The notes beneath the pieces were generated by a model, which had not been told where the DNA came from, ran no database searches, and worked only from the letters and a program-made list of their open reading frames with translations. A stretch of 64,000 bases of DNA from Octopus sinensis (Eukaryota): the NCBI RefSeq assembly GCF_006345805.1, contig NC_043005.1:76136001-76200000 (forward strand), given 5' to 3'. This document shows positions 1-64,000 of this stretch, piece after piece (within the stretch, counting starts at the first letter, position 1; every line of letters starts with the position of its first letter). A program made the position numbers and the translations under genes.

Positions 1-80
1 TTTTACTATAGCCTCGGGCCGACCAAAGCTTTGTGAGTGGATTTGGTAGACAGAAACTGAAAGAAGTCCGTTGTATATAT
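1..80 (+). mobile_element. tRNA-derived SINE family B, 5' half, cut by the window edge
   Basis: TACTATAGCCTCGGGCCGACCAAAGC..GTGAGTGGATTTGGTAGAC.GAAACTGAAAGAAG matches the full copies at 9125 and 60225, then runs into (TA)n. Confidence 0.85.
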
Positions 81-220
81 GTGTATATATATATATATAT
101 GTATGTATGTATATGTATATATATATATATATATATACTATATATATATAATATATAATATATATATATATATAGCTATATATAATATAATATATATATA
201 TGTATATGTATATATATAAT

Positions 221-578
221 ATACGATTTAGATTCCTAACTACTCCCACATTTTGCGGTGCTGTTTAACCAAAACCGGGTATCTTATAGTCGTGATTCAT
301 ATCGAGCCCTTCTGGGTATTAGCGCGCGTCTACGATGAGTCTACGATTTAAAAAAAAAATTACCATCAATTTTTCCCATTTTTAATACATTTTTGGCATA
401 TATAAGTGAAGTAACTCTCTAAAAATTTATTATTAAATCTCAGAACGTAAAAAGCTACAGTAACACCCCGCCCTTTGTGGTTAGCCATATTGAGATGGCT
501 ATTATACTTTACATCTCTAAAAATGCTTATATAGTTATTTCCCTTACAAATCCGAGCAACGCCAGGCGATACTGCTAG
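221..578 (+). mobile_element. Non-autonomous Helitron, 5' tip lost
   Basis: Ends in hairpin CCGAGCAACGCCAGG, a spacer and CTAG (575-578) followed by T. It is the reverse complement of the element at 29060-29572 over most of its length. Confidence 0.75.
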
Positions 579-759
579 TATATATATATATATATATATA
601 CACAAAGAGCAATAAAGATTCAAGTTAATTTAAAAAATTACTTGAATATGGTACCTAACTTAGATGCACCAAAAAAAAACTATACTGATTTAACAATACG
701 TAATGTGGGGTGATTATAGCGAGAAGAAGCAACATTCTTGTGCTTCTTTCTCGCGTATA

Positions 760-837
760 TATATATATATATATATTATATATAGATATATATATCATAT
801 ATATATAATATATATTATATACACATATACTGCTAGT

Positions 838-882
<45 letters not shown>

Positions 883-1128
883 ACACACATATATATATAC
901 ACACACACATATATATGATATACTATATACACACACACACATATATATCTTATATATATTATATATACACCCATATATATATTATACACACAATATATAT
1001 ACATACTATAATCTATATATTATATATATATATATATATATACATACATATATATATACATATATATATACATATATATATATAGATATATACATATATA
1101 CATATATATATACATAATATATACAGAT

Positions 1129-1165
<37 letters not shown>
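760..1165. repeat. Compound (TA)n/(CA)n microsatellite field
   Basis: Direct reading; the ORFs at 703-1446 are its translations. Confidence 0.95.
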
Positions 1166-1168
<3 letters not shown>

Positions 1169-1290
1169 TTGTGTATCTTTCCCCCAACATTGCTTGACAA
1201 CCGATGGGTGTGTTTACGTCCCCGTAACTTAGCGGTTCGGCAAAAAAGACCGATAGAAAAAGTACTAGACTTCCAAAGAATAAGTCCTGT
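1165..1290 (+). mobile_element. SINE family B, 3' half fragment
   Basis: CCCCCAACATTGCTTGACAACCGATG..GTGTTTACGTCCCCGTAACTTAGCGGTTCGGCAAAA matches the 3' half of 9125-9535. Confidence 0.85.
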
Positions 1291-1299
1291 ATATATAAG

Positions 1300-1351
<52 letters not shown>

Positions 1352-1373
1352 TTTACTAGCCACAACGGGTATA

Positions 1374-1421
<48 letters not shown>

Positions 1422-2178
1422 GTACTATACGTACACACACACGCACACACTTATTAAAGCTGCAAAATCTTCACAAATTGTAACTCAGCGTTTCACTTTC
1501 CCGATGGTCGGTCTCATTGCTTGGACAAGTGACTTTTACGTGAGCCTCTGGCTATACACAAAGACTTAACTTGTTACAAGCAAGCTAACGTAGTAAACTG
1601 AATGCCAACCGTTTCATGTAATAACATGGTAAAATGAATGCTAACACATTCAGAAATAAAACATGACCGTGGAACTGATGAGGTTGCTACGTTGAATTCA
1701 ATTAATTCTTCCAAGGAAAAAAATATTAGATACCTACAATCGACAAACATAATATGCAGAGAGTGTTCATTCATATTTAATGCTATTTGGCCCATCTATA
1801 TATGATTTAACGTCACAGCTATTCGATATAAGTGAATTGAATGTGCGTTATCTCTCTATGTATAAACGGCAAAATGTCTGTCTGTGTGTGTGTCCTTTAT
1901 ACAAATCCACAATTTTTCAGTCAGAGGGCTCACACTTTCTATGGTCATTCAAAATCGTCAAGGGTGTTTGTGCACATCTTTACATTTCACCAGTCACCCC
2001 GCAAAGCTATTAAAAAATCAATAGAAGTGACATGTTTGTGAATTTTTTTATCCAAAACCCTATCAAAATGCCCGAAACTTGATACGCCAATTGAATGCCA
2101 GCTAGCTGTATGTGATTGGTCGGATATTTGGACAGTACTCGCGTGTATGTGCGCACGCACGCAGCTGTATATGTGTGC

Positions 2179-2219
2179 ACTAGCACTATGACCCGGCGTT
2201 GCCGGGTTATAGTGCTAGT
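2179..2219. repeat. 41-bp palindrome built from a Helitron 3' terminus
   Basis: ACTAGCACTATGACCCGGC-GTT-GCCGGGTTATAGTGCTAGT: 19-bp stem with one G:T pair and a 3-nt loop. Confidence 0.85.
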
Positions 2220-2221
2220 AT

Positions 2222-2963
2222 TATATTTAAACTGCTCACCTGTATTAAGCAATGTTGTGGAAATGTCCGAAAGAAGACGATCTTGAGTAGAAGCGGTCGA
2301 AATGGGGTTCCTTTGAAGGATCTCCGGAGTAACGTTATTTGACAAGGCGCATAGCTTGGAGATCAGGGAGTCTTTCCAAGCCGAGCCAGTACTTCTCTGC
2401 ACCGTGCAGTTACAGTTCCGGTACTGTGGACTTGTGGTTAGACTGTGACAAGGAAGAATCACCAGACGGATTCTTCAAACCGAACCAACTGGCAGGATAC
2501 CTAGGGATAGGCTAGGAATGAGATTGTTGGGTAATATCCATGTGGTGTATGCGGGAGATTTGAAGTAAAACACCTACCTTCTCTTCGTCGACGCGGACCT
2601 CCCCGGTAGTAACGCACCCTTCCACGTGGCCCGACCCGAACGCTAAAAATAGCAGCTGCTTTTCCCTTACCTTGTCGAAGCGCTCACACGTCCAGCACTC
2701 TCGGCTACCCCGATCGAAAAAGCCCAATCATCCCCTGCATGCGCGCGCGTCACTCCTGCGCCCTTTCCTCTTCCGGTCAGCTCCCCAGCTGCTGACGCCA
2801 TCCCACAATCCATAGTCTCAGTTGGTCAGACTTGAGAATCCAGCCGGAATGTGTAATGACGGTTGCTTCTGAGAGGACCCTGTGGAAGTGATGCCTGAAG
2901 AGTCTACCTCCACGACCCACCCAGGAATAGTGGTCAGTGAAAACGGATGGATGGATGGATGGA
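2222..2963 (+). mobile_element. RTE-clade (Rex3/Expander-like) LINE 3' fragment, split by a solo LTR
   Basis: Degenerate frame MSERRRS*VEAVEMGFL*RISGVTLFDKAHSLEIRESFQAEPVLL...RRILQTEPTGRIPRDRLGMRLLGNIH / SLSWSDLRIQPECVMTVASERTLWK*CLKSLPPRPTQE* matches the RTE C-terminus. Ends GAAAACGGATGGATGGATGGAT, an (ATGG)n tail. Confidence 0.85.
2541..2807 (-). mobile_element. Solo LTR, 267 bp
   Basis: Termini TGTGG...CCACA with a 5-bp TSD ATCCA (2536-2540, 2808-2812). Removing it restores the RTE frame (N-I-H-S-L-S-W). CpG-rich. Strand is tentative, based on splice-donor orientation. Confidence 0.8.
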
Positions 2964-3009
2964 TAATGCATAAAAGCAATACAATAGACAAAAACAACAA
3001 CAACAATAG

Positions 3010-3545
3010 TGGAGGCGTAATGGCCCAGTGGTTAGGGCAGCGGACTCGCGGTCGTAAGAACGCGGCTTCGATTCCCAGACCAGACATTATGAGTGTTTAT
3101 TGAGCAAAAACATCTAAGCCCCACGAGGCTTCGGCTGGGGTTGGGTGGTGAACCCCGCTGTACTCTTTCACCACAACTTTCTCTCACTCTTTCTTCCTAC
3201 TTTTGCCACAAAGTAGAGGAACCCTGGTGTAACTCTCTATGGTGTGGTAAACTTTCAGACACTAGTCTAGATTGCGAATCCTCTGTATCCCAGGATGGTT
3301 CAGCTCTCCACCCATTAAAAGCCACCGTTTACGGAATGAGGATAACAACGTAGCTTTCGCGCCCGTGCAACCGCCAGGCTATTGCGTGTGGTGGGTGGAT
3401 CTTCAAGTTGCCACACGCATTCTTGGTAGCTTAGAGTAGATTCGAATTAGAGATTATTTTTTGTGGCTAATGGCGTGAGTCCTGATTGGAAGAAGAAGAA
3501 GAAGAAGAAGAAGAAGAAGAAGAAGAAGAAGAAGAAGAAGAAGAC
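3010..3545 (+). mobile_element. SINE family C with ~290-bp alternative 3' module and (GAA)n tail
   Basis: Head GGAGGCGTAATGGCCCAGTGGTTAGGGCAGCGGACTCGCGG..TTCGATTCCC; the 3' module is shared with 61960-62250; (GAA)n at 3490-3543. Confidence 0.85.
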
Positions 3546-5734
3546 AAAAAACAACAACAACAGTAAATATAAAACCCACGGTGACGTGGAAGGTGTCTTT
3601 ACAGTAAAACTCCCCTCAAAACACTTTAGAGTTTTGCTGTTTTGTTTTGTGGTTTTTCATTTTATTATTTCTTTTAAGATTTTAGGAGACTAGAAATGGG
3701 TTGGAAACAAACATTTTGTGCTATATAAGTAAAAGTTGTTAGCATGTTGGTATAGAATAACTAAGCTAATCTTACAGGGTTACGAGTAACGATCAGCAAA
3801 CAAAAACATAAAATGTAGATATACTAAAAATGCCGTTGGTTGCTTGAGTGGTTGCTGTACAACAGCATTGCGAAAGTGGCGAGGATTAAATTATTCCTCG
3901 AATTTGACGAAGATAATGCGTTGGTTCTGTTATCTAGCATCACGCAGCTTGTGCAGCGTTGAAGAATAAAAATGGCGTCAGATGATATCTTGAGAATTTT
4001 CATACAAATTATTGATTTCTGACACAGCTGTAAGTCTTCAGATTTTATAACAAATGACAAATTAAATTGTGTGGCATATATGGCGCTTTCAAGGGCATAT
4101 GTACATCTAAGAGAATAACTAAACTACATGCGGGGATCAAAATCACAATTACAGATTCCAATCACGGAGAACTCCTCCATACGATGGACATATTAGGAAT
4201 ACAGTCTTAGATGTAAATGGACCTTCGTCGGTTTCGACGATTTGAACATAACTGCGTAGTCGACCGACCCATCTGTTCACTGAATTAGCGTGAAAGTGGC
4301 CGAGTATGTATTCCACAAACACGGACACTTTTGAAGTTATTCTCAAATAGAATCAACGAGACACAAAGTTAAATTGCTTTTTTAAAAAATTATCGGCACA
4401 ATTAACCCAAAGGGTTCCATATAGTTTCCATCTACGCAGCTTCACCTATAACGCTTGAGCCAACCCGGACTACTGATGAGAGACACTTGCTCAAAACGTC
4501 ACACAATGTGATCGAACCCGAAATCACATAATTGCGAAGCAAATTTCTCGAGAATTTGGGCATTGACTTGTCATATTGCATTAGCAAATATTCTGTAAAT
4601 CGAGTAAGGTAGTATGGGATGTTATGACTTTCATCCCTTTCCAAGAAACGTAAGATATATATATATATATATATATAAAACAATTAAGTTTCGACTGGAG
4701 ATTGAAACCACATTTATCTCATCTTCGGCAAGCCAAGATTCTGCCATTCGTTCTACACCATTCTTCACTTCTAATAATTTCGATCCCTTATTCTAAAACA
4801 ATATTAGAAATGTTGTTGATGTTCTTGTTGTTGTTGAGGTGGTGGTGGCGGTAGTGGTTGTTTAATTCCAGCTCAGTCATGACGGAGCAGTCTTATGATT
4901 AAAGATGTCCCATCGTTTTTTGGTATGTTCATAACTTGCTTTACCTAGTGTTTTCTTTTTGTAATTTATGATAAATGGCTGTGGTTTACCAGAAATTTTG
5001 CAAACCGTCTAGCGCCCACATAAACCCTTCAAAGAAATTGTATGATATTCATTTGCGCTTTTATATACACATCCGGAAGTTGTTGTTGACAAACAACAGC
5101 AGTAATTATATTCAGCTGAATACACGTCATTGATTGGTTGAAATTACCGAAATACAACTTTAACACGAAATAACTTCGTAAATATAAACTTTTCTCAAAA
5201 ACGCTAAGAGTAAAAGATGTTTTATATGACACATTCTACCAGTGTACGAAGTTTGAAAGTGTTTAGTTACAAAAAATTATATTCTAAATCTGCCGGTCAA
5301 AAGGTAAAGATCGCAAAGACATTCATGATATGAAAAAATCTTTAAGATGTCCAAATGATAGACACAGGAATCCAGGTTCGAATCGTATCCCCAGCATTGC
5401 GTAGTATTACATGAAGGGACATAAATACCAATGCGATCAGGTTCCACATGGGTGATATAGTCAATGAAAAGGAAGGCAAAAACAAACTTCCATTAATGTA
5501 GGCGTTGGCATGGCTGTATTTAAGAACCTCAATTTGCAAACATGTGGTTTCGGTTTCAGTTCCATTGCGTGGCACCTTGGCATGTGTCTTCTACTGTATT
5601 CCTGGGCTGACAAATGTAATGTGAGCAAATTTGGCGGGTAGACAAGAAACTGAGCGGAAGTTCGTTGTGCGTGCGTGTGTGTGTTGTATGCGTATATGTA
5701 TAAAACTTTTGGTGATACTTGGTCGATGAGGAAT

Positions 5735-7080
5735 TTGAGCTGAAATTTCATAACATTGAACAGCATGTTATTTTTGTTAGCCCATTTGTATATTTCATTC
5801 AAGTCTTTCTGCAGTTTTATGATGTCCTATGGGTTCCTAGCTGCCTGCGATACTTTTGTGTCGTCAGATTGGCTGACTGTTCCGCGGAGAGCATGTCTGA
5901 GAGGGCCAGCACAAATAGTAGTGGTCTCAGTACAGTTCCCTGTGGAACTCCGCTGAGAATTGGTGTCTCTTCAGAGTGAGCATCATTGGCTACAACTATC
6001 TGACTCCTGCCCTTCAGAACATCATTTAGCCACTCTCCCAATTTCCCCGTAATACCAAGGTTTCGCAGCTTGTAACATATCATGCCATGATCAACCTTGT
6101 CGAAGGCCTTGACAAAGTCGAGGTATATCACGTCTACAGTTGACTGGTTTAGCTGTTGCTTCAATACCCAGTCAAAGTGCTGTAGCAACTGTGTGAGGCT
6201 GCTCCTCCCTGGATGGAAGCCATGTTACGTTTTTGTGAGAAGGTTGTTTTCTTCTAGGAACGTGATCAGCCTTTCTCTGATAATGCGTTCCATTGTCTTG
6301 CTAACATGTGAGGTCAGAGAGATGGGCCTGTAGTTTTTAGCATCTGCTCTGCTCCCTCCTTTATGGACAGGACATATTATACCCTCTTTTAGCATGTTGG
6401 GAAGTTTACCACATGCAAGGAAACTTTGAAAGAGTATCTGCAGTGGCTTTGCAAGAGACTTTGTACATGTCTTTAAGAGAACAGCCGGCAGTCCATCTGG
6501 GCCTGTTGAGAGTTTGATCTCATCCCATCAACGGCCGATATTACATCTTCTTCTATTATGTTGGTGTAATCGATAGTTGCCCCTTTTCCGAAAGGTTTCG
6601 TTACATTGAAAAACTCCTCAGGCTTGTTTATTTGCATATTTTCCAGTGGAGAAGTGAAAACACTTCGGAATTGTTTATTTAGCGCTTCATTTATCTTCCC
6701 CGGATTTGCCGTTAGTGAGCCGTTTTTACCAAATAGCAGCCTTATCTTATAGCGTACTGAGGCAGACTCCTTTGCCAACATGCAGAAGGCTTTAGGATTT
6801 TCAAAAACCTACTGCCCAGGTTTCTCTTTCTTCTCTTTGTTTGTCATGAGAGATTCTATTTCAAAAAGTTCCTCTGTCAGGTGGGATTTCACACTGTCAT
6901 TAAGGTGTTTGCTTAAACGATTCAAGATCTTTATTCTCCGACGCATTAGTATTCTCCTGTTTCGGAGAATGATGTTTTTGTTTGTATTGGCTCTCTTCTC
7001 TGGGACGTATTTAATGCATATGGCTCGCATTATCAACATAAATTTATTGAGTTTCATATCTATGTCTTTCATAGACAGGC
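5735..7080 (-). mobile_element. CR1-group LINE fragment, region upstream of RT plus RT, frameshifted
   Basis: STVDVIYLDFVKAFDKVDHGMICYKL...GKLGEWLNDVLKGRSQIVVAN...SGVPQGTVLRPLLF and NEIYKWANKNNMLFNVMKFQL are CR1/L2-type RT motifs. Confidence 0.9.
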
Positions 7081-7084
7081 TTGT

Positions 7085-7258
7085 ATGTATATATGTTGTG
7101 TTGTATGTATGTATGTATGTATGTATGTATGTATGTATGTATGTATGTATGTATGTATGTATGTATGTATGTATATGTGTATGTATGCATGCATGAATGT
7201 ATGTATGTATGTATGTATGTATGTATGTATGTATGTATGTATGTATGTATGTATGTAT
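7085..7258. repeat. (ATGT)n microsatellite
   Basis: Direct reading. Confidence 0.95.
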
Positions 7259-7799
7259 ATGTTCTTTGTGTTACTTGTCCTGTTTTCAATTGTTTCTCTC
7301 TCGTTGTTTGTGTATTTAACTCGCTTGTTTCGTACTTCCGTTGTTTACAGTTGGTGATGTCCTGTACTCTTATATGCATATATATATATATATATATATA
7401 TATTATTATATATATTACATTACACACACACACATATATATATTGTGACTGATAAAGAAGACTCACCGTTATGGCCAAGCTTATCTTACAGTAAAGATGT
7501 TTCACAAATAAGAGTTTAGATAGAGAGATAGATAAATAGAAAGATAGATATATATGTAGGTAGGTATGTAGGTTGATAGTTATGTAGGTAAATAGGTAGA
7601 ACGAGGTTATCATTTCTATTCACCAAAAGCCATTCAATTCTGGAACAAGTGTTATTTTAACTATGTATAAATAAATATTTAAGTTCGCAATGGACAGATA
7701 CGTTACACCTATACGAGTGAGATGTAACTCAAGTAAAGTCATTGACAAATATTGTACGCGGCACATTCATGTTGATATAGTAAAATGGATGTAAACACG

Positions 7800-8310
7800 C
7801 CAGTGGAAACGTAACTATATAGGTTGGTTACCATGCCGCTTATGCAACCATCAAAACGATATACACTATTTCTTCTAATCTATGAGAAGTTACCCATTCC
7901 CGCAATGGCCAAATACGGCATAAGTGTCCAGAAATAAGCTGGTGAATCTCTGAATCCTGGCCAAATCCTAGTCACCACAATTGACTCGCCTGTGTTTGTC
8001 TTGGCGAAAGGTGTATTGTGAAAATGACCTGACACCTTTAGTGAGAAAGTACACGTGGTGTTGATAAGCGGTCTGCATGCAGAAATGGTTTTCTGGAAAA
8101 CGCTAGGAGAATGCTTTTGGTTGGTTTTTGACTGGACAGTGGTTCTCAGAAATATAGAAGGAACATCCTCTGGTACAACTGGTTTGTATCTGAAGACAGA
8201 ATACTTAACACCTTTCAGGTGTGCAACACGTGACACACCTCACCCTGTATAATTACCAAAAGGAGGTTGGTGTATTCGGTGAAGGTTCCTAGTGAAAGAA
8301 CATGAAGAAG
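7800..8310 (+). pseudogene. Decayed fragment of a widespread invertebrate repeat-borne ORF (NPGQ..DQP..KWP..GGLHIEM family; possibly DUF6589-like)
   Basis: With stops and shifts it reads VTI*VGYHAA..YEKLPIPAMAKYGISVQK*AGESLNPGQILVTTIDSPVFVLAKGVL*K*PDTFSEKVHVVLISGLHAEMVFWKTLGECF..W. This matches the remembered pattern ISWAAYHA..LFYEKA..PAMIKH..LNPGQIPV..DQPLFALAK.IQWKWP....VV..GGLHIEM...KTLG. Confidence 0.65.
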
Positions 8311-8399
8311 AATAGTGTCTTACTTTCTAATACTGGACCTGTTAAGCCATAATTATCATTCTCATCAGGGATCGCAGAGGGGAAACACACAACCCTCAG

Positions 8400-8441
<42 letters not shown>

Positions 8442-8617
8442 ACAATATCTGTTTCAACACACGACTTCACATAAAAAATCTTGCACAACAAATATTTAAA
8501 CGTACATTAAGTTTAATGTAAAAAAATAAATAACAATGAAGCAAAATAACACCCAAATATATAGTGCGAGTGTTTTTATTGGCTAAACTGGCAAAATGAC
8601 CATTCCGAAATATAACA

Positions 8618-8668
<51 letters not shown>

Positions 8669-8748
8669 TCACCTTAGATCACATGAACTATCTTTGGTAG
8701 TCACTTAACCACATCAAAGAGTTAAGGTTCTTGCTTGAAGCTATAAAG

Positions 8749-9057
8749 CAGCGGCTCTCAACCATTAAAAAGAAATCTATGGACCATTTTCATTACTATT
8801 TTATTCTGATGAACCTTCATTTGATGTTTAAAAAGTAGTTTGATAGATATTTCTTTCAAAATTCCTGTTTTGTTATTCACACATTAACTTGTAAAGCATT
8901 AGAGAAAGAAACCTAAATGTTTCTTGCAATAAATATCAATACATACATCTAGAGCAAAATGTTTTAGGGGCTCTTAAATTAGTATTGTGGATCTCCGATT
9001 CACTATTTTTTTGCATGAACCCACAAATCTTACATGGATCCTGGTTGAGAACCACTG
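8749..9057. mobile_element. hAT (Charlie/Buster-type) MITE, 309 bp
   Basis: 15-bp TIRs CAGCGGCTCTCAACC / GGTTGAGAACCACTG and a perfect 8-bp TSD CTATAAAG (8741-8748, 9058-9065) with TA at positions 4-5. Confidence 0.9.
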
Positions 9058-9124
9058 CTATAAAGAATCTTTTCTAAAAGGACCAACAAATTCTCGAAAC
9101 TCTCATTTAATCAATCCCATGTAC

Positions 9125-9535
9125 GCGCAGGAGTGGCTGTGTGGTAAGTAGCTTGCTTACCAACCACATGGTTCCGGATTCAGTCCCACTGTGCGGCCCC
9201 TTGAGTAGGTGTCTTCTACTATAGCCTCGGGCCGACCAAAGCCTTGTGAGTGGATTTGATAGACGGAAACTGAAAGAAGCCCGTCGTATATATGCATATA
9301 TATGTGTGTATGTGTGTGTGTGTGTGTATCTTTGTGTGTCTGTGTTTGTCCCTCCAACATCGCTTGACAACCGATGCTGGTGTGTTTACGTCCCCGTAAC
9401 TTAGCGGTTCGTCAAAAAGTGACCGATAGAATAAGTACTAGGTTACAAGGAATAAGTCATGGGGTCAATTTGCCAGACTAAAGGCGGTGATCCAGCATGG
9501 CCACAGTCAAATGACTTAAACAAGTAAAAGAGAAG
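9125..9535 (+). mobile_element. SINE family B, full length
   Basis: tRNA-like head GCGCAGGAGTGGCTGTGTGGTAAG..GGTTCCGGATTCAGTCCC, internal (TA/TG)n and tail TGACTTAAACAAGTAAAAGAG. Confidence 0.9.
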
Positions 9536-9825
9536 AAAATGATTATGAAATATTCGTGTCATAATTTCGACAGCGGATGCACTCGTGGCTAGAGATAGCC
9601 AGGTTACAAAAGCAGTTTGAGGAAGTATACCTTCTTGATGACAGAGGTCGCCAATAACGTCAGGTATCATAACCAGGTTTTATGAACACAGGAAATCTTT
9701 CAGGGACACCATTCGAAGAACGAGCAATCTCTACATGTAGTAACTTTCAATCACATAGATGCATTAGTAGCGTCTGCGAATTTTAGTCGATCGGATCGAC
9801 CCCGGTACTTATTCTGTGAAGCATG

Positions 9826-9911
9826 ACACTTATACTATCGGGCCCTTTGCCCCAGTCGCTAAGTTACGGGGATGTAAACACTAACACCGGGTGTCCAGCG
9901 GTGGTGAGGGA

Positions 9912-9998
<87 letters not shown>

Positions 9999-10345
9999 CT
10001 AGCTTCTTTCAGCTTCCGTTTACCAAATCCACTCACAAAGCTTTGGTCAGCCGAAAGCTATAGTAGAATGCACTTGCCCTAAGTGCCACACAGTGGGATT
10101 GAACCTGAAACCATGTGGTTGGGAAGCAAGCTTCTTACCACACAATTTTCTTTTATATTTATGCACACACACACACACACACACACACACGACTAGCTTC
10201 TTTCAGTTTCCGCCTACCAAATCCACTCACAAAGCTTTGGTTGGCCCAAGCTATAGTAGAACACACCTGCCCTAAGTGCCACACAGTGGGATTGAACCTG
10301 AAACCATGTGGTTGGGAAGCAAGCTTCTTACCACACAACCTTTCT
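9826..10345 (-). mobile_element. SINE family B with a tandem duplication of its ~190-bp 5' half
   Basis: CACACGACTAGCTTCTTTCAG...CTTCTTACCACACAA occurs at ~9990-10146 and again at ~10185-10340. Confidence 0.85.
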
Positions 10346-10373
10346 TTTATATATATGTACACACACATACACC

Positions 10374-10411
<38 letters not shown>

Positions 10412-10508
10412 CACACGCTGCACACGCGCAGATATATATTTATATATATGTAAATTTCTTAATTTCTTTTATTCTTTCAGCAGTTGAAGATTAAGTGGTA
10501 AAGTATAT

Positions 10509-11280
10509 ATTTCTTTACTACCCACAAGGGGTTAAACACAGAGGGGACGAACAAGGACAGACAAACGGATTAAGTCGATTATATCGACCCCAGTGCGTAA
10601 CTGGTACTTATTTAATCGACCCCGAAAGGATGAAAGGCAAAGTCGACCTCGGCGGAATTTGAACTCAGAACGTAGCGGAAGACGAAATACCAATTTCTTT
10701 ACTACCCACAAGGGGCTAAACACAGAGGGGACGAACAAGGACAGACAAACGGATTAAGTCGATTATATCGACCCCAGTGCGTAACTGGTACTTATTTAAT
10801 CGACCCCGAAAGGATGAAAGGCAAAGTCGACCTCGGCGGAATTTGAACTCAGAACGTAGCGGAAGACGAAATACCAATTTCTTTACTACCCACAAGGGGC
10901 TAAACACAGAGGGGACGAACAAGGACAGACAAACGGATTAAGTCGATTATATCGACCCCAGTGCGTAACTGGTACTTATTTAATCGACCCCGAAAGGATG
11001 AAAGGCAAAGTCGACCTCGGCGGAATTTGAACTCAGAACGTAGCGGAAGACGAAATACCAATTTCTTTACTACCCACAAGGGGCTAAACACAGAGGGGAC
11101 AAACAAGGATAGACAAACGGATTAAGTCGATTATATCGACCCCAATGCGTAACTGGTACTTATTTAATCGACCCCGAAAGGATGAAAGGCAAAGTCGACC
11201 TCGGCGGAATTTGAACTCAGAACGTAGCGGCAGACGAAATACCGCTAAGTATTTCACCCGGGGTGCTAACGTTTCTGCGG
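10509..11280 (-). repeat. Tandem array of SINE family A, 184-bp period, 4 units
   Basis: Units start at 10509, 10693, 10877 and 11061; only the last carries the rest of the tRNA head. Confidence 0.95.
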
Positions 11281-11771
11281 TAAAGTACAGCCATTGGAGT
11301 TGGTTGCAATCCACCTATTCGACTGAGTTCATAGTGCAGTACTTTCTCTTATATTTAGTTGATCATATCGAAATCAGTACTTCTTTTTTTTTTAAAATCT
11401 TGTATTATTCTATTAATATTCTCTGTTCGAACTGATATTTTACAAGATATAAGCAGTGTTAACCGTAAGTACACACACGCACTCGTATAACTATCAAATT
11501 AAGAGTTATCTCCCTTACATTTGTATACTTTTCTATATCGGTCAAGAGATTAAAAGTGCTGTTCAATAGTTAAAATGAGACACGCCTTTGATAATTATTT
11601 GGCCTACATATATTTGTATCTTATAGATAAGATAATGGAAGTCACTCTATTGTATTTTATTCAGGATGTCATCTTTGTTTGGCACTAGTTTCATTAATAG
11701 TTTGTGTCAATTAGCTTGGTTGCAAAGTTGAGCCAAAGCCCTTGCAGAGTTATTTACACACACACACACAC

Positions 11772-11813
<42 letters not shown>

Positions 11814-11828
11814 ACACACACACACATA

Positions 11829-11863
<35 letters not shown>

Positions 11864-12158
11864 TCACTCAAATATTAAATCGCACACACACACACACACA
11901 CACACTCACACATAATCGCACATACACGCATGCTCGCTCGCGTTCACACACACCACACACACACACACACACAACACGCACATATATAGAAGTACATGCA
12001 TAAATGCTCACGTTATGAACACATACATACATACATATAAACGTATTGATTGCATCGTTTATAAATATGTATTATTTATACATCATACACACATGCACAT
12101 ATGAATATACGGACGCTTATTTACAAACACATAAATGTGTGTATGTGGGCGAGAGTGC

Positions 12159-12240
<82 letters not shown>

Positions 12241-12805
12241 TAAAATACGTAACGTATATAGTTATAGTAAATACTTGGATGGATGCTTACGGGGGTTTTC
12301 AAATCAAGGGAGATAATTTATATTTATGTTTTCGACAAATTTATAGAAAACCGCAGAGGAATAAATAAATAAATAAAATGGGAAAAAAAATGGAAGAAGG
12401 AAGGAAAGAAAGGAAGACAGAAAAAAGGAATAGATAGAATGAGAAAATAAATTAAAAAAACGCCGAGAGCAATCAAGCAATTTTTTGTGTATGTTGGTGT
12501 GGTACAGAATGGTATATAGAAAAAAAAATGCACAATTTAAATTTGTGTCTTCAGAAACCCAAAGTCAATTGTTCACAGCTCTCAAGGAAAGAGAAAATTG
12601 AATTTTTTTTTTATTGTTTTGTGAGATAGTGTGATCATTGTGCTGAATGGTGACATCTAAACATTACTTTTTTTTTTTTTCCTTTTCTTTTTCTTTCTTT
12701 TTTTCCTTTTCTCACTTCGTTGAAGTGAACATTGATGTCTATATACCGAAACGTTAACGTTGAGCGTTATTGCTACGGCGTAACGACTGAAGAAAGAAAT
12801 ACATT

Positions 12806-12827
<22 letters not shown>

Positions 12828-12850
<23 letters not shown>

Positions 12851-12870
12851 TATATATGTATGTATGTATG

Positions 12871-12912
<42 letters not shown>

Positions 12913-13217
12913 TGTATGTACATGTATATATATGTATATATTATGTATATATATATGTATATATATATGTATGTATATATATATGTATATATACATATAT
13001 GTATATATATACATATGTATGTATATATATATGTATATATATATGCAAATATATGCATATATATATATATTGATAGATATAGATATATAGATATATATAT
13101 ATGCATATATGTATGTGTGTTTGTTGTGTGTGCGTGTGTTTGTGTGGAAAAATATGCATACACACACAGTTGCATAAGTTTTAAATTTTTCGTCACTCCC
13201 TTTCATTATGGTTCTAC

Positions 13218-13315
<98 letters not shown>

Positions 13316-13325
13316 GTCTATCTAT
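12828..13325. repeat. Compound (TA)n/(TATG)n field followed by (TATC)n
   Basis: Direct reading. Confidence 0.9.
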
Positions 13326-13401
13326 CAATTAAACTAGTTGGTATATATTTGTCCCACTAAAACCGTTGAAGACGGTGCCTCAGTATGGCCGTTGTCAGAT
13401 G

Positions 13402-13436
<35 letters not shown>

Positions 13437-13449
13437 GACTCATGTCGGT

Positions 13450-13670
13450 GTGCGCGCGCGTATGTGTGTGTGTTTGTGTATTTGTGTCTGTGTTTGTTAC
13501 CTATCACCGCTTTAGAAGCGGTGTTACTGTGATTGCGTCCTTGTAACTTAGCGGTTCGGCATAGAATAAATACCGGGCTTAAAATGAAAAATAAGTACTG
13601 ACGTCGATTAGTTTGACTAAAATTCCTCAAGGCGGTGCCCCAGCATGGCCGTAGTCTAATGGACAAAAAC
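13450..13670 (+). mobile_element. SINE family B, 3' half, diverged
   Basis: TGTAACTTAGCGGTTCGGC..AAGGCGGTGCCCCAGCATGGCCG. Confidence 0.75.
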
Positions 13671-14186
13671 AAATAAAAACAACAACAACAAGAAACAAAG
13701 AAAACAAAAACAAAAACAAAAACAAATGGATCAAATGTAAAATAAAGGAACTGGAGGTGAGGGATTGCAGATTAAATATGGGGTCAATGAAACGACCGTG
13801 AACAATTGTTACAGAAGCGTAACTCTAATTAACAATTGTAATTGCTTTGCGCCTCTTCATATCATTAATGCGTTAAAGCTGGAAGGCTTAAACCAAATTA
13901 AAGTGCAGCTGGCGTATTTCGTAATCAGTTTATTTTGGACAAGTGGATTATCTATATTCTCTTCCTTTTCTTCTTTTTGTTTTTGTTTTTATTTTTACTT
14001 TTATTTATAATTTTTGTTCATTCTGAACTATGACAATAATCCATCATGTCGTGGGAGTAAAGTTGTTGATCACATGATTAATAACACTGAGCAATTTTCG
14101 TGCCGGGGAAAGATTATCGGCGCAGGTGTTCCGTCATATGTACTGCAGTAAATTAATGAATTAATTAGTTCTGTTATTGCTGTTAT

Positions 14187-14586
14187 TTTGTTGTTGTTGT
14201 TGTTGTGGCTGTTGCTGTTGCTGTTGAGCGAATGGTCTTCGTCCCAGAGCTCGCAAGATGGGAGAAGTCCGAAACGTGGTCCTTTGCTATTCGTAAGACC
14301 CGCAGAAGAGACAGCAGCTCAACCCCCGACACCGAGAGCATCGACGGATGGATGAATGCGCATCCAGGCTCAGCGGTTGCGTAGGAAGTCGGGGACAAGA
14401 AACAGGAAGAAAGAGTGAGAGAAAGTTGGAGCGAAAGAGTGCAACCGCCACCGCCCCCTGCCGGAGCTCGTGAAGCTCTTTAGGTGTTTTCGCTCAATAA
14501 ACACACACAACGCCCGGTCTGGGAATCGAAACCGCGATGCTCCGACCACGAGTCCGCTGCCCTAACCACTGGGCTACTGCGCCTCC
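14187..14586 (-). mobile_element. SINE family C with (CAA)n-tailed 3' module
   Basis: Reverse complement begins GGAGGCGCAGTAGCCCAGTGGTTAGGGCAGCGGACTCG; the module ..TACGAATAGCAAAGGACCACGTTTCGGACTT.. ends in (CAA/CAG)n. Confidence 0.85.
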
Positions 14587-15074
14587 CCGTTTGTTGCTGT
14601 TGTTGTTTATGCATTGATTGAGGAGAACTAGAATTATAACGATCAAAACTGTTCCGTCCGTGACCATTTGTATTTCTGTTCATCAAGTGTTGACATTATC
14701 CAAAATGTCCTCCGTTATTTAAAATTGCCCTCAGCAATTGTTAATTGTGTAGTTTTATTGCTGTTTAGCCCCAGGCCGTCCATAACTGAGCAGACACATG
14801 ATCAAAAACATTACTGCAACAGCCAATCTGTTCTTCTTCAGACACATTGCATACCGAGTACTAAATTATCTAATGTTCTGTTTTACATTTTGCACAATGC
14901 AAAATGCAGTTTGATGGAGATTTGGTCGTTATAGTTTGGATATTACTTCGTGGAAGCGTAAAGTGTGCATCACGGTTGGGATCAGCTCATTCGTCTATTT
15001 CGCTGTTAATTTTAGCAAGTCCCATGACTATGTAGAAGCTCTATCATTAGCTCGCAGTTTTGTTTAATCCTTAC

Positions 15075-15820
15075 CAGAACGTGACCTGGGCGTTATTGTC
15101 GACAGCGATTTGCGTTGGACAAAACATATCGCTAAAATTGCCACGAAGGCTGAGGGTGTCTTGGCATCACTCACCAAGTCCTTTGTGAGCCGCTCTCCGG
15201 CATTCTATCTGCGGCTTTATATATCTATGGTACGACCTCACCTGGAATTTGCATCACCGACCTGCAACCCCTATCTTGCCCAGGATATTAATCGTCTGGA
15301 AACCGTTCAGCGACGTGCAACCAAGAGAATACCCTCATCAGGCATTTGCCATATTCTGAACGCCTTACCTCCCTGGGCATGGATACATTGAAACTCCGAC
15401 GTCTGGCAGCTGACTTTGCAGACACCCATAAAATTATTAACCATCTTACAAACAATAACTCTGAGCACCTTTTCAAACTCCACCTGTCTAACAACCGTGG
15501 ACATGTTTACTAAGTCAGAAAACAGCACAGCTCCCCTGACTTTAGGAAACATTTTTTCACTCTGAGAGTTGCTGAAGCATGGAACAAACTGCCGGTATCA
15601 GTTGTTAGTTGTCGGAGCACTGCATCCTTCAAAACTTCCATGCTTCCCGAGATTTGCCAACACTACACCTGATTTTCTCCCACCCATACACACGCAAGCA
15701 TCTATCTGACTCATACACTGTTCACTTCCCAGACATTTGTACATTACTGAATATACTTTATACGCACTTTTGACAAGTTGTGGTGCACCTGAGCACTGTA
15801 TACACTAATTTCATTATTTT
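15075..15820 (+). mobile_element. CR1-group LINE 3' fragment
   Basis: ERDLGVIVDSDLRWTKHIAKIATKAEGVLASLTKSFVSRSPAFYLRLYISMVRPHLEFASPTCNPYLAQDINRLETVQRRATK, and further on FFTLRVAEAWNKLP. Confidence 0.9.
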
Positions 15821-15896
15821 TTAGAAAGTTGAGATATCAATCGTTTATGATATATTTCTACTCTTGTTGAATAGGATGTAGTTTACTGCTTATGTG

Positions 15897-16200
15897 AAGG
15901 CGCGTGGCTAAGACGTTAGGGTATTCGGTTCAAAATCGTAAGGTCGTGAGATCGATTCTCAGCGAGACTTTTTATTTCCCGTAACTCCAGTCCACTCGGT
16001 TGGAAAAAATGAATAGTACCTGTATTTCAAAGGGCCAGCCTTGTCACATTCTGTGTTGTGCTGATTTTCCCTGAGAATTATGTTAAGAGTACCATTGTCT
16101 GTGGAGTGCTCAGCCACTTGCACGTTAATTTCATGAACAGGCTGTTCCGCTGATTGGATCAACTGGAGCCTTCACCGTCGTAACCGACGAAGTGCCAGTT
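15897..16200 (+). mobile_element. SINE family E
   Basis: GAAGGCGCGTGGC..GGTATTCGG..CGTAAGGTCGTGAG; tail GTAACCGACGAAGTGCCAG. Homologous to 58431-58743. Confidence 0.8.
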
Positions 16201-16235
16201 GTAGTTGTTAGTTTATGGGAGTTAATCCACTAAAC

Positions 16236-16732
16236 CAGTGGTTCTCAACCATTTTGTTCCTATAGACCCTCTTGATTCCTGTTTTACTTCGGTTCACATC
16301 CCGTCCCACAAGCCAGTCAATGTTCGAAAACTCCTTTTATATTTTTATAATTGAATATTATTAGAAAGTGTATTAAGGCGGCGAGTTTGGCAGAATCGTA
16401 AGCACGCTGGGTGAAATGCTTAGCAGTATTTCGTCTGCTGGTACTTTCTGAGTTCAAATTCCGCCGAGATCGACTTTGCCTTTCATCCTGCCGGGATCGA
16501 TAAATTAAGCACCAGTGAAATACTGGGGTCGATGTAATCGACTAGTCCTCCTCCCCCAAATTTCAGGCCCTGTGCTTTTAGTAGAAAGGATTATTTGAAA
16601 GTGCATAAAAAATTTGTTAAAATATTTCATTTATTGTAGAAATATAAAAATTATTGCAGATAGATTTTAACAACAAAATCTTACATGGCCCCATCCACCA
16701 AGGATCATATGCATCCCGGTTGAGAATCACTG
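16236..16732. mobile_element. hAT (Charlie/Buster-type) MITE with a nested SINE
   Basis: TIRs CAGTGGTTCTCAACC / GGTTGAGAATCACTG and perfect TSD CACTAAAC (16228-16235, 16733-16740). Same TIR family as 8749-9057. Confidence 0.9.
16374..16596 (+). mobile_element. SINE family A variant nested in the hAT MITE
   Basis: AAGGCGGCGAGTTTGGCAGAATCG..GAGTTCAAATTCCGCCGAG..TCGACTTTGCCTTTCATCC; tail AAAGGATTATT. Confidence 0.85.
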
Positions 16733-17072
16733 CACTAAACAATGCTTCTAGTCTTTGTTAAATTAATTACAGAATTATTAGTGCGTCGCACAAACTGTCA
16801 TGTAGTGTTTGTTATGGCTCTATACATTTTGGTTACTTTGTCTTTCATTCTTTCATCCACCGAGATCAACTGTACCTTTCATCCTTTCAGAATAAACTAC
16901 CAGTGGAGTAATGAGGTAGATTTAATCGCCTAATCTCATCCTACTAATTTTGTTGGATTATGATTATATTAGAAATATTTATATTGATCGACAATGTGAA
17001 TTGATCTATTTCAAATGTTGCCTATGATAACCGGTGTTTTTGCAAGTTGGTGCTTGAATAGACAGCTAGTGT

Positions 17073-17272
17073 CGAGCTGGCAGAAACGTTAGCAGGCCGG
17101 GCGAAATGCTTAGCAGTATTTCGTCTGCCGCTACGTTCTCAGTTCAAATTCCGCCGAGGTTAACTTTGCCTTTCATCCTTTCGGGGTCGATTAAATAACT
17201 ATCAGTTACGCACTGGGGTCGATATAATCGACTTAATCCGTTTGTCTGTCCTTGTGGGCAGTAAAGAAATAA
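17073..17272 (+). mobile_element. SINE family A
   Basis: GAGCTGGCAGAAACGTTAGC..GTAAAGAAATA. Confidence 0.85.
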
Positions 17273-17744
17273 GATTATATTCCCAAATAGACTGGTAAGT
17301 GCTCTGGCGGACTGGGGTTAATGAAAAGGTTGAAATTATGCCTTTTTGAATTGACCGGTTAATTATAACTAAGATGAACCGACGACTCGCTAGAAATAGA
17401 GATAGAAACCATAGCTATATCACTTAAAGGCTCAGTAGCATCCAACTATCTTAAACGAAATGAAATTGGTGATAAATAAAAGAAGTCACGGCTTGAGCCA
17501 CAGTGATCATCAATAAGTTAAATCAGTGCTTACTAGAGCTAAATAGTGAAAACGATGATGACGATGACGACGACGACGACTAGCATTGTAATTAGAGTGT
17601 TTCTGTTCTGTTGTTGAGAGTCTTTATAAATAAAACTGTTATCAGACATCATCCAGTTACTGGTGAGGTATTGTACTGGTACACTGGCTGAGAGGCCTAA
17701 AGCTCAAAAGACAGTCTATTTGCTAATCGTGTGTTATTGTTTAC

Positions 17745-17923
17745 CTCGTTAAGCTGCGGGAGCTCTGAATAATTAACGAGTTGAAGCCATTACATTGCGG
17801 TACATACAGACTAATTCCAGCAACTTGATATCGATGAGTGCGAGTGGGCGGGATAAAAAGGACAGAATCTAAGATAAAGAAGCACCAGTCGAGCGGACCT
17901 GACTGAATATCCTTTGTTTGTAC
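17745..17923 (-). other. Candidate orphan exon, 179 nt
   Basis: Acceptor gcacctgtttacag|G and donor GAG|gtaaac. Only frame 0 is open: VQTKDIQSGPLDWCFFILDSVLFIPPTRTHRYQVAGISLYVPQCNGFNSLIIQSSRSLT. No homology recognised. Confidence 0.3.
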
Positions 17924-18784
17924 CTGTAAACAGGTGCTGTTTGACTTATACTTAGTCACCGTAGGTAATCGTGGCAGTAGCTGTGAGGAATTTTCTATGT
18001 TAATGAGGTCAGAATGAGACCAGAACATGTCTGAATGTGTTCTGTGTGTATTAAGGATAAAAAAAAAAAAAAGGAAACAGATGTGGTTTCTGATGACTTG
18101 CTCGTCGTCAAGGAAACATATTTAAGGGTGAAGATAGGGACATAGATTCTTTTTATTACTGAATAGAAATTACACCTATCATGTCTCTTTACATGTATCT
18201 TAATTTCTTCAATTTTTGTAATCCAACTATCCTTTCTTATTTCAGGTTACGAGGGGCAGATAGAGTATCACTCGGTAAAGTTCTCCTCTGCACTCTTTAG
18301 AGGGCATGATTAGAGGTTGTACAGAACTGCAGCTCTGTGGGCCTTGTATACATATCATCCAGGAGATTTTTAATTGCACTAGAGTTCTTATGAAAATGAA
18401 AAAGAAAATGTGTGTGCGTGCGCGCGTGTATCGGTCATTTCATCATGTTAAACCGTTAATCCCTACACATTTTTTTTGTTCTCTCTCCTTTTTTTATCCT
18501 CTCAATCCTTTCTGTCGAAGAGCTTAGGCTCAAAACATTAAAGACTTTTCCATTCTTCCCGAACGCGTGTGTATATGTATGTGTATATATATATTAATAA
18601 TATCAGGTTAATAAAGATGTTAGAAATTCTTACTACCAGTGGCCTAGCGTATAGAAAAATTAGTCAATAGACTATATATTATTCATATAAAATACAGCGT
18701 ACATTTAAAAACAAATTAAGAGGTTTCCATCATAGGAATCCCTTATGCTAGAAGGAACAGATAAAGTCCAAACCACTAATTAGG

Positions 18785-18786
18785 GA

Positions 18787-18879
<93 letters not shown>

Positions 18880-18885
18880 CTATAT
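18785..18885. repeat. (ATCT)n microsatellite
   Basis: Direct reading. Confidence 0.95.
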
Positions 18886-19830
18886 ATATCTGTACACGTG
18901 TACATATATGTGTGTGTATGTATGTATTATGCATTTATTCTCTCATTTATTTATTTTCCTTGTTTCAGTCTTTAGGTTGTGGTCACGCTGGAGCACTGTC
19001 TTCAGCAGTGATTGCAGGTATGTGTGTTTTTTTGTGCGTGTTAATACTACAAAGCTGAGCGTAAATAATGATCAACTGTTTGGATAGATAGTCACGCTTC
19101 ATACCAACCAGTAAAATCTAAACATAGACGCATGCGCACATCATGCATATACACACCATTCACAAACTCACACCCATATACACATATACATATACATCTA
19201 CTCATATGCATACCATCATATACACTGTCACATACAATACCAACGTATACTCAGAGTCACACACACGCGTAATCCCACGCGTAGTCGCACACACATGCAG
19301 CTTCTTCTTCGTCCTCGTCATCTCCATTTCACACGCATGCGTACACACACAAAGAGCTACTATTATTAAAAGCCTATAGTTATTTTACATATCCTGGTAA
19401 TGATTTCGTGTCTACAGCCATGCAACTAGTATGACTACTGGCTCACTAAACTCTACATCTGATATTCAGATATTTACTTTAAACAAAAAATCAATAAGGA
19501 AATGAAGTATGCATAACAAAAGCATTTATACAGATGACTAAGTTTTGTTCGTTAATCCTACGAATATTTGCTATTTATGATAGGTTTTTGAAAATTTTAT
19601 TTATTCAGAACATTATATTACTGTCTGCTGGTTTGGTGATTGTTTCTAAGTTAAAAGATAAACGCGCTGTCAAGCTTGGGCGCATGCGTGAGTTTGAAAG
19701 GTGGCCGCTTCGATTCATTTGAACGACGCCACAGTTTAGTACCTGCTTCATAGCGAGCCAACGACGGAACCTCTAAATGAGGCAAGGCCAACCTTTTCGG
19801 AGAAGTGGGCCGCATGAAACATAGCTTAAC

Positions 19831-20062
19831 TATTTCTTTACCATTCACAAGGAGCTAAACACAGAAAGGACAAACAAGGACAGACAAACGGATAAAGTCG
19901 ATTATATCGACCCCAGTGCGTAACTGGTACTTATTTAATCGACCCCGAAACGATGAAAGGCAAAGTCGACCTCGGCGGAATTTGAACTCAGAACGTAGCG
20001 GCAGACGAAATATTGCTAAGCATTTCGCCCGGTGTGCTAACGTTTCTGCCAGTTCGCCTCCT
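19831..20062 (-). mobile_element. SINE family A, full length, with TSD
   Basis: Flanked by CATGAAA(C/T)ATAGCTTA at 19813-19828 and 20064-20079. Confidence 0.9.
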
Positions 20063-20416
20063 TCATGAAATATAGCTTACAATCAGGCGGGTCGCACTAC
20101 TAAAAAAATGTTTCAAGGTAATTTTTGTTTGACGCACCATTCAGAAAATCTAGCGGGCCGAAGTTTGTCTTTGACTGCTCTATATAATTGCCTCGACCTG
20201 CCAGAAATTGCTGTCAAACCTCCTTAAAAAATATCAAACCCAGTTATTCTTATTACATTTTTTTTTAAAGAACACATTGGATAATGTGCAAATGGGGATT
20301 AGCTGGGGTGGGCATGGCTAAAATGTCTCAGAGTATATGTTTTCTCTTTCGAGGTTGGCCTGGGACAAACCGAGACGACGATGACAACAGCAACAACAAC
20401 AACAACAACAACAACC

Positions 20417-20650
20417 TTATTTCTTTACTACCCACAAGGGGCTAAACATAGAGGGGACAAACAAGGACAGACAAACGGATTAAGTCGATTACATCGACCC
20501 CCAGTGCGCAACTGGTACTTAATTTATCGACCCCGAAAGGATGAAAGGCAAAGTCAACCTCGGCGGAATTTGAACTCAGAATGTAACGGCAGACGAAATA
20601 CGGCTACGCATTTCGCCCGGCGTGCTAACCATTCTGCCAGCTCGCCGCCA
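20417..20650 (-). mobile_element. SINE family A, full length
   Basis: Reverse complement GGCGGCGAGCTGGCAGAATGGTTAGCACGCCGGGCG..GTAGTAAAGAAATAAGG. Confidence 0.9.
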
Positions 20651-21099
20651 CAACCTGTTTATAAATTGGTAATGCCATTATACGCATATGTAGTCACTCG
20701 ACCAGTTAGAAACACTGAAAAGTAAAAAAAACAAAACAAAAGAAAATACAAAGCAAAAACAAACAAAAAACATATTGGCTTTGAAAATACGGTATGGTCA
20801 TCAATGGTCTGATCGATCACGCTTAGCCTGAAAAACAACGGCAACAAAATCCTATATAACAATCTAGTGGCGTAGCTAGAATGTGTGCGGCACAGAGCAG
20901 CCCTTGTGTCTGCCACTCGAAGGTCCTTATACTAAGTTTATACAGCAGATCTCAAAGTGCCGCCTCCGTAAAAGCGCTGTTAGGACAGACTGCATCATGC
21001 TCCTTCCCAGCTACTTTGCTGACAGCAATATTGAAGGAAGGGATGAAATTCTTGCCGACATTGTCACACGTAAATAATAAGCTGGAACATAGATACATA

Positions 21100-21155
<56 letters not shown>

Positions 21156-21458
21156 TTGAAAGAAGAGTCAATGAAGGAGAACTTGAGCCAAGGAAAGAGC
21201 TTCTACTTGACTGCCCGACTAACTGAAAATAATAAACGAAAGGAAGGGAATATAGGATGATGTAGTCCTAAACAACCACAAAGAGAAGGGATGGTCATGG
21301 GTGGAATGTCTTTGTTCGCAATGAGAAACTTTAACACATCTTTAACGAACAGTTATAATTGATTCTGTACCAACTCTGGTTTCAACGTCAAAAGTTCAAA
21401 AGTTCAACGCAAAAGTTCAAACTGAAAATTTGCGCAATATTCAATATTCAATAATATG

Positions 21459-21508
<50 letters not shown>

Positions 21509-21577
21509 TTTATTTAAAGCACCAGAAAATTCAACAAAACCTGTTACTCTGAGTTTCCCGTTGCAGTTTTTGCTAGA

Positions 21578-21608
<31 letters not shown>

Positions 21609-21712
21609 CATAGTCAGTTGCAATATTTTTCTGCTCCTAATTTCTTGAAGTTTGTTCTAGCTCCTAGTTTTGTCTAGTTTTTGTTTAAAAAATTGTTAAA
21701 TTTTTATGCATA

Positions 21713-21864
21713 GGCGGAGGAGTGGCTGTGTGGTAAGTAGCTTGCTTACGAACCACATGCATGGCACATTGGGCAAGTGTCTTCTACTATAACCTTGGGC
21801 CGACCAAAGCCTTGTGAGTGGATTTGGTAGACGGAAACTGAAAGAAGCCCGTCGTATATATGTA

Positions 21865-21895
<31 letters not shown>

Positions 21896-22134
21896 GTGTG
21901 TGTGTGTATGTGTGTGTATATGTTTGTGTGTCTGTGTTTGCCCCCTCCAACATCGCTTGACAACCGATGCTGGTGTGTTTATGTCCCCGTAATTTAGCGG
22001 TTCAGCAAAAGAGACCGATGAAATACGTACTAGGCTAACAAAGAATAAGTCCTGGGGGCGATTTTCTCGACTAAAGGCGGTGCTCCAGCATGGCCACACT
22101 CACATGACTGAAACAAATAAAAGAGCAAAAGAGA
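21713..22134 (+). mobile_element. SINE family B with a small head deletion
   Basis: GGCGGAGGAGTGGCTGTGTGGTAAG...ACTGAAACAAATAAAAGAG. Confidence 0.9.
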
Positions 22135-22295
22135 GTATTTTCAAGTCTGAAAGGACCAATGTCATTCCACTTTGCGTTACTTCACGCAGCATCTTTTTTT
22201 CTATCGCTTAGTTTAAAGACGCTCTAAGTATGTGAATATCTCTCAGTGTGGTTTATCATTTTTCTGTAACTCCCCTTGTTTATTTGTTTCTTACG

Positions 22296-22329
<34 letters not shown>

Positions 22330-22732
22330 TGGTTCTGTTCATAATTCGTCTTTATTTACTGTTCGGTCTAGTGACCTCATCTTTTCTTCTTATTGTATTA
22401 GACATTAATTCTGTGCGTATTCGTCTATCATATCCGTTCATTTATACCCCAGCAGTTTATGTTGCTGACACAGCCTCTTTCAACAGTATTATCGGAAGGT
22501 GTCGAAACTGTGGTGATATTTGGTCGATAACTGATGAGTTTGTTTGCCTCCATTGTGTCTATGTGTTTTCTTTCTTTTTCTTTGTCTTTCAGTATGTACC
22601 CTTGTCGTTTTTCTGTGACACATTTTTATTATATATATATAAGCACCCCCACACACATGTTTGTGTTTGTGTGAAAGTGTGTGTGTGTGTGTTTCTGTGT
22701 GTGTGTATATATTTCATACATACATACATACA

Positions 22733-22766
<34 letters not shown>

Positions 22767-23144
22767 CATACAGACGCATTCATACATAAGTATGCACACA
22801 CACACACATACCCACATATTTACACATTTAATCTCTGTTCAATTCTGTTGTTGTCTTAAGTCACTGGACAGTGGTCATTGTATTGCACTACATATAAGGG
22901 CTTTTTAAAATCGATTATCGATTACATTCTCACAGTTCATTGTATGGTATTTGTTTTATTGATCTTGTAAGACACAAAAGCAAGGCGATTAAATGTGAAA
23001 GGGTATAACTTGGATACCGTAGTTTCTTACTTTCCTACTCTGAAGAGGGACGTCCGTACAGACTGAAGTAAAAATACACCTTTCATACACGCGCACATAC
23101 ACTCGCAAACATGCACACACATATACCACGGGTATCTGCATAGG

Positions 23145-23372
23145 TAAGGCGGCGAGCTGGCAGAATCGTTAGCACACCGGGCGAAATGCTTAGCGGCATT
23201 TCGTCTGCCGCTACGTTCTGAGTTCAAATTCCGCCGAGGTCGACTTTGCCTTTCATCCTTTCGGAGTCGATTAAATAAGTACCGCACTGGGGTCGATATA
23301 ATCGACTTAATCCGTTTGTCTGTCCTTGTTTGTCCTCTTTGTGTTTAGCCCCTTATGGGTAGTAAAAAAATA
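23145..23372 (+). mobile_element. SINE family A, full length
   Basis: TAAGGCGGCGAGCTGGCAGAATCGTTAGC..GGGTAGTAAAAAAATAGG. Confidence 0.9.
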
Positions 23373-24101
23373 GGTATTTCGTCTACCCATAAATGGGTAT
23401 CTGCATAAGTTACTCTGTCAAAGAAATTTCATTTAAAAACTTTTGGCTAATCCACGACTATTTTTCTTAATTTGAAGGTAAACTTGCCAAAGGTGTCCTC
23501 ACAGAAGTATCGAAACCCCGATCTATTCGTTCGCAAGCAAATGTCTTAATAACATAGCAATGCTCAACCTAAAAAAACATCACCCCCTTCCATCTCTCTT
23601 CCACGGATCGGTCAAACTTTAAAACGACCAACCGGAATATCCGGATAAAAGGTTAGGTGATAAGGACTCTTCTCGGATAAATCGATAGTTAGGGAAGTGG
23701 ACATCGAAGTCCAGTAATAACCGACTGGGATTGAAACAGATTGTCAGGTCAGATGGAAAACTCACAGGACACATGGAACATTGTTAATAACTTTCCTGCA
23801 GCAAGTTGGCAAACGCTCCCAGTCTCTATTCAATTTCATAAAGTATTAATTTTGCTGTGATATTATTGAATTTTCCAAAATAGTTTATTAAATGATTGCG
23901 AATAGGTAAAACAGAAAGTAGAAAAGAATGAAAAAAAAGAGAAGAAAATTGCTGCAAATATGTTTGCTATGCATATGAAAGCATGTACACATATACGCAC
24001 GCACGCACGCATGCACATACACACACGCACACGGGCATCCGTACATATTTATATATGAATATACGTATGTATGTACTTTTGTATATATATATATATATAT
24101 A

Positions 24102-24211
<110 letters not shown>

Positions 24212-24635
24212 TATGTGTGTGTGTGTTTGTGTGTGTATGCATGTAATTATGTATATATATATATATATCTATATCTATATCTATATATATATGTATTAAA
24301 TATAATACAAAGTTGGCTATTTTAATTAAATAATGTCTCAGTTGCGTATACTGGATACATACATACATACATAACATATAATATATGCATATATAAAATA
24401 GTATTATTAATATAGTATAAAATATAATATATATATGCATGTATGTATATATATATATGTGTGTGTATATATACATATGTATGTATATATATGTGTATAT
24501 ATATGTATGTATGTTATGTATGCATGTAGGCCATTTTAAAATCATACATATGCATGTAAGTACTTTAGTACACATAGTTATTTACCACACGAGCATTGTA
24601 TTTATGACTCCTCCCTATATTATATGTATGTATAT

Positions 24636-24712
<77 letters not shown>

Positions 24713-24734
24713 CATACATACATACATGCATGCA

Positions 24735-24941
24735 TGAGGGGACGCTGAAAAGTTCCTGGCTTTGGGTGAAAAGAAAATATAGGCGGATCAGTTAATTATG
24801 ATTTAATTCAACATATTCTCCTCTCAGATTCGCTGCCTATTGCAACGCTCCTTCAGTTTTCTAAGCCCTGTAAAAGAACTCAGGAGGTTGTTCCTCCAAC
24901 CAGGCCTTTCGTGATAGCCATAAACTTTTCAACACCCCTCG
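24735..24941. mobile_element. Mariner-type MITE, ~207 bp
   Basis: Left TGAGGGGACGCTGAAAAGTTCCTGGCT versus right (reverse complement) CGAGGGGTGTTGAAAAGTTTATGGCT; TA follows the right end. Confidence 0.75.
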
Positions 24942-24976
<35 letters not shown>

Positions 24977-25536
24977 CATTTGTGACGTTGTTATCTAACT
25001 CCTCCTACATAGTTTTATCGGTTTGGATGAAACTTGACACGTGAGTAGAACTTATGTTTGGAAAACTAGTGACATACGTAGAATGTTGAAAAACATCGAT
25101 AATAGGGCCCCTTGAAGGGATTCTTATATCTACTACATATAACTAATACATTAATTTTAAACATCCAAGGGAAATAACCCATTCGCTCCTGAAAGGGATC
25201 CTTATATATAGCCAAGGAAAATAACCCATTCATGTTCGTAAATTATTTCGTATAAATCAAATTGAGTATGCTTATTTCTTAGTATTTGAACTATTTGAGG
25301 TATTTTCGCAATTTATCCTGTACAACGATTAAACAATAGTATTTTCCTAAACAAGAGATCCATTTATTTCGATTAGTGACTTATTCACGAATATACCAAC
25401 ACTAGCCCCGCTGAGGGTAATATTCTTTGCGAACGCACAACAGCATTTTTCAGAGTTATTTACTTTCAATTGTTATAATCTCATATCTGATTAGCCTGTT
25501 ATTACGTAACATGCTTCACGATTTTAGTATACATAC

Positions 25537-25757
25537 CTTATTAGTATTTCCTCCCATAACAGTGGCGACAAGGAATTCGTAGAACACACGACCACTGTGT
25601 AGTAATGCGACATAACAGTTAATCTCATTAAAAATGATAGATGAACTTGATGAGTTGGTGACAGAGATAGAGGAAGAACTGCTTTTCATTGTTGTGAAAC
25701 GCTTGGGCTCTGATACAGTAATTTGAAAGATAGTGTTGACCAAACAGAAAATATCGT
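25537..25757 (-). other. Candidate orphan exon, 221 nt
   Basis: Acceptor aacttctttgtag|AC and donor AAG|gtatgt. One open frame: DIFCLVNTIFQITVSEPKRFTTMKSSSSS...FYEFLVATVMGGNTNK. Confidence 0.4.
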
Positions 25758-26106
25758 CTACAAAGAAGTTTTGTCATCATATTGATATTATCGAAAGGAA
25801 TATGATTCATAATTTAAATAAGGAAATTTGTGAACTTTGAATGTATAAAGAGTATAAACAAGCGTAAAATAGTGTAAACAACTAAAATAAAATTATATCT
25901 ATTTTTTCTTAATATTCTTTATGTAGTGGTCGCAGGAAGTACCGGCTTTTGTTAGGAGTGGTCCACATAACCATTCATTATACAGAGGTTGGGAGCCTAT
26001 TTCAGTTCGGGAGTGAATCGTCATCACATGCTACTTAGTGACAAACACAAGTCATATAGCTGCAACTGAATGCTGTATTACCAACAATAATGTGATTTCT
26101 CTAAGA

Positions 26107-27870
26107 CAGCTCTTCTTAAACTTTTTTCATTCATGACCACAATTTTTATCACTAGATTTTTCGCGACTGTAGGCATTAAATATGAAATATAACATACACA
26201 TAAATACATAAATCATAAATGTTGTTGTTGAACAATATATATATATAAAGTAGTTATATTATTTCTCAAAATAAAAGTAGTTTTAGGATTTGTTTCAAGT
26301 ACAAAAATAAATCAAAGTAAAAACCAATGCGATGGATGTGATAAAACATCTACGTTTTTCAGCGTTGAACAATATTTGGTTTTAATACGGGTTAAAACTG
26401 AAAAAGTCGTTTCACATAGGTATGTGGTGCGAAATGACAAAAGAACATGTAATGCCATTTCAGAAATTGTGGGAAATTCAGCTTTAGCTCCAATCCAGAA
26501 TTCAGTCAAAGATTTTTTGTAAAATCAAGTTTCAAGTTTGAGTCACTCGATAGCTCAACGAATTCCTCTTGGGCTTTATACGGCAGATGATTAATATCAT
26601 CAATGTTTATTGAAAATGGTTTCTGAATCCAAGATAACTTTTTGAAATTAAAATAGATTTGAAGTATTTGCGAAACTGTATTTCTAGAGTATTTAAGTGG
26701 TTTATAATAATTGTTGCAATTAAATTTTTGTAATTATTCTTTTCAATTATAAAATCGTTAATAATCGGAAACATTTCGAATGAATCATTCTCCACCCTAT
26801 TCTTCCAAATGTTGATCTTTTTAATAAAACCTCTATTTTATCATTCGAAGTAAATATATCACTTTTCTTTCCTTGAAGAAACAAGTTGAGATCGTTCACT
26901 TTCTCAAAAAAAAAAACATCTGACAAATAACATAAATTTCAAAGCCATAAGTCATTTTGAAAAAGAGCAGCAAGATCAGATTTTTGTTTGGTTAAAAACA
27001 TAATAATTTCGTTTTTTAACAGCAATAACCTGTTTTAACTTCGCCATCTTGACAGCCACCTCACTTCTGTGTGTAATAATAAGTTTTTGTATTCTGAGTC
27101 CATGTCTTTACAGAGATTTGAAAATAAATGGTTGTTAAGGGCACGGCTTTTAATAAAGTTTATAATTTTGATAACAACCTGAAGCACATCGTTTAATTCC
27201 AGTGCTAATATTTTTGCTACTAGGGCCTCTCAATGGATCATGCAGTGCATAAAAGTTACGTGATTATTAGCAGCAGCTTTAACAAACGACTTAAAGCCAA
27301 TATTTCCGCCCTTCATCGCTTTTGCCCCATCTGTGCATACTCCAATACTAATACAATTTTTCCATTCCAAACCTACAGTTTTAAAAATTCGTCAACTTTA
27401 CTTTATTTGTATTTCCTTCTTGTATATTCTTCCAAATTATTCATTGAATTTTTCTTTATAAATGTATCTGAAGTATACTAACAATTGAGCCGTTTTTGAA
27501 ATATCAGCTGTTTCGTCCAACTGAATTGCAAATTTTGTGTTTTCTTTAAGAATAGTAATAAGTTGCTCAAACTGTTCGTTGCCAATTTCAGTAATTCAAC
27601 TGGCGAAAGTGTCGTTTGACAAAGGAATTTTCCGAATTTCATCAATATATTTACTTCCGTGAAGTATTTCTACCATCTTCATAGCAGCAGGTAATAAAAG
27701 TTCTTTCTCAATGGTGTATGGCTTTTTGTTTTTAACAATTAGATAAGAAACTTCGTGTGACGCTAATAAGTATTTTTCGTTTATAGTCATAAATTTCTCA
27801 TAATTTTGTTTTTCTCTAGGAGAGTATTGTAGTTCACTTGAAGCATTGTGTATTTTTTCTAAAATATAAT
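26107..27870 (-). mobile_element. Decayed hAT transposon of the Buster/Charlie (ZBED5/SCAND3-like) type, one terminus kept
   Basis: ASHEVSYLIVKNKKPYTI..LLLPAAMKMV..IPLSNDT; IQLDE; VCTDGAKAM; HCMIH; LLLHTEVRWLSR; EFPTISEMALHVLLSF.TTYLCETTFS (dimerisation domain). Terminus CAGCTCTTCTTAAACTTT is preceded by CTCTAAGA (nnnTAnnn). Confidence 0.9.
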
Positions 27871-28023
27871 GTGTCTTGAATGGCACAACAACGTACTATA
27901 ATAACAACAATGGACTATAATAACTGTTATAATTTAATTATCCATAGTCTGATATAATAATAATATTTCAGAATGCAAAAATTCCTTCTTCAGATATCGC
28001 TAGTAATTGTTCAAGTCACTGCT

Positions 28024-28176
28024 TCAATCGGTTTTCCAACGGTTACTGAAAAATTTTTTTTCCGAAAGCGTTTCTGCAATGGTCTCACGAAGCTCCTTCC
28101 AGAATTCTTCATGAGAAGTGCGTGAGGGCGGCCATGTCTGAAGCTCGTGTATGTTGGCACATCCACAGCGCTGCTT
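28024..28176 (-). CDS. Candidate terminal exon resembling a TIR-domain C-terminus (box 3)
   Basis: Acceptor tacataacttag|AAG. Reads KQRCGCANIHELQTWPPSRTSHEEFWKELRETIAETLSEKKFFSNRWKTD*. The WP-x6-E-x-FW-xx-LR-xx-I spacing equals that of TLR box 3 (TLR2 WPMDEAQREGFWVNLRAAI). Motif resemblance only. Confidence 0.4.
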   Translation of the reverse strand, partial: KQRCGCANIHELQTWPPSRTSHEEFWKELRETIAETLSEKKFFSNRWKTD

Positions 28177-28263
28177 CTAAGTTATGTATTATATACATGC
28201 AGTTTCTTTTTTTCCCCTTCTTTTCTTTTAAAATAATACATGAGTATGTTATCAAAAATGAAC

Positions 28264-28309
<46 letters not shown>

Positions 28310-28598
28310 GTATGTATGCATGTATATGTGTGTGTGTGTGTGTCTGTGTGCGCGAGCGCGTGTTGTTTGTGTGTACTTGTAGTGAAAGAGAGAAGTCTGA
28401 TGATGACTTAAACTTCGAAGTCACTGTCGATACTCTTCCTTTTGAAGAATAAATGTGTACTCTACCAAATATATTTTGTAATCCTTCAATTTGATGTAAA
28501 ATTGGTTTTATTTTAATATAAAGGTAAACATTAATACACACACAAACACTCACACATACAGACATATATATACATATGTCTCTAGCTATCTATCTATG

Positions 28599-28670
<72 letters not shown>

Positions 28671-28902
28671 CCTGTCTGTCTGTCTGTCTGCACATATAAC
28701 CCCTCCGCCCACTCACATATACACTTTCTCTATTGTCACGTTATTCATTATTATGTTTTGGTACTATAAAGTGGAAGGTAAATATCTTCCGGGCAAAAAA
28801 ATTTTGCAATTTTGTTTTGATTTGCAGGTATAGTTATTGCATTTCACCTAGACATTTATATCTCGGTACGAAACATGTAACTGTACACAGACACAGGACA
28901 TA

Positions 28903-28985
<83 letters not shown>

Positions 28986-29059
28986 GCACACACACACACA
29001 CAAACACAGACACTCACACACAGACACACACACATACATGTAAATACTATATATAAACA

Positions 29060-29572
29060 CTAGCAGTATCGCCCGGCGTTGCTCGGGTTTGTAAGGGAAA
29101 TAACTATATAAGTATTTTTAGAGAGTTACTTCCCTTATAGATGCCAATTCGGGCTTTCTTAGCCATTTCTGTTTTGGTGTCTTCAAGCCATGAAGTCGTT
29201 GTTCTAAAAGAACGCTGGTCTCCTTGACAACGCTTTACGACGTTGATTTCCTTACACTCCCTTCCCCACAGCTTCAGGAGGGAGGGAAGAAGTTTGAGAA
29301 GCAAACAGGTGCAGGTGTGACCATGGACGCCAACTCCGCCGCCATCGACACACGAAAAATTATACATTAAAATGGAATAAAAAATGATGTTAAATTATTT
29401 TTAAAATCGTAGACTCATCGTAGACGCGCGCTAATACTCAGACGGACTCGATATGAATCACGACTATAAGATACCCGAAATTGGTTAAACTGCACCGCAA
29501 AATGTGGGAGTAGTTAGGAATCTAAATCGAAGGGGACAGATACTCACACAACTACAGTTTTATATAGATAGA
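29060..29572 (-). mobile_element. Non-autonomous Helitron, apparently complete, ~513 bp
   Basis: Minus strand starts A|TCTATCTATATAAAAC and ends CCCGAGCAACGCCGGG-CGATACTG-CTAG|T. Confidence 0.85.
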
Positions 29573-29629
29573 TATGAGCGCCTATATGAATTTATATATA
29601 TGTTGATATATATATATCTATATATATAT

Positions 29630-29662
<33 letters not shown>

Positions 29663-29788
29663 GAATATATATATATATGTTGATATATATATATATATAT
29701 AATATATTACACACATATATGTATATATATATGAATATATATATGTATATATATGTATATAATACACACATATATGTATATATATATG

Positions 29789-29905
<117 letters not shown>

Positions 29906-29918
29906 TGAATCGATACGT

Positions 29919-30255
29919 GAAGGCGCATGGCTCAGTGGTTAGAGCGTCGAGCTTACGATCGTGAGGTTGTGAGCTCGAATCACGGACCGGGCTGCGTGTT
30001 GTGTTCTTGAGCAAGGCACTTTATTTCGCGTTGCTCCAGTTCACTCAGCTGTAGAAATGAGTTGCGACGTCACTGATGCCAAGCTGTATCGACCTTTGTC
30101 TTTCCCTTGGATAACACTGGTGGCGTGGAGAGGGGAGGCTGGTATGCATGGGCGACTGCTGGTCTTCCATAAACAACCTTGCCCGGATTGTGTCTAGGAG
30201 GGTAACTTTCTAGGTGCAATCCCATGGTCTGTGTCGTGACCGAAGGGGGTCTCCT
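29919..30255 (+). mobile_element. SINE family D with TSD
   Basis: GAAGGCGCATGGCTCAGTGGTTAGAGCG..GTTCTTGAGCAAGGCACTT; CGATACGT at 29911-29918 and 30263-30270. Confidence 0.85.
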
Positions 30256-30349
30256 CTCTCTCCGATACGTAAATATAGATATGTGTGTATCTATATATCT
30301 GTCTGTTGTTTATCTCTGTGTCTGTGTCTATCTGGCCATCCATCCATTC

Positions 30350-30449
30350 ACCTACCTGCCTGCCTGCCTACCTACCTACCTACCTACCAACCTACCTCCT
30401 ACCTACCTACCTACCTACCTACCTACCTACCTACCTACCTACCCACCCT

Positions 30450-30486
<37 letters not shown>
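30350..30486. repeat. (ACCT)n-(ATCT)n compound microsatellite
   Basis: Direct reading. Confidence 0.95.
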
Positions 30487-30524
30487 AAAACAAATGATAT
30501 ATATATATTATATTATATTATATA

Positions 30525-31344
30525 CTAGTAGTAGCCACTCGATACTATTTCCACATTTGATTCCCAGTTCTAATAATTTTTATGATATTTTACATCTAAT
30601 TATCTTTGTATAATAATGCTCACTTGCTTAGTAAATATTGCTTTCATTATTTTATCAGTCATAATGTCTTTTTTTAGAGTCAATCTGTTATATATATATT
30701 CCTTTGCTGCTAAATTTTCTTTTTTAGTTGCATATTATATATAAACGAAAGCTTATTAAAAACTATCTTGTTTAGCGTGCTAGAAATAGCAACGATCACA
30801 GTTATTATTATAAGGCTTATAGCGTTCCAAGTAGCCATACCAACAAAATTACTTCTTTATTTAAAAAAATTCATACCAGTATATTAAAAAATTTTCATTT
30901 TATCAAAAATATTCATTTAACAAACTCCGGAAACGGATAATATTCATGAAATTGTGTATCGTATCAAAGTTATATAGATATTATTAAATTATCATTAACG
31001 AAAATAGAGGCGAGAGAGAATGAGAGACTGTTGCAAATAAAATGTTACTTGCAACGAATTAATAGTGTTTATTATTAAACATTAAAATCTACACCGCAGT
31101 GAATGCAATGAATATTTAAATTTATGAAGAATTGAACGCAGTGAAGGCAATGAATATTTAAGTTTACGAGAATTTGGAGTTAAAATTCAATAAACTCCAG
31201 AAATCGAAATTATAGGCAATTTATTAGAATATGAATTTATAAAAATATTTCCAGACGGTCAGCTTTTAATATTGGTTTCTTTTAGTACTTTTAATAATCG
31301 TTTCAGACCTAATTAATAAACAGTTTTCTCTATTATAATATAGA
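30525..31344 (-). mobile_element. Possible old non-autonomous Helitron
   Basis: Minus strand begins A|TCTATATTATAATAGAG and CTAG|T lies at 30525-30528, but the 3' hairpin is not recognisable. Confidence 0.35.
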
Positions 31345-31559
31345 TATCACGTAAATATATATAAGTACTTTTACTTAAATAATGAACCGCGAGAGGTCCC
31401 TTATTACCTCCTTGTTTTTCTTTTTCTTTTTTCTTTTTTCTTTCTTTTCTTTATTCCTCTCTTCCTGTTTTTTCTTTTTCTTCTCTTTTTTTTCTCTTTT
31501 CTTTATTCCTCTTTTCCTGTTTTCGATTTGACCTTACAAATACATTCCCTAATTTTAGA

Positions 31560-31870
31560 TCACTTTCAATAAAATTCTCGATTCAATAGCACTATGTACA
31601 AACTCTAAACTTGGAATGACCAATTTTAGATACTATTGGATTTTACTCACAAGATATTGGAATCTTATATGTATACCATTCTGCCTAATTAATGGATCTA
31701 CAAATGCAATATCCCTGCATATCTCACATCTATTTTCATTCCTCCACTTCACTCTCTATTACGTATCTTATCTAAATTAACTATTGCTTAACTATTTTCT
31801 CACACCGTCCCCGATGAATATCCTGGAAACAGCTGTAGGCCTTCTCTTTATAGATGTTCTAGAATCTTCA
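31560..31870 (+). mobile_element. Penelope-like element 3' remnant (GIY-YIG C-terminus plus hammerhead-like relic)
   Basis: Frameshifted ILD....KILESYMYTILPN* resembles PLE ILES.YI...P.LN. It is followed by CCGATGA-ATATCCTG-GAAA-CAGCTG-TA at 31811-31837. Confidence 0.55.
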
Positions 31871-31897
31871 CAGCCTTTGTTTTTAATCGCATTCTTA

Positions 31898-31928
<31 letters not shown>

Positions 31929-32087
31929 ATATACCTAATGCTATGATGCTATGATGCTATGGTGTTTCCATTATTTTATCCAGCCCTGTATAGTAATAAT
32001 AGTAATAACAATAATAATCCTTGGATGGAATTTATAAATATTTGAATGCATCTCGACGCGCGTTTCCACAAATCACATGTTACTTAC

Positions 32088-32216
32088 GATTATAGTCCAT
32101 ATTTCTTGGATGATTACAGTACAGTCCATAGTGTTCATGGACATCGGGTGGATCATATTCATGCGTTCATTTCCCCAGGAGATATGGCATTAAGGTTGGA
32201 AGCAGCGAATGCATAA
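32088..32216 (-). other. Candidate exon-shaped island, 129 nt
   Basis: Acceptor acaaccttcag|T and strong donor ATC|gtaagt. All three frames contain a stop; frame 0 is open from an internal ATG. Confidence 0.25.
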
Positions 32217-32394
32217 CTGAAGGTTGTTTATCAATTTTGACCAGTGAAAAGGTTGATTGGGGTATGTGGTCAGTTCTGTGTGTATTTGATGGGGGAAGGG
32301 GAGGAGAAAGTACTGAAAAGAGAGAAAGGAATTGTGATTATGAAGGAAGTTACACTTATTTTGATATTTGAGTATGCAGATATCAGGATTGGTT

Positions 32395-33495
32395 TGGAAA
32401 GATGTTTGACAAGTCGCTGTCAGAGAGAAGCAATGTCACCAACATTGTGCAGCAAGCAGAGGAATGGCTGATGAGGATTGATAGATCAGGACTTCCAGGA
32501 AAGTTCAGGGCATGGTTCTACCAGCACGAATTGCTCCCAAGACTCATTTGGTTGTTGACGCTGTATGATATTCTGATGACAAGTGTGGAAAGGGTGGAGA
32601 GGAAGATAAATAAATACTTCCGAAGATGGCTAGGTGTTCCCCCAAGCTTCATTTCAATAGGTCTGTACATAAAATCGGGACTGCTACAACTTCCCCTGTC
32701 ATCTGTAGTGGAGAATTTAAAGACCAGCTGTGTAGATTTTGTGGAGAAAGGGGCACTCTGGCTCACATCTTGGCTGGGTGCAGAATAGCACTTTCTCAGG
32801 GCAGATATAAATGACATCATGATAGGGTGCTTGCAACACTTGCTCACATCCTGGAGGAGGAAGGATGCAAGAAACATCATCACCAAGGGAAGGCAACTGC
32901 AGCAATTAAGTTCGTGAAAGAGGGAGAGAGACCAGTAAAGTAAACAATACATAGCTTGCTGCAAGGATCTTAACCATGGGATATGAAGAGGACTTAGGGG
33001 AGAGACTGAAGTTTCCCCAGGTTGTCCATACAACCCTGAAGTCAGATGTGGTCCGGTGGTCTGAAAAGGCCAAGAAAATTATCGTAATTGAACTAAGTCT
33101 TGTGGGAAGAGGGGGTGTGATGAGGCCCGTGAATGGAAGCGTACCAGATATGAGAGCCTTCTGCAAGATTGCCGGGAGAAGGGATGGCAGGTATGGCTTT
33201 CCCAGTCGAGGTTGGCTGTAGGGGATTCCCCCGCCCAATCGCCAATTACAATGAGAATTAGAATTACAGGAATTAGAATGAGAGGTAAGGAGCGAAGAGT
33301 GGTTACGTGCAGGATGGGAGAAGTAGCAGAAAGAACTTCTTGTTGGGTTTGAAGCAAGAGAGAAGAGTTAAGCTGGAAGCCAGGAAGAGATGAGGAGCAG
33401 TGACTTGCCCACCCCCGCTGAGCCACCAACGAGAGGGTGTTACGGTTCAAGGTCGAAACACCCAATGAACGTTGGATACTGTCTGACGATATCAG
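32395..33495 (+). mobile_element. RLE-type non-LTR retrotransposon (Hero-like) 3' fragment, internally deleted
   Basis: IDRSGLPGKFRAWFYQHELLPRLIW...RRWLGVPPSF..IGLY..LQLP; CRFCGERGTLAHILAGCRIALSQGRY (zinc knuckle); LKSDVVRWSEKAKKIIVIEL (PD-D/ExK); GWQVWLFPVEVGCRGF. Confidence 0.85.
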
Positions 33496-33561
33496 TTCCT
33501 TTCGGCCAAGGCCACATTCACTTTGGTGAGTGGATAAAACATCTCCTTATAGGTGTATTTA

Positions 33562-33596
<35 letters not shown>

Positions 33597-33599
33597 CAC

Positions 33600-33676
<77 letters not shown>

Positions 33677-33889
33677 TATTTCTGCTGACGAAAGAAGAAT
33701 CCTTTGGATTAATTCCGAAATCAGTCCGATACAGAGATAATGAATAAAAAAAAAATCTGTTAGCTTGCTTTCCTCAATTCAACACACTGTGTATTTATAG
33801 TGACATATATTGTATGTGGTGATTGACGATTTAAAGTCTATTTCTCAGCATATTAGCATATAAATCTTTCTTTTGCCCTTATTTATAAT

Positions 33890-33950
<61 letters not shown>

Positions 33951-34008
33951 CACATACATATATACATATGTGTGTGTGTGTGTGTGTGTGCATATATATA
34001 TATGTATG

Positions 34009-34057
<49 letters not shown>

Positions 34058-35514
34058 TTGTATGAATATATAAACACTCACATATACAACACGTATACAT
34101 ATATGTATGTATGTATGTACGTTTGTGCATATATACCTTACTGACGGTTTGACACATTGATTCTTTACAATGCATTATAAAAATCATCACCTGTGACGAG
34201 TTAGTTCCCACGAGGTGTGACCTTCGTTACCATGGCAATACAAAAATTAGTGGCAAAGTTTAAGACAATTTTGTCTGTGCAGTTCTATGAACTGTTTAGG
34301 TGACCACCTATTAGCAAACCATATCTAAATCAAGTCTTTAAGTCTATTGTAGATCTTTACATTTTGTCCAGCTCTCAATGGATTCTTAAATTCATCGCCC
34401 AAATAAATATTCCTAATATTGGTACAAGGTTTGCACATTTTTGTAGAAAGAATAGCTCATCAAATCTAATTTCACTACTTGAAGGCTATTAATTTTAAGT
34501 GGAAAGAATTTTCTATTATGCCAATAATAAACACATGCATTAATTCTGTAAACCTGTAGTAGAGAGGATATGTCATTGAAGAGGTCACTAATATCGACGA
34601 AAGGGCTTTGACAAATCTGATTTTTTCTGTGATTGATTGATTGATTGATTGAATGAACGAACGATTAACCGAATAATCAATTAATTAATTGATTAAACAG
34701 TTAACCAATTGACATTTGGCAAATAAATAACAAAGAAGTGAAATAGAACCAGTGCGTGTGTATATTATTGGTATAATGACCCGCTCAAGCTACAACATAA
34801 TGTTTCACTATACAAGTTCACATCAAGACTGTCGCAAACCAATTAGGTTCCACATTTATATTTCAACGGACACTAAATTTATCAACGCCCTAAAGGTCAT
34901 TGGTGTAGCATAGAATATGCAACGTGTGAGGACCGCACAGGGCTGCAGGGCATTCTATATAGGTGTCATTGTCGTATTCAAAAATACGTCACGGTTTATG
35001 GTAGGGTTCAGTTAATTTGGTTAGTGCAAAGGGCGGTCAAACCACTAGCAACGCCACTGGTAAGGATCAGAACTGCAAACCTCAATAATATTTAGACTCA
35101 GAATGTAAAGGGTAAAGGGGGTTTATGAAATTCTCCAAGGTTCATAATGGGGCGTTCTATCGGTTCTACTGTTATAATCGAAACACCCTCAGCTATAACT
35201 CTTTCTAATTTTGGCAGAAAACCATTATTTTTAAAAAGAGGATAAGTCGATTACATTGGCCTAAATGATCAACTGGTACTTATGTTATCGATCTCGAAAA
35301 GATGTATGGCAGTGTTGCCTTAGACAAAATTTGATGCAGATTCTCTGCTCAACTCTCTCTGTCATGGTCAGTGCGACGATCACAAGCTACACACCTTCTT
35401 TCCAAGCACTGCTGTAAACAGCAGAATTCTTGAGCAACTTTTGAATCCAGAACGTAAAGAACAGGCGGAGAAATCGGTTTCAAATTTTGGCACAAGACCA
35501 GCATTTCGAGGGAG

Positions 35515-35688
35515 AAGGTACATTGATTTTATCGACCCCAGTATTCAGCTGTACTTATTTTATCGGTCCCGAAATGATGAATAGTAAAGGTGACCTTGGT
35601 GGAATTTGAACTCAGAACGTAAAGGCGGACGAAAATGCCGCTAAGCATTTTATCAGGCGTGCTAACGATTCTGCCAACTCGCTACCTT
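35515..35688 (-). mobile_element. SINE family A variant, diverged
   Basis: Reverse complement GCGAGTTGGCAGAATCGTTAGCACGCC..GAGTTCAAATTCCACC. Confidence 0.75.
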
Positions 35689-35792
35689 TACATCCTCAAT
35701 AATGAGGATTCCTTACTTAGGCAGGGGGGCCCAAATTCCCCATTATTTTATACGAATAATGCTGTTATTTTATGAAAAATACCAATATTAGA

Positions 35793-36040
35793 GAAGGCGT
35801 GTGGTTGAGTGGTTAAGGTATTCAATTCCCAATCGTAAGATCGTGAGTTCGATTTCCAGCGGAGCGTTGTGACTTTGAGCAAGACACTTTATTTCACATT
35901 GCCCTAGTCAACTCAGCTGGCATAAAAGAGTTGTACCTATATTTCTAAGGGCCAGCTTTGTTGCGTTAACTTCACGAGCATGCTGTTCCGTTGATCGGAT
36001 GAACTGGAACCCTCGTCGTCGCAACCGACGGAGTACCAGT
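35793..36040 (+). mobile_element. SINE family E, internally deleted
   Basis: GAAGGCGTGTGG..TTGAGCAAGACACTTTATTTCAC..CAACCGACGGAGTACCAG. Confidence 0.8.
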
Positions 36041-36929
36041 ATCATTGTTAGTGTTTTCTTTCATAAAAGCAATTTTCCAATATTTATAATGTTTTACTCT
36101 ATTAATAACCGTGCAGGTCAATTTAACCTAGCAAGTAGTTAAAATTCGTCAGACTGTGTATGCACGTTTGTAAGAGAGAGCGAGACAGAGAGAGAGAGAG
36201 AGAGGGGGGGGAGAAAGAGGAGGAGGAGGAGAAAGACAATGTACGTCAGCTGTTGCCTGTTTGTACTTAACTGTCTTTGTCTGTGTATTTGAGTCGACAC
36301 CTACCAGCCGTGTTCTAACTCACTCGGCTATCAAATCAACAACTGCACGCTATGCGATTGAAAAAACACTGGAAACTACATTTCGATCTACGCAGCAGCA
36401 GATGGAATTCACAATTATCAGCTTGTCTTTGTCTTTCTCTGTTTGCATGTTTCCATAAACTTTGAATTATAAACAAGTCTAAATTTAATTCCCAGTTGAT
36501 AAGGATTTTAATATTTTTTATTTTAATTTTCGTTTTTTTTTTAATTTTGCGATTTAGTTTCAATATTTATTACTAAACAATGAAATGGAGTGTTGTGGGA
36601 GCCAGCTGCTACGTAAAACCTTTTGAATCTATTATTGAATGAAAATTGTTTTATTATTTTTTTTATCTTATTTTTCAAAATTTGGCTGTGTGGTTAAAAA
36701 CTCGCTTTGCAACCGCATGGTTTTGGGTTCAATCCCACACCTAGGTAGTTTGGATAAATATCTTCTGCTACAATTCCGGGCCAACTAATGCGTTGTGTCA
36801 ATCTAGTACACGGACACTGTGGAATATATATATACTTATATAAATTTAGATATGTTTCGACCAAAGATTAATCCAGGCCATGTCTAACTTAATAGCACCA
36901 CCTGATAGTATTATCTAAATCCTGTTTAA

Positions 36930-37188
36930 GTCAAGTTTTGTTTATGGTCCATTCAAGTAGTGAGTTGTATCCAGGTATGGGTGGCTTATCCGGTATTCCT
37001 TGAAGAAATCTGTCCAGACTCCGTTTAAAGGTGATGGGATCCTTTTCCTTTTTGATTTCTTTCCGAACAATTTTAAACAGGGTAGGGCCTTTGAGGAAAA
37101 GAAATTATGCTGCAGTGTACCTATATGCTGTGATCCTGAATTGGGCAGGGACGTATGGTCCGTGGTCCCAGCCTTGGATGAACCTTGA

Positions 37189-37190
<2 letters not shown>
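36930..37190 (-). mobile_element. CR1-group LINE extreme 3' fragment
   Basis: KGPTLFKIVRKEIKKEKDPITFKRSLDRFLQGIPDKPPIPGYNSLLEW matches the CR1 ORF2 C-terminus. Confidence 0.8.
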
Positions 37191-37235
<45 letters not shown>

Positions 37236-37519
37236 ATATAATATATATATATATATGTATATATAGTTGAAATTTATAGAAAGACGAAGACAGGTGTATG
37301 AACAACAAACAAGTGTATTAGTTTGACGCTCGGGAAAATGAAAATCTCTTTTATGTTTCGAGGCTACGCTCTTCAACAGAAAGGAATGAGAGAAAATTAA
37401 AAAAAAAAACTTGTAGAGTTAGCGGTCAAGCATGGCGAATATATATATATATATAATATATATATATATATGTCACACACACAGATATATACATACACAC
37501 ACATATATGTATGTCTTCA

Positions 37520-37690
37520 TGTTTGTTTCCCACCGTTTGATCACCGGTTTTTACTTGTTTACGCTCCCTAACTGACTGAATAAGTATCAGGCTTTAAAAA
37601 TAAGTCCTGGGATCGATTTGTTCGACTAAATCCTTCAAGGCGATGCCCCTGCACGGCCTCAGTTCAATGATTGAAACAAGTAAAAGATAA
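37520..37690 (+). mobile_element. SINE family B 3' fragment, diverged
   Basis: AATAAGTCCTGGGATCGATTTGTTCGACTAAA..AAGGCGATGCCCC..ATTGAAACAAGTAAAAG. Confidence 0.7.
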
Positions 37691-39589
37691 GATAAAATAT
37701 AAACCAATAGAAGCCTGGCACCTGTAATAACATCCTCTTATGTTACATATTAAAATCACGAGTCAGCTTCGTTTTTCATCTACTTCTGGATCTATAAAAT
37801 AAGTAGCAGTAATTATTGTTGTTATTTAGTGGCCGAAGTCAGGCCTGGTAGAGCAGATCTATGAATGATCAGAGGCCTTCTTGGCGTGGCAATCACGTCA
37901 GTTTGTTTATCTTGTACTAAACGGTCCTATGTTTTCTTTCCCTTCCTCAAACTTGAGAGGTAGTTGTTCTGAAACGTTGCATCATGGCATTAGAGCGTGA
38001 AATCTGGACATTTATATGTGTTGCAATTTTAAAAAAATATAAATTTAAGGCTATAGAAAATCTATACTAGTTTCAAACTTTGGCATAATACCAGCAATTT
38101 TTTTGGGCGGGATAAGTTAATTATATCAGCAATAATACTTGTATGCTACTTTATTTTATTGTTCACGAAGGAGGCAAAGTCGACCTCGGCGAAATTTGAC
38201 TTCAGAACAAAGAGCAGAAAATCTATATTAACCGATAAAACGCTGGGATTTGCACTTACATAGCATGGACTGCTGAACACATTTTATGAAAATGAGACTA
38301 CCATACACACACAAAAAACAAAAAATAGTTAAAATATCTTCTTAGTATATAATGGTGGTCAGTTTTACATCATCTGAAAAGTCATTAGTTGAACTATTAG
38401 CCCTCTTACACTCTGGGGGATTTCGGAGCTTTTGAGTGACATTACACCCCACCCCCCACAAACATCCATTAATTAAATGCATCTATCTTGGCCACGATAG
38501 TGGCCCGTCGTGCTCTATGTGTTAATTCTTAAGCGTTTAGAGAAATAAAAAAAATAAAAACAGAATGCTTTTCGGTATTTGTTTCGACTCGCTGAGCTAC
38601 GAGTTCAAATACCACCGAAAGTAATTTTGCCATTCAGCCTTTCGTGGTCGATTAAAAAATATCAATCCAAGACTATATTTTTGGCCGATCTGTAGGAATG
38701 TGGGGCTTTATTATGCTTTGGGGCTATTTGTTCCGTCTCTTTGCATTCTGTGTTCAAACCCTGTCGAAGTCAGTTTAGTCATTCAGCCTTTCGAGGTCAA
38801 TAAAAAGTACCAATCTAAGAAAATAGATCGGCGGAACAGTAAGAATGTTGGACCTTATGCCTTGCAGTATTTGCGTTCTGAGTTCAAATCCCGCCATGGA
38901 GTACATAGGTGGTAAACGTAACCTGTCACCCAGTTTAATACTACCAGATAGTACCTTGGTGGAGTCCACTGTATTGTCAGCATTTGGGCCAGATTTCATA
39001 CTTGAGGTCACCTTCCTCCCTTCACAAAATAGGAGGTTGTGAATTGGTGAATTATCGGACAAAATACTTTGATGTGTTTAGTTGCGTGCCTACAATTTCA
39101 CTTTCTGACCTTAAATCCCACCGAAATTATCTTTCTACTTTCTACTTCCGGTGTTCAAAAAACAAAAAGTCTCGGTCAAGTACTAGGCCGAGCTAAGTTA
39201 ACCTTTTCTTTCCCCCACCAAATGCGTGGCTTTGTGCCTATGTAAAGAAACCGTTGTGGTACGTCATAGCAATATAGGGTATTTCATAGCAATGAAGTAC
39301 GGTGCATCATTGTCATCAGTCTCACCCATCCACCAAAGAAGACGAAGGAAAAAAAGAACTAAAAATACTACAGAAGACAAAAATAAAATGAAAAAAATAG
39401 AAAAAGAAGGACTGCTTATATCAAAACTTTTTACATTTGTTTGCCCAGCTGAGTCGTTGTTTGATTATCGGCTCTGTTATCAAATAAAGAATTGAAGCAT
39501 GGTCGCCCAAATGTTTTATGAATGCTGACTAAACAAAAAAGATAAAAAAGAAAAAGAAATAAGAGCTAAAAATACCAAGTGAACGGAGA

Positions 39590-39900
39590 TGTACATCCTC
39601 ATACGTTAGTAAATTGTAATACGCCTTCCTACATATAATAATGTTGGATATGATAGTAAATAGCCAATAGCAGATAATCTGGGTAAACTCAAGGTTTCAA
39701 GGAATCTATCAAGGCCGCTCAACTCAATAAAGGCAATCTCAGAATCGTGGAGGTGCTCCTTTTATCAACAAACTGAGACCAGCCATAAATAACAGAAAAG
39801 AACTACATGAAGCAAACTGGTTACCATAGCAACACCAGTCTGCAAATGCCCTCTTTTCATCCCGAAGAAGAAGTCATAGCCCCGAAATATAGAAATGTAA
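39590..39900 (+). mobile_element. Possible Penelope-like 3' remnant with hammerhead-like relic
   Basis: GFKESIKAAQLNKGNL loosely resembles the PLE GIY-YIG end; CCGAAGA-AGAAGTCATAGCCCC-GAAA-TA-TA lies at ~39863-39893. Confidence 0.35.
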
Positions 39901-40583
39901 GGTAAAACTCCAACTTTGTTTTGTTTTTCATTTGCTTTTTTTTTGTAGTTTACTTCATGTTTTTTCGTATCGTGCCGGCCTTAAACCGTAGTATCCAGTC
40001 TAGCAAAAGTCAAATACATTTGAAGCTATGATTAGGCGTAGATTTCAGCTCAGTACTGTAAACTAATAAAACACTGACCAGATTTATTTATTTTTTCACT
40101 GAGCTCTTGACGTTTCCTCTGGCAAATTGGTTCATTGAAGGTTTTGTGATATTACCAGAAATAACATGGGTTAGAGACGAGATACGAACCTTTGCCACTT
40201 GGGTTTTAATTCCCTCAACGCTATTTGAAGTTTTAGAGTCACACTCTTTGCCCAGCAAAACGTCGTTTAGACGGAGCATCACTGATGAAATTTAATAAAG
40301 ATGAAACATGTCTGAAGTTATTACCGTCCTCCTAAAGTTCAGATTTTTTTTTACTACATTTCACATTTAATTTTAATTAAAATAACGGAATTGTCTACCC
40401 TGATTTTTTTTTGTTTTAAACACCGATTTGTTCTAATTAGAAATTAAAATTCAATATATGTAATACGAATTAAGGAACTTCAAACAATTTGTTTTTAACG
40501 GTTGAACTCGAATTAGACAAAGCTACAAATATTAGCATGCAAATATTAGTTTAAAGAAAATCTTGAAACAGAAAAAGTCGAAG

Positions 40584-40655
40584 ACTGCTTTAGTTCAATG
40601 GTTGAACGTCTGTCACATTTACAGAAGATATGTGTTCGTGTTCCACGAGTTGCCT
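40584..40655 (+). pseudogene. tRNA-like relic followed by a T6 run
   Basis: D stem GTTC/GAAC, anticodon stem TCTGT/ACAGA around a 7-nt loop CACATTT, GTTCG in the T loop. T and acceptor stems are mismatched; TTTTTT follows within ~6 nt. Confidence 0.45.
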
Positions 40656-40698
40656 ACGATCTTTTTTCTATCCAAAGAGATTTAATCCAATATTTACA

Positions 40699-41114
40699 AG
40701 CGCAGGGCTGGCTGTGTGATTGGTGGCTTGCTTACCAACCACATGGTTCCGGGTTCAGTCCCACTGCGTAGCACCTTGGGCAAGTGTCTTCTACTATAGC
40801 CCCGGGTCGACCAAAGCCTTGTGAGTGGATTTGGTAGACGGAAACTGGAAGAAGTACGTCGTATATATCTATATATATGTATATGTATGTATGTGTGTGT
40901 GTGGGTGTTTGTGGGTCTGTGTTTGTCCCCCCAACATCACTTGACAACCGATGCTGGTGTGTTTACGTCCCCGTAACTTAGCGGTTCGGCAAAAAGAGAC
41001 CGATATAATAAGTACTGGGCTTGCAGAGAATAAGTCCTGGGGTCAATTTGCTCGACTAAAGGCGGTGCTCCAGCATGGCCACAGTCAAATGACTGAAACA
41101 AGTAAAAAGAGTAA
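40699..41114 (+). mobile_element. SINE family B, full length
   Basis: GCGCAGGGCTGGCTGTGTG..GGTTCCGGGTTCAGTCCCACTGCG..ACTGAAACAAGTAAAAAGAG. Confidence 0.9.
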
Positions 41115-41467
41115 GCAATTATTTGTACCTTTATCTATTTCGTGCTCCACCATTAAAAGCGAATTATAATTTTAAATGATTAAATTTCCTTGGCTTAGTA
41201 CAATTAGTATACTAATGTTTTCACTTTACTTACATATTGAAGGAGCTTATAAGAGCTTATAAGAGAGATATATTGATATAGACTCAAGGACCTCGCCCTA
41301 AACTAACATGTAACAATGCAAGGTGTGGTAAGTGAAACAGCTGAGTTTTTACAACAATAACAGTTAAATTTATTCCATAAATTTATTCATAAAACTCAGA
41401 CTTACATATGAATATAAACGCGAACATTAATCTGAACTAATAAAAGCGCTTACGCCGTTGTAAATAA

Positions 41468-41506
<39 letters not shown>

Positions 41507-41630
41507 TATACTAAATAGTGCTTCCGTGCACGCGAACATAGATTAATTGATAGGTACATACATACGTAAATATACGCAAGCATACATACATACATAGCAA
41601 GCATACACACATATTTGCATACAAGAATGC

Positions 41631-41709
<79 letters not shown>

Positions 41710-41769
41710 TGGTGTGCGTGTGAATGTTTGTGTGAGTGTGTATGTAAATATAAGATCATAGAAAGTCCA

Positions 41770-41822
41770 TATATACATACATGCATATATATATATATGT
41801 TTATGTGTATATGGATATATAT

Positions 41823-41853
<31 letters not shown>

Positions 41854-41870
41854 GTTTAGTGTATATGGAT

Positions 41871-41904
<34 letters not shown>

Positions 41905-41918
41905 GTCTATGTGTATAT

Positions 41919-41961
<43 letters not shown>

Positions 41962-41972
41962 TATGTGTATAT

Positions 41973-42013
<41 letters not shown>

Positions 42014-42110
42014 TATGTGTATATATATTATATATATATATATATATATAGTTTATGTTTATGTGTGTATATTGGATATATATATTATATATATATATAT
42101 ATATATATGT
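41770..42110. repeat. Higher-order minisatellite: GTTTATGTGTATATGG + (AT)n, about 6 units
   Basis: The motif recurs at ~41799, 41854, 41905, 41959, 42011 and 42057. Confidence 0.85.
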
Positions 42111-42119
42111 TAATAAAAT

Positions 42120-42800
42120 AGAACATATGCATATATATAAACATATATGTACGTACCTACCTCTACATGTACATATACACGCATATATGTGTACAGGACA
42201 CCAAAAAGACGTCGAACACATAGAGAGACGAAAAACATACACAAACCAAGGAACAAGACAAGCAAAAAAAGAGATACAGGACAATAAGCACAACAGAAAA
42301 ATCCCCTTCTTCAGTCGCTAAGGTTTCATCTACTAAACGTTTCGAAGGATAAAAGCGAGACGTATACTTCGAAGAAAACTTCCTTCCTGCGAAAAGCAAA
42401 TCAATTAAAATTCTGAGATCTTTTCGCAGAGGGGTAAAAAAAAGCAAGACGGTAACGACAGTACAAACATATAAACAGAAAAAATATATATATAACCAGT
42501 GGAAAAATAAATATTAACAGTGAGAGACAGGACAAGGAGAACAAGATAAGAAGGGCTGTTAACGCCAGACGAAAAAAGTATTGCAAACGCTGGATTATAG
42601 TGGACGACGAGAGAGAAAGAATGTCGACCAGTAGCCTTAGAAGGCGGGCGAGAAAAGACAGGATAGCAGTTACGACGGAAGTATCGTCGCAGATGGACGA
42701 CGGGAATGGGGGAGGAGGAGCAAGAGGAAGAGAAGGAGAAGAAGGGGAATGGTGCGAGGAGACCATGAAGAACGGTGAGGGGAGGAGAGAGAGGAAGAGA
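42120..42800. repeat. Dispersed repeat, possibly Penelope-related
   Basis: CATATATGTACGTACCTAC.TCTACATGTA.ATATACA.GCATATA..GTACAGGACA.CA is shared with 49520-49620; both copies have a GTTTCGAAGG motif. Confidence 0.5.
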
Positions 42801-43047
42801 CAAGTTAAGTGAGGGAAAAAAGACGAAAAAGGGAATGGGAGAGAAAGAAAGAAAGATGCAGAGTCGCGTGAGAGTTAATGTATATATGTATATGGCCTGC
42901 TCGCTTAGCCAGCGGGGTGGCGTCATTCGAAGGCTAAAACAATGCGAACGCATTGTGACCAGCGATGTGTAATTACATCTGATGGACTGGTCAAAATATG
43001 TATATATGAATGAATGTATGTATGTATGTATGTATATATATATATAT

Positions 43048-43079
<32 letters not shown>

Positions 43080-43086
43080 CATATTT

Positions 43087-43120
<34 letters not shown>

Positions 43121-43726
43121 CTATCGATCTATCTGTCTGTCTGTCTGTCTGTCTGTCTATATCTGTAAATATGTGTGTGTATATATATATAATTATATGT
43201 ATATATATATATGTGTGTGTGTGTGTGTATGTATGTATATATATATGCATACATGACATAGATACATACACACATACATACATTCATACACATACATACA
43301 TACGTACATACATACATACATACATACATACATACATACATACATACATACATACATGCATACTTGCATACATACATACATATGACAGAGGATAAACAAA
43401 TTTCTTATACCTCAAATATGCTTAATTATATCCATTTATATCAAGCAATTCTTGATATAAAAAATAATTTTTACCTCTGCAGGCGATCTCCTGCATCTAA
43501 TCTACAGATAGCGGATTTTACGATATTCATTAATAAAAGTCGATGTGAACTTTACCGGTGAAATATATAAATGAAATAAAACTTAACACACACACACGCA
43601 CACACGCACAGACAGACACACACACATACACGCTCGGACGCGCACGCGCACGCACGCATACACACACAGACGCACACACACACATACACACAAACACACA
43701 CACAGACACACACACACACACACACA

Positions 43727-43766
<40 letters not shown>

Positions 43767-44590
43767 TTAACGTGCACACACACACACACACAGAGTTTAA
43801 CGTGCACACACACACACACACACATACACGCACACACACTTTAACGTGCTCTAGTGTACTTTTTTCAACAGCAGACACATTTTACTACAGCACCGTTTCT
43901 GCGGATATTGATATCGACCGCGTCAAATTAGGAAATTGGCTACTACTGAACTGCAATGTTTATTTTCATACGTAGACACAGTGTTACACTTTTATATTTT
44001 TAACATCCATTTTAAAATGTCAACGATATCTCTTTTCAACAAATACGAAATTGCTTCGATACATTGTTTAGAACGGCAGAGTTTTAACTATAGTTTTTGT
44101 CGTTGGCGAGCTGGTTGAATATATCGTCTGCATTTTCCTCAACTGCAGGCGATTCATTGCAGTTAACACTACATTAAACTCATGGACGGTTTTTTTATTG
44201 ATCGCTAGTCATTTTCGTACACAGGAAGTTCATTTAAATATGTTTCTATGAAGTGGTGTAGGTGGAGACAGGAAATGTTCTGAGTCGTTCCGGATAACTT
44301 GTTAAACCCTCCCACTCTCCCCCTTCTCTTTCTCTTTCTCTTTCTCTCGTTCTACGTCTGTCAATCTGTCTGTCTATCTAGTTGTTTATCTTTCAAACAT
44401 TTTCTATCCAAAGAAGTATAGTATAAAACTCAAGACTTTGTACGAAGTATGGTTCATAGTAAATTACGGGTAGAGGTTTCTATTTACTTCTTGGATATAC
44501 AGCATCGTTATATATACATACATACATACATACATACATACATACATACATACATGTATACATACACACACACACGCATACATATATATA

Positions 44591-47540
44591 CTAGCTGACG
44601 TACCCGGTAATTCCCGGAAAAGCTGGGTTTATCCCTTGGTTCCGTTCTCATAATTGTTTCGCTAATCCAATAAAAAACAATACAAAGTATGTAGCCCTCA
44701 AAACGGTTTTTGTGCATTTACAGAGAATGTACCGAACTGTCTTACATATAATCTTGTTTTTAGGAAATCCCAATAAGTTATGAATACCCAAATCGTGAAG
44801 TCAGTTATGTAATAATAAAAATTAGTTACCCGATAGTAAGAATTCAAATAACTTTGAAAAGGCGTTCGCAGAGAATATTAACCTTAGGGGCGCTAGTGTT
44901 GAAATAGGTTTACAATGAATGTAGAAGCAGTTTGACGTTTACTTTTAAAGTAGACATACAAATAAATTTGCATCTAAAATAACATGCAGATTATCACTAG
45001 ATTTACAACATTTACAAATGTTTCGGTTAAATAATAAATACCTGATGATTTGGAGAATTTTATTAAATTTCTAGAGCTTCTTGATAAACCTCATTTTTGG
45101 TCTTTCCTTGTGGGGCATAAATAAAAAAAATGATTAAGATTGTCGACTCTTGAGCATCCCACATAAAGTAGGTCATGGGAGCAAACTGGTTCCGCAAGAT
45201 TCAGAACTACCACATCCACAGACTGACCCTGGGCCTTGTTAAGGCTCATTGCAAAGCTCAGTTTCAACGGGAATTGCTGGCACTTGTACTGGGAAGGCAT
45301 ATCCGAGGGAATAAGTAGAATTCTAGGAATGAATATAGGCTCACCGCTTGCTTTACCAGTCAAAATTATTGTTTCCAAGACTGATAGCATCACCTTCTTT
45401 ATTATAAGTTGTGTGCCATTGCAAAGCTTTGGTGGATAGAGGTTTCGAAGCAGCATAGTTGTGAGATGAGATGTCGGGTTGAGCTAAAATAGCACGGTTT
45501 TTCAGTCAGTTGTGGTCTGTAAACCGATTCCTCAGGTTAGGAAACACCTTATTCATTAGGTCCTTTAAATCAGATACTGCATGTCCAAAAAGCAAGCTTA
45601 CCCGGCCATCCTTCTCGCCAACCGAAGTGCCATTTCCTTCGTCCAACAGTTGCTTTGAAAAAGTTCTGTCTGCATTATCACCACTGGGCTACAGTCTCAT
45701 GCTGGTTGTGAGTCTCAGCTTTTGCACACTGCTCAATAGGTAGGACGACTTTAAGCTGGCGTTTACCTCATCAACTCTTGTCTTCTCTGTAAGCAAGAGA
45801 AGGGTTTGTCTAAAGTTTCCTCCAAGCAACACTGTGGTACCTCCCATGAGCCTAGTGTTGTATCTCAGACCCTGAAGGGCCATGTCAAAAGCTTCAAAGG
45901 AAACCAGATGATCAACCTGCATTCATCCAGAAGTTTGTCTGATGTTGCAGTTTGCCTTCTCTTTCTGGGACAGGTCTAAAGCAAGTTTGAAACAAGAATG
46001 AACTGTGTGGCCACCACTTAGCAGAGTTGTAGCTGTTCAACTTGACGCCACTGCTAGGGTAATGTGTTTCATTTGGCGCAGTTTAGCCAGAAGAAGGTAG
46101 ATGACAAATGTCTTGTCAGTTCCACCTGGAGCATCAAAAAAGAAAAGACCTCCTCTTTCATTTTCCATGCTCGAAATAATGGTCTTATAAACATCCAGTT
46201 GGTCCTCCATCAGTTTGTGTTCGTTATCAGCTATATACGCCATCATTTCCTCAATGTCAGAGATGATTTCTCGCAGGTACTCAATTGCTAGATTGTTTGC
46301 TGCCTGCTCCGGTTGAAGCAGACCAAATGTGGCAATGCCTTGACTTCTCATAGCTTGCGCTCAGGTGTCCAGGTCAAGTAATGCCTCATTGTAAACGACG
46401 TTATTGAACACGGCAATTTCCGCTGAGGTTTGCCTTTAAATCCTTTGTAGGATGTCCTCTGCCATGCTGGTTTTGTGGGTCACCCAAGCCACATATCATC
46501 AACATGATAGAAAATAGCTGGCACAGTTGACTTGGTTCTCTGCTGGTTGCTGTCTCCTCCAGTGTCTGGTCCCAGTAGTCCATGTTTGGCACAGGCTTCT
46601 CTGTAGGTCGTGCAGACTTCCCCATTGTGTCTTCAAAGGTCGGACAGTGTGCAGTAGTAGACGCAGAAAGAAACACTCCTGCTGGTTAGGGTGCACAGTG
46701 TACACTCGTCCAATGGCTCCACTTCTGAAGGCTCCTTGCTTGTGTCTGTTCCATCTATTGTGTCCCAGATATAGTACACAGGAACCTCAACATACAACGG
46801 TGTACAGATCACATTATCATAATTTGAAGAAAGCTGTCAGAGTAGTTTCTGGTGGTTTCAGAACTACGTTTCGAGCATTGTCTTCTGTGAAATATACACG
46901 CTGGCCATTTTCAAGATGTACAGACAGATTCACCCCTGTTGGATGCCGCTCGTAGATTACGAAGCCCTCGTTAGAGGAAATATACCTGCCCAACTTATAT
47001 TGCTGAATTTCATCTGCCTGCCCTTCTATTCAAGTCCCGAAACCGCCATATCTGAGCTCTTATTGATGTATTTACATACATATTTAATACTTTTTAAAGA
47101 GTTGCATGATTCAACATTAAGATGGGCCTGCAATATTTTAGACAGCAATGGGTTGTAGGGCACGATCCACCTGTAGTCAATTCCATCCCTTGACCATTAA
47201 CTTTCAGCTTGTTAGTGTTTAGAGTGATTAAAGGAAAATGAATGAACTATTTCACTTGGCTAGGAAAATGAATGGGTTATTTCCCTTGGCTGTTTAAAGG
47301 AAAGTATATTGGTTATATATGTGGATCCCTTCTAGAGGCCCTAGACATCCAATTATAGATTTTTTATTAAACTTCAATGTGCCTAGTAACAAACTGGATG
47401 TTACTTTAGCATGTTTGCAAAGCTTCACGAAAATTCGTTAACAGGTGTAGACGGCAACTTGACACAAACAGACATACAAACAAACGACTTGCGTTTATCT
47501 CTCTCTCGTTCTCCCTCTCTCTCTCTATATATATATGAAA
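44591..47540 (-). mobile_element. Decayed Helitron with partial RepHel (Rep C-terminal part + PIF1 helicase)
   Basis: WIVPYNPLLS..AHLNVE..SIKYVCKYINK; GRVYTVHP..ECFFLRLLLHTV; FFFDAPGGTDKTF; LLGGNFRQTL; LLRNL.PPKLCNGT; QFPLKLSFAMSLNKAQGQS; ORF end ~45063. 3' end TCCGGGAATTACCGGG-spacer-CTAG|T at 44591. Coding homology stops at ~47180, and the 5' boundary at ~47540 is tentative. Confidence 0.9.
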
Positions 47541-47954
47541 GAAGAGTGTATAATTCTGAATAAATTACAATTATAACAGAGAGGATTGTAAAAACTTCGA
47601 ATATGCAATAGAGGACTAACCTTTTATCCTTATTTCAATTCTGAATTTTATGTCATATCACCTGTCGACAGCTTTTTATTTGTTGGAGAGATATAATATG
47701 AGTGGTTATAGTGGCTTTATAGCGGATTTTACTGCTATTTCTAGACATGTAAGGGTTTTTATAACCTTCTCCGTTATAATTGTGATTTACTCACAATTAT
47801 ACACTCACCCTTCTTCTATGAAAATAAATATTATGATTGCATGTTCTCGCCACTGATATATTTGTAAATAATTTTGAATTGTTTACGATATATTCTTCGC
47901 AATGTACTTTTGCATTCCACTTTTACACACACACACAGACATATAGATATACAA

Positions 47955-48079
47955 TTATGTATGTATGTATGTATGTATGTATGTATGTATGTATGTATGT
48001 ATGTATGTATGTATGTATGTATGTATGTATGTATGTATGTATGTATGTATGTATGTATGTATGTATGTATGTATGTATG

Positions 48080-48133
<54 letters not shown>

Positions 48134-48142
48134 CCTACCTAC

Positions 48143-48210
<68 letters not shown>

Positions 48211-48231
48211 ATCTATATATATCTATCTATC
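47955..48231. repeat. (ATGT)n-(ATCT)n compound microsatellite
   Basis: Direct reading. Confidence 0.95.
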
Positions 48232-49468
48232 TAGACTCTATGTAGACGACGGTGAACAGGTGTGGTCGCCGTTTGTGAGGCACGCTTTCCCGCAGCTCGT
48301 CTCCATGACCGAACTGCAGTCGTGGATCAAAAAGAGGCCGAGGAAGGGCGAATGGCACCGCGAGTGTCGCGTTGCTCTCAAGCAACTCTGCCGTCCTGGG
48401 TCGACCTTGAGTGACTTCAACACAACCAAAGCATTCTATAGGGGATTAGTGGAGGGGAGGTACGACGACGAGCTCGGGGCGAACCTGGACGTCGACGAGG
48501 AGTACCTGACCCGCCTGTTCAGGACGACTTTCGGGCCAGGGCCCATGGACAACTTCCAGAGATCCCTGGCCTGGCAGTGTTACCGAGAAGCGCTACCCGT
48601 TCGGGATAAGCTCTACAGACACGGCTCGAGAGACACGGGGCCGACCTGCCCGAGATGCGGTCAGAGCGACGAAACCATTCTGCACGCACTCGTGCAGTGT
48701 CCAGCAATTTCCGACCTGTGGGCTTGTGTCGAACAACTGCTGTCACATGTGGGACGAGTCGGTTTATCAGCTGAGTCTATCGTCAATATTGTCTCGCCTC
48801 CTTCCTTCAAACGGGAAGGAAGAGCTATTTTCATCATCCTTGTGGCTATGGCGAAAGAATGTATCTGGTGGACGCGTCTGAAAGGATTGGAGACAAACAC
48901 TTTCCTCTCTGGTCAATCTCTCATCAACTTCTTCAAGTACCACTTGAAAAGGAAGTGAGAGTAGAGAGGCAAGTTTTGTCTAGCGAATGTTTTAAAAAAA
49001 GATGGGTGAATGTAGCAAGGATGGCACGTATGAATGACGAAGCCACCTTGAGCATAATCCTATGAACCCAGAAATTGAAAACAGAGGGTTACCCACTTGC
49101 AAACAAATGTGGTAACATATAACAATATTGACCAAGGTTACCGTGGTCTTTTTCGTAGGCTTTTCTTCCCACGGACAAACCTTACTTGCTTTCCCCTTTA
49201 CACCATATATCATAACACTGTGATACACGATCCCTATTGATCGTTCTTTTTTTTCCTCTTCCCCCTTTTTTCCCCTTTTTTCTTCTTTTTTCATTTCTCT
49301 TTTCTTTTGTTCCTTTTCCCTTTCTTTTTTTTGTTCTTTTCTTCCCTTTTACGATCCCTCTTGATCGAAAACCTACGCCCCGCCTTTTTTTTTCATCCCC
49401 CAAAAGAAAAGCTCTACCTTGTAACTTGTCCCATCTGTGTGCAGCCCTGTGTGGCCAATAAAGAAACT
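48232..49468 (+). mobile_element. Tx1/L1-clade LINE 3' fragment with zf-RVT domain and 3' UTR
   Basis: RSLAWQCYREALPVRDKLYRHGSRDTGPTCPRCGQSDETILHALVQCP (RT zinc-binding motif). The frame continues by a shift to ~49025, followed by a T-rich UTR, AATAAA at 49456 and (TATC)n. Confidence 0.85.
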
Positions 49469-49519
49469 TATCTATCTATCTATCTATCTATATATATATA
49501 TATAGGAGATAAATAAAAA

Positions 49520-50130
49520 TATATGCATACATACAAACATATATGTACGTACCTACATCTACATGTATATATACATGCATATATAAATAATTATACGGGA
49601 GTACAGGACATCACAATAAGACGTAGAAACGGAAAAAGCCAAAAAGCAAAAAACAAGAAAACGGAAAACGAAAAACAAGAAAACGAAAAACAAATACAGG
49701 ACGAGCTACACAAGGACAAAACCCCCGTCATCAGCTGTCGCTAGAGGAGTCAGGCATGTTTCGAAGGCATAACAGAACACTAATCCAATAAGCCTTCCTG
49801 CGAGAGAATTAAAATAAAATTCCAAGCAGCGGGGCAAAATGAGTACGAACACAAACAAGACGTAACAATAAGACTGCAAAATTAAAATACATGTACAAAA
49901 ACAAACACAAGAGGACGAACGAAAAAGCCTTTTTTCTGGCATAGACAAACGATAAAACTGCAAAAATAAAAATACATGTACAAAAAGTACAATTAGTTAC
50001 AAAACGAGAAAATAACAAGAATACTATACAGGAAATCAACCGCACAAGGGGACGAACGAAGAAGCCTTTTGCTGGCAAGGACGAAAGTGTAGTAGCAGCG
50101 CGTGGAGGCAGTCTTTTCAATAGTGGGAAC
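49520..50130. repeat. Second copy of the dispersed repeat at 42120-42800
   Basis: Shared 5' block and GTTTCGAAGG motif. Confidence 0.5.
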
Positions 50131-50199
50131 CACGTATATATATATATATATATATATATTATACATACATACACATACAACACAGCAAACACAGACACA

Positions 50200-50239
<40 letters not shown>

Positions 50240-50271
50240 TATACATACATATATGCATATACATACATACA

Positions 50272-50321
<50 letters not shown>

Positions 50322-50371
50322 TATATATATATATATTTATATATACATGAATATATATATATGAATATATA

Positions 50372-50403
<32 letters not shown>

Positions 50404-50414
50404 GAATATATATA

Positions 50415-50573
50415 TAACGGGCTTCTTTCAGTTTCTGTTTACCGAATCTATTCACAATGCGTTGGGCGGCCGGGGTTATAGTAGAAGATACTTACCCAAG
50501 GCTCCAAGTAGTGGGACTGAACCCAGCATCATGTGGTTGGGAAGTAAACTTCTTACCACAGCCACGCCTGCAC
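50415..50573 (-). mobile_element. SINE family B, 5' half
   Basis: Reverse complement GGTGCAGGCGTGGCTGTGGTAAGAAG..GGTTCAGTCCCACTAC. Confidence 0.8.
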
Positions 50574-50639
50574 CCATACATACATGCATACATACATACA
50601 TACATACATACATATGTATATATATATATATATATATAT

Positions 50640-50929
50640 CACGTTATCACGTGACCGACCAGATTATCTGATGTTGCTGCACATCGCTGGTCACAATACG
50701 CTTCAATGACGCGCCATTCAGCTGGCTAAGCGAGCAGGCTAAAGAAGAAGTGAGAGAAAGTTGCATCGAAAGAGTACAGCAGGGATCCCCACCACCCCCT
50801 GCTGGAGCCTCGTGGAGCTCTTACGTGTTTCCGCTCAATAAACACTCACAACGCCCGGCCTGGGGATCGAAACCGCGATCCTCCGACCGCGAGTCCGCTG
50901 CCCTAACCTAACTGGACCATTACGCCTCC
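50640..50929 (-). mobile_element. SINE family C with fourth tail type
   Basis: Head GGAGGCGTAATGGTCCAG..; tail GCCTGCTCGCTTAGCCAGC..TTGTGACCAGCGATGTG is also seen alone at 42895-42992. Confidence 0.85.
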
Positions 50930-51569
50930 ACACAAACACACACACACACACACACATTTTTTTAAAGGTGTTTTGTTGATTTTAGTCAGGAATATTGATT
51001 TCTTTTATTGGCACACCGCCAAGCATTTGTTAAGGAGTTTTGTTTATAATTGAATCAATTCCAATAAAAGACTTGTACTTTAACGATGCATTGTGAACAT
51101 AAACCAGAGGGGTTGCACTTAGTACGTAGAAGTGAGAAACTAAACAGGTAAGGATTGTGCTCCAGTGGTCTACTTTTCCTGCTAATTTCCTGGTTTTTGT
51201 CTACGTTAGGCTATTGTGGCCAGGTGTAGTTATATCCTCTACCAGTAACATGTAACCCAGTATAATGTGTGTAATTGTCAGGTGGTTGGCGACTAAACCC
51301 TCAACCTCTTCCAATTTACTTGGTAAAGAGGATGTAAGTGTACTTGGTAGAATTTTAAATAAACGCGTCAAAGAGCGGAAGTGCTTAATCCTGAGAAGTC
51401 GACGGCAATTTATACATAGAGAAGTGATAGATACGATAACGTTATCTATCTGTTGAAACCTCTTTAGGTTACAGATTTTGGATAAGGGAGCTAGTTCTTT
51501 TTTATTGTAGAGATTAGAGGTATAATCTGCCTTTTATCCAATTATAGGTCTATCTATATTAAACATTTA

Positions 51570-51881
51570 TTTATTTATGCACCCTTTTCAAGCCCAGCCA
51601 GGCTCATGGACCCGGTTTCCCGGATACTGTGGTGTATGTGTTCACCCCAGCTGGACAGGACGCCAGTCCATCGCAGCGTTACTCAAGAAACATGAAGAAA
51701 GAGTGAGAGAAAATTGGGGCGAAAGAGTACAGCAGGGGTCGCCACCACCCCCTGCCAGAACCACGTGGAGCTTTAGGTGTTTTCGCTCAATAAACAGACA
51801 TAACGCCCGGTCTGGGAATCGAAACCGCGATCCTCCGACCGCGAGTCCGCTGCCCTAACCACTGGGCCATTGCGCTTCCAC
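51570..51881 (-). mobile_element. SINE family C, full length, with TSD
   Basis: ATATTAAACAT at 51556-51566 and 51883-51893; (TAAA)n tail. Confidence 0.9.
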
Positions 51882-53078
51882 CATATTAAACATAGATCGT
51901 TAAAAGTTTCACTAAGTAACTCACACCTTCACATAGAACTTCTACAGTTGCACCATATTATTCCTAAATGAGTGGATTTATGGTAAAAGCACTTAAGCTG
52001 TGACCATCACCTCTTTTTTATTCAGACGGAGTGCAATCGGGACCACTTTGTCTAACGTGTACAGTTCGTCTAGCGTGATTTTTGTAGAGTGATTTGAGGA
52101 TGATTTGATTGCTACTTCTGGCAGGGGGAACAATTACGTAGAAGCTCCCACGAATTTTTACTGTGACTGAATCTGATAGGAACTCATACCACTCTATTTT
52201 ACAATATTCGTTGGATTGGGACACAAGTCGTTCATCAGCTATTTAGAGGTGGGTATAGATAACATATGACACTTAACACACAACTTCTAGTGTTTCCAGT
52301 TCTCCGAGCTGTTTCGGCCCCATACAACAGTCAACAGCAACATTCTACAATTTGTCTAAACTAGTCATGGAAAACAGAGGAAGGCAATCAATCAAAGGCG
52401 TCTGTAAAAATTCTATAATCGGTTGACCAGTGCTAAATTCATAAGAGTTGACTCACCTTGAGGTTTAAATTTTAACATTCGATTCACTGAGCTACAAAAC
52501 TGTTATCTACAGATTCTGTATAAATGATTCATTAAAATATCGCTTCTACAGGAGATGTAGGTTTGTGCCCCACAGACAGCCTTTGACTCTTTCTGCCCCA
52601 AAGGGTTTTTTCAACCTGATATTTACATGCCATTATGTATAGCTTTATATGTACTTCGAGAATCAATTCCAAGAAATAATTATTAATGATACACTTTTGG
52701 AATCATAAGAAACAGCTGATAATCTATGCCAAGAAAATCGCTATAATATAAAGATTTTAGAGATCGATAAAGTTAATTTCTCATGAGAATTGTAGATTAT
52801 AACGAGTTTGTCTAAAACTAATAAAATTTAAGCTAAAGCTGTGGGATTGATTTGGTGGGAGAGAGAAGTTGCCAAGTGAGGAGTGTTATGTGTGGGCGAG
52901 GAGCCTAGGATACGAGATGAAGAAATGAAAAGACTGGACAAATAGGAAGATATATATATCCTTCACATGCATACGAACACACACACACACACATACACAT
53001 ACACCCACATGCGCACGTATACACACATGCATACACACACGCACAAAAAAAGAAATAGATTTAATTTAAGAAGTTTGA

Positions 53079-53385
53079 GTGGAGGCGCAATGGCTCAGTG
53101 GTTAGGGCAGCGGACTCGCGGTCGGAGGATCTCGGTTTCGATTCCGGAGGATCTCGGTTGTGTATGTTTATTGAGCGAAAACACCTAAAAAAAGCTCCAC
53201 GAGGCTCCGGCAGAGAGTGGTGGCGACCCCTGTTGTACTCTTTCGCCCCAACTTTCTCTCACTCTCTCTTCCTTTTCCTTGAGTAACGCTGCGATGGACT
53301 GGCGTCCCGTCCAGTTGTGGGGAACACATACGCCACAGAAACCAGGAATCCGGGCCCATGAGTCTGGCTAGGCTTGAAAAGGGTT
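53079..53385 (+). mobile_element. SINE family C, full length, with a short internal duplication
   Basis: TGGAGGCGCAATGGCTCAGTGGTTAGGGCAGCG; GGAGGATCTCGGTT occurs twice; tail GCGATGGACTGGCGTCCCGTCCAG..GCTTGAAAAGGG. Confidence 0.9.
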
Positions 53386-54052
53386 TTTTAAAAAAGAAGT
53401 TAGAAGAAACTGAAAAGAGGAGGGTATAACCAGGTTATTAGGTATGAAACATCAAACAGCCACAAAGTTACAGCTGTGTTGATAAGTATCGTGACAGGAG
53501 GATCTGATAATGATAAAGGTGAGAATCAGAATACGCAATTACATACAGGTATTCACTTAAACCTACAACCGTTCAATAGAAATATAAACAAAGGCATTTA
53601 AGTACTCTTGCACTCCCCTTGCTACCATCACGACGAAAACACTTTACTAATTTCATGAAAATAATATTAAAATAAATAAATTTACACCATAAAGAAGAGA
53701 TTAATTAACACGCATAAATATTAAGCGGTCAACTGAATTGGTTGCACCGGTGGCAGAGTTATTCAATTGTACGGTGTGATGACGTCATAAACTGACCGAG
53801 TAGATCTCTTTTCAGAGTCCAACAAAAACGTTAACAACCGGTGCAGACCAGATCGCGTTCATTACTGACCACAGTTCCTAGTTATATGAAGTAAATTAGC
53901 CGTATAATCGACCAGTATTTCGCGGGTATACTTTTCTGAGATCAAATTCTTAAGGCAACATAAAAGATAAATGCCTTTAGTTAGAAATACAACAGTTTAT
54001 TTGACAGGATTAAATATTTTCTGGATTAAAATGTTCAATCAGTGCATTTTAG

Positions 54053-54095
<43 letters not shown>

Positions 54096-54683
54096 TTAAG
54101 TCAGTCCATTTATAATACTGATAATATTTTATTGTTCTTACTGTCATAAAAGGTAAATTTGATTTTCGTCAAACTAAACAAAGCCATGCATTTATTCTGG
54201 TTTGTCTCTCTTATCAAAATTCTCATTTCATTTCTGAATTGACTCCTTTTGACCTGGATGTGAACACTATCTTTGTTGGAGAGGTAGAGAAAATAGGAAG
54301 TGCGACGGTCATGTCTTTCCTATAAAACATTATTGATGCATGTTTTAAGTTAGACTACTTCAATAGTAGAGCGAACCACTGTCATCGTCTCAATTTCTTG
54401 GTTGTTTATATTTTTCTGTCGTTTTTCCTCTCTCTCTAGGATATTATACCTAATTTACAAAAAAAGCTTTCCTAGAATTTGTAACCTTTCTGGTTTTCAT
54501 GGTTACAGTGTCTATAGTAACATATATAAGGCTAAGAAACGACAAAAGAAATAATTTCTAACAAATGAAATCGCTATGGAGTTGAGTGATTTATTACTTT
54601 GCAATCTGTAAAACACTTAAGCACTTAAGACATTCTAAGTATGTTTTTATGGGAGCTCAGAGAGAAAGGGAATGCAGATAACA

Positions 54684-54715
<32 letters not shown>

Positions 54716-55086
54716 AAGAGATACCAAACAGAAATTCACAGCATTCAATTAGATAGGTTTTAGTTGTTGCTTATCATGTAAATATATCTTAAACTCTGGA
54801 TTTCAGATTGAAATATCTGTAGCTTTGGTAGATATAAATGAAAGAGAGAGCGCGGGAGTGAAAGAAAGAAAGAGAGAGAGAGAGAGGGGGGAGAGGGAGA
54901 GAAAGGTAGAGAAGGAGAGAGAGTGTATATGGCAGGTGTAAAAAACATCTAAGAGATCAAAGATTCATATTTGATTATTTGTATAGTTAATAAACTTAAC
55001 TATCAATGGTCCAGTACATCTCGATGAACTTAAGAACTCCAACTCGGTAAGCAATTTCCCGTATGGGTATTACTTTACCAAGATTA

Positions 55087-55605
55087 CCGTAAATCCTCGC
55101 GTATAATCCGCATTTCCCCCAAAAAATTTAAAGGTCAAAATCCCTAGTGCGTACTATATACGAGGTTAAAAATGAAAAATATTTTCCAAGCAATGTCCGA
55201 GTCTCTATTTGCTATCTAGCAATGTTTATTCAGGCGTATTTTGTGATGTCGAACGCGAAAATAACTTAAGCTAAGCCTGAAAGCAATGAAGTCATAAAAG
55301 AATCATCCATAACTTGCAGTAAGCAACATTTATTAAAATAAAAGTATGCAGAACACAGAATAACGTAACAAAAACAATTTGCAAACATATTTACATTCCC
55401 ATATAACAGTTAAGAACATCACCGTTATTGTATTACGCATGCGCGGAAGTGTTTGTTCGACTAGGTGCTGCTGGCTTAATTACGCACGACTCAAGTCAGA
55501 GAAGGGGTGCGTATTATACACAAGGTTTAGGTTTTTCATAGGTACAGCCCTGCGTTTTATACTGCGTTTTATACTCAAGGGCAGACTATACTCGAAGATT
55601 TACGG
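55087..55605. mobile_element. Tc1/pogo-type MITE, 519 bp
   Basis: TA|CCGTAAATCCTCGCGTATAATCCGC ... GCAGACTATACTCGAAGATTTACGG|TA: ~25-bp imperfect TIRs and TA duplication. Confidence 0.85.
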
Positions 55606-58430
55606 TACCTCAGGCATTAAACTGCCAAAATCATATTTATATAGCAGATGTTTATGCTTTAGGACAGATTGAATAACTGGTACTCCGTCGATTACGAGGA
55701 TGAGTATTCCAGTGGGGAATAAATAAATAAATTGCATCTCTGGTGTGATTTCTAGCTAAGCCAGAAATCACATCACGTCTTTCCGAAGGAGACGCTTGTC
55801 TGTCATCAGATTAACTACCCAGCTATTACTGGAACTCTTCAATTTCTCTGTTGATGCTCTTGTGGAGGGTAGGCTTGAATGTCACAACGCTACTTTCATC
55901 TCTATCAATCTGAAATGAATTGTATGTATAGAAGTTAACAAATATGCTTGCCAGCTCTTGAATTTAGTCCATACATAGACGGGCCAACTAGGGAGCATCT
56001 ACCTGGTCGTATCGCTGGATCTGCTAAAAATATAAGCAATTCTCTCTCCAGTCGTATCCAAATATATTAGAAAGAACGAGCACATTGGATGATATAATCC
56101 TAAATATATTATGTCTGAATAAAATACAAAATTGTAACAGCTGAAACATCTTTATCAGAAACCTGTCAGATCAGTCTGAGTTGGGGAAACATGGATATAT
56201 TTATAGGATCGTTTGAATAGGTACAAGACCTTCCATTTTTATTTTTAGATGAGAAATGGGGTGTTTAATATCTTTATCAAGGGTGTAATTGGCCTTTGTA
56301 AAAGGGAACACTGTAAAGATCTCAGTTGAGAAAGAACTTATTGGTTTATCTTGTTTTACTTGCAATTATCTATCGTGATATTCGTGTCTTTTAGTTAAAA
56401 AAACAAAAGAAGAATGTTCTTTCCATGCCTTTTTTCGATCTGGAAGATAGAACTGATAGAACATGTTTTTTTGAGCTAAAATTAAGCAAGCGTTATTCCG
56501 TTAAATATATAAAAAAAAATAGAATTCATGTTCAAGTTTATTTTTACTGAAAGTAAAATCCATTTAAATTTATATTTTAGAACTTTTTTTTATATGTTTT
56601 CTGATTCGGCTTACATTTCTGCTTGTCGTTTAAGTTTAAGAAAATATCGTTATTTGAAGTTATGGTTAATCTGAAAATAAAATAAATGAATAAACAAAAA
56701 GAAAATAAAAGAAAATAAAAGGAAATTATGCCACTTTGAATTTAAACTACCATTTAAAAAAAATTTAGTCATAAGCAGAAGTATAATTGAATATCTAAAA
56801 TCAGAACAAAGGGTTAAAGAAAAAAAAAAGAGGGTATATTTTCTGATAGAGAAATGCAATATTAAAACATTCATTCGTTTTCCAAAGATGTTACCAACGG
56901 GGGTGAAGTGAATTTTCGTCTGACGAGATTCGAAACAGGCTTCTATTCGTTAGCAGCTTATTGCATATTATTCCGTAGCATTCGATATACGAAATTAATG
57001 CGTTTGGTTTGATTGAGAATGAATCTGAAACAAAAGGCATGAATCACAAAAATCCAGAGAAAGCTACTTATCTTCAGATTTCGTTGTATTAACCAGATGA
57101 GAGATACATTTCAGGTAGTTAGGACATTAGTATTTCACGGGTACCTCTTTTCGAATCACCAAATGCCCTCACCATTGCAACGAAGAAGCCCCTATGACAT
57201 CCCTCGATCTGCAAGAAATGGCAACCACATCTACTTCATATCACACCTCATCTTACATATAAAAGGGGCTTGGAAAACAAACAAACAAACAAACAAGACA
57301 AAAGAAATGACAGGATGATCACGACTGGGATACATTTTATCAAAAGTCTGTTTGATTAGTGTTGATCTGGGACTGAAAAATAAGAAAAAAAAAAGAAAAG
57401 AAGAAAAAGAAGTCTCTCATCATTTAGAATCTTCCATCTGAATTGTCACATTTAGAACCGGTACCAACTCAGATCAAAGTGAACTCAGGTGTGACTAGCT
57501 TCAAGCAATAGTTACGATATACACAATACGATGTCTATGATAAGGTAAGAACCACCGACTACAGATTTGGACAATAACGTTCTCCATCTAGAATAAAAAG
57601 ATAAAGGACGAGAATAGCCGTTGTTGAGAAGAAAGAGGTAGCTTACGTTTGTCATGAACCCCAAAAGTTATAAAGCAGGAGCTTAACCCGATTTTCAGAA
57701 TGTATAAGTGAGATTTACAACATTCCTCTCTGAATGAGACGCCGGTCCGTTGCAGCATTATCTTCTCAGCTATTGCTGGAACACATTTACTGTTGAATGG
57801 TCTGGAGAATTGTGAAATGAAGTGTTTTGCTCAAGAACACAACTCACCTCTCGGTACGAAAATAGATACTAGGGTTAGTGGGACAGAATTTGACAAAAGA
57901 TATAAAAAAAAAATCTCCACTGAAAACGGGACACGAACTGATGATGTTTCGACTGGATGTTTTCGTATATTTCCATCTGATTGACTGTGTTCACACATTA
58001 TCCAGCGAGCTATTATGCGGTTGCGCAACCTGCTACAAGTGGGAGCCAGATCTCTCAACGAACACCCTGCAGTCTTGAAATACAAAAAAAGAACATTAAA
58101 AGATATATACTCCTAGATACAGTATTTTTACAAACAAAGCAATGTAGCTACATTTGGAAAATCCTTTGATCATATATATTTGCTCGATCGGGGCTGACTT
58201 TGGGTGAAACAACCATAACAGCATCAAACATAACTACAGGGAAATCAAATCCCATTTTGTATTTATATTTAGATGAATTATTTATTGGCGCGTCCTGTTG
58301 ATGCAATATTGATTTTATCGGCTGAATTGGGAAGAGACAATATGACGCGGGTTACTTGCGGTATTTTGTAAATAAATTTTGGTGTCATCGAAACAAATGT
58401 GTTTGTTATAAATGGTATTACGTATTCAGT

Positions 58431-58743
58431 GAAAGCGCGTGGTTTAGTAGTTCAGGTATTCAACTCACGGTCGTGAGTTCGATTCCTGGCGGCGCGTTGT
58501 GTCCTTGAGCGAGACACATTATCTCACGTTGCTCCAGTTCATTCAGCCGACAAAAATGAGTTGTACCTGTATTTCAAAGGGTCAGCCTTATCGCATTCTG
58601 TGTGACGCTGAATCTTTTTGATAACTACGTTAAGGTTACGCGTGTCTGTGGAGTGTGCAACTACTTGCTTGTTAATTTCACGAACAAGTTGTTCCGTTGA
58701 TCGGACCGACTGGAACACTCCATCGTATTCGACGGAGTGTCAG
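58431..58743 (+). mobile_element. SINE family E, full length
   Basis: GAAAGCGCGTGGTTTAGTAG..GTGTCCTTGAGCGAGACAC..GACGGAGTGTCAG. Confidence 0.85.
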
Positions 58744-58884
58744 TACATATACAGTAGTAATAAGAGAAGGTAAAACATGGCCTAATGTTTAAAGCAGCTG
58801 CTTTGCAATCACGAGCTCCTAAATTCGATCCCACCCTGCGGAATCTTAGGCAAGTTTAAAAAAAAATTATTATAGACTCAAATA

Positions 58885-59355
58885 AGGCTGCAAGCTAGTA
58901 GAATCGTTAGCGTGTCGGACAAACTGCTTAAGGGCATTACTTACGGCCTATGTTCTGAGTTCAAGTTCCGCCGAGATCGACTTTGCTTTTCATCTTTCCG
59001 GGGTCGATAAAATAAGTCAAGTTATTGGGGTTGGTGTAATCGAGTAGCTCCCTCCCCACTAATTTTAGGCCTTGTGTCTATAATGGAAAGGCCTTGTGTC
59101 TATAATTTTAGGCCTTGTGTCTATTGAGGTTGTTAAGGCGGTGAGCTGGTAGAATTACTAACACGTCGGAGAAAATGCTTTGCAGCATTTCTTCCGGCTT
59201 TACGGTCTGAGTTCAAATTCCACGCAGTCGACTGTACATTTCGTCCCTTCGGAGTCGATAAAATAAGTACCAGTTGAGTACTGGGGGTCGATGTAATCGA
59301 CTATCCGCCAACCACTCAAATTTTCAGGTCTTGTGCTTATGGGAAAAGAGATTAT
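58885..59355 (+). mobile_element. Two adjacent SINE family A variants
   Basis: Heads at ~58885 and ~59134; the first has AGGCCTTGTGTCTAT three times at 59066-59124. Confidence 0.8.
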
Positions 59356-60224
59356 ATACACGTTAATGGTATGGATAGGCACAGCAGGATCGAATGTTTA
59401 AGAAGATTATTTTGCAATCACGAGATCTCAGGTTCGTTTCCACCACGTAGTATATTGGACTAATGGTTTTATTATAGCCGCAAATGATAAAAACCTTGAG
59501 AATGGAATTGGGGGAGATGGAAACTGTGTGGAAGCCCATCGGATGGATTGTATGAAAATATGAGCTACCAATAGTTTCAGGCTCCTCTGAAGATTACTGG
59601 GAGACACAAGGCCTTTTTAAAAAACTTGAGTAGACCCGCGTCTCCAAAGCAAGAGAATATTCGTAACTCGTCTTTATACTGTGTACATTAAATTATATGA
59701 GTGTGTGTATACACAAAGTGAGTGAGAGAGAAAGAGAGAGGGGTGGTAGGAATAACCTATAACTACTTATGAGACTAACCGTGTTGTTCTTTAGTTCGAT
59801 CTGAGGGGAGAGAACTGTAATTTACCAACGAGTTCTTTACAAAACGATGTTGAATGTAAGTTTATCATACTTAGGCGCATAAATTTACTTGGAATTTTAA
59901 ACATTGATGTTCATGCATATTTTATTAGGACGATACTAATTGTCATTACTCGAGACATTCCGCTTGTCCGGACGACAACTATTCAATAATAACGGAAAAT
60001 TTAGTAGACGCTAATAGAAGATGGGAGAAAAAATACGTACACATCTCCTTGGCTGAGTAAGCTCTCACGTTATAACACGCGAAATATACCGTGATTCAGC
60101 AAAATTCCTCTTTCCAATATGATACAACTGTGCGTGAGTTTCTGAACAGAGAATTGTTCCACAGATGGATAGAGCGAAAAGGGCCAGTTGAGTGGTCAAC
60201 ACAATCACCAGACATCATCTCAAT

Positions 60225-60642
60225 GGGCGCAGGAGTGGCTGTGTGGTAAGTAGCTTGCTTACCAACCACATGGTTTCGGGTTCAGTCCCACTGCGTGGCA
60301 TCTTGAGCAAGTGTCTTCTACTATAGACTCGGGCCGACCAAAACCTTGTGAATTGATTTGGTAGACGGAAACTGAAAGAAGCCCGTCGTATATATGTATA
60401 TGTGTTTGTGTGTGTGTGTGTGTGTGTGTTTGTGTGTCCATGTTTGTCCCCCCACAACATCGCTTGACAACCGATGCCGGTGTGTTTACCTCCCCGTAAC
60501 TTAGCGGTTCAGCAAAAGAGACCGATAGAATAAGTACTAGGCTTACAAAGAATAAATAAGTCCTGGGGTCGATGTGCTCGACTAAAGGCGGTGCTCCAGC
60601 ATGGCCGCAGTCAAAAATGACTGAAACAAGTAAAAGAGTAAA
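60225..60642 (+). mobile_element. SINE family B, full length
   Basis: GGCGCAGGAGTGGCTGTGTGGTAAGTAGC...ACTGAAACAAGTAAAAGAGTAAAA. Confidence 0.9.
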
Positions 60643-61184
60643 ATAATAATGGGCATTTTTGAGGTCAATGTCCCAAGATGAAACATTTTCTACAAAACCA
60701 TGCGGTGTTGATAACTTGCTTCATTTCAGAAAAGAAACAAAGCAAGATATTGAAGTTAATAAAGAATTCGATGTACTTTGTGAAGAAGCTGGACATCAAG
60801 AGTGTGTAAATATCGTTGGCTGGCAATTTAAGCACTAAAGAGATTATACTTGATTGTAATTTGCGAACTTAAACACGCGTATTGTCTTTAATTGTTGTAA
60901 GTATGTAATTCTTATTGTGATTTAACAAAGCCACTCTAATAAGCATAACTTTTTAATTATCTGCAGATTTGTTTTCATTATAGAAGCTGCATACCTAATT
61001 GACGTATTATTATGGAAACAAATCTCTGTGTGTGTGTGTATAGTTGACTCTTGCTACTCGTTAGCTTTTTTAAACGGCTGGTAACTCTCATTTGCAAAGT
61101 ATTTTTTTTATACTTCAGCATTAAGAAAATGCTTTGATTCCACATGGTATAATAATTCGAACGTAAGGCTGGTAGTTTTGATGG

Positions 61185-61335
61185 GAGGTAACAACTCGAT
61201 TACATCGATCTCGAATGGATGAAAGGCAAAGTCGACGATGGCGGAATTTGAACCCAGGTCGTGAAGAGCCAGACGAAATCTCCTTTAGCCTCCTTTTGTC
61301 CGATGTGCTGATGATTCTGCCAGCTTGACCACCTT
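61185..61335 (-). mobile_element. SINE family A variant, diverged
   Basis: GGATGAAAGGCAAAGTCGAC..GGCGGAATTTGAACCC on the plus strand. Confidence 0.7.
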
Positions 61336-61932
61336 AAGAATCCAATAATAATGAATGAAAAGAAAAATAAAGAAAAATAAGCCAATAGAGGAATGTGTGG
61401 TCGTTTGACCTGCTAGAAATACTAGTCAAATCTATCTCAAACGTTTACCATACCGTCTATAAAAAAAAAGGAACACATGCGATAATATCGTTCTTGATTA
61501 AATACAAGACATGACCACAACTGGAACACCTTCGATCATACATTTCATCGATCAGGGTTGATAATTTGCATATAAGTTTAATTCCCTGCATAAGTATAAC
61601 TAGACGGAGAAGACTTAGACATGAAGCATTGTGGGAAGACTACCGTCTGCAGCATCCTCATTATGGTTCTCTAGATTTTGGGACACACCATATTTTTTAA
61701 TGTCGCATATCAGGAGTTAACGGAGGGTCCATTTCGCATTTGTTTGACCATCTAGAAGTAGCAGTAAATCTTCATAAAATCCCATTCTACCGTCTTAAGA
61801 AAAGAAAGAAAACATCTGCTAATGAATAATCTATCATACCACTTGAACAGATAGGATTGTTACGACTAGAATACGTTTGATCATTGGGTTACTCGAACAG
61901 GACTGACCTAAGTTTAACCGACAGCAACAACA

Positions 61933-62300
61933 GGGTGGGGGCGCAATGGCCCAGTGGTTCCTACTTCTGCCACAAAGCAAAGAAACCATGGTGTAACTCA
62001 CTATGGTGTGGTAAACGTTCAGACCCTAGTCCAGATTGCGAATCCTCTGTACCCCAGGACGGTTCAGCTCCCCACCCGTTAAAAGCCACCGTTTACGGAA
62101 TGAGGATAACAACTTAGCTTTCACGCCCGTGCAACCGCCGGTCTATCGCGTGTGGTGGGTGGATCTTCAAGATGCTACACGTATTCTTAGTCGCTTAGAG
62201 TAGGCTCGAATTAGAGGCTATTCTTTGTGGCTAATGGCGTGAGTCCTGATTGAAAGAAGAAGGAGGAGGAGGAGAAGCAGGAGAAGAAGAAGAAGAAGAC
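61933..62300 (+). mobile_element. SINE family C, (GAA)n-tail type, internally deleted
   Basis: GGGGCGCAATGGCCCAGTGGTT is joined directly to CCTACTTCTGCCACAAAG; the remainder aligns with 3196-3490. Confidence 0.85.
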
Positions 62301-63460
62301 AGCAGCATTTCTTAGTATATTCCAAGCAATTCCTTTGAATTAGCTTGCCTCAATTTAGCAGGATTACTAGTTATTTCTGTTGTTCACTAGCGCAAGAAAT
62401 AACTAACTCTATTTGACGACACATTATCAAAAGGTTGTATTAACGGGTACACTGGCCTGTGAACTTTTAAGAGATCTGTGAATTTTTAAATAAGTAAATT
62501 AGTGGCTTCGACCGTGTAAGGAACTCTGTTTCTCAGAAGGTAATCACCATCTTGCTCTTGGATGGAGAACCTAAAGCTTCGATCAGTTTAACTCCACTGT
62601 TTTAGCCTTAAACTCCTTTAGCCGAGTCTAATCTGTTATAAGCACTTGAATCATTTTCCTATCCTTCTATCAATCTCGGCGTCTTTGAAAATAGCCAAGT
62701 GTACAACCGTTCTTCTTCTGAGTAGCTATCAAAAAATAAAAGAATAACAACAACGTATCTTGTATCCAGGGTGGGTCATTATGCAAATGATGATAAACAC
62801 ACGCACAAACTCGATTTCACGCCTTTCTTGTTAGTCAGTTGGTTTATTACTTAGCCAATTAACTAAGCGCTTGTGTTTAATTTGTTGATTAAACAATCAA
62901 TCAGTTATTTATCAAAGTTCTTTCGCTTAGTTAGTTGGTTAGGTAACGAACCAATCGACTTACATTAAAAGAGTGAAATCGAACCAGTGCACGCGTTTAT
63001 TATTATTAGCGTTATGAACCTCCTTAGATACAACAAAATTTGTTCCAACACACAAGTTCACGACATGTGTCTTGCAAACCAAATACAAAACTGAAATGAA
63101 GTATCTCTTCATTCTTGATAATTTCTTTTAAATTCAACGTGAATTTTGCTGCTGTTTTTCGCTACCAGACAACGCTTTCTCACTTTAAGTGATGTGTGTT
63201 CGTTACAAACGGGACTCACCCATTCACCGGTGTAAAGGGACTTGGGACTTCAAGAGACAGCAGTGCTTCGACCTCACTCTGTGTCTGTTCTGTCGAAGGT
63301 ATTTTACAGCTAGACCGATGAATCTCAAAAGTGCATCAGCTCTGGTTTATAGGAACCAGCAAACAAGTTGTTTGCTGATTCATGCAGTGGTCGACCAAAC
63401 AGATAAAAATTCATAGGGTGCATGCAGAGCAGCGAGAATCCCAGATATAATATATATATA

Positions 63461-63647
63461 TAAAGTATAGAAGCCATCTTATCATGGCTAACCACATTGG
63501 GGAGGGGGTGTTACTGTAGCTTTATAGCCCCAAGAGATCTTCGTCTCTCTAGAGCCAGCTAGAGACGAAGATCTCTTGGGGCTATAAAGCTACAGTAACA
63601 CCCCTCCCCAATGTGGTTAGCCATGATAAGATGGCTTCTATACTTTA
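63461..63647. repeat. Near-perfect long inverted repeat (88/87-bp arms, 12-nt spacer)
   Basis: 63461-63548 is the reverse complement of 63561-63647 except for one G indel; spacer CTAGAGCCAGCT. Confidence 0.95.
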
Positions 63648-63688
63648 CATTATCGAGCGATTACTGTTTCAATCTCATTCTGAGATTT

Positions 63689-63728
<40 letters not shown>

Positions 63729-63750
63729 GTGTGTGTGTGTGTGTGTGTGT

Positions 63751-63790
<40 letters not shown>

Positions 63791-64000
63791 TTATGTGCTG
63801 TGTTTTATTCCACTGAAGAGGCAAAGCATTTCTTATGCAAGGCCAGAAACCTAACAATGGGCTACATGGAAATAATCATTTACCAGGAATCTTTATCAAT
63901 CTTTGGAAACCCCCTTTCTCAATGCATAAAAGAGAATTGGAAACGATTCTTAGACTATTGTTTTATAATCTGGAATGAAACCACAGATAAACTCCTAAAA

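What the first reader, a model, noticed from the sequence alone, without database searches (positions are those of the whole stretch)
63461..63647. 87-bp near-perfect hairpin made by fold-back duplication of a repeat fragment
Seen: two arms identical as reverse complements apart from one G in a G-run, with a 12-nt spacer whose left junction sits on the palindrome CTCTAGAG. The arm sequence (AAAGCTACAGTAACACCCC..GTGGTTAGCCAT..GATGGCT..ATACTTTAC) also occurs as a single diverged copy at ~450-512, so it is repeat-derived. Inference: a recent template-switch inversion. If transcribed on either strand it would give ~87 bp of dsRNA, a strong ADAR or Dicer (hairpin siRNA) substrate. Established: coleoid cephalopods edit RNA heavily at dsRNA.
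Basis: partly seen in the sequence, partly recalled or inferred. Interest (0 to 1): 0.75.

Follow-up and report, generated by a model that had tools for sequence, protein, structure and literature searches.

The report
Inverted retroelement ends forming perfect hairpin
The near-perfect 190-base palindrome is really in the sequence, but it is most likely an ordinary by-product of how a Penelope-like jumping gene inserts (two copies of its tail end laid down head to head) and not a special RNA gene; nothing here shows that it is transcribed.

Summary
Arms 63461-63548 and 63561-63647 are reverse complements apart from one extra G, with a 12-nt spacer and CTCTAGAG at 63547-63554. The predicted RNA stem is -168 kcal/mol (z = -24.6).

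The interpretation needs revising. The third copy (core 448-514, 85% identical) lies in an 87-bp insertion (427-513). That insertion is flanked by a perfect 11-bp target-site duplication, and a paralogous repeat at 29114-29124 keeps the empty site. The arm is therefore a discrete, TSD-making mobile unit.

Both outer ends of the palindrome fall exactly on that unit's terminus (...CTTTACA[T]). The right arm is followed by 38 nt whose last 11 nt recur, inverted, in the solo insertion (p about 0.003). The locus sits in a (TA)n tract. A reverse-transcriptase fragment whose full-length homologues carry RT plus GIY-YIG (Penelope-like) starts at 63848, in the same orientation.

Head-to-head 5'-truncated copies, a junction palindrome, a one-sided 30-40-bp tail and a microsatellite bias are the published signature of Penelope-like insertions. 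I give that reading about 0.5. The rivals are a later replication template switch (0.2), a MITE (0.1) and an assembly artefact (0.07).

No copies outside the window could be retrieved. Transcription, editing and small RNAs are untested. Interest is low.

The parts
63443..63460 (.). (TA)n-like tract abutting the left arm. Putative left half of the microsatellite target.
   Evidence: Sequence; direct-repeat family D2.
63461..63548 (-). Left arm: inverted copy of the unit. Its sense is on the minus strand and its 3' terminus points outward to the left. It carries both derived states: the extra G and TTTATAT in place of TTTACAT.
63547..63554 (.). 8-bp palindrome CTCTAGAG at the inverted junction. 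CTAG also recurs at 63559-63562 and AGCT at 63557-63560.
   Evidence: unique in the window.
63549..63560 (.). 12-nt spacer CTAGAGCCAGCT. With a 2-nt CT/AG slip the effective loop is 6 nt.
63561..63650 (+). Right arm: direct copy of the unit, made of 22-25 nt of inner sequence plus the 64-66-nt conserved core, ending ...CTTTACA(T). It holds the small stem-loop AGCCAT-GATAAG-ATGGCT and an ATG at 63611.
63651..63687 (+). Putative 'tail': about 38 nt present at one outer end only. It ends in TTCTGAGATTT (63678-63688), whose reverse complement is in the solo insertion at 435-445.
   Evidence: empirical p about 0.003; the 11-mer is unique to these two places.
63688..63795 (.). Compound microsatellite (TA)n(TG)n(TA)n. 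Putative right half of the target, or a junction tract.
63848..64000 (+). Penelope-like reverse-transcriptase fragment (motif B-C region, NLTMGYME...WKRFLDYCFIIW), cut by the window end. It is in the same orientation and reading frame as the ATG at 63611.
   Evidence: 60 homologues; homologues are RVT_1 plus C-terminal GIY-YIG; tblastn E = 7.7e-11; HMM E = 5e-17; frame.
427..513 (+). Solo 87-bp insertion of the same unit: a 23-nt non-core stub (427-449) plus the core (about 448-513).
416..426 (.). Target-site duplication TCTCTAAAAAT, left copy.
514..524 (.). Target-site duplication TCTCTAAAAAT, right copy.
29114..29124 (-). Empty site: a single TCTCTAAAAAT in the paralogous copy of the host repeat ('family X', 29038-29529).

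Best explanation
The palindrome is a head-to-head pair of heavily 5'-truncated copies of the 3' end of a short, TSD-forming retroelement. Both copies were laid down in a single retrotransposition event of the Penelope-like (PLE) type, into a (TA)n microsatellite.

Shown:
- The arm is a discrete mobile unit with a defined terminus.
- Both arms point that terminus outward.
- The junction holds short palindromes.
- A PLE RT fragment lies 200 bp away in the same orientation.

Inferred:
- The element's enzyme nicked both DNA strands. Each 3'-OH then primed cDNA synthesis on the element RNA, one at a proximal start site (giving ...CTTTACAT) and one at a distal start site 38 nt further on (giving the one-sided 'tail').
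- Alternatively, the first cDNA snapped back at CTAG/CTCTAGAG and copied itself.
- The two cDNAs were joined at the short palindrome, giving two identical 88-nt arms.

On this reading the hairpin has no selected function and is a structural by-product. If the locus is transcribed it would fold into about 87 bp of dsRNA, but that is not shown.
For: 1. The solo copy is an 87-bp insertion between perfect 11-bp direct repeats, and a paralogue keeps the empty site.
2. Homology among the solo copy, the right arm and the inverted left arm ends at the same nucleotide...CTTTA[C/T]A(T). Three unrelated flanks follow.
3. Both differences between the arms are derived in the left arm, so the right arm looks like the standard copy.
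4. The 38 nt after the right arm end in an 11-mer found elsewhere in the window only once: inverted, in the non-core stub of the solo insertion (p about 0.001-0.003). This suggests that the 38 nt are element-derived, and that the solo copy is itself a head-to-head product.
5. The RT fragment at 63848-64000 has homologues with RVT_1 plus C-terminal GIY-YIG, the canonical PLE architecture.
6. [quoted passage not shown] Also palindromes at the head-to-head junction, TSDs of 8-10 bp or none, and a pLTR that includes the first 12 aa of the ORF, or 22 aa with the tail (PMC3846280). A purified PLE protein nicks and extends both strands and starts RT at two sites that delimit the tail (PMC11167929).
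7. An ATG at 63611 gives 13 codons to the proximal end and about 25 to the distal end. The six arm-versus-solo differences in those 39 nt avoid second codon positions.
8. PLEs are abundant and recently active in Octopus (PMC13282606).
Against: - No copy of the unit could be shown at the 3' end of a full PLE, so the link between arms and PLE rests on anatomy and adjacency.
- Only two independent copies of the unit exist in the data.
- No clean TSD flanks the hairpin, because both flanks are (TA)n.
- No hammerhead ribozyme motif was detected, although the arms may be too short to hold one and some PLE clades lack it.
- The tail-stub match is short. The tail contains its own small hairpin (AATCTCA/TGAGATT), so the orientation of the match is ambiguous. 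The match was also found after many looks at the data.
- The RT fragment may belong to an older PLE copy that the hairpin merely landed in or beside. A weak, non-significant motif-A match lies upstream at 63164-63253.
- Zero substitutions between the arms could also reflect gene conversion.
Confidence: 0.5

Rival explanations
1. Post-insertion fold-back or replication template switch. On this view a single retroposed unit, the right arm, already lay next to a (TA)n tract. A stalled nascent strand switched to the complementary template, copied the unit backwards, and switched back at CT/CTAG microhomology.
For: Both junctions sit on microhomology: (TA)n against TACAT on the left, and CTCT/CTAG at the centre. 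The arms are identical, so the event is recent. The left arm carries both derived states. Events of this size are within the known range of template-switch mutations (my own knowledge).
Against: The copy would have to stop within 1-3 nt of the element's own terminus by chance. I estimate that at roughly 0.1-0.25 even allowing for the need for AT-rich microhomology. This model explains neither the inverted tail stub inside the TSD-bounded solo copy nor the adjacent PLE RT fragment.
Confidence: 0.2
2. Miniature inverted-repeat transposable element (MITE). On this view the whole 190-bp palindrome is a non-autonomous DNA transposon whose long terminal inverted repeats make up nearly the entire element.
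For: Near-palindromic elements of about 200-300 bp are common. The window holds older ones at 62760-63040 and 47534-47818. MITE and Mutator families are reported as recently active in Octopus.
Against: A single arm is found on its own, without any inverted partner, between 11-bp TSDs. Cut-and-paste transposition does not produce that. No TSD of fixed length flanks the palindrome; only an ambiguous TA is possible. The one-sided 38-nt extension is not expected for a MITE.
Confidence: 0.1
3. Assembly or library artefact: a fold-back chimera or mis-collapsed repeat, so that the real locus has only one arm.
For: The only differences between the arms are homopolymer or dinucleotide-length differences, which are typical of long-read consensus error. 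The PLE literature warns that tandem/inverted PLE structures trouble assemblies. No reads were available.
Against: The palindrome is short and internal, with different unique sequence on each side. The centre does not match the adapter sequences I recalled from memory (SMRTbell, ONT, Illumina, Nextera). Read-scale fold-back chimeras give kb-scale palindromes at contig ends. The outer boundaries coincide with a biological terminus.
Confidence: 0.07
4. Two independent insertions of the same active unit that happened to land head to head, 12 nt apart.
For: Both arms have complete outward termini. Retroelements with a microsatellite preference can re-hit the same tract.
Against: Both copies would have to be truncated at the same inner position (within 2 nt) and be free of substitutions. 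No TSD brackets either arm separately.
Confidence: 0.03

Closest known systems
Penelope-like element (PLE) insertion structures: inverted or direct pseudo-LTRs with an optional tail
   Same: Head-to-head arrangement of 5'-truncated copies with their 3' ends outward. A short palindrome at the inverted junction. A 30-40-bp extension at one outer end only (here 38 nt). TSD of about 8-11 bp on the solo copy. A microsatellite context. An ATG about 13 codons before the proximal end, as in Adineta vaga pLTRs. A PLE-type RT fragment next door.
   Different: Extremely short: 88-nt arms with no ORF between them. No hammerhead motif detected. Membership of the arms in a PLE family is not demonstrated. 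The neighbouring RT fragment is separated from the arms by a compound microsatellite and may be unrelated.
L1 twin priming (5' inversion) and RT snap-back (self-primed) synthesis
   Same: Inversion generated during target-primed reverse transcription, with the junction resolved by microhomology.
   Different: Classical twin priming inverts the upstream part of the RNA and places the RNA's 5' end at the junction. It does not duplicate the same 3' segment on both sides. Here both outer ends are the same 3' terminus.
Short template-switch mutations and fold-back inverted duplications
   Same: A local inverted duplication of tens of bp with a short spacer and microhomology at the junctions, creating a perfect hairpin.
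   Different: Such events have arbitrary end points. Here the end point is the element's terminus.
MITEs and foldback elements
   Same: An element about 200 bp long that is almost entirely a palindrome.
   Different: A solo arm moves on its own with TSDs, and no TSD is seen around the palindrome.
Drosophila hpRNA loci, and inverted-repeat dsRNA substrates of ADAR such as inverted Alu pairs
   Same: If transcribed, it would form a long perfect intramolecular duplex.
   Different: No evidence of transcription, processing or editing. The stem is far longer and more perfect than animal miRNA precursors. Rfam hits are all below the gathering scores.

Membership tests
Penelope-like element insertion | Element encodes RT fused to a GIY-YIG endonuclease | tested here: inconclusive
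   An RT fragment at 63848-64000 has full-length homologues with RVT_1 plus C-terminal GIY-YIG. The window ends before any endonuclease domain, and the fragment is not shown to belong to the same element as the arms.
Penelope-like element insertion | [quoted passage not shown] | tested here: met
   Both arms have the unit's terminus outward, and CTCTAGAG, CTAG and AGCT lie at the junction. The criterion is taken from PMC8557442 and PMC3846280.
Penelope-like element insertion | Optional 30-40-bp tail at one 3' end (two RT start sites) | tested here: inconclusive
   A 38-nt extension follows the right arm only. Its terminal 11-mer recurs, inverted, in the solo insertion (p about 0.003). With only two loci this is suggestive, not proven.
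Penelope-like element insertion | Target-site duplication of variable short length (or none) | tested here: met
   A perfect 11-bp TSD flanks the solo copy, with an empty site in a paralogue. At the hairpin both flanks are (TA)n, so a TSD can be neither shown nor excluded.
Penelope-like element insertion | Hammerhead ribozyme motif in the pLTR (canonical clades) | tested here: not met
   No Hammerhead family appears among the Rfam matches, even at E up to 10. The arms may be too short to include one, and Naiad-type PLEs lack it.
Penelope-like element insertion | The unit is the 3' end (pLTR) of a full-length PLE in the same genome | not testable with these tools
   No eukaryotic genome collection was searchable by DNA. 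Scans of the metagenome, genome and viral collections found nothing.
MITE (DNA transposon derivative) | Terminal inverted repeats flanked by a TSD of superfamily-specific length | tested here: not met
   Inverted repeats are present, but no TSD flanks 63458-63650 other than an ambiguous TA.
MITE (DNA transposon derivative) | Mobilised only as the complete TIR-to-TIR unit | tested here: not met
   A single arm core sits alone between 11-bp TSDs at 427-513.
Template-switch or fold-back inverted duplication | The ancestral or allelic state has one copy, and the derived state adds the inverted copy in place | not testable with these tools
   No orthologous or allelic sequence could be retrieved.
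miRNA or hpRNA gene | Match to a curated RNA family, or evidence of expression and processing | tested here: not met
   No Rfam match at gathering score. The best sub-threshold hits, to miRNA-precursor models (for example MIR844 at 50.6 bits against a gathering score of 70), reflect hairpin shape only. Expression is not testable.
tRNA-derived SINE | tRNA-like head with A and B boxes | tested here: not met
   ARAGORN finds no tRNA in the window, and there is no tRNA match in Rfam.

The most novel reading that the evidence does not exclude
The hairpin is transcribed, for example inside an intron or from the neighbouring Penelope-like element. It then acts as a long hairpin RNA: either a hyper-edited ADAR substrate or a source of small RNAs that silence its own retroelement family. 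That would make head-to-head Penelope-type insertions a built-in generator of self-targeting dsRNA in octopus genomes.
Probability: 0.05. Interest if true: 0.55.

Novelty: new member of a known kind. Interest (0 to 1): 0.2.

Why it matters
In itself this matters little. It is one more transposable-element-derived inverted repeat in a genome that is about two-thirds repeats.

It has two modest uses:
- It is a clean, minimal example (228 bp) of the head-to-head-plus-tail architecture that Penelope-like elements leave behind. That architecture is poorly annotated by standard pipelines and easily mistaken for a MITE, a template-switch mutation or an assembly error.
- If such structures are frequent and transcribed, they would add to the pool of perfect dsRNA available to ADAR and small-RNA pathways in cephalopods. 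That is testable genome-wide with existing RNA-seq data.

Tried and rejected
- **DNA scans for outside copies:** two metagenome patterns, genome contigs and viral contigs gave 0 hits.
- **Peptide searches:** peptides translated from the arm plus right flank and from the solo copy in its host repeat found no candidates. An exact look-up of the 75-aa ORF left of the hairpin was not on record.
- **Full-text search of papers for the repeat's k-mers:** nothing.
- **Related octopod DNA:** an Argonauta hians locus of 20 kb and Logan/ENA contigs contain no copy of the unit.
- **Known RNA families:** Rfam at gathering score and at E up to 10, plus ARAGORN, found no family membership.
- **RT fragment continuing upstream of the hairpin:** a motif-A-like piece at 63164-63253 is collinear but not significant (E = 8.7 by tblastn, 0.83 by HMM). 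An apparent 'VFYS' duplication across the hairpin is not supported at the nucleotide level.
- **TSD around the palindrome:** none beyond (TA)n. The weak resemblance of 63434-63460 to 63670-63700 (family D2) is too diverged to be a TSD of so young an event.
- **Adapter or vector origin of the centre** (BglII, XbaI and BsmBI sites; SMRTbell, ONT, Illumina and Nextera adapters, compared from memory): no match. The paired sites follow automatically from the palindrome.
- **Sense orientation with TGTAAAG as the 5' end:** rejected because it puts the 3' ends at the centre, which target-primed reverse transcription cannot produce.

Full report
**1. The observation**

The left arm 63461-63548 and the right arm 63561-63647 are exact reverse complements except for one extra G in the left arm's G-run. 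The spacer is CTAGAGCCAGCT, and CTCTAGAG lies at 63547-63554.

- Allowing one A/G mismatch, the symmetry reaches 63458-63650.
- Allowing a 2-nt CT/AG slip, it also runs inward through CTAG, leaving a 6-nt loop.
- As RNA the region folds at -168 kcal/mol (shuffles -56 +/- 4.6, z = -24.6). As DNA it folds at -106 kcal/mol (z = -30.8).
- It is the only long short-spacer palindrome in the 64 kb.
- The diverged third copy is real: 448-514, 85% identical over 68 nt, with no further copies in the window.

**2. What kind of genome**

The window is AT-rich (30-41% G+C) and full of microsatellites. It carries LINE, Helitron-like and other transposon fragments.

- A LINE ORF's best named relative is from the octopod Argonauta hians (58% identity).
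- Other relatives sit on Logan and ENA contigs.

An octopod origin is therefore well supported.

**3. The arm is a discrete mobile unit**

The third copy lies inside a copy of another repeat ('family X', 224-600). A paralogous X copy lies at 29038-29529 on the other strand.

- Aligning the two X copies shows that 427-513 (87 bp) is present only in the first.
- There it is bracketed by a perfect 11-bp direct repeat, TCTCTAAAAAT (416-426 and 514-524).
- That 11-mer occurs once at the corresponding place in the second copy (29114-29124).

This is a classical filled site against an empty site with a target-site duplication. The insertion has no terminal inverted repeats. The unit therefore behaves like a retroposon, not like the end of a cut-and-paste transposon.

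**4. Where the homology ends**

A three-way alignment of the solo copy, the right arm and the reverse-complemented left arm shows a shared core of about 64-66 nt.

- The core runs AAAGCTACAGTAACACCCC...TGTGGTTAGCCAT...GATGGCT..TATACTTTACA(T).
- It stops at the same nucleotide in all three. Three unrelated sequences follow: the TSD, TATCGAGCG..., and the (TA)n tract.
- The outer limits of the palindrome therefore coincide, to within one nucleotide, with the unit's own terminus.
- The inner 22-25 nt of each arm and the spacer have no counterpart in the solo copy.
- At both places where the arms differ, the right arm agrees with the solo copy. The left arm is therefore the derived one.

An in-place replication template switch has no reason to end at the element's terminus. 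The need for AT-rich microhomology next to a (TA)n tract makes the coincidence less extreme than it first looks.

**5. The flanks**

The left arm abuts a (TA)n tract. The right arm is followed by 38 nt of unique sequence (63651-63687) and then a compound (TA)n(TG)n(TA)n microsatellite (63688-63795).

- The last 11 nt of the 38-nt segment, TTCTGAGATTT, occur elsewhere in the window only once. That occurrence is the reverse complement at 435-445, inside the 23-nt non-core part of the solo insertion, again followed by an A/T-rich run.
- Shuffling gives p about 0.001. Sampling real 23-mers from the window gives p about 0.003.
- The natural reading is that the 38 nt belong to the element, and that the solo insertion is itself a miniature head-to-head product: an inverted stub of the distal end plus a direct, tail-less core.
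- I treat this as suggestive only. The match is short, the 38-nt segment has its own 7-bp hairpin that blurs orientation, and I found the match after many comparisons.

**6. A Penelope-like neighbour**

The stop-free frame 63599-64000 ends in ...NLTMGYMEIIIYQESLSIFGNPLSQCIKENWKRFLDYCFIIWNETTDKLLK.

- A full HMMER scan of 1.84 billion representatives found 60 relatives (best E = 4e-10).
- The long relatives carry RVT_1 followed by a C-terminal GIY-YIG domain, which is the canonical architecture of endonuclease-positive Penelope-like elements.
- tblastn places the homology at 63848-64000 (E = 7.7e-11). A small RT profile gives E = 5e-17.
- A 77%-identical Logan contig shows the homology starting abruptly at about 63847, just after the microsatellite.
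- A possible upstream continuation at 63164-63253 is collinear but not significant.

I therefore cannot tell whether the RT fragment is a 5'-truncated copy that follows the arms or part of an older copy that the hairpin landed in.

**7. Comparison with the literature**

- Craig et al. 2021 (PMC8557442) describe PLE insertions as heavily 5'-truncated. [quoted passage not shown]
- Arkhipova et al. [quoted passage not shown]
- Frangieh et al. 2024 (PMC11167929) show that a purified PLE protein nicks and extends both DNA strands. It also initiates reverse transcription at two internal sites whose spacing is the tail.
- PLEs are abundant and recently active in Octopus vulgaris (PMC13282606).

The locus matches point by point:
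- The 3' termini of both copies face outward.
- There is a junction palindrome.
- There is a 38-nt one-sided extension.
- The solo copy has an 11-bp TSD.
- The target is a (TA)n tract.
- An ATG at 63611 gives 13 codons to the proximal end and about 25 to the distal end.
- In those 39 nt the six differences between arm and solo copy fall only on first and third codon positions (MWLAMIRWLLYFT against LWLAILRWLLYFT). This is a weak hint of past coding constraint.

**8. Mechanism I commit to (confidence about 0.5)**

I propose one retrotransposition event into a (TA)n tract in which both nicked strands primed cDNA on the element's RNA. One strand primed at the proximal start site and the other at the distal start site. 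Alternatively, the first cDNA snapped back at CTAG/CTCTAGAG.

The two cDNAs have the same sense, so they can pair only at a self-complementary sequence. They were joined at the short palindrome. This explains why the arms are equally long and meet at CTAG-type palindromes.

- Shown: unit identity, termini, TSD, junction palindromes and the PLE RT neighbour.
- Inferred: that the unit is a PLE 3' end, and the priming steps.

**9. Age**

There is no substitution in 87 aligned nt. I used the rate implied by the Octopus vulgaris repeat paper (JC 0.09 at about 25 My). That gives a 95% upper bound of roughly 5 My for independent decay of the arms. This is an inference, and gene conversion between the arms would bias it. 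The solo copy differs by 15%, so it belongs to a much older or different subfamily.

**10. Rivals**

- A later replication template switch (0.2) fits the microhomologies. It needs the end-point coincidence and leaves the tail stub and the PLE neighbour unexplained.
- A MITE (0.1) fits the shape, and older palindromic elements do exist in the window. It is contradicted by the solo arm with its own TSD and by the lack of a TSD around the palindrome.
- An assembly artefact (0.07) cannot be excluded without reads. However, the structure is short, internal and differently flanked, and it ends at a biological terminus.
- Two independent insertions (0.03) would need identical truncation points.

**11. 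Function**

Nothing here shows transcription. Rfam gives no match at gathering score. In permissive mode the best matches are sub-threshold hits to miRNA-precursor models, as any long hairpin would give.

Whether ADAR or a Dicer or Piwi pathway sees it needs RNA-seq and small-RNA-seq.

**12. Limits**

No eukaryotic genome could be searched by DNA. All three protein word searches and the four collection scans that could have found outside copies came back empty. The family is therefore known from two loci in one 64-kb window. The window ends 150 nt into the RT fragment, so the element downstream cannot be followed.

**13. Verdict**

It is more probably an insertion-time product of a Penelope-like retroelement than a replication template switch. 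It is a new member of a known kind, and its interest is low (0.2).

Noticed in passing
window 224-600 (+), 29038-29529 (-), 827-858 (+): 'Family X': a repeat of about 370 bp that is 90% identical between its two copies. It ends in ...GATACTGCTAGT followed by a (TA)n tail. A 32-bp 3'-terminal fragment lies at 827-858, which looks like a retroposon with heavily 5'-truncated copies. The copy at 29 kb has an extra 218 bp (29148-29365) that the first copy lacks.
   Followed up: partly
window 63599-64000 (+): A single stop-free frame links three things: the ATG inside the right arm (63611), the 38-nt tail, and the Penelope-like RT fragment. It passes through the microsatellites (read as YIYI.../CVCV...). 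Two-thirds or more of this could be chance, because microsatellite frames have no stops.
   Followed up: partly
window 62760-63040: An older, decayed palindrome of about 280 bp (arms about 110 nt, about 75-80% complementary, MFE -118 kcal/mol) lies only about 420 bp upstream of the hairpin. One arm resembles 34732-34821. It could be a MITE or an old head-to-head insertion.
   Followed up: partly
window 47534-47818: A MITE-like element of about 285 bp with about 52-nt terminal inverted repeats (86.5% complementary, 159 nt apart).
   Followed up: no
window 2179-2219: A small near-perfect hairpin, CACTAGCACTAT.ACCCGGC-GTT-GCCGGGT.ATAGTGCTAGT, with a 19-bp stem. Its origin is unknown.
   Followed up: no
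window 45094-46360 (-): PIF1-like helicase and UvrD_C_2 fragments, which suggest a decayed Helitron-type element.
   Followed up: no
window 5820-6808 (-), 47837-48958 (+): LINE fragments: an RVT_1 domain at 5820-6224, and a zf-RVT C-terminal ORF at 48308-48955. The latter is 82% identical at the DNA level to an ENA metagenome contig (ERZ4233750) and 58% identical in protein to Argonauta hians.
   Followed up: partly
window 9160-9411, 10003-10272, 21749-22099, 40735-40962, 50418-50651, 60262-60720: At least six copies, on both strands, of a SINE-like repeat whose translation reads ...[36 protein letters not shown] second recurrent family (...RKDERQSRPRRNLNSERSGRRNTAKHF...) lies at 11088-11432, 16320-16541, 20303-20722 and 23030-23344. 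Oppositely oriented pairs of these families account for the long-range inverted repeats found.
   Followed up: no
L007 (Logan SRR11869391 contig, 1057 bp): The related Penelope-like RT copy on this contig also begins abruptly near RT motif B (profile position about 182, against about 195 in the window). Upstream of that point it has non-RT sequence. This may be a shared truncated subfamily or coincidence.
   Followed up: partly
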